From Nageia nagi (lineage: Eukaryota; Plantae; Pinophyta): DNA of 64,000 bases. The notes beneath the pieces are model-generated. The model saw only the letters and a list, made by a program, of their open reading frames with translations. It searched no databases and was not told the origin of the DNA. Every line of letters starts with the position of its first letter. Positions within the stretch are counted from its first letter, which is position 1. Shown piece after piece: positions 1 to 64,000 of the stretch. Made by a program: the position numbers and the translations under genes. The stretch covers positions 103,416,001 to 103,480,000 of the forward strand of contig JBITNC010000001.1 of the NCBI GenBank assembly GCA_050084985.1, in the 5' to 3' direction.

Positions 1-143
1 TATCCATTCTAACCCCATGTAAATCTTGGGTTAAAAGGTGAGTTAAGGTGAGGTTCTCACCTATAAATAGAGGGCTTGGGCTTGTTGTAAAACACACTTG
101 TAGAAAGCACTCTCATGCTTGTAGTTCCATAAGAGCTTGATCT
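1..143 (+). repeat. Partial LTR copy (probable 5' LTR of the outer non-coding LTR element)
   Basis: Direct repeat of 17669-17811 (8 mismatches in 143 nt, counted by eye). Contains the TATA-like CTATAAATAG at 61-70. Confidence 0.8.
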
Positions 144-1572
144 CTGCACCACCCATAGTCATTTTTGATATGCTAGGGTCTCTGACTCATTTTTCAAGGG
201 TAGCTAGATGAATCTAAATCTTGATCATTTTTGGGCTATGTGATGGTTTATAGTTGGGAATAATTAATTTTATTGCCTCATTTTTCATGCCTTGTTGACC
301 TTCTAGATGTGCATGTTCATTAGTTAATTTTTCAATGTGCTATACCCAAATTAACTCACAAGGGTCATTTTCTAATGAGTTACTCTCTCCATAGGATATT
401 GTTGTTGAATTAATTTTTTTAACTACAAAGGAAATTACTCATAAATAATGAGTTACTTAATAACTCATATTTTTTTTTGAATTTAAAAAAAGAGGGACCG
501 ATATTTATGACATTCTTTTTTACAAATTGGGCATTTTTAAAGTTATTTTTCACTCTTACACAAATGATGAGTTATTTTCTCTCTTAAAAGATAATAAAAA
601 AGGGGGAGATCATTAATTTTTATTTTTTCTCAAAAAAAAAAATTAATTTACAAAGAAGGGAAAGTACTAATATTTTAGAATTATAAAATTTTTACAAGTT
701 CCACTTAATGTGGCCTACTGCTTATATTCCTCATAAGCTTTAGGGTGTAGCTCCTTAATAAAGCTAAACCTTAAGCTAAAATTACAAACATATAAATATA
801 TGTTCCTAGTATTTTGTCTACTGCATGTGAGATTTTATTTTTTTCACAAGACTATTCATTCAAACTAATAAAAATTAAAGCACTTTTTGTGATGACCTCT
901 TCTTTTTTGAAATGCAAAGTTGATACCTTCTTTTTTTTAAGTTAGTATTTATTTCAAAGAACATGAACCTTTTTTTTCAAACATTTATGGTTATGGATAA
1001 AATAAGTATTACGATCATAAAGGCATAAGTAGTATGTAAAGGATGTTACTAAATATATATTTATGTAATAATTATATGGGTATCACATATTGTTTTACTC
1101 TAATCCTTTAACTAAATTATGTTGATAACAATAAAGTTAATTACTCTAAGCCTTAACTTATATATCTCAACATCACAATTTGGCTATGTGATAATTAGTT
1201 TTATACTTGCTAAAACTATCATTATGTTTTTTAGAGTGAAATTTAATATGTGTCACCTTTACTTCCATATTATAAAGTTTATATCCTTGTTTAAGGATTA
1301 ATGCCACATTATAGAGAACTTCATATCCATGTTCATGGATTAACATTACTTTGTTACTATACCACATACTTCTTGAGAAATATTCTTTATCTAGGCAACA
1401 ATATTGCCCTCAATGCATTATTATTGTTGATAACCATATTTTTTTATCCTTATCAACATGTTTATCGATGGATGACCATTTTATTTTTAGTGGATTGATG
1501 TACTTGTGGTTTGTAAATCTTGACTAATGTATAGTCAAGTTAGTATTTTATGGTATAAGGCTTGTAACTCTT

Positions 1573-2070
1573 TGAGAGAGTTAAACTATAAACTAAACAA
1601 CTCTATACTTCTAAGATCACATGAAATATCATACTAACATCAAGATAACTCAAGAAGATAATCTCAAAAAGTGACACAAGATGTAAGTGGTTCCTCTAAC
1701 TAGGAGTACATCCTCTAACTAGATCTCACTTCATCTACAAACATGAATATCTTATAATTCTCCTAACTCATCTCCTAAACACTATCCTATAGAATAGCTT
1801 TACTTTATAAAATTGGCGTATGATCCAAAGCGGAGCCTTCTATTTATAGGCCAAAATCCTTCTTTGGATCACCATTTTACCCAATATACAAAATCATGAC
1901 ATGCACATCCTTTTACCTAAAGGGCATGCTCATGACATGGAGTGTATGATAAGTTACATTATCATATTCACTTAAATACTTAAGGTGTCAAATGATACCC
2001 TTAAGTATTAGTGAACTTACATAGAATATTGTTACAAAACCTTTACAATAATGCATTATACATTCCAACA
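1573..2070 (-). repeat. 3' LTR of Copia element 1
   Basis: TG...CA ends; about 90% identical to 9955-10453 (about 50 substitutions and 1 indel by manual count). Confidence 0.95.
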
Positions 2071-2829
2071 CTCCTCCTTAATGCAATATTAGAATAGAGC
2101 AAATAAGATATAAGAAAGAGAGTAAGTAAGAGAGTTCTCCTCCAAATAGATACAACAAAGATGAGAACTTTTTACATATTTATGAAGTAAAAAAGATCTA
2201 GTTTGAGACTCACTAATTTATAAATATAATTATTAACCATAACTAGTTTTAATGTACATGAAATAGTCATCCAACTGGAAGTCATGAAGAGTCTCCAATA
2301 GCTTACATATCTGAAGTAACCTACAATCTCAAAGGAACTTACAAGTCATAGGAAGCTCAAATAATAAGATCAATTAGATGCAACATATTCATATAAAAAA
2401 GGATAGATGAATCACATAAATACCATCATGAACTGATCAATGGTGCATTATAAGTCATCATGAAGATGACAAGCCAAAACTCATAGTCACCTGCTATATA
2501 TAAAACATATGTTGATTATCATTACAAAATAGAGCATGCACATATGAGTTCCTCACATATGGATAACTAAATAGTGCCAAAAAATACATATGAGTTCCTC
2601 ACACATGGATAATTGAATAGTGCTAGACTGGCCAATCTTTTTGGTTTTTAAGAATTTGTACAACAAGTTCTTCATGCAAAGCAAACTTACCACAAAGGTG
2701 TACAATAAAATCAATACTATACAATATAAAATCCTCCTAGGGGTGAAGTTGTCATCACAAATATGAATTCAACATAAGAATTCAAACTTCACTTCCATTT
2801 GAGGACAACTTCACCAATTTGATAGCATC

Positions 2830-5800
2830 CTTAACCATACAAAACTAAGCTTCTAAGAGTGGTTTAGTGAACAAATAAGTGGAGTTCAAGATGAATGGAC
2901 AATACTCTAAGTATATGATGCCATTAAGAATCTTCTCCATGATAAAATGGACATGGATTTATACATATTTTTTTCTCTAATAGAACATATGATTCTTAGC
3001 CATAGAAATAGCTAACTAATTATCTAAAGAAATCAAAGATGAGCCACCTTAATCATACCTAATTTATTTTACAATATGCCTTAGCCAAATGGCTTTCTAG
3101 GTTGCAACAAACATGGCATGATATTTGGCTTCTATGGTGGAAAGAGAAATAATAAGGTGTTTTTTAGAAGCCCAAGAGATAACATCGAAACCAATGCTAA
3201 ACACATACATAGAGGTTGATTTCTTATCATCTATAGCTCTCCCATAGTTATGAAAACCTAAAGAGAACAAATGAGGGCAACTTAGAATACTTGAGAGCAA
3301 AATCTTTAGTCCCTATAACATACCTCAAAATTGGCTTAATAGCATTGAGGTGCTTAACATATGGTTTCTGCATGAATCATACCATCAGATTCACTATAAA
3401 GAAAATATCTGGCATAGGTATAGTCAAATATAAAAGACTACCAATTAATTTCCTATAAGCTATAGCATCAACTAATTGAGAGTTGGACTCAAAGAAATAA
3501 TGATTCTAAGAGAGACTGGGATTGCATAATATCTACACTCCTCCATTTAAAACTTTTCCAAGATGTCTAATATATACTTCGATTGATTGAGATAAGTATA
3601 ATCCTTGTATTGATACACTTGCATTCCAATATAGTAGTGCAAGAGACCAATATCAATCATTTTAAACATTACCTTAAGTTTGGATATGCACTCTTGAATG
3701 ATTTCATCATCATTCCTAGTTATTAAAAGATCATACACATAAAGGAGAATCAAGACCATATTTTTTCTTTTATTAAGTACATATAGATCAAATTCAAAAA
3801 AATACTTGAATAAATCATACAAAAAACCCTAAAATCTTCCTATACCAGGATCTTGATGCTTGCTTAAGTCCATATAATGACTTCTTTAACTTGCACATAA
3901 ATGAATCTTTACCTTCCATAATGAACCCTTCTAGTTGATTCATGAAGATTTCCACATCTAAATCACCATTGAGAAATGCACTCTTGATGTTAAGTTGAAA
4001 AACTATCCATCTTTGAGCTGCAAAAAGACTAAAGATAATTCTCATAGTAGGCATATTTGCCACGAGATCAAAGGTTTCTTCATAATCTACATCATATTTC
4101 TAAGCAAAACCTTTGGCTACTAACTTTGCCTTGTATTTCTCAATATCCCCAACTAAATTGAACTTTCCTTGTAGATCCACTTATTTTCTATCACATTCTT
4201 CTCATTGGGATAAGGAACCAAATCTTAAGTTTTATTTTTCATAAACACCTCATACTCCAGTTTCAAGGCTTCCATCCAACACTCATGCTTAGAATCTTAT
4301 TTGAAGGTTGAGGGCTCATGCTTGTTGATAATCTTGAAAAATAAGGATTTGTTCAAGGTCATTCTCCTTGTTACTTTTTGTGTTTGAGAATTTTATTCAT
4401 AAGGTGACTTGTTACATCAAAATATAACTAGCTAGATGCAACTAAAGAGTCCTCTAGATCATCAACATCCTCATTAGAAGCAAATTCTTTAAAATTTTTA
4501 TTAAATTTTATATCCTTTGAAATAAACATGGCTTTATAGGATGGAGAGTAGAGTCTGTAGCCTCTATATTGGCTATCATAACCTATAAAGATGAATTTTT
4601 AGCTTTTTTATTTGGGTTCTTCCTTTTCTCATAAATAATATAGAAAAATGCTTCACAACCAAACACCCTAAGGTTTGAAATGTTAGGTTTTCTTTCTGAC
4701 CATGCCTCAAAAGGAGTTTTACCCTAAATAGCTTTTGTGAGACACCTATTTATGGTGTAAATAGTAGTGCTCACAACTTCACCCCACAAAAAACTAGGAA
4801 GATTACCCAACATGCATCTAGCCATCTCCATAGTTGTCTTATTTTTCCTTTCATTGCCTTTTGATTTCATACTTATCACAATATTCATTGAACTCATTAC
4901 TGTTGTATTCTTCCATATTATTTGATCTTAATAACTTGATTTTAAGGTTAGTTTGATTCTAAATAAAGGCCTTAAAAAATTTAAAACTCTCAAAGGTTTG
5001 ATCTTTGTGCTCTAGTAGATAGCCAAAAGTCATGTTACTAAAATCATTGATGAAGGTCAAGACATAAGATACTCCTCTAAGTGACTCAGTTTGAAATGGA
5101 ACCATCAAATTTGAATGCACAAATTGAAAAGTTGATATGCTCTTGTTGTCTTATCTTTTTCAAACTTTTTTCTATGCATCTTTCCAAGAATGCACTTCTT
5201 GCATATAGAACAATCGAAGAAGAAATTGAAGGCAAACCTTCCACAAGTTTTTGATCTTTCATGACTTGAATACTCTTATGGTTAAGGTGACTTAAATGTT
5301 GGTGCCAAAGATTTCCTATAGAACACATACTTTTAGTAAGACATATATTTGATAAAATTTGATCCATAATGTAAAGATCATATTTCACTGATCCTTTAAC
5401 CAATGTGGCAAGTCCTTTCTTAATGCAACAAGATTGAGGGTCAAACTCAAAAGAATACCTTTTTCTAGCAACTTAGATCATAAAGAAAAGATTCATCCTA
5501 ATATTAGGAATATAGAGCACATTTTTAAGAGCCTTTATATGAATCAACACACTCCCAATTCCATGGAATTTAAGGGTAAAGTTATCACCTATTATAATCA
5601 CATCTTTTCTATACTTGTGAAAGTTCTCAAACTTTTCCTTTTCAAAGCATATCTGATTAGTGCAACCAAAGTCAATAATCCAATTAGATGAAAAAAGAGC
5701 AAGAAATGGAGTAGAGTGCCATAAAAAAACCTACTTGAATATTCTAATTTTCTTTAAATTTCTTTACATTTCCATTACCTTTGATCTTTTTCTCTCTTTT

Positions 5801-6766
5801 CTTTTTGTAGTAATCAACTTCTTTGTGACCTTGGATGCCACAATAGTCACAATTGCCATCAAACATTTCCTTAGGATATGGATTGTTTGCTTTTCCTTTT
5901 CCATATTTTTTCTTGAAGTGGTTGTTTTTCCTATTGTTCCTATTGCAATTATTGTTATTCTTGTTGTTGCTATTATTGCCATTATTCTTACAACTATTGA
6001 TGCCATTATCTCTTTTCTCAAACCTGTTAGAGGAAGAAGGATAAGATTTCTTTTAATGGTTAAAATTCTTCTTGAAAGGAGTTTTGGTTATTCTAAGAGC
6101 AATATTATTATATTTAAAATAAGAAATAAATTCCTTTTTGTTAAGGGTTTCCTCATGTTTCAAAAGGATCCTAGAAAGGTTCTCAAAGGAGAAGACTTCT
6201 TCTTCATCATCAAACCTTGTTTCCATAATAATCACAAAGTTTCCAAACTTTGAAGAAAGGCTTTGAAGAATGATAAATACCATAAACTTATCATTGATCT
6301 AATTGAACCCACAAACAACAAGTTGGGTCCTTAGGTTAATTATTTTGTTCAAGTATATAGCCATATTTTCATCTTCCACTTGACAAGATTGAAGCAACTT
6401 TTGGAGAATGGTAAACCTTCTTGAAAACTTTGAACAAAGGTATATTTTCTTAAGCTTATCCCAAGATTTCTTTATTGAGGTTAAAAAGGAAATCATTAGG
6501 AGCATATCATCTAAAATTACATGGAAGATCATGGAGGTTGCCAACTTATTTTTCATGTTGTAAGCCTCTTGTGCCTTCTCATCGATAGGAGGTACAAGGT
6601 TTTCATTAATTATTTTCCAAATCTTCCTTGCTTGTAATTTAGCTCTCATCCAAGGTTCCAAAATACCAAAGTTGGAACCATCAAGAATGTGTATAGGTAA
6701 AAGGGTTCTCCCATTTACTACATAAGAATGTGAAAAATAATAAGCATGTGATTTAACAAATAACAT
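2830..6766 (-). pseudogene. Disrupted Copia gag-pol
   Basis: ORF fragments: gag (LDGSNF...WDKLKKIY, 6299-6766); GAG-pre-integrase LWHQHLSHLN (5086-5403); RT QLNIKSAFLNG / LKKSLYGLKQ / LYVYDLL (3547-4063); RNase H ISWASKK...LSTIEAKY (3097-3300). Many stops and frameshifts. Confidence 0.9.
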
Positions 6767-9700
6767 TAAATGTTAAGTTTTAACCAAGTAAATAATACAT
6801 GCTAAATTTAACACTAGATTCATGCTTGATTTGATTCACAAGTGCAAATGTTTTATAACTAAAATAATAACCCATGCACCCAAATACATTTTTCATCTCA
6901 AGAACTGTAGATGTAAAGTGATATTGTTGAGGCTTGTTATCTTATCTAAAATTAGACCTTCATCTGGATGCCCACACAAGAGGAGTTCAAGTACTACCAA
7001 TCCTCAACCAGTTCACCTTGGTCAATATTATACTTTCTCACAAGGAGAAGTACCTACTATTTTCCAAGGTTATGATATTTATTGGATCAACCAAATTATT
7101 AATATTGATTAGGTTTCAAGTTATCCTCTTAGGTTATCAGGATAATTCTTGAATGGATGTGTAAACATGTGGTATCACTACACACATGCCTACCACCTAC
7201 TAGATTTATGTCTAGACTAATAAAGGACTTAGGGGTAATTGAGAAGTATGAAATTTTCACCATTTGGATCATCAAACTTAAAGGCTCCAGTCTATTTGTC
7301 CTCACCCCATGGCTTCCCAAAAAAGTCATGTTGTAGAATGTACATGTGGATGTGTTAATTTTAGGGGGTTTCTCATTTCAATGTTTATATTTTTGTTTGC
7401 ATAAGAAAATAAATCAAAAATTTGAAACATGAAGTAAAAATAGCATAAGTAAAAAAAATCCATTCAATATTTGAAACCTAAATGTTCAATGGGTTTTGTT
7501 TACCAACCCCTAAAGGATATCTTTACATCATTCCTAATTTTGCACAAGTTCATTTTGCATAAAGATGTAAATTACATCATAAATTAATATTTTAAGTAAT
7601 ATGCATGCATTATTTGACTTAAAAATTTAAGTCTTAAGTATCTAACTTAAAAATTTAAGTCCTAAGCATGTATCATGCATGAGTATACATTATCTTATTA
7701 CTTTGCATAAGAAATTTGTTAATTCTAACATGCAATCATTTCCAAAAACAAATTAAGTAAAATATCCATAAAGTTTCCCCCTTTTTACTTAAATTAGATC
7801 TTAAGGAATATGCTTTCATTAATAAATACTTACGCAAAATTACTTTAGTAAAAAAAATCACCTAAGTAATATTGGAGGTATTTAGAAATTTGCACAAACT
7901 TTTCTAAAATTTACAATCAAAGTAAAAAAAAATTATCATAGAGATAATAAAAAAATTCAACCTCAAAAAAGAGCATTTCCTTAGCTTTAACACTAAATAA
8001 AATTAAATGCTAAGGAGAGATTTGTCAACTTTTTAGCACTAAATAAAAATTTGTTGTCCAATGCAAAATTTTAATTCTAAGCATAAATATAATTCTTTAC
8101 TTAGGAATTATCTTGTATTGTCAAATGTAAAAGGATATTTTCACTTTGACACTAAGTAAATATATTATAACAATAAATGAAAGTGTTAAATATTCCCGCC
8201 TATTTTTAACACTTTTAGAAAAGATAGCTTAAAGATTTATCCCTTTAAACATATTCAGAAAAATTAATACAATTTAAAAAAAATTTCTAAACTTAGTAGT
8301 TCTAAACTTATCTTGTTGCTAAACTTAGAAAAAATGTTCCCTCCAATTAGAAAAAAGGTACACCCCACAACAACAATACGTAAAGTAGTAAATGTAAATT
8401 TGGAACCCTATAATCCTAGTGAATGGAAACTTAATGCTCATTTTGAATTCTTAATCCATGCAAGTAGAGGACATCATTATTGAATTCTTACTCCATGCAA
8501 GTAGAAGACATTATTATGGAAAAAAAAAACTTGCTTTTAAAGTAAAAAAAGCATTAAAGGAATGGTCCAGTAGTTAGGTAAAAAGGGAGAGGACCAATTT
8601 TCCAAGTGAGATGGGGAAGTGGCTAAATTTTAGCATGTAATGGTGGATGAAATAGTCCAAGCCAAAGGAAAGGGGTGATATGGTTTCAAATCCCATGTAA
8701 CAAATGTTGATCAAGGAGTGAGAAAGTGCTATAGATATAATAGAGAGGTTGTGCAGATGGAGGAGAGGCTATGTAGATAGAGGATAGGCTGCATGGATGA
8801 AAATGGAGGAGAGGATACATAGATGGAGGAGATACATCATTGAAGGTATTTTTAAATAACCTTGCCACTTACCCATTAAAAAGATGTGAATAGAACATCT
8901 CTCATAACTTTTTCAACTAGAGACTATGCATGAAGATGGAGTTGTGCGCTATGTAGGATTGGGTAACATTTGGATGAGATAAGATCTCCTTAACACTGTG
9001 AATGGCTAGGTAGTAAAACATAATTCATAGGATTGCAGTAATAAAAGAGTTAGTGGCCATAGTCAACAACTAGTATTTCTCTTTGTCTATTTATTAGAGG
9101 ATTCCCTCCATCTAATTCTACTTGCACCTAGCTCATGTACTCTAAAAAATGATGCAATGTGGGGTTTCAAACCCTCATAAAGTGAGCTTGAATACTAGAG
9201 AGAAAAAAAGGAAACATAGCCATGCTAGGGAGATGGGTAAACACAACGTAAAGGGGTGGAGTGGTGAAGTCTAGGTGAAGGGCAAGTTGTTATGAAGGGG
9301 TGTTTAGGTTGGTTTTGGCCATTGCTCCCTTGGAATGGCTAGCCAGGGGCCACCATTATTTTTTATTAAAAGAGTCTCCTCCTCTAAAGAAAGAAATGTC
9401 TCCCCTTTAAAACATCCTTTTGCATATGTTTTTTAATATATACAAAAAAACTTGAAATTTTTCCAATTTATTTTAATGTAAAAATTTTGTACAAAAAAAT
9501 ATATACATGTATATTTTTGAAAGATAAACTTCAAATTGAATTTGTAAAATTTTTGTACACAAACATTTTAGATATACAAAAAAAAATTATATATACATGT
9601 ATATTTTTTGAAAAAGAAATTTCAAATTAAAGGTATGCAATTTTTTTTTTAATAAGCAATATATTAATCATCTTTTGTAAAAATAATTACAGCTAGCATG

Positions 9701-9954
9701 AAAGATGTTAGTACAAACAAAATATTGCATAACAATATATTACTATTTTTAAGGTAATTTGCAAAAACAATGAACTACCATACCAGACAAAACATTTAGT
9801 ATCATAATGAAGTAACACAAAAAATAGCCAAGAAGGAAGGAATTTATAACTTCTATTAGTTTTACCTCAACAAGGAAGGAATGAGGTGAAGAATGAGGAA
9901 TGAAGATCACCAAGTTGTAGAATAAGAGCTTCAACACCAACATCTGATACCAAA

Positions 9955-10453
9955 TGAGAGAGTTGAACTATAAACTAAACAACTTTATACTTTCAAGATC
10001 ACATGAAAGCTCATAATAACATCAAGATAACTCAATAAGACAATCTCATAAAGTGACATAAGATGTAAGTGGTTCCTCCACTTAGGAGTACATCCACTAA
10101 CTAGATCTCACTTCATTCACAAACATGAATCTCTTATAGTTCTCCTAACTCATCTCCTAAATACCATCCTATATCATAGCTTTACTCCACAAAATTGGTG
10201 TATAATCCAAATATGGAGCCTTTTATTTATAGGTCAAAATCCCTCTTTGGATCACCCTTTTACCCAATGTACAAAAGCATGACATGCACATCCTTTTACC
10301 CAAGGGGCATGCTCATGACATGGAGTGTAGAAAAAGTTACATTATCATATTCATGTAAATACTTAAGGTATCAAATGATAGCCTTAAGTATTAGTGAACT
10401 TACATAGGAGATTATTACAAAACCTTTACAATAATGCATTACACATTCCAACC
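9955..10453 (-). repeat. 5' LTR of Copia element 1
   Basis: Adjacent to the tRNA-iMet PBS; matches 1573-2070; terminal base mutated. Confidence 0.95.
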
Positions 10454-11269
10454 CTCTTGACTAGTGGCATGGTCAAGTTAGAATTTTTTATGACTTGTAG
10501 TATATGATTTATGAATCCTAACTTAATTATGTTATTGGTTTATAACTTGATTAATGATGACATAATATATCTTAATATATAATGGCATGATTTATAATAT
10601 TATTCTCCTTTTTGATAGGAGAATATCAAGATTCCATAACCTTATCTATGTGGTAAATATTCATTGAATAATTAGATTTTTTTTTGTATCATCAAAATAT
10701 TTATAATTAATTACCATAGACTTATGTGGTAACCTTACTAGCTACATTAATGGTACTTAGACATATTTTGTATCATCGATTTCTTTTTTGTATAAATCTA
10801 TGTTAACCTTACCACCTACATTAATGGTACTTAGACATGTATGGTTTTATGATGAATCTTATTTTTAAGGAAATAGGTTGATAAAGATTATGGTGAAAAT
10901 TTTATTTTCGTAACAAATCTATGGTGGCCTTACCACCAAATTTAATTGTGTTTACTATTACACACCTACTTGACTTATTCAAAATGACTATAAATAGAGA
11001 TAATCATTTGAATATGGACTCACGAATTAGCCATGGTAAGAAAGTATCAAAAATGTATTGGTTTTGAAGATGATTATGTTTTGCATAATCCTTTACTCAA
11101 TGTTCCATATAATACTCTGATCAATGTTCCACCCAATGCTCCACTCAATGTTTTGCTTAATCCTTCGATCCATGCTCCACCTAATCCTTTGATTCATGGT
11201 CTACTCAATGCTTTATGCTATGTATGGACTAATGTTCTAGTTAATGTTACTCTAACTAATGTTGATAAA

Positions 11270-14200
11270 GGATCATCATTTGGAGTTATGGCCAATATGT
11301 CTTCATTGGATCATGAAATTCAATCTTTACACTAGTAATTGTTCAAGAGGATGAAACTTGGGTTCTTGATAGTGGTTTTTCACACTATGTGACTACAAAG
11401 AAGGAGCTTCTATCATCTCTTGATCATTTCTTTAGTTCTAGCATCAAACTTGGGGATAAAAAGCTCTTGGAGGTGATTTCAAAGGAAGACATGTTGGTTC
11501 CTACCAAGAAAGGTACTATGAAGGTAAAAAATATTTATTTTTCTCTTGATTTGAAAGAATCTCTTGTAAGTGTTGGAAAAATACTGGAAAATAATTATAA
11601 ATTGGTTTTTGAAGATAAAATGTGTAAGATCTATGATATGAATAGAGGTGGAAGGTTGGTCACTACAATGAAAATGAATAAAAATAAGCTTTTTACCATC
11701 AAGTTTATGGAGCAAGGTGGAGGTTTTGCTTGTGTGAGCATTAATGATAGTGCTAACTTATGGCATTTGAGGTTTGGCCATGTGAATTTTTAGAATTTAA
11801 AGCTTTTATCTCCACTTGTTTATGGTTTGCCAAATGTTCAAGATACTAATATATTGTGTGAAGGGTGTGCTCTTAGAAAACATGTAAGGGGGTATTTTCC
11901 AAAGAATGAAGAATGGAGGGCTCAATCTCTTCTACAATTGGTGCATAGTGATATTTGTAGACCAATGCAAACACAAAGTATTGGTAAAGCTTCTTATTTT
12001 CTTACCTTTATTGATGATTTTTCTAGATATTGTTGGGTATTATTTCTTAAACACAAAGATGAAGCATTTGAGTGCTTCAATATTTTTAAATCTAGTATTG
12101 AGAATCAAAGTGGATATACAATTAAGTGTTTAAGAACTAATCATGGTGGTGAGTTTTTCTCTAATGATTTTCTAAAATTTTGTAGAGATTATGGCATTAA
12201 GAGGTAATTACATTCACCATACACACCCTAACAAAATGGAGTGGCTAAAAGAAAGAACTGAACTTTGTTAGAAATTGCAAGGTGTATGATGCATACAAAA
12301 GGTTTGAGTAACTTTTATTGGGTTGCAGCTATTTAGATTATTGTTTATATTTTAAATATTAGTCATACAAGGAGTTTGGGTAATGTTACTCCTTATGAGT
12401 GTTAGCTTGGAAATAAGCCAATTGTGAAATATTTTAAATTTTTTGGTTGTATTGATTATGTTTATGTGGATTATGAGCATAGGTAAAAGCTTGATGCTAA
12501 GAGTGAGGAGGGTATTTTTATTGGCTATAGTGAACATTCCAAAGATTATATATTTTTTAATCCAATTTTTCACAAAGTTATGGTGTATAAAGTTACCATT
12601 TTTGATGAAGGGAAAAGTTGGAAGTCTCAAAAATGCCAAATGTTTGTTGTTGATGATGGTATTTTTAAGAGAAATGCTTCAAATGACCAAGGAAGTGTTC
12701 AACCTAGCCATGTTTCAAATAATCAAGTTCAGCCCAGATTTGTTTCTTCTTCATAAATTGGATCTTCAAGTCTACAACATGGTTATTCTTCACCTCTATC
12801 ACCAAGTGCAAGTGTAAATCAATCAATAAGTGGTAAAAGGGTGATAAAGGATTATCCCTCTTCTCAAATGTTGGACCAAAATTTTTCAACAAGGTTGACA
12901 AGAAGTCAACACAAGGAGTTAGATGCTACTTTGCAAAGGCTAGAAAATTTGCAAATATTAGGAGATGAAGACAATGGTGAGCCCAAAGGTGATATGGTAA
13001 ATTATGCTTTAATGACTTATACTTCCAATGTTCATATTTCTAGTTCTTCTAAAGTTACTAAATTTGATGATTTTAATCCTTCTTATTTTGAAGAAGCATG
13101 TTCTAACAAAGTGTGGATGAAGGATATAAATGAGGAGATTTCTTCCATTATTAATAATGACACATGGGAGTTATGTAAGCTACCTCAAAATAGGAAATGC
13201 ATTGGATGTAAATGGATTTACAAGATCAAGAGGAATAGTGATGGTTCCATTGAAAGATACAAGGCAAGGTTGGTTGCAAAAGGGTTTACACAAAAGTATG
13301 GAATAGATTATGAGGAGACATTTGCTCCTATTACAAGGTAAGATATAATACAAATAGTGATTTGATTGGCTACCCAAAAGCATTAGAATGTGCATCACAT
13401 GGATGTGAAGAGTACATTCCTTAATGGCTATCTTGAAGAAAAAGTGTATGTGGCATAACCTCAAGGTTTTGAGGTTAAAGGAAAAGAAGATTAGGTTTAT
13501 AGATTAAACAAATCATTTTATGGATTGAAGCAAGCTCGAATAGCTTGGTACATAAGAATCAATGACTACTTTCTCAAGTATGGTTTTCAAAGAAGCAAGA
13601 TTGAGCATACTTTATATTACAAGAAATAAGGTATTGAAATTTTACTTGTTTGCTTATATGTATATGATTTATTGTTCATGGGAAGTAGTTCTTTATTATG
13701 TGATTATTTTAAATTTAAGATAAAAAAAAAATTTGATATGAATAATTTTGGTTTGATGCATTACTTATTGGGCATGGAGGTACATCAAACACATGATGAG
13801 ATATTTGTTTGTCAAGCCAAGTATGCTAGAGAGATGTTAAAAAAGTTTGGCATGAGTTAATGCAAACTTGTAACTAGTCCAATTGCATATGGAGAGATTT
13901 TGTGTTCAAATTATGGGACTAAAAAAGTAAATAAAATATAGTATAGGATCATTTTTGGGGAGTTTAAAATTTTTATGTAACATAAGGCTAGATATATTCT
14001 ATGCTCTATCACTTTGTTCTAGGTACATGGATGATTCTTCTTGCTTGCACTTAAAAGTAGCCAAAAGAATCCTAAGTTATGTGTGTGGTATAGTAAATTT
14101 TGGAATTCATTACTTCTCTAATAATAATATAAAGTTGATTGGTTTTAGTGACAATGATTGGGGAAGTAATCTTGATGATCGAAATTCCACTAGTGGAAAT

Positions 14201-15119
14201 TATTTCTCACTAGGTATAGGTTTGATTACTTGGAGTTCTAAGAAGAAAACTATAGTATATTTATCTTATATAGAGGCTGAGTATGTAGCATTGACCTTAG
14301 CTGGTGCAAAAGCTTTATGGATTCAAAAAGTTCTTAATAAGATAGGTGATAATCAAAGTGTCATTAAGTTGGCACAAAATCCAGTCCACCATGCTCATTC
14401 AAAATATTTTGATATCAAGTACCACTTTATCAGAGACATGGTGGAGAAGAATCTGATTATATTGAGATATTTCAATACAAAAGATCAAATTACTAATATC
14501 TTCACAAAACAAGTTGCTAAATCTCAATTTTTGATATTAAGAGACCTAATTGTTAGCCCTCTCACCATCAAGGGAAAGTATGTTGAAACTAAACCTCATT
14601 AGACTCTGAAATTCAAGCTTAAAAATTCAAATTTTGTATTTTCTAAAAAAATGCATCACTCCATCATGTTTTCAAAACAAAACACCATCACATTTTAGAA
14701 ATGTGACTATGTTTTCCTAGAAATGTGACCACTTAGCACATTTTTCTCGAAACATGATTCCGTTTCATCTTGACAATTCCTGGGAAGTTTTGGTGAATTG
14801 TCAAGTAGTTTAAATTCAATTTATAATTTCTAAGAGTTCATTTTAATTACTATTTTCAATTTTTTAGATTCAATATGTATAAATTAATGTTCCAAACTTG
14901 TGTTTATGTTGGATTGTGGAATCATATGTTGTAACTTGTAAATTGCACCCTGTTCTTATAAAGCAAATTATTTGATGAAATGTCATAGTAATAATTCCAC
15001 TTTATTTTCTATATCTATGTCAAATTTGTGATTTGGATAATACATTTATGAATGTATGATGAATTAATTTTGTTTCTATAAGTATTTTACTATTTTATAA
15101 AGTATTTTAATCTTCAACA
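11270..15119 (+). mobile_element. 5'-truncated Ty1/Copia element (PR-IN-RT-RH plus 3' LTR)
   Basis: Protease WVLDSG at about 11358; LWHLRFGH; CEGC and LVHSDIC...FIDDFSR integrase; [24 protein letters not shown]; RNase H to 14602; PPT AAGGGAAAG followed by the LTR. No 5' LTR or gag found, so the left boundary is approximate. Confidence 0.88.
14581..15119 (+). repeat. 3' LTR of Copia element 2
   Basis: Begins TGTTGAA right after the PPT and ends TTCAACA (7-bp terminal inverted repeat). Confidence 0.8.
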
Positions 15120-15361
15120 AAGACTTAAAAAATGATGCAAATTAGCAATCTATACAAACCTTGTGTAATTATAAATTTATGCAATATAATTTGATGGATT
15201 GTTTGCCATTTTATGAAGTTATGTTGCTTCTCCATTGAGAAATTATATCCATATTTATGAATGTTTGAATTTTTTGAGAAGATTATACCAATCTATTTCC
15301 CTGTATAGAAACTTTATTCCTCTTTAAGTTAATTTTTACTAAAGAGTTGTAATGGATGGAG

Positions 15362-15600
15362 GGTTAAAAAGGTTCACCCTTCTCCATGATTACAAGTATT
15401 GAAGTAGTTAAAAGGTTCTACCATATATAAAATTATAAACTCTTTGAATGGTTAAAAAGGTTCACCCTTCTCCATAATTACAAGTATTGAAGTAGTTAAA
15501 AGGTTTACCCTTATCCAAAATTGCAAACTCTTGAAGTGGTTAAAAATGTTTAGCTTTCTTCATAATTGAAAAGTGTTGGAGTGGTAAAAAGGTTTTACAT
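15362..15600. repeat. Tandem repeat, ~44-bp monomer / 88-bp dimer, 5-6 units
   Basis: GGTTAAAAAGGTTCACCCTTCTCCAT recurs at 15362 and 15450, with GTTAAAAGGTT subunits between. Confidence 0.85.
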
Positions 15601-16840
15601 TCTCTCACATTTTCAATATTTTTTCATATATGAAAATTGAATCCATGATTATTGGATTAATGCTACCTTCTTCCATCGTATGCATCTTGACTAGTAGCAT
15701 GGTTAAGATGGCACATTTTTGTGATTAATGGATTATGCATTTTGACTAGGTGGCATAGTCAAGTTAGCATTTTCTTTATATAGGTTATAGTATTATTGTT
15801 GGAGACCTTAACCCTACAATTCAACATGTTTATAAATGGATAAAAATATATGCATCTTAAGATGGCAGTTGGTGCTTGTAACTATGCATCTTGACTACTA
15901 GTATGGTCAAGATGATGCTTATTATTATACATCATGACTAGTGGATTGCTCAAGTTGGAAATTATGTTATTATTTATATTTATGACCTTATTTGAGTATT
16001 TCCTTAATGAAAATAATCCTTTCCTTAATTTGTTTATGATAAGAAAAATATTCTTAGTGATTGTCTTCATATTTTTTCTGAAAAATATTGGCTACTTATG
16101 TAAAAGTATGCAATAAACACCTAATACTTCCAACTTAATGAAGCAAATTTTTAATAATTATTCATTAATTATAATTGACATTATCTTTGAAAAAAAAAAT
16201 TAAAAACCTGGAGAAAGTCAAAAGGGAAATAAGAGTGATGAACTCATAAAAAAGATTTAATCAAGCATAAGAGAAACAAATTATTCACAATATTATGAGA
16301 TATTAGATCATGTTGAATGATTTTAGAAATATGGATGTTTTATTTTTGCTTATTTACTATGTATCTTGTATGAAATAGATAATATCTTGATGTAACAATA
16401 TTCCAAATCTCTTAGAGCCTTTTGTACCTAACCTCTAACTCTAAGGAAACTTGTAATCCATCTTATGTGGTTGTTTTCCTTCATTGCTAAAATGTTCAGA
16501 TCAAAAAAACTAAGTCTACAAAAGTGAACTATGCACTTAATTGATACTAACCAACACATGTTGTTTAGACTCTCCTCACCTACAATGTTTCCTATTCAAT
16601 AATTTGCACTCAGAATTCCAATCTACCTACCTTATTCATCCCTAATTTACACCTACCAAAAATGATTTACACTTGCCAAATTTTGGTTACCACTAAACCA
16701 TATGATGCTATTATATTTACCTTCATAGATGCTTACTTACATAAATAAAAGCATGTTACATGACCTTATTTACTTTTTTTTCCCCTTTTTTTACTTCTTC
16801 TAATGAAGAGGAGAAATTATTACTATATGATGTCAACTTC

Positions 16841-17065
16841 ATATGAAAGCATATATGAACCTATATAATTGCTTAGGATGATAAAATTGACCTTATGGTC
16901 TATATTATATTATATCATTTCTTTATATGAAAGCACATATGAACATATATAATTTTTTAAGATGGTAAATTTGACCTTAAGGTCTATATTATATTATATC
17001 ATTTCTTTATATGAAAGCACATATGAACATATATAATTTCTTAAGGTGGTAAAGTTAACCTTAAG
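16841..17065. repeat. 84-bp tandem repeat, ~2.7 copies
   Basis: ATATGAAAGCA.ATATGAAC starts at 16841, 16925 and 17009. Confidence 0.9.
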
Positions 17066-17518
17066 GGGGAGTGAAGTATGAATGAATAATTCATATTTAA
17101 GTCTTTAAAACACATTTTATATTGTCTATGATGTGGATCATTTTAGATGACTATATACTTTCTTGGCATTGTTTGGCTTATAGTGCATCTACTTGATCTT
17201 GTTCTGAGTTGCTTGTAGCTTGCATGTTTCTTTTAGAGATTGGAGGTTACTTCCTTTAGGTATACAAGCTCATGGAGGCTCTTCATATCAACATGTTGTT
17301 TTATGAATAATACTTGTATATTAAAACTATTTATGGTTGTTAGATTTTTGTATTTTAAACCATTTATTTAAATGGTTAAGTAGCTAAACCTTATAGAACC
17401 ATCTCAATTCTATGCTTTCAAGTTTTCATCTCCAATTGTATTTTCTATGGAGGAGAACTCTCTTATACTATTTGACATTATCTTCTTTTTACTTTTCCAA
17501 TATTATATTAAGGGGGAG

Positions 17519-17811
17519 TGTTAGAACATATAATGTATTATTGTATAAGTTAGTCTTTAGATAGTATCTAAGTATAAATACTCCTTTCATGTAACTCCCT
17601 ATTTTATCAATTAATTATTAAAAGTGATTAAATAGTAGAAGACTTTGACTTCACTCAAGCATGAAACTTGTCCATTCTAACCCCATGTAAACATTGGGTT
17701 AAAAGGTGAGTTAAGGTGAGGTTATCACCTATAAATAGAGGGCTTGGGATTGTTGTAAAACACACTTGTAGAAAGCACTCTCATGCTTATAGTTCCATGA
17801 GATCTTGATCT
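17519..17811 (+). repeat. Truncated 3' LTR of the outer element
   Basis: Starts TGTTAG after PPT AGGGGGAG; identity with 1-143 stops abruptly at 17811. Confidence 0.8.
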
Positions 17812-20800
17812 TGTAGAAAGATTGAATATGCTTCTATTTGTAGATAGAATTAGATTTCTTGAGATAATAAAACTTTGAGATGGTTCAAGTGGATGTACTC
17901 CCATAGTTCGAGGAACCACTATACATATTTGAGTTTTCTTATGTGAATGATATATGCGTTCTTAATATTAGTGAAATATTCCATACAAGGTGATATTGGA
18001 TGGAGATAAAGAATTACTTCATATCCTTCAAAAATAAAACCATAACATGTTTGAAAGTGTAGATAGAAGAATCCAAAAAGATCCTTGAATATCTTGAAGT
18101 ATAATTGACCATGAAGGTAGAAAATTGTAGCAAATTAGAATAAGAGGTATTTGATTTTATAAATGCAATTAGGAGAGTTGGATAATAAAATTAGTATGTA
18201 TCACAAACTTTAAGGAGGTGCTAGAATATTGGATAAACTCAAAAAAATCCAAAAAACTTAATCCAACAAATTTGGCATTGTATTTGAAGAAGGAGAATCA
18301 TGAAAAGAACCAAAGGTCACCAATGAAGAATTGATTAAGATGGAATAAAAGGAAGTACAAGTTGATCAAGTAAGGTGCAAAAGGAATGTGTAAGATTATG
18401 GTTTTATTAATGTCTATATCAAAGGAGAATATGATTAATGGTACTTGCAAACTCATAGAAAATACCACAAACCAGGTTCAATTTTTTCTTTTCTAGATAC
18501 AATTTTAAATGAAATGGTTATGGTCATAAAATATCATATTGCAAATTTAATGTATGACCAAGAAATTTTTCCAATAAAAATGACTTTTTACATTTGATGG
18601 ATTATGAAGTAGAATGTTATACATGTCATAATTTTGGGCATATTGCAAGAAATTGTAGAAGTACTTTTATGCCATATCAATTTTAGGATAAATTTTTTTA
18701 GACAAACTCAATGAGATAAAATAAAAGAGCTATTGAAAATAAAAAATTAGTACAAAACCCTCAAGTGAAGTCAAATAGGTTTGAAAATAGAAATAACAAT
18801 AATAGGAAGATGAGGAGTCCTTAATTATGCAAACAATTTTGAAGGAACATAAGAAACCTGCACCTTGTATACTTGATAGTGGATGTTCTAGTCACATGAT
18901 AGGTGATAAATAAAGATTTGAGAAATTGTAGCAATATGAAGGTGGATTCATGAAGTTTGAAAATAATGATGGAGCCAAGATTGGAAAAGGTATGGTTAAG
19001 ATAAGTAATAATAATATCAAGTCAGAGGAAGTTTTATTTATGGTTGGTCTAAAGCATAACTTATTGATTATAAGTTAGATTTGTGATAAAGGTCATGATG
19101 TGATTTTTAAGAAGTAGGGGTGTGAAATTAGATGGGAAAAAAATTAAAAAGTGATAGTAGTTGGAACAAGGATATCTGGTAATTTGTACACTCTCATAGA
19201 GACTTCATAAGGATCTTGCTTACTAGGATAGGAAGATGAAAATTGGCTATAGCATAAGAGATTTGGGCACAAACTAGTGAAGCTCAATACACAAAAAGTA
19301 GTAAGAGATATTCCAAGCATATCCAAGCCATCAAACAACACTTATGTATCATGTAAAAAGGGTAAGTAAACTATAAGCTCATTTAAGTAAAAAGAGTATT
19401 ACACTAGTAAACTACTTGAACTAGTGCATACAGACTTGTGTGGACCCATGAGAACTCAAAGCATAAATGGTAATAAATATTTTATGTTATGCATATATGA
19501 TTATTCTAGAATCATATGGGTATAATTTTTGAAACATAATTCAAAAGCCTTTGACATGTTTAAGGTCTTCAAGGACTAGGTTGAGAACCAAATTGGTAGA
19601 AGAATCAAATTCCTAAGGTTAGATAAAGGATGTGAGTTTATTTATGATGAGTTTACTAAGTACTATGAAAAGTATGGTATTAGAAGACAACTTTCAATGA
19701 AAAGGATACCTCAGTAGAATAGAATTATGGAAAGAAAAAATAGGATAATGTAAGAAATGGTAAGAACTATGTTAACTAAAACTAAAGTTGTTGACAGATT
19801 TTAGAAAGAGATAGTTCATACAATAGTCTACATTTTCAATAGATGCATGTTGAGGCCAAATGAAAATAGAATATCCTACAAGATGTGGTTTGCTAGAAAA
19901 GCAACAATAAGATATTTCAAAGTGTTTGGTAGTAAGTGTTACATCAAAAGAATCAAAGATAATGTCAAACAATTCAAAGATAGGGCTGATGAAGGTATCT
20001 TTCTTGGTTACTCAACAAAAAACAAAGCATACAAGTGCTATAATAAAAGGTTGAGAAAACTAGTTGAAAATGTTGATGTTAAGGTTGATGAGCAGTGAGA
20101 TTTACCAAAAAATAATGAATTTTTTTTTCCCATTTATGAAGAAACCATTGAAGGAGAAAAGGAAGAAGACAAAGATAAAAGAGCAGGAAGTGAGTTAGAA
20201 AAGAAGAAATCAAATGAATATAAACAAAAGGATAAGAAACCCAAATCCATAACTTGGAAAAAAGATCATTCTAAAGAATAGATAATTGAAGATCCCAAAG
20301 TTGGTGTTTAGATAATAAGGAAAATTGTATGATCCTTCTCTCTTTTATCTAGCATAGAACCTAAAAATGTTATTGAGGAAAGTTGAGATGAAGTTCAGGT
20401 ACAAGTAATGAATGCAAAATTAGATCAAATTGAGAAAAATAAGACTTGGGAGTTGGTACCAAGACCTACAAATAAGAATGTCATTGGTACCAAATGGATC
20501 TTTTGAAATAAATTAAATGAAAATGGACAAGTAGTTAGTAACAAAGCATGATTGGTATGTAAAGGGTATGCACAAGTTGAAGGTGTTAACTTTGAGGAAA
20601 CCTTTTCTTATGTGGCTAGATTTGAGGTAATTAAAATGTTTCTTGATTTGGTAGTATACAAGAATTTTAAGGTATATAAAATGGAAGTGAAATCAATATT
20701 TTTAAATGGAAACCTTGAAGAAAAAGTTTATATTGAGTAGCTTGATGGTTTTAAGCTTGGTGATGATCCCAACTTAGTTTAAAAATTAAATAAAGCATTA

Positions 20801-23800
20801 TAAGGGTTGAAATAGGTACCTCAAGCATGGTATTCAAGGTTGGATAATTATCTTATGTAACAGGGATTCAAGAAAGGTATGGTGGATAACCATTTGTATG
20901 TTAAACTTGAAAATGGTCATTATATTATTATTAAGGTGTAAGTAGATGATATCATATTTGGTAGGTAAAAACATGACTTTTGCAAATATTTTTCAAATAA
21001 GATGTAGAAAGAATTTGAAATATCTATGATTGGTGAACTTTTGTATTTTCTTGGTTTGCAAGTTAGTAAAAAAGAGAAAGACATATTTATATCTCAAATT
21101 GAATATGTAAAAGAGATGTTGAAAAATCTCATAATGGAGGATTGCAAGCCAGTTAGCACTCCCCCAATAGATTGTAAGTTGAGCAAGAATGAAAAATATC
21201 CATCTATTGATGACTATATATAGGTATATAATTGGAAGCTTACTATACTTGAAAATGGCTAGATCAAATATTTTACAGGTAGTGTGTATGGTTGCATGAT
21301 TTCAGGCTAGTACCAAAGAGATTCATGTGATAGCTATGAAGGATTTTTTAGTTCCTTAAGTCACAATGGATTATGGTATTGAAATGATAATAACTTCACA
21401 CTTTTTGCATATTTAGACACAGATTGGGTAGGATGTGTCGATGACAAGAAGAGCACTTGTGGTGGTACATTTTATCTTGGTGGTAACTTAGTGTCTTAGT
21501 AAAACAAAAAGTAGGAATCAATTTCTTTATCCATAATAGAGGAAAATTACATTGCAGCAAAATCATATTGTATGTAGGTTCTATGGATGAAGTAAACTCT
21601 AAAGGATCTTGGAATAAATTTGAGCGAGACTATCTCTATTATGTGTGATAATACTAATGCAACTAATATTTCCAAGAATCCAATGATGCATTCTTGCAAA
21701 AAGCACATAACTATTAGGTATCATTTCTTGAAGGAGAAAGTGGTAGATGGTGAGGTAAATTTATATTTTTTTCCCATGATAGAGCAAGTAGAATATAGTT
21801 TTACAAAACCATTTCTCAAGGAAGTTTTTCAATACCTTCACAAAAAATTAGGAATGTTCACACTTCCTAAGAATTGACTAGCTTTTGGGGCTATATTTTT
21901 AGGGGGAGCATTCATGTCCTTGTTTTTTTTTTGATCCTATTTGTAATTATGCTAATTATACTAATATTTACCTAGGAATGTTTTATATGTACTCAAGGGG
22001 ATTCTTTGACTACCTTTTGATCTTATTATCAAAGGGGGAGGAGAATTACTGGAAATGGTGTGTGTGTTACCAACAATTACAAAGGGGGAGATTGTTGAGC
22101 AATGTGCAATGGTAATGTTGTCATTATTTTCAATACACTATTATGGATATGTTCAACACTTGCATAGAAATTTTTAGTGTCTATGTGCTTCAATGTGAAA
22201 AGTTGCAAAAGTTACAAAGATCATCAAAAGTTGCAAATGGTGCAAAAGCCATTCATATATTCTTGTTTGAATATGTTCAATGCTTATGAGGGTTTTTTTG
22301 ATGTTCATGTGAAGTTGTTACAAGTTGTTCATGTAAATTTGCAAAATTCATCAAGAAGTTGTCAAAGTTGTCAAAATTACAAAAGTTGTCAGTAAGGAGC
22401 AAAAGTTGCAAATTTTGCTCCTACATGTCAATGGATTGTGTTTGATGGTATAACATATCTTATGGAACCTTTTTTATTAGTTAAAAGTAAAGTTTCACAA
22501 TTAGTACAACTAGTTGACTTATCGATGCATCAGTGGTAGAGCTTGTGACTTTTTTGGCTAAGTGCTATTTTGGATAAAGTTATTATTTTATAGGAGTTAT
22601 TATGTGCATTAAATAATGAATTAGAGATTGATTTTTGTACCAATAGTAGAGGGATATATAAAGAATAGGTGGTTCAAATTGTTTCTCAATCAAACACTAG
22701 AGAAGAAAGTTATAGCTTTCAAAAAATGCCTACGAAATATTTTTTCCAATTTTGGGTAGTTTTGTGGGACAATGATAAAATGCCAAAAATGGTGATGAAA
22801 TGTGAGTTTTTTCAAAATATGATGATTCTTTCATATTTATATCACAAAATTAAGCAATTTTTCCTTTTGGAGAATCATTATCTAAGGTCTTGAAGTATGA
22901 GAAACTATAAATTACACATTCTTTGAACGCTAAAGTGTTCGATGATGTCTTTGAAATCAACATTAGAGTATACATTGTTAGAGGTAAAGTAAGTAATACT
23001 TGATGAATTAAAGGTTTAAATTTTGAGTTAATGTATTCAAATATATTGTGAATATGTGATCCAAATTTAATCTCAACAAGAGACCCAAGGAAGAAAAGGT
23101 GAGCATTGCAAAATAGGTCTAGAGAACTTTTTTTAAGTTTTGGATAATTTTGTTGTTTTCATGATAATTTTTCTTTGAAGTGCATTTGGTCAAAATAGAT
23201 TAGTGTTGTGCATGCTGGCATGTTTGAAAATAGTTTAGAACAATATTGGAAGTGTTAGCTCAATGTTTGGGTTGATTGGTGGCATTGCTGATATTTGTTT
23301 GGATAAGTTTGCACTTTGTGGGATAGATGCAAAATTAGCGCTAAAGGCCTTAAAGCAAGTGAAATTATGGGAAATACTTAAAACTTTGTGGGTTTAAAAT
23401 TTTACAAGAGGTAGGTTTTATTCATATGAACATAATATACAAATTTCAAGTCAAACGGACACCCAAGGAGGAGTTTGTGTGAGTTGCAAAAAGCTAATTT
23501 ATTACTTTTTTCAATTTTGGGCAGCCTTGTGAATAGTGACTTTTTCGTAAAATTCATCTCTTATGTTTATGGAATTAGTTGTTCAAAAGTTTCTTCATGT
23601 ATAATGCATTGACATGAATAACTTGGCTTTGTGAATCATGTCAATCCAAGGTCCCAAAGTTGGAGAACAAGTAAAGTGCACAATACTTTGTCAATGTATT
23701 GTTTGACAAAATGCTTCATTAATAGTTGGGGACTTTATATAAACATTTTTTATATTTATTACAAATTTAAAAAGAGCTATTTTTTTTGAGAGAGAAAGTT

Positions 23801-24568
23801 GCTCATTTAAAAATGGGACAAAGTGATAATATTAAAAGATGTGAGAGCTAATGAAATAAAAAGATAAAAGAATGCCTATGTGTTGAAAGTGTTGTTATTT
23901 TAAAAGAAATAGAAGAGGCATTCGTTATATGTTGTGTGCTTGAAAGGAAACTGAAGAAAAAAAAGAGACAATAGTTTTTCATTATTTTATTGCTAGTGAT
24001 TGATAGAAATTCATAAGGCTAAGAGTTAAAAAAGGGAATATGAAGAGTGTTTTGGGCAATCTATTTTTTATTATTTAGTAAGTGTGGAGAGAGTGTAGTG
24101 AGTTCTTTTTTAGGTGTAGCATAGTGAGATCAGTTTAGTACAGTGTGATGTGATCCATGCTTTAGTTTAGTATTGTCAATGTGGTTTTAGGAAGCTATAC
24201 CATTCAGGGTCGTATGTTAGGATTCAGATTTCCATTAAGTTTTCAATTTTTTCAGATTGATGCTTAGCAATCAGAGTTGATGCTCTATGCAATAGGCACT
24301 GCAAAAATTTGGGTTGGTTGGTGTTATTATTCATAGTGGGTTCTATAAAATTTGTAAAAAACCATCCCTATTTTTTAATTAGATTTGGGTGGGAGCCCAA
24401 GTAGTTCATTAGCATTGTGATTTTTTCCATATCGGGTTTCCACTATAAATTGAGTATTTTATAATGTATGCTTTTGTGTGGTACTTTTGTTGCTTTGATT
24501 TTGTACTCACTTTAATATTTTAACACATACTAATTCATTCCCCTCTTAGTGTTATGCTTAGTTCAAAA
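17812..24568 (+). mobile_element. 5'-truncated SIRE/Maximus-like Copia element with a ~2.5-kb 3' LTR
   Basis: CCHC knuckle CYTCHNFGHIARNC at about 18615; protease LDSGCSSHM at about 18870; integrase 19420-20100; RT (KGYAQVEGVNFEETF) 20550-21220; RNase H CDNTNATNISKNP to 21877; triple AGGGGGAG PPT; LTR from 22093. Confidence 0.85.
22093..24568 (+). repeat. 3' LTR of the SIRE-like element
   Basis: TGTTG after PPT AAAGGGGGAGAT; degenerate ATTCACCCCCCTCT-type U5 motif (ATTCATTCCCCTCT) at about 24533; ends TTCAAAA, probably TTCAACA originally. Confidence 0.7.
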
Positions 24569-25147
24569 ATGAAGGTTTGAAATATTTATATGCTTATCTA
24601 CAAGGAGTTAAGGTCATATCTTATTGAGTTTGTTTGATCATTTGCTTCTATTTTATTTATTCAAGATCAGTATCTAAGATAGACCCTAAGAGATGTTTTA
24701 CTTATGTATCTACTTTTTACAAGATTTGGATAAGTAAAGGAAGACCTTCTTTTATAGTTAATAATTTTCTACCTTATGGAATAAATAAGATTTTGGCAAG
24801 TACCTCTAATGCATTAAATAGGAGTTCATCATTTTTTTCTTGATTATTTTTTGCATCTTTTTCAGTTGAGTGAATATAATCTTTCAAAGTACTATCATAT
24901 TCATCATTTATGTGTATCCTCCATACTCTTTCACTTTATCTTCTTAGTGCATTGACATAATTCTTACTTGCCCTAGTATTTTTAGGTTGTATAGCAGGAA
25001 ACTTAAGGGTTTCTTTATTTGAAGCAATAGGTGTATCCATTTATAAAATATTTGAAATAAAAGATTAGTTCTATCCAAAACCCTATGGTTTTAGTGCAAC
25101 TAGTGAGGATATAGTGATGTATCAAAAAGAAGTTGAGTTCACCAATT

Positions 25148-25873
25148 GTTATAACAAAAATAATAATAATTAGGGTTATTTACAAAATATTCAATTTAAT
25201 TAATTAACTACAAAATAACAAAAAGTGATGACATGAAAGATGATAATCACCTAATTGACCTTGACCTATCAAAATTGGATTTACAAAATATACAAACATT
25301 TATTTTACTTATCATGATGAAAGAACATGATATTGAATCAAAAGAGAATAAATGATGAGCTTCTTTGAAGAATAAAGCCACAAATACAACCTCAACCCAG
25401 CGTTGATGTTAGCATCTTAGCAGCACCACCTAGTTGCCTTTTTAGAATATCTCATCCTTTCACTTAGTTTCACCATATCACCTTTGATTCTTAGAATATC
25501 ACTCATGAATGGATGAAAATGTCATAGGAATACAAAGCTCAAAGTATAGCAAAATCTAGAAATGATAGCTAGTGTTAAGAAACACTGATCAAGAATGACA
25601 CTAGTATATTGCCACCTATCAAGGATTTGAGATTATTTCATGTCATATCATATCTTTGATCATGAAAAACCCCTCCACCTTTATAGGTAGCATGTCTAGT
25701 GCTAATGCTCCTCCTCAGGCTTATTGCGATGTTGAGCTAACCTATTATCATGAAACATAAATATAGATGAGAGTGCATAATGATAAGAGCATTTATTTAA
25801 TAAATTAAATAAATTATTTTAAATACCTAAAAGAGTATTTTAATTAAATTAAAATTCCTTTTTAGGTATTAAC
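25148..25873. repeat. Possible solo LTR
   Basis: Ends TGTTATAACAAAAA ... TTTTTAGGTATTAACA form an imperfect inverted repeat. No clean TSD. Confidence 0.3.
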
Positions 25874-25899
25874 ATATACCAAATTTCTTCCTTGTATAT

Positions 25900-28800
25900 T
25901 GAATATATTTTGCTTGACCATGAAAAACACCTTCTTTGATTTGATGACATGATGTACTTCTATTCCAAGGAATTAATGCATAATTATGAAATCATTCATT
26001 TTAGATTCCCTTAACATGATTTATTAAATTCATCTCACAAATATGAAACTACATATAAATAAATATAAATAATATCATTAGCTTACATTTTGATGTAAAA
26101 GGTTGGATTTCATTTCCTTCTTTAAAATATATTTTTAATTAAGTATAAATCAATCCTCAAGTACAACTATTTCTATGCTTGTTTAAGACCATACAATACC
26201 TTCTTGAATTTGTATATCATGTTATTTTTTCCTTTTCTTTCAAATACTTATACTTGATCTTCTTGAATACAATTCATATCTAATTCATGTACTTTTCATC
26301 TATTATTTGTTTCTATAGCTAAAGGAAGTCATATGGTTCCATGCTTAGCAACTACTATAAATGTTTCTTCAAATCCACTCTATTTTTGAGAGTAACCTTT
26401 TGAAACTAGCCTTTCTTTGCACTTTTATATTAAACTATCATTCTTATTCTTGGTCTAGATCCCATTTTATACATACTATATCATTTTATTATACAAATAT
26501 ATGATTTTTCCATAAAAGTTATTTGTTCCATTGCTTTAACAAATTCTTTATTTATAAATGCTTCTTAAATTTTGATTAGTTACACATCAATTTTGGAAAG
26601 TAGGCAATAACTTATAATTCCATATTTATCAATATTAATATTTCTAAATTATTTTGCATGACTTCTTGTCTAATCTTGTAAAATTTATATATAGTGTTTT
26701 ATGTAGATAATAATATTTCAATAACTTGATATCTTGGCTTGTAGGAGTAATCCTTATCCTTGTGTGCATCTTTGGATACTTGTTCTTATAAATTCTTCAT
26801 CTTATTTAATGTTTTTAATGCTTTCTTTTTTCCTTTCTTTAAGAATATTTATATAGTATCCTTTTATAAAATATTATATCCCTTGACATGTCTTTTCCTT
26901 ATTGGTCTTTAGTTCTAAATATTTAAATACATTTATTTCATATTTATATACAAGAAAATATATAGGGTTCATTTTTAGAATCCAATTTCCTTCTTATTTT
27001 ATCATTTATATGTACATAAAGTAAATAACTAAAAATTATAAAGTCTTCAATACTTTTTTTAGTACCATTCCATGCTTCATAGGGTATCATATCCCTTATT
27101 ATAATAGAAGGACTCTTATTGATTATGCAGATATTTGGATAAATCTATTTATACTAAAACTAATTGCATAAGCCTTTTATCTTGATCATGATTATTGTCA
27201 TATTTTATTTATTGCTAATTATATTTTCTTAATTAGAAAAAAGGAAGGTTTTGGAAGGGACCCTTACCCTCTTAGAGAATGAACTATGTACATGGATTCT
27301 AACCAATGAGAGAGGTTAAATAATGATGCTAGTACATCATAATATTATTTAGAAAGAGGAAAGAGATAGTTTTTGAATCTACTAAGGAAAATAGTTATTC
27401 CCATAGTGGATAACGTGGTCATGCCTTCTACAAAACCCATCATTCATGCATTTTCATAGAAATAATTGAAGTAACCACTATTCCTTTGCTAGACTCAACC
27501 ATGAAAATAAGTAAAAAACTATGGAAATTGATATTGGACTGTTATGCACAAAATAAATATGTTTAAAATAACTATTTCTTAATAGGCATAGGATCAGATT
27601 GAGCTTTTAAGTCTCTCTATTGTATTAAGTGTAGTGAAGTGAAAGTGTACTATCTATCATTCTACCTTTCAATGGATTCTTTGAATACCTTGAATATAAG
27701 TGCCATGCAGTGTTCCTCTTCTAACACTTAGCCTAGATCATATTGTTGAATTGGATTTTCTATATTCACCAGTCCATTAACTATAGGAACATTGGGTTAT
27801 AGGTTACTCCTATTATTTCTAGTTTCCTCTAATTCTATTTGGATACCATTCTCCTCACCTGATGGTTTGGTTTCCTCTTGAATATCCTTCATGTTGTCGA
27901 TGATCTGCAAAAGAATAGAGCTATGATTTTTAGATTTATTATTAGAAATATGAATGTTCCATTCAATCCAAATGTTCCATAGGTATATGGGTAATAAATT
28001 CCTCCATATGCGATTCCATGTTGAATAAGGAGCTCTTCATTAGATCTACCAATCCTTTACTTTCTTTGGCCTTACCCAACCTACTCCTATTGATCTTAAC
28101 CAAATTTCCCATACCAAATTTGAGAAGGTGCATGACATAAATAAATGGTTGGTGGATTCTTCTCTCTCCATGCAAAATATACATCCATTGGGACCATTGA
28201 ATCTACATTTTTGTGGGTTATCCCATGTTAAATATTTTTTTAAGAAGACCATCTAGGTGAAGATATTCATTTTGGGAATACATTTATAACTTTGGATAGG
28301 TATTTACAAGGAACACTTTTAGCCTAGGTATTCATATTGGTTAAGTATCATGCTTTAATTATATAGGTTTTTCTTAGATCTCCCTTCCATTCTAATTTAT
28401 TAAGTTCCTCTAAAATTGAAGGGAATGTTCCTAATTTCAAGTGAAGTTGTTCTACTTCTAGATCAAGCATCCTATCTTATTTTATTCTCCTCCACTTGGT
28501 TATACCATTAGAGTATTTCATAATGTAATCCTTTAGGTGTATGCCACACTTTTCTTGCAACATATATTTGATTCCAAATTGATGATTGAAGAGTCCAATC
28601 TAGTTCCAATTATCTTCCTAGAATTTATTTTTTGACCCTCAACCTACTACCCACTAACATTCATTTTTAATCATTTCCATACCTTCTTATAAATGGGATC
28701 ATATTATTGAGCCTCATATTATGTTGTTTTAATTGAGAATCAATATTTGTGCTTTGTTTTTGAGGTATTTTTGTTTCAAAATTATCACTTAGAGTTCCTT

Positions 28801-30530
28801 CTTTTAATTGATTACTTTGTAGACAAGATTTGCAACCATAACTATGCTTATTTCTATGAGATTGTTTAAACCAATACCTGCATAGGATCTTGGTAAATAA
28901 AATATTTACCAATTGATAAGATGGATTATATTCCTTTCCTTTGTACTTCTACTTAAAAATTCCTAAAAATGGATTCCATTTTGTTTGTTGATTTTGTTGA
29001 AATATTAAATATGGATATCATGAAAATTGACATGCTTTGGAGAGTAGATTGAATGAGTTACAACTTACCAACCTAGAAAAGAAAATTAGTACCCCATGAT
29101 TCTATTTTTTGATGGAGTTTCTCAATCACCATATCCCATAGGTATGTTTTTGATTATCCTTTGAACAAAGGTATGCCTAGGTAAGATGATGGAAGGTTAT
29201 TACTATTACATCCTATGATGCATTTGATCATTTCCTTTCTCCTCTCTAAAGTATTCATAAAATAAATGCATATTTTCTCATAGTTGATAGATTGGGTAAA
29301 GGCTCATTCATATTTGTGTAAGACTATTTTTAAAGCTTTTACCCCACACTATTGAAGCTTTTTTGATTAGCAAGGTATCATTGGATATAAATTGTATGTG
29401 TGTAATATTGAGGATTATACTACTTGCTTAAAGGCATTCTGTCTAATTCACTATTTTACCATTTTTTATTACCTTTCTAAGTGCCTCTACCATAATTATA
29501 AATAGAGTAGGTGAGATTGGATCAACTTGTCTTAAGCCTCTTGAGCTACTAAAGTAGCCTTCTACTAATCTGTTGATTATAGTATGGAGAAGGAACATGT
29601 GGAGATTCAACTTAGAACCAACTATTTCCACCATATAGAGAAGCCTAATTTCACTAAAATCTTAACAAGAAACTCCCATGAAATTTTTTCATAAGCTTTA
29701 CTTATATCATGATTCTTTGTCATCTTAACCAATATCCTATTCTACCTTTTTACAATTCCATTTTAATTGTATATAGGCAATATTATATTAACTTCTAATA
29801 TAATGATAAGTAAAAAAAAATTCAATGATTATTAATTTATATTCATTAATTATATTAATTTTGAATGTCTTGAATATATACCTACCCTTTTTTCCACCAT
29901 ATTCTTGAATTTCTTGAAATTTTTAAAGGCTTCACTCTTTTCATAAATGAAATTCACTAATAACATTTTAGCATAATAATCATTGAAAGTGATAATATAA
30001 AATATGCCACTAAGGCTTGAAACATGCATTGGTACACATATGTCATAATAAACCATGTGGAATGGATAAGAGTTTCTAATTTATTGATTTAAACTTATGT
30101 CTATGGTGCTTTCCAATACCATAACCTCTACATACATTATTTAAAATATGTAAAAAAAATTAAATTTAGATCTCCATACCTTTGATGTCTTACTCATTAG
30201 TTATCTTAAATTAAAAAGAAAGATAAATATTCTCTCTTTCATTTTACTCAAAATATAGTTTTTCACATTCTATTGACCTTCAAGTACAAAATAATCAATG
30301 TTTGGTTTGTATCCATTTTATCCTGATCATAGATGACACATTTCTTAATGACAAAGAATTGGTAGTCTCTCTCTTATAATTGCCTAATATTGAACAAGTT
30401 ATATTTAAAATTGGATGTATAATAGTTATTTTTTTTGGTCATGTAAATTTGAATCTATTGCTTCTAAATTTTAAGATTACATGATATCAAAAATGATAGA
30501 ATAATTTTTTTCCATGCATCCAAAAAATAC
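25900..30530 (-). mobile_element. Highly degenerate Copia pol remnant interrupted by a LINE
   Basis: Integrase core VYYDICVPM...ITFND (29850-30056); integrase C-terminal PYEAWNG...RRKLDSK at about 26960-27100; RT RLVSKGYSQ at about 26390. Confidence 0.7.
27202..29705 (-). mobile_element. 5'-truncated L1-clade LINE (RT, zf-RVT, RNase H-like)
   Basis: DISKAY at about 29700; SSRGLRQVDPISP (29443-29634); zf-RVT CIFC...ESTNHLFMSC (28046-28252); T-rich tail on the + strand at about 27202-27230; degenerate ~17-bp TSD ATCATGATT(A/CT)TTGTCAT at 27185 and 29706. Confidence 0.85.
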
Positions 30531-30544
30531 AATCTTGTAATCCT

Positions 30545-33120
30545 ATGTACAATTATTTTGAGACAAGAGAACTTGCTCAAGAAACTTTGAAACATTATGG
30601 GTGAAGGCCTGAAAGAGTCATATCTAAGCTAAAAATGCCTCTCTAACTTAACTAAAACTATGTGAATGAGAGCTAACCAACCTTGGGCTATCCAAGGGAA
30701 TTAACATTGCCAGCATGAGGAAGCTACAAAACTATTTATATTGAAATTGCCACTAAAATATAATGACCTTAGCCTAGTTGGGTAAATCTAAGGCTAGCAT
30801 TCCATGTATAAATAAATGATTACCATGGTTTCAAGTTAGAGAATTATTCCCCCTCCTCTTGATTCATATTATGATGAGAAAACCAAATATTTCTAAGCTA
30901 GGTTCGTAACTTATTCCAACCTTCTTTGACAAAGCTTATTTTTTCTCTAAAATTTTGATTATTCCTTTCTAACCATAAGTCTAAGAGATTAGGGTTGGGG
31001 TGGCAAACTACACTATTAAAGGAGCTTTCTGATCCTTAGGATACCTCCAAGCTTTCAATAAATGACCTATGCTATTGGTAATAGTTTAAAAGAGATGAAA
31101 TTTATTTAGAAATTTGCTCCATATTGCTAATGAAAATGAATAGTGGAGAAGTATATGATACCCTATCTCTAAAAATTCATTTCATAGAGCACATTGGGTG
31201 ATTTTTGGTCATCCTTTCTTGAATAGTTATTCTCCAAAAAAGAATTTATTATGAACTGCTACCCATAAATAAAATTTTGCATTGGACCAAGCTTTAGAGC
31301 ACCACACTCTTCTCCAAACCATAAGGGACCAAGTATCCATAGGAGGTTAATTAAGGATTTTGTAAGTGTAGTGAATGGTGTATTACACTTTTGCATGAGG
31401 AATCCAAATGAGCTGATCCTCTTCATTTGGTTTTAATTAATACAATAACAACATGGATTCTAAAGCTTTACTTTATTTACTACAGGCTTGGGGAATGATG
31501 TTTAGGTTGCTCCATTTTAGAAATTGAGAACCATGGTGATCTTACTAGTCAATGTAATCATCCATGAATTTGACTTTCAAAACACTGATGTGGGCTTATA
31601 AATGATTGAATCAACCTATTGGATTCAAGGAAACATCCATCAACCATGTATATTTCCAAAAATACACTTTGTCTCCTTTCCCTACTAACCATTTTACTAG
31701 ATGCATCAATTGTAATATGGTCTTTCTTAGCTCGTTCTAGATCATGGAGCCAAAAGGAAGTTTCAAGGAAGTAAAGACTCTATGGGGGTAATCCTCATCT
31801 AGATATTTGGACCTAAAGGCTCAAATCCATCTAGGTTAGTGATCCTTATAGTAGCGCTAAAGGAGTTTACCAAGCAGGGCAAGGTTCATTATCTTGATGC
31901 TTAGCCCTCTTCATTTCAAATCAGAGCACATGGTTTATTAGGTGACTAAATGAGATTTGTTTCCTCTAAGTTACCATGCTAAAGAAAATTTTATCATTAG
32001 GAGCTCAATGTGCTTCTTGATTTTGGTTGGTATCCAAAGCATACCTAGCCAAAATACTAGTAGAGAAGCAAGTACTAAGTTAATTTTGACCAACCTTCTT
32101 GCTAAGGAAAACCATGTCCCTTTCCAACTAGCTAATTTATCCTTGAACTTGGATATTAATGAGTCCTAAAATTCTCCAATTTTGCCTCCAACAAACAAGG
32201 GAAGACCAAGATAAGTACTTGGTAGGGAATCAATGGTCATTCTAGTTAGTCTTGCAAGGTATTGGAGGAAGGAAGGATGCAAATTGATACCATATAATTT
32301 TGATTTTTCAAGATTTACTGTTTGATCAGATGTTGCCTTATAATAATTGAGCAATTTTTTGATCTGGTGAACTTCTTGGACTAAGGGTTGGACAATAAGG
32401 AGTGTGTTATCCACAAATTGAGAGTAGATGATTAGGGTAATTAAGTGATTAATATGCAATCCTTTAATGTGGCCAATGGCTTAAAGGTGGTTGAGACCTC
32501 TCCCTAATGCTTCCGCCATAATAATAAAAATATATGAAGAGAGTGGATCCCCTTGATGAAGGCCTCAGGAACTCTTAAAGTATCTTGGCTATTGCCATTA
32601 ATGAAAATTGTAAAGGAGAGGGATACAATTAAGCCTAAGCTCCAACTTATCCATTAGTTTTTAAAGCCAAACCTTTTCATGAAACCCAACAAGAAGTAGT
32701 AGTTCACTCTATCAAAATCTTTTTTCATATCAAGTTTGATGAGAAGCCTCTTTCTACCTAAGGATTGGAGGATTTTATGGATTAAAATTGGACCATCAAT
32801 GAGTTTTCTATTATTGATAAAGGCTTTTGCTCTTCTCAAATGATAGAGGGAAACACTTATTTTCAATGATTAGCTGCCACTTTTAATATGATTTTATAAA
32901 TCATGTTACAAAGCAATATAGGTATGAAGCCATCCACAGAATGTGCATCCTATTTGGAAGAAAATGATTCTTGGAAAACAACTATTGCCTCATCTATGAG
33001 AAGGAGCCAATATTTTTGATAAGAACTTGGGGGGAAGCCTTCTGGACTTGGGGTTTCGAAAGACTTCATCCAAAAAAAAGCCTTCTCAATCTCCTCTTCA
33101 ATGATTGAGGCAGCAAGAAT
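30545..33120 (-). mobile_element. Degenerate L1-clade LINE ORF2 fragment
   Basis: KLDMKKDFDRV (32654-32866); GLHQGDPLS at about 32550; SQFVDNTLL and YLGLPLF (32166-32459). Confidence 0.85.
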
Positions 33121-33727
33121 CCTAGATATATGATAGTTGTTGTAAATATGGATTTTCTTTTATGTTTTAGATACATCTATTCCCTTAATTTCTTTTATGT
33201 ATAAATCCTTATCATTCTTAGTCGAACTTCTTTTTTGTAATTTTTATCGATATATGTAAAAGCTTCTTTAAAAATAATCATATGATAATTTATACATACA
33301 CTATCAAGAAACTATTGATTGTACAATTCATTTTTTTTTTAATTATTAATTGATATCAATAATATACATTTATCATTTACAATACACAATTAAAATTATA
33401 ATCTAAATAAATTCTACAAACAAATATAACTAATTTCAATAAAATATGATATTAATGTTATATAAATCTAAATGTTAAAATATAATTTTTTTATCATACT
33501 AATTGACAAAATGGATTATTTCTTTTAATGAAAATCTAAATTCAAAACCTAATGTTCTCTCTAATTTAATGGCATTCTGTTGTTACATGACCAGAGGTAG
33601 ACATACTTTCAAATATAGTAAAAAAAAGTTAACAAGATAATAAAATGGTTGAAAAACACAGATAAGAACGTTTGAAATCAAACAAGCATCTGGTAGATTC
33701 AAATTTTCTGGAAAAAAAAAAACGCAA

Positions 33728-35825
33728 TCATTGTTGAGTTGCTGAGGTGAGGCCGGAAAAAAATCCCATCAGTCTCGCCTTGAGAGACATGACGGCCGAA
33801 TTCACAAGTGTCTCATCGTCCTTCAGAAACTCTCTATACAGTCTAAGGCAATACCTCTGCCTCTCTTCTGCCTCTTGTTTGCTCATCCTTCTCAGAATTG
33901 GCACAATTCTGTGCATCTGTTTTGTGGGAAATTGCAATATGCACCGATGCCATTGTATGAGAGTATCAAATGGCTTTACATAGTTATCAGCAATGAGCAC
34001 AGGAATTGTTCCTGCGCTTAGAATCTCTGTAAATCTGTATGAACTAGGCTGCCTTCCAGCAGGTGCCAACCCAAATGTAGAGTTCATTAGATCCACATAA
34101 TTGTACTCATCATAAATAGCTTCGTCCTCGGTGCAGTTTACCCCCAGATTGGGCTCCTTGTGCCTTACATAATTGTTGGTGGGATGTCTGCAAGAGAGCG
34201 CTATTATGATGTCTTTGCCGTTATGCATAGCTCTGAGAGAGGGATGGCTTCTGAAAGACCCTTCTACATCATCATGCCCCAAATACCTGAGTCCCCTGAA
34301 GGTAAGGAAATACTTTCTGTCAAAGGGTTTGAAGTTCTGAAAGTTTGTGAGCCGCATTTGAGGTGGGAGGGTAATGCTGATGTCGAAACCGGGGCGATAG
34401 ATTGTTTGGTGCATGTCGGTGATGAGAAGAGAAGCCATTCCTATGCTCTCCATGGGGAGCCTTGTGAGTGCCCATTTATCATGAAAGGAGACGAGCACAT
34501 GGTTCACTCCACCATTCCAGTGAGGTAGAGTGTGGAGAGGTGGAGGCGGTGGATCATGCCATGGGTCTGTGTCCACATACACCAAAAGCAGGCAGGCCTC
34601 GTGGGGATTCTTGGTGAACCATTTTGTTGTGTTCAGTTCCTGAAAATACCTGCAAACAAAGACCATCTTAGTCCAAAATATAGAAAAAATCTGCATCATA
34701 ATAGAGAATCAGGTCACATACCAACAAGATTGTCATAACAAAGAATAAAATTTTAAGGATCTTCTTTCACAGAGTTTGTTGGTTGAGTAGATCATGTTGT
34801 GATTCTATTTCATAGAATGTCCCATGTTCAAATCCCATCAAGAGTGATACAATGTACTCTCTACAGAACTGGATTTTAATAGAAAAATTTCTTTCTTTCT
34901 TTCTTGCAATATAATAAACTTTCAACTATTAATTCTATCAGCTGATAGAGGTTTTGATAAATGGTATGATGGTATAGCAGTTAGGACATTAAAAACTATT
35001 CTCACATTTAGATTTTTTTGGGTTGAACTACAATTTTACTCAAGCTAGTATGGCACCTTATTTTTGTTTTTGGATGCTGCTATCCTTCCTCCAAATTGAA
35101 TCATATACTTATAATAATGTTTATGCTCTAAATCTTAAACATTTATATCTCAAATCAATTAAAATCGATCAAATTGAACAAATTAAAATCAAAATCAACC
35201 AGATTCATGCACCATTACTAATCTCAATCTATTACATCAATTTTCAACCGATCCAAAGATCATAAAAGCTCAGGATATGTTCTTCTTAATTTAGAGGGTG
35301 ATAACCTACTCAATTACTTTCATGCAATAATCGACCTGCATCCCACCTGATCAAACACAACACAGGCCACAAATAACTATAGCCTTGTTTTCTCTCTGTA
35401 TAATTAATTGTTAGTTTCTGTGAAGACAAATCTTACCAGATCAAGGGAACATCTGGTCGATCATAACCGAAGATCTTGATGTCATCCATGTTTTCGCATC
35501 GTGAGTAGTTGAAACAGATATCCATCGAACACCGCGGAAACAATGCAGGATAATGCCAGACCATATTTTCTGCGTACCATGGGTCTTCTCTTTTGCATGG
35601 CTTCTCTATCACCTTTTCCTTCACTATAACTTGTGGTTCTGTAATATTAGAAAAGCTTCTATTACGTGATGTGCAGTAATCGTCGATGATGACCACTTTC
35701 TGGAAAGATTTTATAACGGACGGTCGGTTGTGGGTGAAGAATATGACCTCCAAACTGAAAATGCTAATTATGACGAGAATGATAAAGGTCGTGAAAAGGA
35801 AACTGTTTCTGTCTGCATTAGACAT
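33728..35825 (-). CDS. EXT1-like GT47 (exostosin family) type II membrane glycosyltransferase, copy A; exons 35825-35437 and 34649-33728 (436 aa; an upstream in-frame ATG at 35855 would add 10 aa)
   Basis: N-terminal TM helix; CSMDICFNYSRC, WNGGVNH, RPGFDIS, KYFLTFRGLRY, STFGLAPAG..SYRF.E.L.AG.IPV and PFD.LIQW exostosin motifs. GT-AG phase-2 intron 35436-34650 at the same position as in copy B. CpGs retained. Confidence 0.92.
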
Positions 35826-36799
35826 TATCACAGCTTGTTCAATCACTATGTTCATTCAAATACGAAGGAAAAGTACTTCTTACATCATACCAACAAGGGG
35901 CTGTCGAGAGTATGAGCAATTAGGAATTTAATATTACCTTCGGATTCACATTTAGAAAAACAACTGATGCTTCAACATTGCCAGCAATTTCCAACGATTT
36001 GGACGGTGCACGAGTCCCCATTTTCAAGTTCCTACTTCTTTTGTAATTAAAAGACATGCCGCGACGTGCAGACGTCCAGAGATTCTGAGAATTGTGCATA
36101 ACATGTCGATTCCTTCACATTATTCAAATCTTTAGTTTTTCATCGTGCTTTGAATGATATGAAATACCTACTACGCACAAAGTGGAGCTGGAGATTCGAA
36201 ATGAAAGGGATAAGGGTTACATATGTTTATGTAGTATAAAGTTTAAAACGATCATAAAAATATCATAATAAATTGCATGTCTCATTAACCATATATTAAA
36301 CTATAACCATTAAATCATTAGACGTCAATTTGGAATAGATTAATCATCATGGATGAGTAGCTCCCATCCTTTATAGTTAGTGGGGATATAGGCTTCATTT
36401 CTCTACACAACTCAACTATTGAAATCAAGGTGTCAAGCGACATGAACTAGAGGATATCATTACTTGGTTGAGGAATCATCACAAAAGGATACAAGACTTT
36501 GCTTAGTATATTCTATAGATCGATGGTGGAGAGATATGTGGCACAACAGTGAGCATGACTAGGTCATCATGTTTATACCTTTTCCTCAACCTTAGATCAA
36601 TGGCTCAGCACGGGGGGGGGGGGGGCTATGGGTAGGGCGAGCCATCTTTGGAGGTACCCTACTAATTGTGCACAAAGCATTTTCTCAATACTAAACAAGG
36701 GTCTCCCAGCAGATCACTTCCATAGATACATATATAGATTTGCAACAACACATAAAAGATAATTCAAAATTACTCTAATAAAAAAAAGTGTATGTGGAT

Positions 36800-39700
36800 T
36801 ATTAAAAAAATAACATTATTTTTGCCTTTCAATAACAGAAATAGAATTACCACACACAAATCCATCCTTAGTTTTATCTAGGAGGGAGGTAGAGGTATGA
36901 GGTATCCTAAAAGGGTTTGTCACAAAATAATAATGTAGGTTGGGACAAAGAAGAAAATAGATGGATCTAATGGGAGGCATATTACGCTTTTGTAAAAGCC
37001 CAAAAGATATGGACAAAATCTTCTAGGAGTTACCAATGGGGCAATAATGGATTAGGCATGCATAGATATTGGAGTTAGGAGCCTATGGGAATACCTTGAA
37101 ATAAAAGGTTCCATGCAAAGGATTCCTATTTGGGTGCTAAAAAAATCTTTTTGATTTCTTCATACATTTTTTTTATCTCATTAGAGGTAAGGTAGAATTT
37201 AGCCTATAATACTTCCTAGGGGAGCAAATACTTGATCTATTTATAATTGAGGTCTATTACCTAGTGAATGCATTGATGATAAAATTTATGGGCATGGATC
37301 CATAAGACCTCAACAAGTAGAAAATCCTAGATGGTTAAAATTAGAGACCATAATGGACATAGGAGGTTAATGGAGTGTCCCTTATAGGCCTTACAAGGAT
37401 TACCACTAGCCCACTTTAGCTAGGACTTAAGTACTTCCCAAGAATTTCGTATGCTTTTTACTATAAAAGAGTAAGAAATTTTGATGAGAACAAGAGCCAA
37501 CAATAGGGAGGGTATCCCTTTCCAAATATCATAAGCATGACATAGGTTAGAGGAAATGTAATGAAAAATAAGTATTTTCCAAGCTTCATCCCCTTTCAAT
37601 TCTCTCACAATCTATTTAACACATAAAGTGATTCCTTTTTTGTAATGATCCACTAGACCAAGGTGTCTTAAATATTTATGGAGGTAATAAAATTCCTAAG
37701 ATAATATATGAAAGTTAGAGGAAGAGAAGTCTAACTTATCTCATAGAAAATCCTTGAGGAGCTTGTCCAATAATTTATAGCATGTTATGCATAGAAGCTA
37801 AAACCTTAGAAAAGACTTAGAATTTTCCTACCAAGGAGAGTTTTTGGAAGATCAATGAGAAATTTTAGCTTTAAATCAGGAGAGCAAATGCTTTCACATC
37901 TCTAATGGAGAGATCAAAAAAGTAAAAAAAGATGTAGAGGAATTTGAATCTTCACTTAGTTCTATCCATTATCATTGATATTATGATCTAGCTTGTAATG
38001 ATATAACACAAGAGCTTATCTAAAGTACATAATATTACATCATTAAATACTAGAGCCTAACACAAGATATAAAATATACAATAACAACATATCTTGTATG
38101 AGAGATTCCTCATCCTCATTAATATTGAGGAAGGATTCATTGAAAAAAAATCAATTGATAAGTTAGATTATGTTATAGGCAAGGAATGCTTCTCTAATGA
38201 GCCTTTGTATATTCCTATTAGCAAGAAGGTAAGTAAAACCCTTTGCAACCAAAATGTATAATAATAGGGCCAAGGGACATCCTTGATAGATGGATCTGAA
38301 GAAGTCAATTTCTTATACTTAAATGTTGTTAAAAAAATTGAAGCATAAATAATATTGTATTAACTATTAATTAAAATTCTCTCTAAATCCTAATATATTT
38401 GAGCATGGTAATGTTGAAGTGCCATTGAATCCTATAATATGCCTTAGCATAATCAATTTTGATGACTTGAGGGTTAATTAATTCATGTCGCATAACTACT
38501 CCCTGACTTCCCATATGAATAATACATTATCTAGGATGTACAAACCCTGGATGAAACCTATTTTCTTTTCTTAGATAATAATTGGATGAAGCAATAAAAT
38601 ATATATTGCTATCATGATTTCTAGGAGATATTTAATAAAGTTATATGATATTAATTATTACTGAGCTTCACATCTCTTGACATTAGAATAAATCTAATAT
38701 TACATTAAATAATAATTGGGTTTAAAGAGTTATTCCCTATGGCCTCTAGATATACATGAAGGAGTTTTGATGTAATAGTATCACCTAATAATTTATAGAA
38801 TTTGTATATGAAACCATCAAGTTCTAGAGCTTTATCATTGGCCATATTCCGTAAGATTACAAAAATATCATCTAGAAGATTAAACATCTAAATGTTTGTA
38901 GGGAACCACTACTATACAATTTTGTAATATTTATTCTCTTTTAAAGAGAGGGATTAAAAGGAAAATAGTTATTTTTTGTGAGATACAAAAGCCTACACTA
39001 TCTCTAGGGTGGATGTTAGATGATTATCCCTATCTTGAATGGATTCAATGCTTGTCACTTGATTACAAGGCAAGGTATAAAGAAAGAATTCTTTTGTCAC
39101 CCTCTTTCAAATCTTAAGCTAATGGACCTTGAATTTAAAAAAGGAAACTCTCACTTCATAGAATAGACAAAGAATAAATTGATGACTAATTTGAGTCGAG
39201 TACATCTACTAAAAGTAATTAGATGGATGTTCTTCTAGCCTAAGGGAGGTTAAGGAGAGCTCCTTTTGCAAATCTACATTGGTATATGGATTGGTTCCAC
39301 TAATCAATCCATCATGTGGTTCTAGTGGGCCTATGAATAAGGTTCAAAATATATTGTATATAGAGTTTCATAGTGGGATGGTGGAGGAAGGAGGTATTAT
39401 GTTATAAAGAGATCTTGAAATGAAAAAACAAGCATCATATTAATAGATCATGAAAAGGATGGGTGAATGATTCAATAAGGCCATATAAAAAATAATAGGA
39501 ATGAAAGTGTTGATGATGTCATGACATATAAAGGAGAATATAGATTAACTTAATAACATTGCATTACCAATATAATCTTTTTAGAATTCTATAGATTCAA
39601 TATTAGACTAACTAAATTAGATCTTATTAATAAAGGGAATAGGTAAAAATAAAGAGTTATGTTCTAATACTTTGAGCTTAACTCTTCGTGAAATACTAGG

Positions 39701-39800
39701 TAAATCACTCCCATAGTCCACCATGATATGGGAATGTGTTTCACTTTATTAACTTAGTATTACACCATATTGAACTAACCATAGAGAATCCAAGTTTCTA
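36800..39800 (-). mobile_element. Very degenerate LINE
   Basis: MANDKALELDGF (38705-38887), KIDYAKAY at about 38450, and a possible endonuclease W..GSDF at about 39710. Boundaries approximate. Confidence 0.65.
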
Positions 39801-41749
39801 GATGAAGAAAGATATCTACCCTCCATAATATGTTATAGTTATTTGGAACAATACTAACCATAGAGTAAGTATTTTCTATATCGTACTATTTTGTTAAAAA
39901 ATTAAACTCATCTTTCAAAGAAGAGATCCTAATTTCATTCATTAAAACTATATTACAAATTAAGAAAATTTTATTTTGTACTTCACTTATTTTACCTTTT
40001 ACTTCTTTTTTTTTGTACCATCATTTGATTTGTTATATGCTAGTGTTTCATTCTCAAAATGTTAACTTTTATTTAAATAATTAAGAGGTCATTTAAATAT
40101 TATGAATGCATATTATGTATTTTCATTAATCATGACTAGAATGGAGTGCATTTATTTCATCATTCCTTGATATAAAAAATAAATAATGTACGTGTGCTCA
40201 TTTTTTTTCAAAAAAAAATTATTTTCAAAATTATTTCTTCTAACATAAATTTCTATTTTGATTTCCTTTTCCTTTTTATCAACATGTATACATGGTTTCA
40301 ATATGGGTAGGTTGGTCCAACATTCTTAGTACACACCTAACCATTATAAGTTTCATGTTTATGATCTATCTTAAATTATGTTTTTAGTTTGGTGCTTCCA
40401 ACTAAATACTCTCATAGATGTCCTCCAAGATGGTATTAAAAAATGGAATTCCTTGTTCTTAATTCTAAGGTGGTGAGTAAGACTTTTATGTCTACACTAT
40501 TTTTTTCTTCTTAAGGTATTTTGGAAAAACATATAAATTCCCTTCAAGATGGTGAATATTCAATATCACCACATTCTTGTTCTTTTTCTTGTTATTTAGA
40601 TGAATAGAGTTAAATATTATAGTACAACAATTATAGAGGTGGTAAAAAATAAAATATATCTAAATCTTCAAAATTGTGGATGAAGTCAACCTACATATTT
40701 GGGTATTTTTTATTGACTCTTTCATTTCTAAATCAATATTATTCAATTACAACATATTTTAAATAGTAATTGTGATATGATGATAAATTACTAATGATAA
40801 TTTCAAATATGATATAAATAATTCTTTTTAAAATGTATAATAGTATCATATATATTTTTAAGACTCATATTTGTATCACTAAGATAGAAAACACAATCCA
40901 AAAATCAACACCACCATCATTAAGTCTCTTTTTGATAAGTAAGGGATGAGACAAGTAGTGATCAATAAAATGAGTTCTAAATCATATAATGAGGGTCATT
41001 AATGTGAATGAGATCTGTAAGGCTCTTAAGATGAATGATTTAGAGGAGCCCAAATTATAGCACAAGGTTCAATAACCCAATAACGCTATAAGGTATGAAC
41101 ATAGTCTAACCCCATAGCCTTTTTTTTGTTTAAGTGCAAATTTGTAACCACACATCATGAAAAATTTCTAACTTATTATCATGAGATAAATCCATATAGG
41201 GAGTATGCTATTTAAAAATAAATATATTATAACTTTTCTAGATGTGAAATAAGAGACTAATTCAAAATATTTACCATCCTTATTGCAAAGGAGGAGATAG
41301 AGTGAAAGTATCTCCTAAAGAGCATACTGCTAAGGAAATCTACCATGTATGAAATGGGAGAAAAGAAGAAGAAACCTAATTCCAAGCATACTTAAATTAA
41401 AATTAAAATTTCAATGATAAAAAAATATTTAAATCTTAATATTCAATGGAGAGAGAGAGAGAAGTATATCATAGAGCTAAATCCTTGAACCAAACTCTAT
41501 ATGAAATCTTTTTAAGGATTTATGTATCTACTTGGTCACACCACTTAGGACATTGTGTGAGATAATTCTTGATTGTCCATGTATTTGCAACTACTCTACC
41601 TAGGGTAGTATTATCATACCTTAGTTTAATGGTGTCCACCCATACAATAGCCTTAGTGAATATTAAAATTTCTAGAGAAGAGAATCAAACTAGCGTAGAA
41701 ACCTCACAAGTTTGTACTCAAAGTTTTTAATGAGGTAAATGTTTTATTC

Positions 41750-44700
41750 TTGAAGTTCTTATTACTTTATTCAAGTTTACCTCTACATGTAAATATTATA
41801 AAAGTAATATATTAGTAGGTTATTTCTTAGGTTTTATTCCAAATAATACTTTGATATATGTATGGATTCACCAAGTATAATAGTCTTGTAGTGTCAAACT
41901 TAAAAATATTCAAAATATAGTAAAAGGCTTTTTTTATTCCATTTCTCAAACTCCTCTCATGTCGAAAAAATACTTAAAAGAGATCCATGTTCTATTCGTA
42001 TTTTATTATTAAAATTTTAATAATATTCTTAATATTTTATGGTTAGTGATGAAGCCTCATTGGAAGTTCTTGTATGGGTTGAGTTTTTTGATCTGCTAAT
42101 TTCTATGTGGTATTATTTACAAACTCTAGTAGATCCCATAGGGAGTTTGTGTTCTCATATCCAACCAAATTTTATTCTATTTTCCCTAATAGTTATGTTT
42201 ACATTAAGGTTGATTTGTCCAAAGATATCCAAGAATTCATTGACATGAAAATTAGTGATGTTTTCATTCAACAATAAGTGGTATACATCAACTTGTTGAA
42301 CACCTATTATCATTGCTAATTACTAGAGTAAAAGATTAAGAATTTCCAACTTATGGTTGACAATTTTAAACCTTATACAACTTCTACTTGTTCCTCTAGT
42401 CCTATGACTCCTTATAAAGGAGATAAAGGAAGTTAGGAGGAGTATATCATAATTACCAACCAAAGGAATCATTAGTCTAAGAAAAAAGGGTATCCTTTGG
42501 AGCCTTTCTCTACTTCACCATTGGTTCAAGAATTTACTCTTTCTATTTTCTATAAATCCTCCATCCTTATTTACTCTTTAAGTTCAAATAGTTACCCCTA
42601 CCATGCACCCTCCATCGATAGCTCCTAGACAATGGTCTAGTACTTCACTTACTTATGTTATAACAAAGACTCATTCTCCTTCTACTCCTCATGTTTCCTC
42701 TTCTTCTAAAGAATTTGGTTCCTATATTCTTAAGAAAGCACTCCTAAATTATGCCTAAGTTTTAATAACTCTCTTTTCTCATAGCCCCTTGCTACATGGC
42801 ATGCACCTTCATCATGAGTAGTGATATCAAATGAATTTTTTAGGAGAATGGAGAGCAATTTTTTAGCATCTTGTTCAATTCCCTTGGGTATTTGTGTGAT
42901 ACAAAGGATACAATGGATATCTTGAACCTTTATGATATTTTTTTGTTATGGATTATAAGATAAATGAGAATTCCAATTTAAAAATATATGGTTTATAGTA
43001 TGTTAATAAATGCCACTTACATATATGTAAGTTTAGACTTTATTTATTTATAAGATGTTAAAATATCTGATTTCATGTTGCAAAGCACCTCTAATTTTCT
43101 TTGTCCACATAGTATTTTTCATTAAACTAGTCATTCTTTTAAAAAAAAAGTGATCACTTTCATTATGCACAAGTGGCTTACAGACATAGTGACATGGGAA
43201 GTTAACCCTTCAAATCAAGTAGTTTGGATAGTGCTAGAGATTTATGGGTAGTATTTTACTATTATCAATATTTATGCTTTGAATGATGATCCTAAAGGGT
43301 GTTCTCTTAGTAATTGCTTTCTTTTTCTATTCCAAATGTAGTCTAAGTTCTTTATAGTGATCTTAATATTATTGAAAAAGATTATGATAAAATAGGGTAG
43401 CAACCTATATGATGGAATGTTAGACAAAGAGAAGTATATTTTTTTATGAAAAATTATCTTGGGTTTTATAATCTCAATTCTTAGTTTTTTCCTTTATATT
43501 TTTCTAATTCCATATTATTTACTTGTCCAACTTCTAAGCTACATACACCAAGATTTTGAAATAACTAGACAAATCTATGCTTACTAAAATTTTAGTTTTA
43601 ATTTCAATCAATTTTTTCATCTTCTCCTTTTGTGTTTGCTATCCTTTGCACAATTTTATCTCGTCATGCTCCTATTCATTTTGATGTGATCTTAAATTGT
43701 TCTTTGTATTGTCTCTTCTATTCTTAGTTTTATTTTAATATTTCTTTTATTCAAAATTTGGTCATAAAAACTCATATACATAGAATTTAGAATCTTGTTC
43801 CTAGGCCATATAGTTCTCAATGTTGGATTTATTAGTGGAATGATGTGATATCTTACATGACCACCCTTTTGCATACTCTTGGTGTGGAAGTAGCTAAGCA
43901 TATAATACATACCAATATTTATCTTAAGGTAGAGTTGGATAAGGCCTGTATATGAATTGAAGCTTGTCCCCTTAAATCTTCTCTAAAAGGTCACATTTAT
44001 AACTTGTGTCACAAGTTTTAAAAAAATCAATCTTTATTAGGCACAAGGGGCTAAACTTTTAGACAAATTGCATTGGATTAAGATAAGGGATAAAATTTCT
44101 AAATATTTTTTCAAAGGTTGAGATATCCTCCCTAGGCCACCAAGTTTTAGGCTATTCATGTTGATGATGAATATTATACTTATCTTCTTGATATCATTAT
44201 TTCTTTTATTCATCATTATTAAAAGGTTTTTGCTTTACAAAACGTACTTTAGTTCAAAAACAAGCCTTGGCTAATTATCATATTTTTTATCTTGTATAAG
44301 ATCCCTAAATGATTGGAGTTTTGTTATAAACCCATGACTCTTAATGATCTCACACAAGCTCTTTCTTAAATGGCTAATCACAAGGCTCCTAGTTTGTATG
44401 CCTTCCTTTATGAATTATATAAAGAATTATAGGATATGGTTGGTCCAAATATTTTTAATGTCTATAAGGAAGTAATGGTTGGTATGGACCTTCTTAATGT
44501 CTACAAAGAAGCAATAAATTTTATAATATGTTATAAAATTATTACAAAAGCCTTAGGCTGAAAGATTCATCATGTCATATTTTACTTCCTCAAATTCTTT
44601 GGCCATAATATACTCCTAGCGCACTCACTTAGTAGAAAGCCTTCAAAATACATGCGAGCATGGGCTTCTTAAAAAATACCACCTCCTCTTTAAATTTATT

Positions 44701-47100
44701 AAAACTTTAATGGTAAACCCATATATAATAAATAATAACCTCTTTTTAAAACTTATCAATTTTATGGCTTTTATATACCCTTGTATAATCTTTTGTATGA
44801 ATTTTAAATATCTCTACCCCCCTCCCCTTATAAAATACTTATCAATATATTGATAGTTCAACTATATATTAAAAATACCCCCTATATGCTCTCATATGAT
44901 ATTTACCATTTCCAAGTAGTGACTTCCCTAGGAACATATTGGTTTTGTTCAAAGCATGTATATTCTTTATAATGTTATGGTACTTTGGGAAGCTATGGAG
45001 TGGGAAAGAATATCAAAATAAGATATTCTATTTATTAAAGTTGACTTTGAGAAAGAATATGACAAAACTGAATGATATTTTATACTTACCATTTCGCAGG
45101 ATCTTGGTTTTGATCCCAACTTTATAAATTCTATGAACATATTTTTAAGGATGCTTTTATTGTTCTTAAGTTGAATACTTTTCAATTTGAAGTTATTAGC
45201 CTTTTAATTTAGTGAAGTATGAATGTATTTTGGCTCCTTCTCTATTTCTTATAGCAACAAAATATTTTGGCTATTTTCTTACTCACAACAAAAATCATGA
45301 AATTATTTGTGGTATTTCTCTTCCTAATGCTCAAATTTAGTTGATCAATGGTCATTTTGTTGATGATTCCTTTTTGTCTATCTAGGAATATGAATAGTTG
45401 ATTTTGATTTCTTTATTTTACATGGATATGTTTAGCTTGGCCTCAAGTTTGAGCATTTAGTAGAAGAAAAATTCTTATTTCAAATAATATTTGAAGTCCC
45501 TTCCTATTGGCTATCTCAACACCAATGGAATTGGATTCAACTTGGTGAGATATTTAAATTATTTAGAATTCATATTTCTTTTGTGCTCAACTTTGGGATT
45601 TTGTAGTGCACAAAGTGGAGAAGAAGCTTTCCTAGTTGATTGCCAAAAATATTTCCTTACCAAGAAAGTTTCAAGTTTGTTATAAGATTTTAGCCATTAT
45701 GTATGTTTACTATTCTTGTGAGGCTTAGTCAAATACCTATTACCAAAATCTTGAAAGGCTTTTATATGATTTCTTATGGGCAAATGCTTCTTATAAGAAC
45801 AAGTTTCATACAGTGGCTTGGAAAATTTATTATCTTGACAAAAACTATAGTGGCATGGGCCTTTTTTATTATTAGTGTCAAAGACTTTCCTTGTGTACTA
45901 AGTGGATCATTTAGTCTTTGAATGGATTGGAAGTTTAGAAAGTTTTCATTTTTCATTACATATCTACAAGTCTTCCCCTTGGAATGAGGGTTTGGAGAGA
46001 GCTTAGTTTTCAAGCTCTTCTCATAACTCTTATTCATACCAAGATTAAAGGCTCATTTATAATCCAAAGTATTTGGTGAACTTAGGAAGCTTTCAAACCA
46101 TAGCTCCATTGGAAGGGAGGAGGGCATTGGAAGGGATCTTCCATTTTGACCATCAATTACTACTAGTCTCCTATAATCACTTGGCAAGTTATTCCTTTAG
46201 TTAAAATTAAGTGGATTTGTGCCCTACACTTTTATATAAAAGGAATGGATTCCATTGAAAATTTATTTTCATTTCACACCAATGGTTAGATTCCATGGGA
46301 GTCTTTCAAAGAGCTTCACAATTTGGAAGTGGAAGATAAGTACATCTATGATGTGGTGCTTGATAGTGTTCCTTTTTTCTCTATGGTAAAAAATTGCTAA
46401 ACATTTTCATACATTGTGATGGTATGATTGGAGTTGGCCCATGAATTTTCCTTTACTCTAGTATAAATCTTGTTAAGGATATTCCTGACTTTCTCCTCAT
46501 TTTCTCATGGCTTCTATTCTTGATGAGTGTTGGGATCTCATTTCTCCTCCTTTTAGGTGGATTCTTGATTTTAACATGGTTTGGAATTCTTAAATTAATT
46601 TGAAACAAGACTTTTTTTTTTGCATGGAGCATACTTTTATAGGGACTTCCTCTTGGACATACACTTAAGTCCATGTGGATTGGGGATCCTAGTTGTTTCT
46701 TTTATGGTGATCTTGAAGATTTTCCCTATTTATTTTGGTATTATAGGAAAGCCAAAGCTTCTTGATATTGGCTTGAAACCCTCTTCAGACCCATTTTGGC
46801 AAACTCTTTTTCTTAGGTGCAAGTTCCACTTGAGAATCCTCTTGAATTTTCTATGTCATTAGTTCATTTTTTAAAAAAATTTAGGATTAACATCCTCTTC
46901 CATATTTGGAAGTCTTGCAAAAAAATTATCTTTTTCCAACATGATGTTTTTGTTAGTTTTTTCTTAGTTGATAAATATATGATTTTTTATAATTATTAGT
47001 TACAAATATCTATGCAAGTAAACAAGATCTCCATGGAGTTACAACACTTGCACATCCTCACATATCATTAGGAAAGTATTTATGTGTGATTAGTAGAGTC
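41750..47100 (+). mobile_element. Near full-length degenerate L1-clade LINE (ORF1, EN, RT, zf-RVT)
   Basis: ORF1-like V.VWVEF.DL (42039-42248); endonuclease IINIYA at about 43261 and S.HAPI at about 43659; RT KAPS at about 44380, KVDFEKEYD at about 45037, HFVDDS at about 45353. Confidence 0.75.
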
Positions 47101-48105
47101 CATCATGATTCTTCCTTAAGGGAACATTATAGATCATTTAACCTTGATCATAAATAGACTCGACTCAACAGTGCCCCTCCCCCTCCTCATTTGGTGAAGG
47201 AATGAATATAATTGGTGCTAGCTCTTTCTTCCACATTAATGGATGGGATGTTCACTCGACTCCATGTGAATCCATAATGGGCTGGAGGGATTATGGTTGT
47301 ATTAATGATCTTGGTGGCAATTACCATAGTGACATTAATGACACCAGCTTCATCGTACTAATGATGAGGGGTGACATATTCCAATCCCCCTAATGAAGGG
47401 GAACACATATTGAGCTGATAAACCCAACCAATTTATCATCTAAAGTCAAAAAGTTAATGACAACTAATAGAACAAATATTCTTTTCCCATTTCCCTAATA
47501 AAAATTGGCATCGCTATCCCTTTTCTCCCACACAAAGCATGTGGGAGTAAGCTGCTCTAATCAAAGTAGCCTTCTCCCTCATAGTCCCACCAATGCGGCA
47601 AGGGGGAGCTTTTTCCGAGGCGGAGCGACACTCACCGTTCACGCGAACGGTGGCGAGAGGGGACCGTTTTGGGTCTCGAATAACCTTCGCCGACAAAACA
47701 TACAAGACCTCAGACGATTAATCATAGAAAAACACTTGCTAATCAACGAAGTAGCAGACTCTGCTCGTCCCTTCTACAAATCCCTTGTATTCTTCTAGCG
47801 ATAGATTATAAAAATTCCTGAATGGAGCCCTGATTAAAATAATGATCGGCGATGCCAAAAGGCTTAAGATCAGTGGTCGTTCCAATTACCAAAAAGGATG
47901 GCAGTTATAAAAATTCAAGAACATCACAGCATCATTATTTTTCAACTCTCCATTGCTCCACAATGGATGAATCTACAATCAATGAGGCTACTTTGAAAAC
48001 AGGAAAAAAAACATCTTGGAGAAGTTGAGAATCTTGAGATGAAGATGCCAAAACTGTCTGGGAAAAGAGTACATCTGAATACAGGCCAACAGATAGGACA
48101 TCCAA

Positions 48106-49577
48106 CTAGTTTTCAACTGTCTCTGAAAAATTGGAGAAAAATCCATCATTCTAGCTTTGAGAGATGTCACGACGCTCTTACACAGTGTTAGGTCATCCTT
48201 GAGAAATTCCTCGTAGACTTCTAAACAATATTTCTGCCTTTGCTCTGCTTCTTCCTTGCTCATCTTTCTCAAAATGGGGACAATTCTGTGCATCTGATTT
48301 GTGGGAAATTGCAGAATGCATCGATGCCACTGTATCAGAGTATCAAACGGCTTCACGTAGTTATCAGCTATGAGCACTGGAATTGTTCCTGCGCCGAGAA
48401 TCTCGATAAATCTGTAAGAATTGGGCTGAATGCCAGCAGGTGCAAGCCCAAACGTAGAGTTCATCAGATCTACATAATCCTGCCTATCATAGATGGCTTC
48501 ATCCTCAGTGCAGTTGGCCCCAGTTTGGGTTCCTTCTTCCTCCACTCATCATTCACAGGATGTCTGCAAGAAACCGCAACGATGATATCTTTACCGTTGT
48601 GCATACTTCTGAAGGAGTCATGGCTTCTGAAAAGCCCTTCACCCTCATGTCCTAAGTATCTCAGCCCCCTAAAGGTCAGAAAATATTTTCTGTCGAAAGG
48701 CTTGATTTTCTGAAACTGTGTGGGCCGAATGTAGGGTGGAAGGGTAATGCTGATGTCAAAACCTGGACGATAGATTGTTTGATGCATGTCGGTGATGAGA
48801 AGAGAAGCCATGCCTATGCTCTCCATGGGCATCCCTGTCAGTGCCCACTTATCGTGAAAGGAGATCAAAACATGGTTTAATCCACCATTCCAGTAAGGAA
48901 GCGTGCTGGGAGGCGCTGGTGGTGGATTGTGATATGGATCCAGGAGGTCCATATACACGAAAAACAAGCAGGCCTTGTTGGGATCCTTGGTGAACCATTT
49001 CGTTGAGTTTATCCATTGAAAGTACCTGAAAACACACAAAATATAACTCCAATGTTTCAATCAAAACCGTCTTTTTTCAAATAACGACCTCCCAAACTCG
49101 GAACAAAAAACAATTTTACCAGAATCTCCGAAATGGTAGATCATAAACGAAGATCTTGATGTCATCCATGTTTTCACATCGGGAGTAATTGAAGCACACA
49201 TCCATCGAACACAGCGGAAACAATGCTGGATAATGCCAGACCGTATTTTCTTTGTACCATGGGCCTTCTCGTTCGCATGGCTTCTCTATCACCTTTTCCT
49301 TCACTATAATTTGTGGTGTTGTAATATTAGGGGACGTGGGCGGACAAGAAGATTGAGAAACACATAGAGTGCAATTGCAGGTCTTTGCACCTCCGATTGA
49401 GAAGCTTCCATTACGCGATCTGCAATAGTCGTCAGTGTTCACCAGTTTGTGGAAAGAGTTTACGATTGACGGTCGGTTATCCACGAAAAATATGACGTCC
49501 AAGCTGAAAACGCTAACAACTATAACAACGATGACGAAGGGCGTGAGAATGGAACAAATTTTTCCTCCGACTGACAT
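48106..49577 (-). CDS. EXT1-like GT47 glycosyltransferase, copy B; exons 49577-49120 and 49025-48106; two apparent -1 frameshifts (459 aa if corrected)
   Basis: Paralogue of copy A (roughly 75-80% aa identity by eye). 94-bp GT-AG intron at the identical codon. Missing single G at 48518-48521 and at 48143-48144; restoring both aligns the stop with copy A. Confidence 0.85.
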
Positions 49578-51994
49578 TATCGCAGCTTCTGCTTGACAAA
49601 CTTTACATACATAAGCAATAAAACTACTTGAGAGGGGGGGCGTTGAAGATCTTAGCAAATGGAATCGAAGAGTTTCCTTATGGACTGGCATGTCAGAGAA
49701 ATACATAAATTAAGGCGAGGATTATAAATGTGGAAAGTCCAAAGGCAAGGAATTACAGCTCCCAAAAGCGCAATCGACAGAGCCTCGGAAGATTCCCATC
49801 ATCCCATGAAGGTCAGTTGGTAAAAGCCATGTACATAGATGGAAAATTAATCTAATATTAGGGGGGTAAATCTTTAGTGAAGAGCAAAGTAACGTATTGT
49901 AATACTATAATTTTAAGTTAGGAGATAGTGTATGAGATTGCGAAATAAGAAGAATAGAATTTTGAAGTGTTGGTCACGAGTAAAGTAATTTGTAAGCGTA
50001 GGATATGATGTAATTATATTTTTTTGTGTTATGGAAATAGTAATAGACATAAGTAGTACAAATTCTGTGTGAGTGCAAGGATGGACATAGTCATGAGATT
50101 TGCAGTCCCCAAAGTCACAAAAGTAAAATATGTTACGAAACATATTTAATGCTAATCACAAGGGAGGACATGAACATAGTTGATATGGATGCTTATGCTT
50201 GTAAACATGATATAATGAGAAGCAACAAAATTGGGTTGCCATATAGGATAAGATACATGCATTAGATGTGTGGGTGCTTGAGGTTGTAATAGCTAAAACG
50301 AAGGAGCTAGTCTAGGTGGGAAAAAGTTATCCGTCATGTGTACTATTCAGGTTCAACCTCACAAAGTACACTCTAAAAGCAAAAGTGTTTGACTGTCAAG
50401 GATAGGCATTGTAGATAATCAAGATGTTCTATAAGATTAATTATCAAGGTCAAACAACAACATACATGATCGTTAACTTCCATGATCTAGGTGCTTACCT
50501 CAAAGTGTTTGTCACACTTGATAATAGAATACAAAAATGTAAAGATCAAGTCCACCAACTTACTTTCATAGATATGTAATCCAACCATTAGAGTGGCTTC
50601 TAGAAGTAGATGTGTGTATGTATGATGTGATGTCAACAATTATGGATAGAAAGCTACAATTAATTTCTATAAGTTAATATAAAGTCCTCTAACATCCAAA
50701 TATGAAGTGATATAAGGATAAAATTGATAGATCAAAGTTAAGTGTATATGTGATATAGGTTGAGGAGAAGATATTTTAGAGAAGAGAGTTGGAGAGAAAT
50801 GTGAAATTAAGATTCAAGTAAACTTTTAATTGTAATTGGAACCTATATGATGCCTATAGACATTTGTTTAGATGGGTGACATGAGAGGATTGAGGACCCT
50901 CCACTTTTAACTAAAATTTTCTTGCATCATATCTTATAATTAACGTAATTTGAATTTATAGCATAATTTTGAAGACAATATAAATAAATTATATTGTATT
51001 CTCTTTGATAAATTAATATAAAATTTAAACTTTTGTTAGGTTGCATATATTATTTATCTATTTATTCAATATATTATCTTAATAAGCCACTTAAGCATGA
51101 ATACTAATTATCATATAGCACTTTAATGTTAGGCCATATAAACATGATTATGATGATACCTTAATTAATGTTTGCAAGAAAAAAAAATCATATACTATAT
51201 CCTCTTATCTCACCTTGTGATTATGATCCCTTTGTTATAAATTTCATGAGGCAATTTAGAATTATGACTATCCACATCAATGTGATATAGCTCATAAAAC
51301 TAATTGAAGTTGAACTCCAAATTATTTGTATATAAATAAAATTTACCTTATTCCTCTATAGTGGCTTGGCATCAAGGTATAGATCAAAAGAAAAATTATA
51401 TTACCTCACCTACTTTATGCTAGGTGTTACCAAATCATATGAATGATCTTTGGGTAAGATAAATAAGGAATGTAGAGGTTGAGTGAAAGGTTCACCACTC
51501 ATATGAGGAAGAGAAGGTACTTAGAATACTTAAATTGTACAAATATAAGAGGGAAATTGGGGATTCTAAACTTTCATGGAGGAATTAGAAATTGCCCAAA
51601 GTAGAAGAAGGGGAACTATAGAATGTGACCCTAATGATACTAAAGAATAAGTTAGTGAGAAAGAAAAATATAAAGAGAGGGTGGTTTGGGCTTCTACAAA
51701 TCCTAAAATTAAACTCAAGATACACATGCCTAACTATGTAGGAATCTTACATAGAGAGGAGTTGATAGACTTGATCTCACAACTAGAAAAATAGAAGTTG
51801 AGAATCTTAACAGAGCTAAGATAGTTGATACAAGGATGAAATAACATGTATCCTCATGGTGGGATCAAGTTCAAAAGGAACGAATATATGAATGTAAGAA
51901 GAAGATCAAGTCCTAAGATAAGATGGTGGAAAAAGAAAAAAAAATTACAAGTACATAAATCCCTCATGCTATTTATAAAGTTATGGAATCTCCC

Positions 51995-52262
51995 TGTTAA
52001 GATCTTGGGTGTGTGGATTCACTAATAGGTCGACCTTTTGGTGTAATGGTTCATAACATTTGGTATCAGAGCAGGCCATACGTCCCAAGTTTGAATCCCC
52101 AGAAAGGGCTACTGTGGAAAGGGCTACCTAGAGAAGACTAGAGTGAGAGCTGCCACAAGTGAGAGCCACCGTGGACGTCGGATGCGGAGCATGGTGGAAT
52201 GTTAAGATCTTGGGTGTGTGGATTCACTAAAAGTCGACCTTTTGGTGTAATGGTTCATAACA
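51995..52262 (+). mobile_element. TRIM (terminal-repeat retrotransposon in miniature), 268 bp
   Basis: LTRs 51995-52058 and 52200-52262 (TGTTAA...ATAACA; 1 indel and 1 substitution); TSD CTCCC at 51990-51994 and 52263-52267; PBS TGGTATCAGAGC at 52061; purine-rich GGAGCATGGTGGAA before the 3' LTR. Confidence 0.97.
52032..52110 (+). ncRNA. tRNA-like / Pol III promoter module inside the TRIM (not a functional tRNA)
   Basis: A box TGGTGTAATGG (52039-52049); B box GTTTGAATCC (52089-52098); acceptor-like stem GACCTTT/AAAGGGC; D-stem GTGT/ACAT; T-stem poorly paired. Confidence 0.6.
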
Positions 52263-53239
52263 CTCCCATAAAAAGAGGTGAATATAAAGGAGTATGTTAT
52301 AGAGTTTTATTGAGTGATTATTAGAATTTGATAATCTAAGAGGAGTACTAATAAGGTTTCTAGGTATATTAATAGCTTAAGGCTAATAATCTAGGATGGA
52401 ATTAGGTTTTTAAAACTTCACTTAGTAAAAGAGGCCTACTAGTATACCCTAAATGATTGGGAGAAACTAATTGATATTATGCATTAGAACTCTAGTACAG
52501 GATGAGATCATGAGAAACCATTCCACAAGCATGAAAAAATCTCAAAGAAAGATGATGGTGAAGGGTTGTGTAATACATGAAGATGAAAATTTTAGTATAA
52601 TAGAGGTTGAAGAAATGAATCTAAAGCTTGAGGTCATTGATTCAATTGCACTAGTTTTGAGCGGGCCTCAAGGGCATAAAGCTTATGAATACATAATTAT
52701 ATAAGACATAACTAAAAGAGTGATAATAAAATAAATATTATAAAAAAATAGAGATAATAAAGTATATAGTCCTCCTCCAATAACTAAGCATAAAGAGAAT
52801 TTAATGGTTAAAAGAACCTTAGTAATGCTTAGTGAAAAAATGAACCTTGGTAAAGGAGAAGCATATTCGAGATAAGGTATAAAATTATAAATAAACATAC
52901 CAAGATCATTATGAAAAGTGATAGTATTGACAACTTAGTATCCACACATATGTTAGAGAATTTTATGTTTAATACAATTAATCATCCAAACTTTATAAAG
53001 TGTTATAACTACAAAGAGATCATTATGTACTAGTGATAAAAAATGTAAAGTGAACATAGATATTGGTGGTTATCATAATGATGTTTGGTACAATGTAATT
53101 TCAATGGATGCTTACCTTGTTATTTTAGTAAGACCATGGAAGAATTATATAAATATGATCCATGGTGGAAGATGGACCAAAATTATAATCTACCAATAAT
53201 TATTCTTATCCCATAATAAGAGTGATAAGAATCTTCAAG

Positions 53240-53900
53240 AAACTTGGATTCTTGATTTAGAATGTTCTAAATATATGACAAGAAAGGGGATCTATTTTCT
53301 TTCTTGAATCATTCATTCAAATCTAGTATCAAGCTTAGAGATGATAAATATTTGGAGGTGGATGCCAAAGGTATAATGAAGGTGAACGTAAGAGAAGGTA
53401 GGAAAAAGGTTCATTAAATCTAGTATACAAGTTAGAGATATATAATTTAGTTCAAATAGGAAAATGATTAGTTGTGAGGATAAGATGTATTATGTAAGGA
53501 AAAGGGTCATTAATCTTTTACCAAATTTGAAAAATTAATTTATTTGAAACTAGGAAAGATATGGAAAAGAACTACAACTAGTTTTTGAGGATAAAGATTG
53601 TGATTTATATAAGAAGCATGGATACATCTTACTATTTCCTATGCAAAATTTAGATTATTTATTAGATATTTAGGAAAAGGGGGAAACTTATAAGTGTGTA
53701 TAATTTAAATATAAGTTTGTCGGGAATCTAAATAATGGTAATCCTAATTTCAAATTTGTTTATCAAATATCAATAAATTTATTTATATGTTTAAAAATTG
53801 ATAGGAGCACAAAACATTATGAAGGTTGTATATGGGAAAAATTGCTAAATATTAATTTTCATAAAGGAAAGCATGAAGATCTCATACTAATTTAATTGTT
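53240..53900 (+). mobile_element. Copia protease / pre-integrase fragment
   Basis: WILDLECSKYMT at about 53245; SSIKL.DDKYLEV resembles 11430-11480; EGCI..K at about 53821. Confidence 0.6.
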
Positions 53901-54759
53901 ATTCTAATGAGCACTAATATGATTTCTATTAATATAAATAATTTTAGGTAACAGAACCATATTGTAAAATTGTATAATATCAATAATACATGCTATAATG
54001 TAATTAGTGTCAATATAATGAAGCCTAAGCATTATCATTATTAAGAGCATTGTATGATTCAACTAAAAATTTTTCATCCTATTAAATGATATTGATATGA
54101 AGTTTTTATCTTTTTTAGATCTCCACTTCAAAATCATCCTTCTAATAATCACTAAATCGATACTGTTGAGGACTACATATAGGTCATGCAAATCCTAATT
54201 CTTACATATGTGAAGCTTCATATTTGGGACATAACTCTATTTTGAATAAGATACATAAGATCTAATGAAGAATGTGTTTGATCTAGTACTAATAAATATC
54301 AATATTCTTGTAAATATCTTAGAATATTTGAAGTGATATTTTGTAGCATAAATAAAAATTTCTTTAATCGTAAGTCATTATTCACCAACTACATTTTGGT
54401 GAACCAGAATGATCTTTACGGGAAAAATATTGTATACATATATGATGAAGTCCATAATGTAGATGATGTTTCTTTTTTGATGATATAACACCAACATCAT
54501 TTGGATGATTGAACCAGATCATGTTTCTTTTATCAAGGTTATCTTTCAAATGTTGGTGAAATTATTCTAAGGTAAATTTTCATCCCTAAATAATGCATAA
54601 CAAGCATCCACAAGTATAAATAAAGTTTTATCTCAGCATGATTTGGCAATAATAGTATCAATATTGAATCTCAACAAAGAGCATAAATAAAATAAGAAGA
54701 CTCTGATGATGTCTTTACCTTCCTCTTATTGGTAGAAATAGTCAACTTTCCCTTATGAA

Positions 54760-55700
54760 AAGTGATCTCAAGACCCCCAAGTTTGAGATATTCAATGGTG
54801 ATCAAGATCCCAAATAATATCTCATCAACTTTGAGGATGAGTACTTGCTAAAATATAGATCTAAAGTGAATTTCATGACCAGGTTATTCCTAAGGAGTCA
54901 CAAGGGATATGTTAACCAATAGTTCTATAATATGCCACTCAGATCCATATATTCATTCAAGGATCTTATCAAAGCCTTTATGGATCAGCACAAATACAAT
55001 ACCAAAGAGAAATCAAAAATCAAAGATCTATGTTCTCTATGCCATGAAAAAAATGAGTCCATAGAGAAATACATACATTGCTTCAAAAGGGAAAGGCAAT
55101 AAACATAAAGTTACCAAAAAAAGAAATATGTGATCCTTTTGTTGACTTTATTCTTTTTATTCTTAAATAATATGTTATATAATATGTTGAAATGGGTTTT
55201 GGGAGTGTGAATAAGAGAATCTTAGCCAAGAGAAAAGACTTACTTGATCTACTTGAGCTTGGATCACTTAAGTATAGATGTATCACATACAACAAGAAGC
55301 CTCATGAGTTGTATCCTAAAAAAAAGGAGAAAGATGCCAACATGGATAAGGTATATGCTTTGATAATATTTTTCACACAAAGGGAGTCCAAGTTCACATT
55401 CCCTATTCCTCCAAGAGTTTATGTTGAAGATCTATTTAAGGAAGGGTCAATAAAATCATTAGTTAGGAAATGCTAAGATGACAACATGAATTTGGACAAT
55501 CAAGATCTATGTTGTTCCTACCATTAAATAAGGTGTAATTCCACTAATAAATGCAAACTATTAGATGATATAATATTAGACCTAATTATACAAGAAAAAT
55601 ATGAGGTGAAAGACACTCAACCAAGGAAGGCTCCAACTTACCAAGCAACCAACACTATTTTAATTGATAAGGATATATATGCATCAATTAGAAGGGGATA
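54760..55700 (+). mobile_element. Tat/Ogre-like gag remnant followed by a PPT
   Basis: PKFEIFNGDQDP, LFLRS..G, SIYSFKDL and C.YH...C motifs; AGAAGGGGATA then TGTTAG at 55701. Confidence 0.55.
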
Positions 55701-56270
55701 TGTTAGCATGAAAATCTATTGAATATTATATTAATGATCAATTGAATAAACTAAATTATACATTTTGATTTGGCAATTGAATCATATCAATTTGATAATC
55801 AAACTATAATAGTTTGAAGGATGAGTTAAGATAAATAATCAAGGATAAGAGAAGTGATATTTAGATAACTAATCGATGCACTCATTCCAAAGAGGTACAA
55901 AGAAGATATAAATTCAACTTGAATACTTAAGAAGAAGCATCCAACTATATCATCGATCAACATCCATCAATATCTCATCACCATCAAAGCATACATTGAG
56001 CATTGTAATTCAACACATTGTTACATGAAATGGACATCAAATCCTCCAAATTGTTATATCCATGATTTGAACCATCATTATGTCATCTACACACTTTTCT
56101 TATGATTAACAAGCAATACATAACCTTACCTAGTACATAACTATGATATTTCAACATCTTCACAATCGATCATGCATCATGATTACACCATCATCATCTG
56201 TGATAAGATCCACATACAATATTCATATACATAACATGCTTACTAATGAGACTCATAATAGTCTCTATTT

Positions 56271-59200
56271 TGATGCAAAGACTCTATATTTCTAGTAAAT
56301 TTGGAAAGACTTTTATCCCCTATTCATATTTAGAATATATTAATACTATTTATTTTGAAGTTAAATGCAACTTTGTTTAGCTTTCACATGTTTCATATAT
56401 TTGTGTGATTTAATGTGTTTTTTGGTTATATAGTGCTAGTATTATATTATGAATAAAGTATGCTCAAAATGGTTTCTAGAAACATGATGAAAATGATAAT
56501 ATTTTAGTCCATTTGGTTGAGCTCCATAATAACATCTCTAGAATTATGTGAACTGATCTCAAAATGGTTTAGGCATGAATCTAAAGCTAATAATTTATGA
56601 AAATTCTAAAATTCTAGGAACCTCCTGAATTTTAGGAGAGTATCGATGATAGATGTTACTAAAGAAGAACTTGATTCCAAAATTATAGCAAAAGAGCCTC
56701 TAGAATCATGATCATATCATGACTAGGTGCATATTGAGTAATTCATGGATAGTTAGCTAGGATATTTAAGGAATATAAATATTATAAACATAAATTCATA
56801 TTTATAGTAAAGTGACTCACAATGTTATCATTCCTAATTGATAGCAAGAAGACTAGAGTATAAAAAATGCTATGTTTATCACAATGTAAATGCTATGAGG
56901 AATTTGAGCATAGTTGTTAGTAAATTTTATTATATACACCTCTCTATCTGAGAAGTATTAGTTAGTTAGCAAATAGAGAAACTGTGTGGTAATTATTCAT
57001 TGAAATAATATAAGTATCATGTTGAATTCATATTTGTAATTTGTGTTGAAAGCTTTGTTGGAAGGAGGAGGATCCACTCCAACTAATAGGTGTTTCTTAC
57101 TTAGAAGAGTTTAAATCTATTTACTATTTGTTATCAAGATTATTTGATTACCATATGAATTCAATTTATCTCAATTTTTGTAAGAAATGCTTTATAGTGT
57201 ATTACGTGTAATAAAGAAACAAGGAAATAAATAGAGATTCAATTGCATATAGATAAAGACATCTACCCTTGATTGATATAATTAAGTGGTAAATTGACAA
57301 CTTATCATTTTTGGTACTATTGCTAGGGAAGGTTGTTCTCTATTATAATGAAATAGAAGTAAACACTTCAAAATTGGAGTACCAGCTCTGTAGAGCTAAT
57401 TGGTCCCTAAGTAGTTGGACAAGTATGGAAGTTCATTATCTAGAAGGAGATTTATAATGTTGATTGAATCAATTCTTAGAATTGCCTAAGTTATATTTTT
57501 GGTCAGTATCATATAGAAATTATGTACTATCATGTTTCCTATATGTATAAAGAAGAAATCTTGAGAAAATTATTACTTATAGTGATCCCATTGATCTTGC
57601 AATTTGATTTAAATTGGATATTGAGGAGAAAATAACGATCAACTGCAACTCAATATTTATAGCTTTACCAGTCATTGGTTGATTGCAACTCAAATTTTCA
57701 AGGTCTCTTTTGCTTGAGTGATCAAGAGTATTAACTTATCTTGGAAGTTTCTATAGAAACTATTTAGGAATTATTTAATTTTTATTAGTTAAGATGGATG
57801 TGGCGACCTAGATATGAAAGAGGAAGGTTTATTAGTAGTAGGGAAAAACATATTAGAAGAGGTAGAGTTAGAACACAAACATAAAACCCCTTTAGAAAAA
57901 TAACCCTTGGAATAACAAGGAGCTATAACACTATAGAAGCTAAAGAAATAGAATTGAGTGGTTTGGTTGTTGAAAATCTAGTATTAAAACTTGAACAACA
58001 TTCACAAAGTTTCATTAGTGAGATAGTAAATGCTATTCCTAAAAATATAAGTAGTAGGGAAAAACATATTAGAAGAGGTAGAGTTAGAACACAAACATAA
58101 AACCCCTTTAGAAAAATAACCCTTGGAATAACAAGGATCTATAACACTATAGAAGCTAAAGAAATAGAATTGAGTGGTTTGGTTGTTGAAAATCCAGTAT
58201 TAAAACTTGAACAACATTCACAAAGTTTCATTAGTGAGATAGTAAATGCTATTCCTAAAAATGAAGTTGCTGAAAATAGTCTTGAAAAGAATCCTTTTGA
58301 TAATTCTCAAAGAAGTAGTCCTATTGATTCTCCATCATCATAATAAAGAGGAATTTTTGATATATCTTCATCAAGTTCCTTGAGTAGTTCTGAAGGTCAT
58401 AGTCAAACTAATCCTTCCCAGATAAGAATATTAATATTTTTAAATCCACTTTTAAATATGTTTGGTGGATTAGGAGTGCTAGGGAGTGGTGGTACTAGTG
58501 GTAATCCTCCAAATAGGATCTTCACTTTTCCTAAAGTGATTAATCCTATAACTAGTGCACTAATGAAGAACATCTCACCTATAATATTACCAAAATTTAG
58601 AGGACTATCTATTGAATATCCTGATCAATTCTTATTTGAATTCAATTTACTTTGCATAACATATGACTATGAAAATGATAGTAAAAAATTGAAACTTTTT
58701 CCATCCACTTTGAAATATAATGCATTAAGATGGTTCATGGGGTTAGCTCCATATCCCATCACCACATGGGTAGAAATGAAGAGAGTATTTCTAGGTAAAT
58801 GATAAGAATATTACAAAGTAAAAGATAGAAAATATGAATTTTTTTAATTAAACAAGGAGATGAAGAAAGCTTAGAAGATTATCTAGATAGATTTCTATTT
58901 GTTCAAAATAGATGTGAAACAACAATAGATCCAGATTTGGCAAAAACCATTTTCCTAAGGGGCATAATAGATTCATCATTAGAATGTTCTCAATTTGATG
59001 GAAAAAGGTAATAAACCACACTTCCTTTGGATGAGATAGTTGTGTTATGCAAGAAATACTCAATAAAAAGGACATCTTCAAGGAAAGATAAAGCTCAGAA
59101 TGAATCAGGAGCTATTAACACATTGATTGAGGAACTTGCAAATTTTAAAATAAATTTCCTTAGAGAGTTGAATCAATTAAAAGGAGCAAAAACTAAAAAT

Positions 59201-60138
59201 TTCAAGGTAAAGAATGTAGAAAAACCATTGGCAATATATTTTCAAAGATGCAAAAAGAAGCATGCATTACATGAGTGGCCTTTGAACAAGACTAAAATTT
59301 GTAGTCTATGTAATGGAAATCATGTTACTAATAATTGTGAATGTATGAATGTAGCTCAAATGTTAGTGGTAAATATGGCCTTTGAGGTAAATTACATTGG
59401 ATAGAGGATGAATCATCCAATCCAAAATTAGATGAGATTTATGAAACCTACATGGAATATGCCATATTCATAGAAAATAAGTCCATATGGTTCATGGATG
59501 CCACCAAATCAAGATTGGTTCCAACTTCCATAGAACCAATAGAGGGAACCACCCCAGTAATAGACTAATTAGAATCATAATATTCAACCCAATTAGAATC
59601 AGACTACTCAACCCAATTGGAATCAAAATCAATATAAAAATAACCAATCTAATTGGAATCAAAATCAATAAAGAAGATGAAACCAAGGAAATCAATAGCA
59701 AGCATTGCTGACAAGACTAGTTAAAATAAGTGCCAAATTAGAATCAACAAATGCCAAAGCAAATATCTTTACCCACTCAACTTGTTCCAAATCCTAACAA
59801 TAATAAGAAAATTTTTGCACTTGCCTATGAAGGAGAATAAGAAAATATTGTAGCACTCAATTCCATTGATCTTTATGAAATATATAGTTAAAGTATGGAA
59901 AGATGTTATATGAACCAGCTTCACCAATGATCACTAAGACATAGGATGATGAAGCTATTAGTATATCACATGAACTTATTCAAATTAAGATTAAAGTACA
60001 TAAAATTTAAAATAAGAAGGTGATTCCATACCCTAACAGATTAGAGGTTTAGCAAGAAAATAAGAAATCAAAATTATTAAGGGAACTAAAGAAGTTGAAC
60101 ATATTAGTACCTATTTTACAAGTAATTAAGGAGGTACC
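56271..60138 (+). mobile_element. Athila-like Gypsy element (5' LTR ~56271-57307, PBS, gag), interrupted at 60139
   Basis: TGATG...TATCA LTR; degenerate PBS TGGTACTATTGCTAGGGA at 57312; gag LPKFRGLS.E.PDQFLFEF...KLKLFPSTLK.NALRWF (58380-58802); Cys/His knuckles (59027-59404); PYPNRL and LQVIKEVP up to the insertion. Confidence 0.8.
57834..58262. repeat. 216-bp-period tandem duplication (2 x 213 bp)
   Basis: 57834-58046 vs 58050-58262; 2 mismatches seen. Confidence 0.95.
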
Positions 60139-60822
60139 TGTTGATTAGGATTGTGTAATATATGCATCGTGAACAATCTCAACCAAAGTAAATCAAGAAC
60201 AGACTATGGTGATAGTCTGATCTTCGGAGAAGGCCGGTTCATTATCTATTGCGTGTAAGAGAAGTAACAAGAAAGAAAATAAAAGGAGTAGAGTGTGAGG
60301 AATTTAAGCAAAGGGCTTAGGGTAACAAGAGAGAAAGTAAAGGTGAATCACTAGTTCAGCGTGGGCTTTCACAGGGTGTGAAACCTTGGCCTGAATCTAG
60401 TGTAGTAGCTACAGTACAAGCTCTCACTCTCTAATAGTTTCCTAGCTTTACTCTACCATATATGTAGACATAGTTATGCTAACAACTCGTAATTATCATT
60501 CAGGAAACATGCCAAGCTGCCACCATGTAACCTAATTAAGAATAACGATTACAAGTGCTAGCAAAGAAAGGTCAAGATGATATCATATCATTGATAAAAA
60601 CTACTGATCTTAGAGAACAAATGTAAAGAGCAAAACTAGGGATTCCAACCCTTCTTTCACTTTATTTTCATATACTTATACTAAAAAAATAATAGTTACA
60701 AGAAAATGGAAACAGAACGGTTACAAAAATAGCCTCAAGATTCTGACCACTTCTAACTATCATCATCTATGTATGCCACTTGTCCGAATGTTACAAAACT
60801 GAGAAGGTCATGGAAGGTAACG

Positions 60823-61270
60823 TCTTCCAAAACTGCAATTATCTTTTCTTCTGTGACATCATCATTTTATTTTGACATGCTTTATTCACTGACTCCAGCT
60901 TTTCAATTACCCCTTGCTGACCTCACCATCTCTGGAACCCGGTCTTTACCAAAAATGTGACTATCTTTTCCTCTGCGATGTCATCATTTTATTTTAGAAT
61001 ATTTTTACTTCTAAAACACTTAATTTATGGACTTCGACTCTTCAATTATCTCTTGCTAACCTCACCTCCTCCGAAACCTGGTCTTTTCCAAAACTGAGCT
61101 TTATCCTTTCTTCTATGACATCATCATTTCGCTCCGACATGCTTTATTCACTGACTCTGGCTTTTCAATTATCTCTTGCTGACCTCACCTCCTTCGAAAC
61201 CTAGTCTTTTCCAAAAATGTGACTATCTTTTCCTCTATGACATCATCATTTTATTTCAGAACACTTTATT
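60823..61270. repeat. ABAB higher-order repeat in the LTR (~122 + ~139 bp)
   Basis: CCAAAA...TGACATCATCATTT units at about 60827, 60949, 61088 and 61211. Confidence 0.85.
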
Positions 61271-61597
61271 TGCTTCAGAAAAACTCTCGGGGATCTTAAA
61301 ATGAACTCATGATTAAAAGTAAAGTACATCGGGGCTTTATTAAAGAATTTATTATGTATAGATATACATTATGGCGACTTCTGGGGGAAAATTTTGCCTT
61401 TATCAAAGAGGAATTTTGAACTCAGTCTAAAAAATAATACCAAAATGAACTCTACTATCTCAACTCTGAACCCCTAAAAATTGCACAACCTTACCCCAAC
61501 TTGCATGCCTTTCGGAGAAGTCTTTTATTCTCGATTGGGCTAGAGCTGTGCTGTTCAAAATTTCGTAGGAGATTTGCCCATATTTGTGCAACAGCTG

Positions 61598-64000
61598 CTA
61601 TAGGACCACTCCTTTATTAGCACATTGGTCAAAAAATTCAAACAAATTTGACTCATCAAAAGAAGTCAGTAATAAATCTATATCCTCCACCTTTTGACTA
61701 TCTTCCTGAATGTGTTTCAAAAATTCAACCTCGAAGATGGGTGAACTATCCTCCTTCCACAATCCCAGAAATCCAACCTCAGATAATTTTGCTATTTCAG
61801 CTTTTTGGGTTTCTACCCCCTGCAACTGCTTGATTAAATTATTTTTTATTTCTTGGCACACCCATTTCCTACGGACTGGGTAGTCAATCACTGAGATTAA
61901 CTCAACTCTATTTCCCACATTTAGGGCTTGAAGCTCCTCGTTGGAAATCTCACCTAGCTTTTTCTTTGCCCTCTTTGCTAACTTCTCCATGGGGTCGATA
62001 GTACTTTCATAGAGGTTGACATTTGCCTCTAATTTCTTCAACTCTGAAAAACATAGATCAATGTGATCTCTGAGTTGAATCAGTTGTTTAATCCTTGGGG
62101 ATAATTGCTCCTGGAATTTTTCTTTTATTTTGATCAAAAAATCTCTATCAACCTTATTAACATTCGAATTCAATTGCATCTGTGCAATGTTGGCATTTAA
62201 ATTGCCAATTATTGTCTCTCTTGCTGCTACTTCAGCTATTTTGGTTGCAATTTCTGCATCCTTCTGTGCTATGACAACATCTTTCTTTGCTAGGCTATCT
62301 GCAGTCAGGGCAGCAGCTAAACTTGCTCTGAGAGCAGCTATATTATTGTCTGTAGCTTTTAATTTTAGCCATTGAGAATCTAATTGTTGCTTCATTGCTT
62401 CATTTGCCTTTTGAAGCTTATTATATTTGACCTCTAATTTGGTTAGTTTAGAAATATTTAAGTCCATAGCTATTTGTAATAGCTCATTCTTATCACTCCA
62501 GGATATGCTCTTGGTATCTATCACTCGGGTGTTCATTGTAGATAAATCACTTTGCCCCTCTTAATGATCTTGGGTAATAGCAACTTCCAAAACTCTACTT
62601 TTTGCATCCATAGATGTTCGAAGCCTCACCAGATTATCAAGTGCTGAGATTTTTTGCATTTGCTTCTACATCTAGGCTTCTTGATTCTGCTTCAATTGCT
62701 TGTACTGCTCCATGATCCCACTCACCAACACCTGCTGACCAGATATTACGATGAATGGGGAGGCCATGCTTAGCTCTGGTGCAGAAGAGGGTACCACCTA
62801 TTGAACTGGTGTAACAAGGCTAGCTTGACTAGAGCCAGGGACACTACTACTGATGGGTGTGGGTATAGAAAGCTCTGGAGTGGATGATGGAGGTGATGAT
62901 GGTATGAAAATGACACCGATGGGGGGAGTGATGAGGGGAACCGATGAAAAGGAAGTGGGTTTAGACCATGTGAATGGTGATGGCAAATTAGGAAGAGGTG
63001 GAAGGGTTGGTGATGGTGGGGATGAAGCAACGGTGATGGAAGGTGAATAAGATGAAATGGGGGTGACTACCGAAGGTGGAATAATTGTCAAGGGACCAGA
63101 AGAAATAATAGAGATAGGAGGAGGAATAAAAGAAGAAAGTGTACCTATGGGAGTGGAGCTCCTCTTTCTTTTCTTTGGTGACTAAGGAGATTTTGTGGCC
63201 TTTCTCTTTACTGTATAGAATTTCCCCTACTTTTTTCCCACTTCTTGGGAAGTCTCAGAGTGGTCTCTCTGGCTTCTTCACTAACTTGCTCTCCGGGGAT
63301 AGGGGCTTGAGTTACCTTTGACGATTGTTGCTACTCCTCTCCACCAAAACTTGCTAAAGAATCATCTAATGAGACATCCATAGGATGCTCAATCTGCCAC
63401 ATCTCCTCAAATTTGTCATCCAAATTAGACTCCAAAGGGGCAAGCTTGTTTCCGGACTCAACTCTGTATCGTACAAATGCCATGATTTTCTCTTCACTCC
63501 ACTTTTGTCTCCTCAGGGTAGTCAAGGATGCTTTTGAGATGGAGTCTGTCTTGGGGTCAAAATTGGCCTTCTTCTCATAAAAGCTCATCCATGGAGGTAA
63601 TAAATCTTTTAAAAGTAAGTTCTGAGGCATCACCCGATCTTCACTTGCTGGATTTCTCCACTACTCAAACTCCAGCCTTATATCTACCTTGAAGCCTGGA
63701 GGATTAGGCTGGCTTCTCAACTTCTTACTAAAAATATCCTCCAGGTCATACAATAAAAATTGGTTCATTTTTTTAAGTCTCAGCCCCATAAGCTTTTGTT
63801 TTAGACCCTCGCTTCTACCCCTACTCTACAACACCAAATCATGGACTCTAAGTGGGAGGCTGTAAGTGACCCTCTTCTTCACCGCTATCCCATACTTGGC
63901 ATCTGTGTAGTCCGTCTACCTGGTGAACTCCATGCTAAAAACCCAATCTATGACATGAATAGGTAGCAAAAATGGAGCCCCGAAAAACTGTACAACCTTA
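61598..64000 (-). pseudogene. Long extra ORF of the LTR element (basic, Pro/Ser-rich and coiled-coil regions), lightly disrupted
   Basis: ORF pieces 63331-63633, 62798-63091 and 61598-62536 join through in-frame TAG/TAA stops and a few frameshifts. Confidence 0.7.

Follow-up and report, generated by a model that had tools for sequence, protein, structure and literature searches.

A 268-bp TRIM from Nageia nagi with A- and B-box-like motifs on the two sides of an LTR boundary

How can LTRs of about 60 bp sustain a retroelement? The question is raised by a short LTR retrotransposon located at positions 51995–52262 of the 64-kb stretch of Nageia nagi DNA analysed here (hereafter, the window). 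The initial annotation had recognised in it a tRNA-like Pol III promoter divided between the LTR, the PBS, and the internal region. We asked whether the motifs in question form such a promoter or belong to an otherwise ordinary TRIM.

Structure of the element, its copies, and its insertion site

The stretch 51995–52262 is confirmed as a complete 268-bp copy of a high-copy plant family of TRIMs, i.e., of non-autonomous miniature LTR retrotransposons (Table 1). The 64- and 63-bp LTRs, the CTCCC target-site duplication (TSD), and the iMet PBS listed by the initial annotation were all re-read in the sequence, and the element exhibits every trait by which a TRIM is recognised: short direct LTRs, a PBS and a polypurine tract (PPT), a TSD of 4–6 bp, a size below 1 kb, the lack of coding sequences, and the presence of multiple copies. 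Its ends read TGTTAAG...ATAACA. Two nucleotides (TT) separate the 5' LTR from the PBS, which extends as AGG up to position 52075 once one missing C is allowed, and then agrees at 15 out of 16 positions with the published 16-nt form of the tRNA-Met site, TGGTATCAGAGCCAGG (bioRxiv 10.1101/2025.07.25.666790). At the other end of the internal region, a purine-rich ..GGTGGAA immediately precedes the 3' LTR, and the pre-LTR strings ..TGGTGGAA and ..TGGTAGAA recur across other copies of the family. Concerning the coding capacity, the longest ORF within the element is 42 aa long; the search for its homologues was negative, and a protein search against Logan contigs did not retrieve any candidate.

Table 1. 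Features of the element and of its borders (positions refer to the window).
Feature	Position	Strand	Basis
Target-site duplication, left copy, CTCCC	51990–51994	+	Read directly; identical to 52263–52267
5' LTR, 64 bp, TG..CA ends (TGTTAAG...GGTTCATAACA)	51995–52058	+	Direct-repeat detection; left edge of contig pile-up at 51995
T4 run, 5' of and overlapping the A box; repeated at 52240–52243 in the 3' LTR	52036–52039	+	Base reading
A-box-like motif TGGTGTAATGG, perfect fit to TRGYNNARYGG; repeated at 52243–52253 in the 3' LTR	52039–52049	+	Pattern match
LTR terminus GGTTCATAACA + TT spacer + 12-nt PBS	52048–52072	+	Exact match in unrelated LTR retrotransposons (16 metagenome loci, at least three other families)
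Internal region, 141 bp, non-coding	52059–52199	+	Read directly; ORF listing
PBS TGGTATCAGAGC, complement of the plant tRNA-Met(i) 3' end	52061–52072	+	Read directly; motif location
B-like box GTTTGAATCC	52089–52098	+	Pattern match, 39 nt downstream of the A box
AAAGGGC, "acceptor" partner of GACCTTT (52032–52038)	52103–52109	+	6/7 Watson–Crick pairs
Weak polypurine tract GGAGCATGGTGGAA, abutting the 3' LTR	52186–52199	+	Read directly
3' LTR, 63 bp, TG..CA ends	52200–52262	+	Direct repeat; right edge of pile-up and empty-site joint at 52262/52263
Target-site duplication, right copy, CTCCC	52263–52267	+	Read directly

The direct-repeat comparison of the two LTRs revealed one substitution and one 1-nt indel. 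With two differences over 64 bp, the insertion is young, although the differences do not yield an exact date. They are confined to positions 52023–52032 of the 5' LTR (AATAGGTCG) and 52228–52236 of the 3' LTR (AAAAG-TCG); other copies carry C or T at 52231 together with the extra G, which indicates that the derived state is the one in the 3' LTR of this copy.

The search of sequencing runs for the stretch retrieved five DNA contig sets of low share, with no RNA set among them. Contigs from four organisms (one run each) were aligned to positions 51400–52900 at a likeness of at least 80%; this resulted in 83 to 529 aligned contigs per run, many of which were 95–100% identical to the stretch. In all four runs, the depth was zero or single-copy in the flanks and rose to hundreds or thousands exactly over 51995–52262, with hundreds of contigs confined to the element. 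No further copy was found inside the 64-kb window, and family-specific patterns gave zero matches both in genome contigs and in viral contigs.

Moreover, the most distant of the four organisms provided one 977-nt contig harboring both flanks (83–87% identity), in which position 51928 is joined to position 52263 with 90 other letters in between. Hence, the 268-bp element is absent from this relative (empty site), whose right breakpoint coincides with the end of the 3' LTR. On the left side of the insertion, the 66 A-rich nucleotides 51929–51994 are replaced in the relative by the 90 letters, which are unalignable; the target region is a fast-evolving or indel-prone stretch. The exons of a GT47-type glycosyltransferase gene are located at 47988–49706 on the minus strand (first-exon ORF, 49116–49706). 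Relative to the start of this gene, the element is inserted about 2.3 kb upstream, a typical location for a TRIM.

The reading that we prefer, with about even chances of being right, is that of an ordinary TRIM whose promoter-like motifs are coincidental or related to the primer. Lacking genes of its own, the element would be copied by the proteins of an autonomous LTR retrotransposon: tRNA-iMet would anneal at 52061–52072 and prime the synthesis of the minus strand, the purine tract before the 3' LTR would prime the plus strand, and the integrase would work on the TG..CA ends, giving rise to the 5-bp CTCCC duplication. As for transcription from a 64-bp LTR, read-through or a minimal Pol II initiator would be the default guesses.

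Candidate Pol III promoter motifs and their state in the family

Three motifs stand in the register of a tRNA, i.e., an A box, a B-like box, and a pair of complementary heptamers (Table 1). The A box reported at 52039–52049 by the initial annotation is a perfect fit to the consensus, the acceptor pairing GACCTTT/AAAGGGC was recounted and again amounted to six Watson–Crick pairs out of seven, and GTTTGAATCC does lie in the internal region at the distance reported. Furthermore, as far as the B-like box is concerned, the geometry agrees with the statement that only the 5' LTR has a B box downstream. The B-like box itself is imperfect: read together with the A preceding it, it matches GGTTCGAATCC at 9 out of 11 positions, and the invariant C56 and G52 are both replaced, the former by a T.

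An A box followed by GTTYRANNC within 25–50 nt occurs once in the 64-kb window (either strand), versus 0.02 occurrences expected from shuffles; no second candidate with both boxes, and in particular no tRNA-derived SINE, was found in the window. In shuffles of the element, a 9/11 B box within reach has a probability of about 0.005, and a stem of at least 6/7 pairs in any of four registers one of about 0.006; these values, like the 0.02 occurrences above, are post hoc and rest on flexible definitions. Nevertheless, the coincidence of the three motifs in a tRNA register is unlikely to be due to simple chance, and it is not trivial.

In principle, the three motifs might be parts of a type-2 Pol III promoter that drives the TRIM and is split by the LTR boundary, a possibility that we consider doubtful. 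In such a layout the A box belongs to the U5 of the LTR, the B box is internal, and the tRNA-iMet PBS stands where a tRNA has its anticodon arm. Both boxes, the one in the 5' LTR and the B-like one in the internal region, would be bound by TFIIIC, and Pol III, starting a few nt to about 10 nt ahead of 52032, would pass a leaky T4 at 52036–52039 and terminate at the T4 at 52240–52243, giving an RNA of about 210–220 nt. R would then measure about 11–18 nt, U5 would correspond to 52040–52058, and U3 would be about 30 nt long; the 3' LTR, having no B box downstream, would stay silent, leaving the 5' LTR as the only one with promoter competence. As a design, such a cycle would be self-consistent and workable, and we put it forward as a hypothesis.

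The single A/B pair of the window, the correct spacing of the B-like box, and the complementarity in the acceptor register speak for this split promoter; so does the tiny LTR, which has no clear TATA box and no other obvious Pol II promoter. For the ordinary TRIM, conversely, the motif coincidence is a point against, and a 64-bp LTR without a clear TATA leaves Pol II little room. The replacement of C56 and G52 tells against a functional B box. However, GTTTGAATCC is also the B box in the LTR consensus sequences of four fungal Helenus elements, i.e., TRIMs that harbor a tRNA-like sequence in their LTRs and bear a Pol III promoter (Kojima 2024, PMC10886601), which implies that a T at position 56 alone does not exclude its use. 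In addition, the run of the relative contains joints that go back, e.g., from 52128 to the LTR start at 51995. They point to variants or tandem forms retaining the PBS-proximal half of the internal region (52059–52128), and the B-like box is embedded in the part that is kept, as would suit a promoter.

The T4 runs can be read in both directions. Within the element, TTTT occurs only at 52036–52039 and 52240–52243, and the variant strings show that other copies have kept the T4. The only runs are thus located where a terminator would define R, with none in 52040–52239, and the T4 of the 3' LTR could act as a terminator giving a short R, which is a point against the ordinary TRIM. The absence of an internal T4 was also considered as an argument for Pol III in its own right, and rejected, since it is expected from composition (P = 0.70). 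On the other side, the same T4 is situated within the transcript proposed, directly ahead of the A box, where it would end transcripts at about +10; it would have to be leaky, and we counted it in favor of an ordinary TRIM.

The state of the family was read position by position from the variants listed for the four runs. At least 19 positions of the element vary, and nearly all of those listed represent CpG decay pairs (52081/82, 52100/01, 52113/14, 52151/52, and 52156/57). At the decayed CpGs of this copy (52047, 52101, 52113, and 52151), the undecayed base accounts for up to 42–81% of the depth, depending on the site and on the run: C at 52047 for 39–77% in other copies, G at 52101 for about 50% in three runs, and C at 52151 for 56–81%. 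Positions 52052/53 are CA in this copy and CG or TG in strings from relatives. Other copies mostly have C at 52047. Since both T and C at this position fit the Y of the consensus, the A box of other copies remains within it, in agreement with a promoter function. Nevertheless, some copy groups read TTTTGATG or AATGATT, variants that break the A box and weigh against such a function.

The B-like box gave a different picture. According to the initial annotation, it would be GTTCGAATCC after one CpG decay. Unlike the other decayed CpGs of this copy, position 52092 does not show any T>C change among the variants listed; T appears to be the prevailing state of the family, although a minority of copies may carry C outside the variants listed, and the premise that GTTTGA derives from GTTCGA is unlikely to hold family-wide. 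Neither C56 nor G52 appears to be restored in the variants listed. Lastly, the G>A change at 52032 (21–57% of the depth) breaks the first acceptor pair, and no compensating change at 52109 is present among the variants listed.

The proposed tRNA fold, the PBS, and the primer tRNA

The initial annotation had interpreted positions 52032–52110 as a 79-nt tRNA mimic. Under default settings, ARAGORN did not retrieve any tRNA from the 64-kb window. Exactly 52032–52110 is called only when the threshold is lowered to 72% of the default, with a 4-nt "anticodon"; as support for a tRNA, this call was discarded, being at the level of noise (193 calls across the window at the 72% threshold and 118 at 75%). 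The Rfam tRNA model gave no match listed at E ≤ 10 in the 651 bases 51800–52450, an E-value that is scaled by 4227 families and thus bounds the score only roughly to less than 15 bits. The 79 nt fold with z = +0.96, 169 out of 200 shuffles folding at least as well, and the cloverleaf has an energy of −1.1 kcal/mol if the T stem is included and of −3.6 if it is left out, compared to −13.8 for the minimum free energy structure, which is an unrelated fold. The T stem has one pair out of five, in accordance with the poor pairing already noticed in the initial annotation.

Hence, neither ARAGORN and Rfam, whose negative results weigh against the split promoter, nor the shuffles and the cloverleaf energy lend support to a fold, and all of these results favor an ordinary TRIM. 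The 79-nt "tRNA mimic" resembles a tRNA in its motifs and not as a folded tRNA-like unit. It should be considered that the promoters of tRNA-derived SINEs and of Helenus need not fold as tRNAs, and this counts against the ordinary-TRIM reading. Nonetheless, the initial annotation had tied its promoter to a family consensus keeping GTTCRA and the stem pairing; with T at 52092, the T stem just described, and the uncompensated G>A at 52032, such a consensus is probably lacking.

The central part of the 79 nt is made up of sequences that occur in other LTR retrotransposons as well. A metagenome scan with the pattern formed by the LTR end and the PBS retrieved 16 loci, belonging to at least three other LTR-retrotransposon families and none to this TRIM family; they have only 25–38 nt in common with the element, i.e., GGTTYRTAACA, one variable base, T, and the PBS. 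The metagenome locus L008:4393–10292 is a complete 5.9-kb Ty3/Gypsy chromovirus that has 333-bp LTRs and encodes, in this order, protease, RT, RNase H, integrase, and a chromodomain; over the 25 nt of the LTR terminus, the TT spacer, and the iMet PBS, it does not differ from the TRIM. This identity may be due to chance or to a common integrase and primer requirement. The 5' LTR starts of the two elements differ (TGTTGGG in the chromovirus and TGTTAAG in the TRIM). At another metagenome locus (L002:1250–1730), 77–80 nt ending in GGTTTGTAACA recur 346 bp downstream and are partly inverted at 1688–1729, which points to a further LTR element, miniature or tandem, in this unrelated plant contig.

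Since the terminus, the spacer, and the PBS are common to other LTR families, tRNA ancestry is required neither for the entire "anticodon arm" nor for the proposed D arm in its 3' half; for an ordinary TRIM, the middle third of the 79 nt would simply be an LTR terminus followed by a spacer and a PBS. This bears on a further scenario, which we deem unlikely, namely that the motifs are a decayed relic: an ancestor would have taken up a tRNA- or SINE-derived sequence, as proposed for Helenus, and the later fixation of the LTR boundary and of the PBS inside it would have left an A box, a damaged B box, and a partial acceptor pairing that no longer work as a promoter. The joint improbability of the three motifs, found alongside a broken T stem, a T at position 56, and detector scores at noise level, is what such a relic would look like, and the insertion of a SINE into the LTR of a TRIM is the published model for the origin of Pol III-promoter TRIMs (PMC10886601). 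On the other hand, no specific tRNA or SINE donor was identified, the window harbors no tRNA-derived SINE with both boxes, and the middle of the "tRNA" is accounted for by the generic retroelement parts. Moreover, a functionless remnant is not expected to keep a perfect A box family-wide, unless the same bases also serve U5.

The B-like box, in turn, can be compared with the primer. In two out of three unrelated iMet-primed families, the 10–25 nt that directly follow the PBS look like the reverse-complemented T arm of tRNA-iMet (TTTCGATCC in L003/L013, TTTGGATTCTAGGG in loci of the L001 type). T arms being almost palindromic, such stretches look like Pol III B boxes. Eukaryotic initiator tRNAs carry A54 and A60, and the T-loop query was built from these residues and from the stem pairing with the 16-nt PBS. 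When positions 52085–52101 of the element are compared with the reverse-complemented iMet T arm, 11 out of 17 agree (P of about 0.017 over 40 offsets); as regards the T loop, this query relies on textbook knowledge. The B-like box is thus nearly as close to the complement of this arm as to a B box, and, in an ordinary TRIM, it may just as well be left over from complementarity with the T arm of the primer.

A stricter version of this idea, which appears quite improbable to us, is that the B-like box is a displaced primer contact, with 52085–52101 deriving from, or pairing with, the T arm of tRNA-iMet, and with the A box and the stem being coincidental. Extended PBS contacts are known for Ty1. 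The T-arm match, the two iMet-primed families having such a sequence right after the PBS, and the continuation of the PBS itself as AGG would fit a contact of this kind; however, the B-box match has a slight statistical advantage, the distance of the stretch from the PBS exceeds that in the tRNA by 12 nt, and the T-loop part of the query is textbook knowledge.

On the whole, as judged from the sequence, it is more likely that the element is not driven by a bipartite Pol III promoter.

Comparison with known elements and significance

The element shares with the canonical plant TRIMs Katydid, SMART/FRetro129, and CcaRetroS9 the short TG..CA LTRs, the iMet PBS, the PPT, and the 5-bp TSD, as well as the lack of ORFs, the high copy number, and the location near genes (PMC3281118, PMC4717578). 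Its 268 bp fall between the 292 bp of SMART and the 233 bp of CcaRetroS9, which, with LTRs of 52 bp, is the smallest TRIM published (PMC3281118, PMC4717578). SMART LTRs possess a TATA box (PMC3281118, PMC4717578), whereas the LTR described here has none and carries an A-box motif instead. The motif strings of the element did not match any sequence in the supplement of a survey of TRIMs in 48 genomes.

Two precedents for TRIMs with Pol III promoters had been quoted in the initial annotation, Cassandra with 5S rRNA sequence in its LTRs and Helenus with tRNA-like sequence in its LTRs, and both are real (PMC10886601). Helenus shares with the present element the TRIM architecture, the 5-bp TSD (in plants and fungi), and a tRNA-type A box, but both its boxes lie inside each LTR (PMC10886601). 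In the present element, by contrast, the LTR holds the A box and the internal region the B-like box, with the PBS in between. The tRNA-like unit of Helenus is recognised by tRNAscan-SE or Censor (PMC10886601), whereas ARAGORN and Rfam were negative here. The size also differs, Helenus elements being 311–1263 bp long, with Selaginella as the only plant case (PMC10886601), and the strings of the A box and of the iMet PBS of the element are both absent from their consensus sequences. Pol III transcription was not shown in the description of Helenus, and Cassandra is the sole Pol III-promoter TRIM with experimental support (PMC10886601). Cassandra resembles the present element in being a TRIM with an internal promoter of the small-RNA-gene type; it is 565–860 bp long with the 5S sequence in the LTR, whereas the 268-bp element has no 5S rRNA match at E ≤ 10 in 51800–52450 (Rfam). 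Tra­nscription units of the tRNA-derived SINE type (SINE2) are likewise short and non-coding and carry, close to their 5' end, an A box and a B box separated by about 40 nt, this head being followed by a LINE-related or A-rich tail; they possess no LTRs, PBS, or PPT and are copied by the machinery of LINEs, whereas all of the LTR-retrotransposon hallmarks, including the 5-bp TSD, are present here.

The initial annotation had also suggested that the split architecture may be undescribed. In agreement with this, neither the paper by Kojima (PMC10886601) nor the full-text literature searches revealed such a layout; given that both boxes of Helenus lie inside the LTR, the split layout would be undescribed in the searchable literature.

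If the split promoter were true, it would represent a third architecture for Pol III-promoter TRIMs, beside Cassandra and Helenus/Ajax. It would explain how LTRs of about 60 bp sustain a retroelement, with the conserved T4 defining a very short R. The authors of SMART could not identify termination signals (PMC3281118, PMC4717578), and a split Pol III promoter would provide a tidy answer to the question of how TRIMs with LTRs of 50–85 bp are transcribed with a repeated R. If, instead, the motifs are due to chance or related to the primer, we are dealing with an ordinary TRIM insertion whose sole use would be that of a polymorphic marker. It would also carry a caution, i.e., that the PBS-proximal sequences of iMet-primed elements naturally resemble B boxes.
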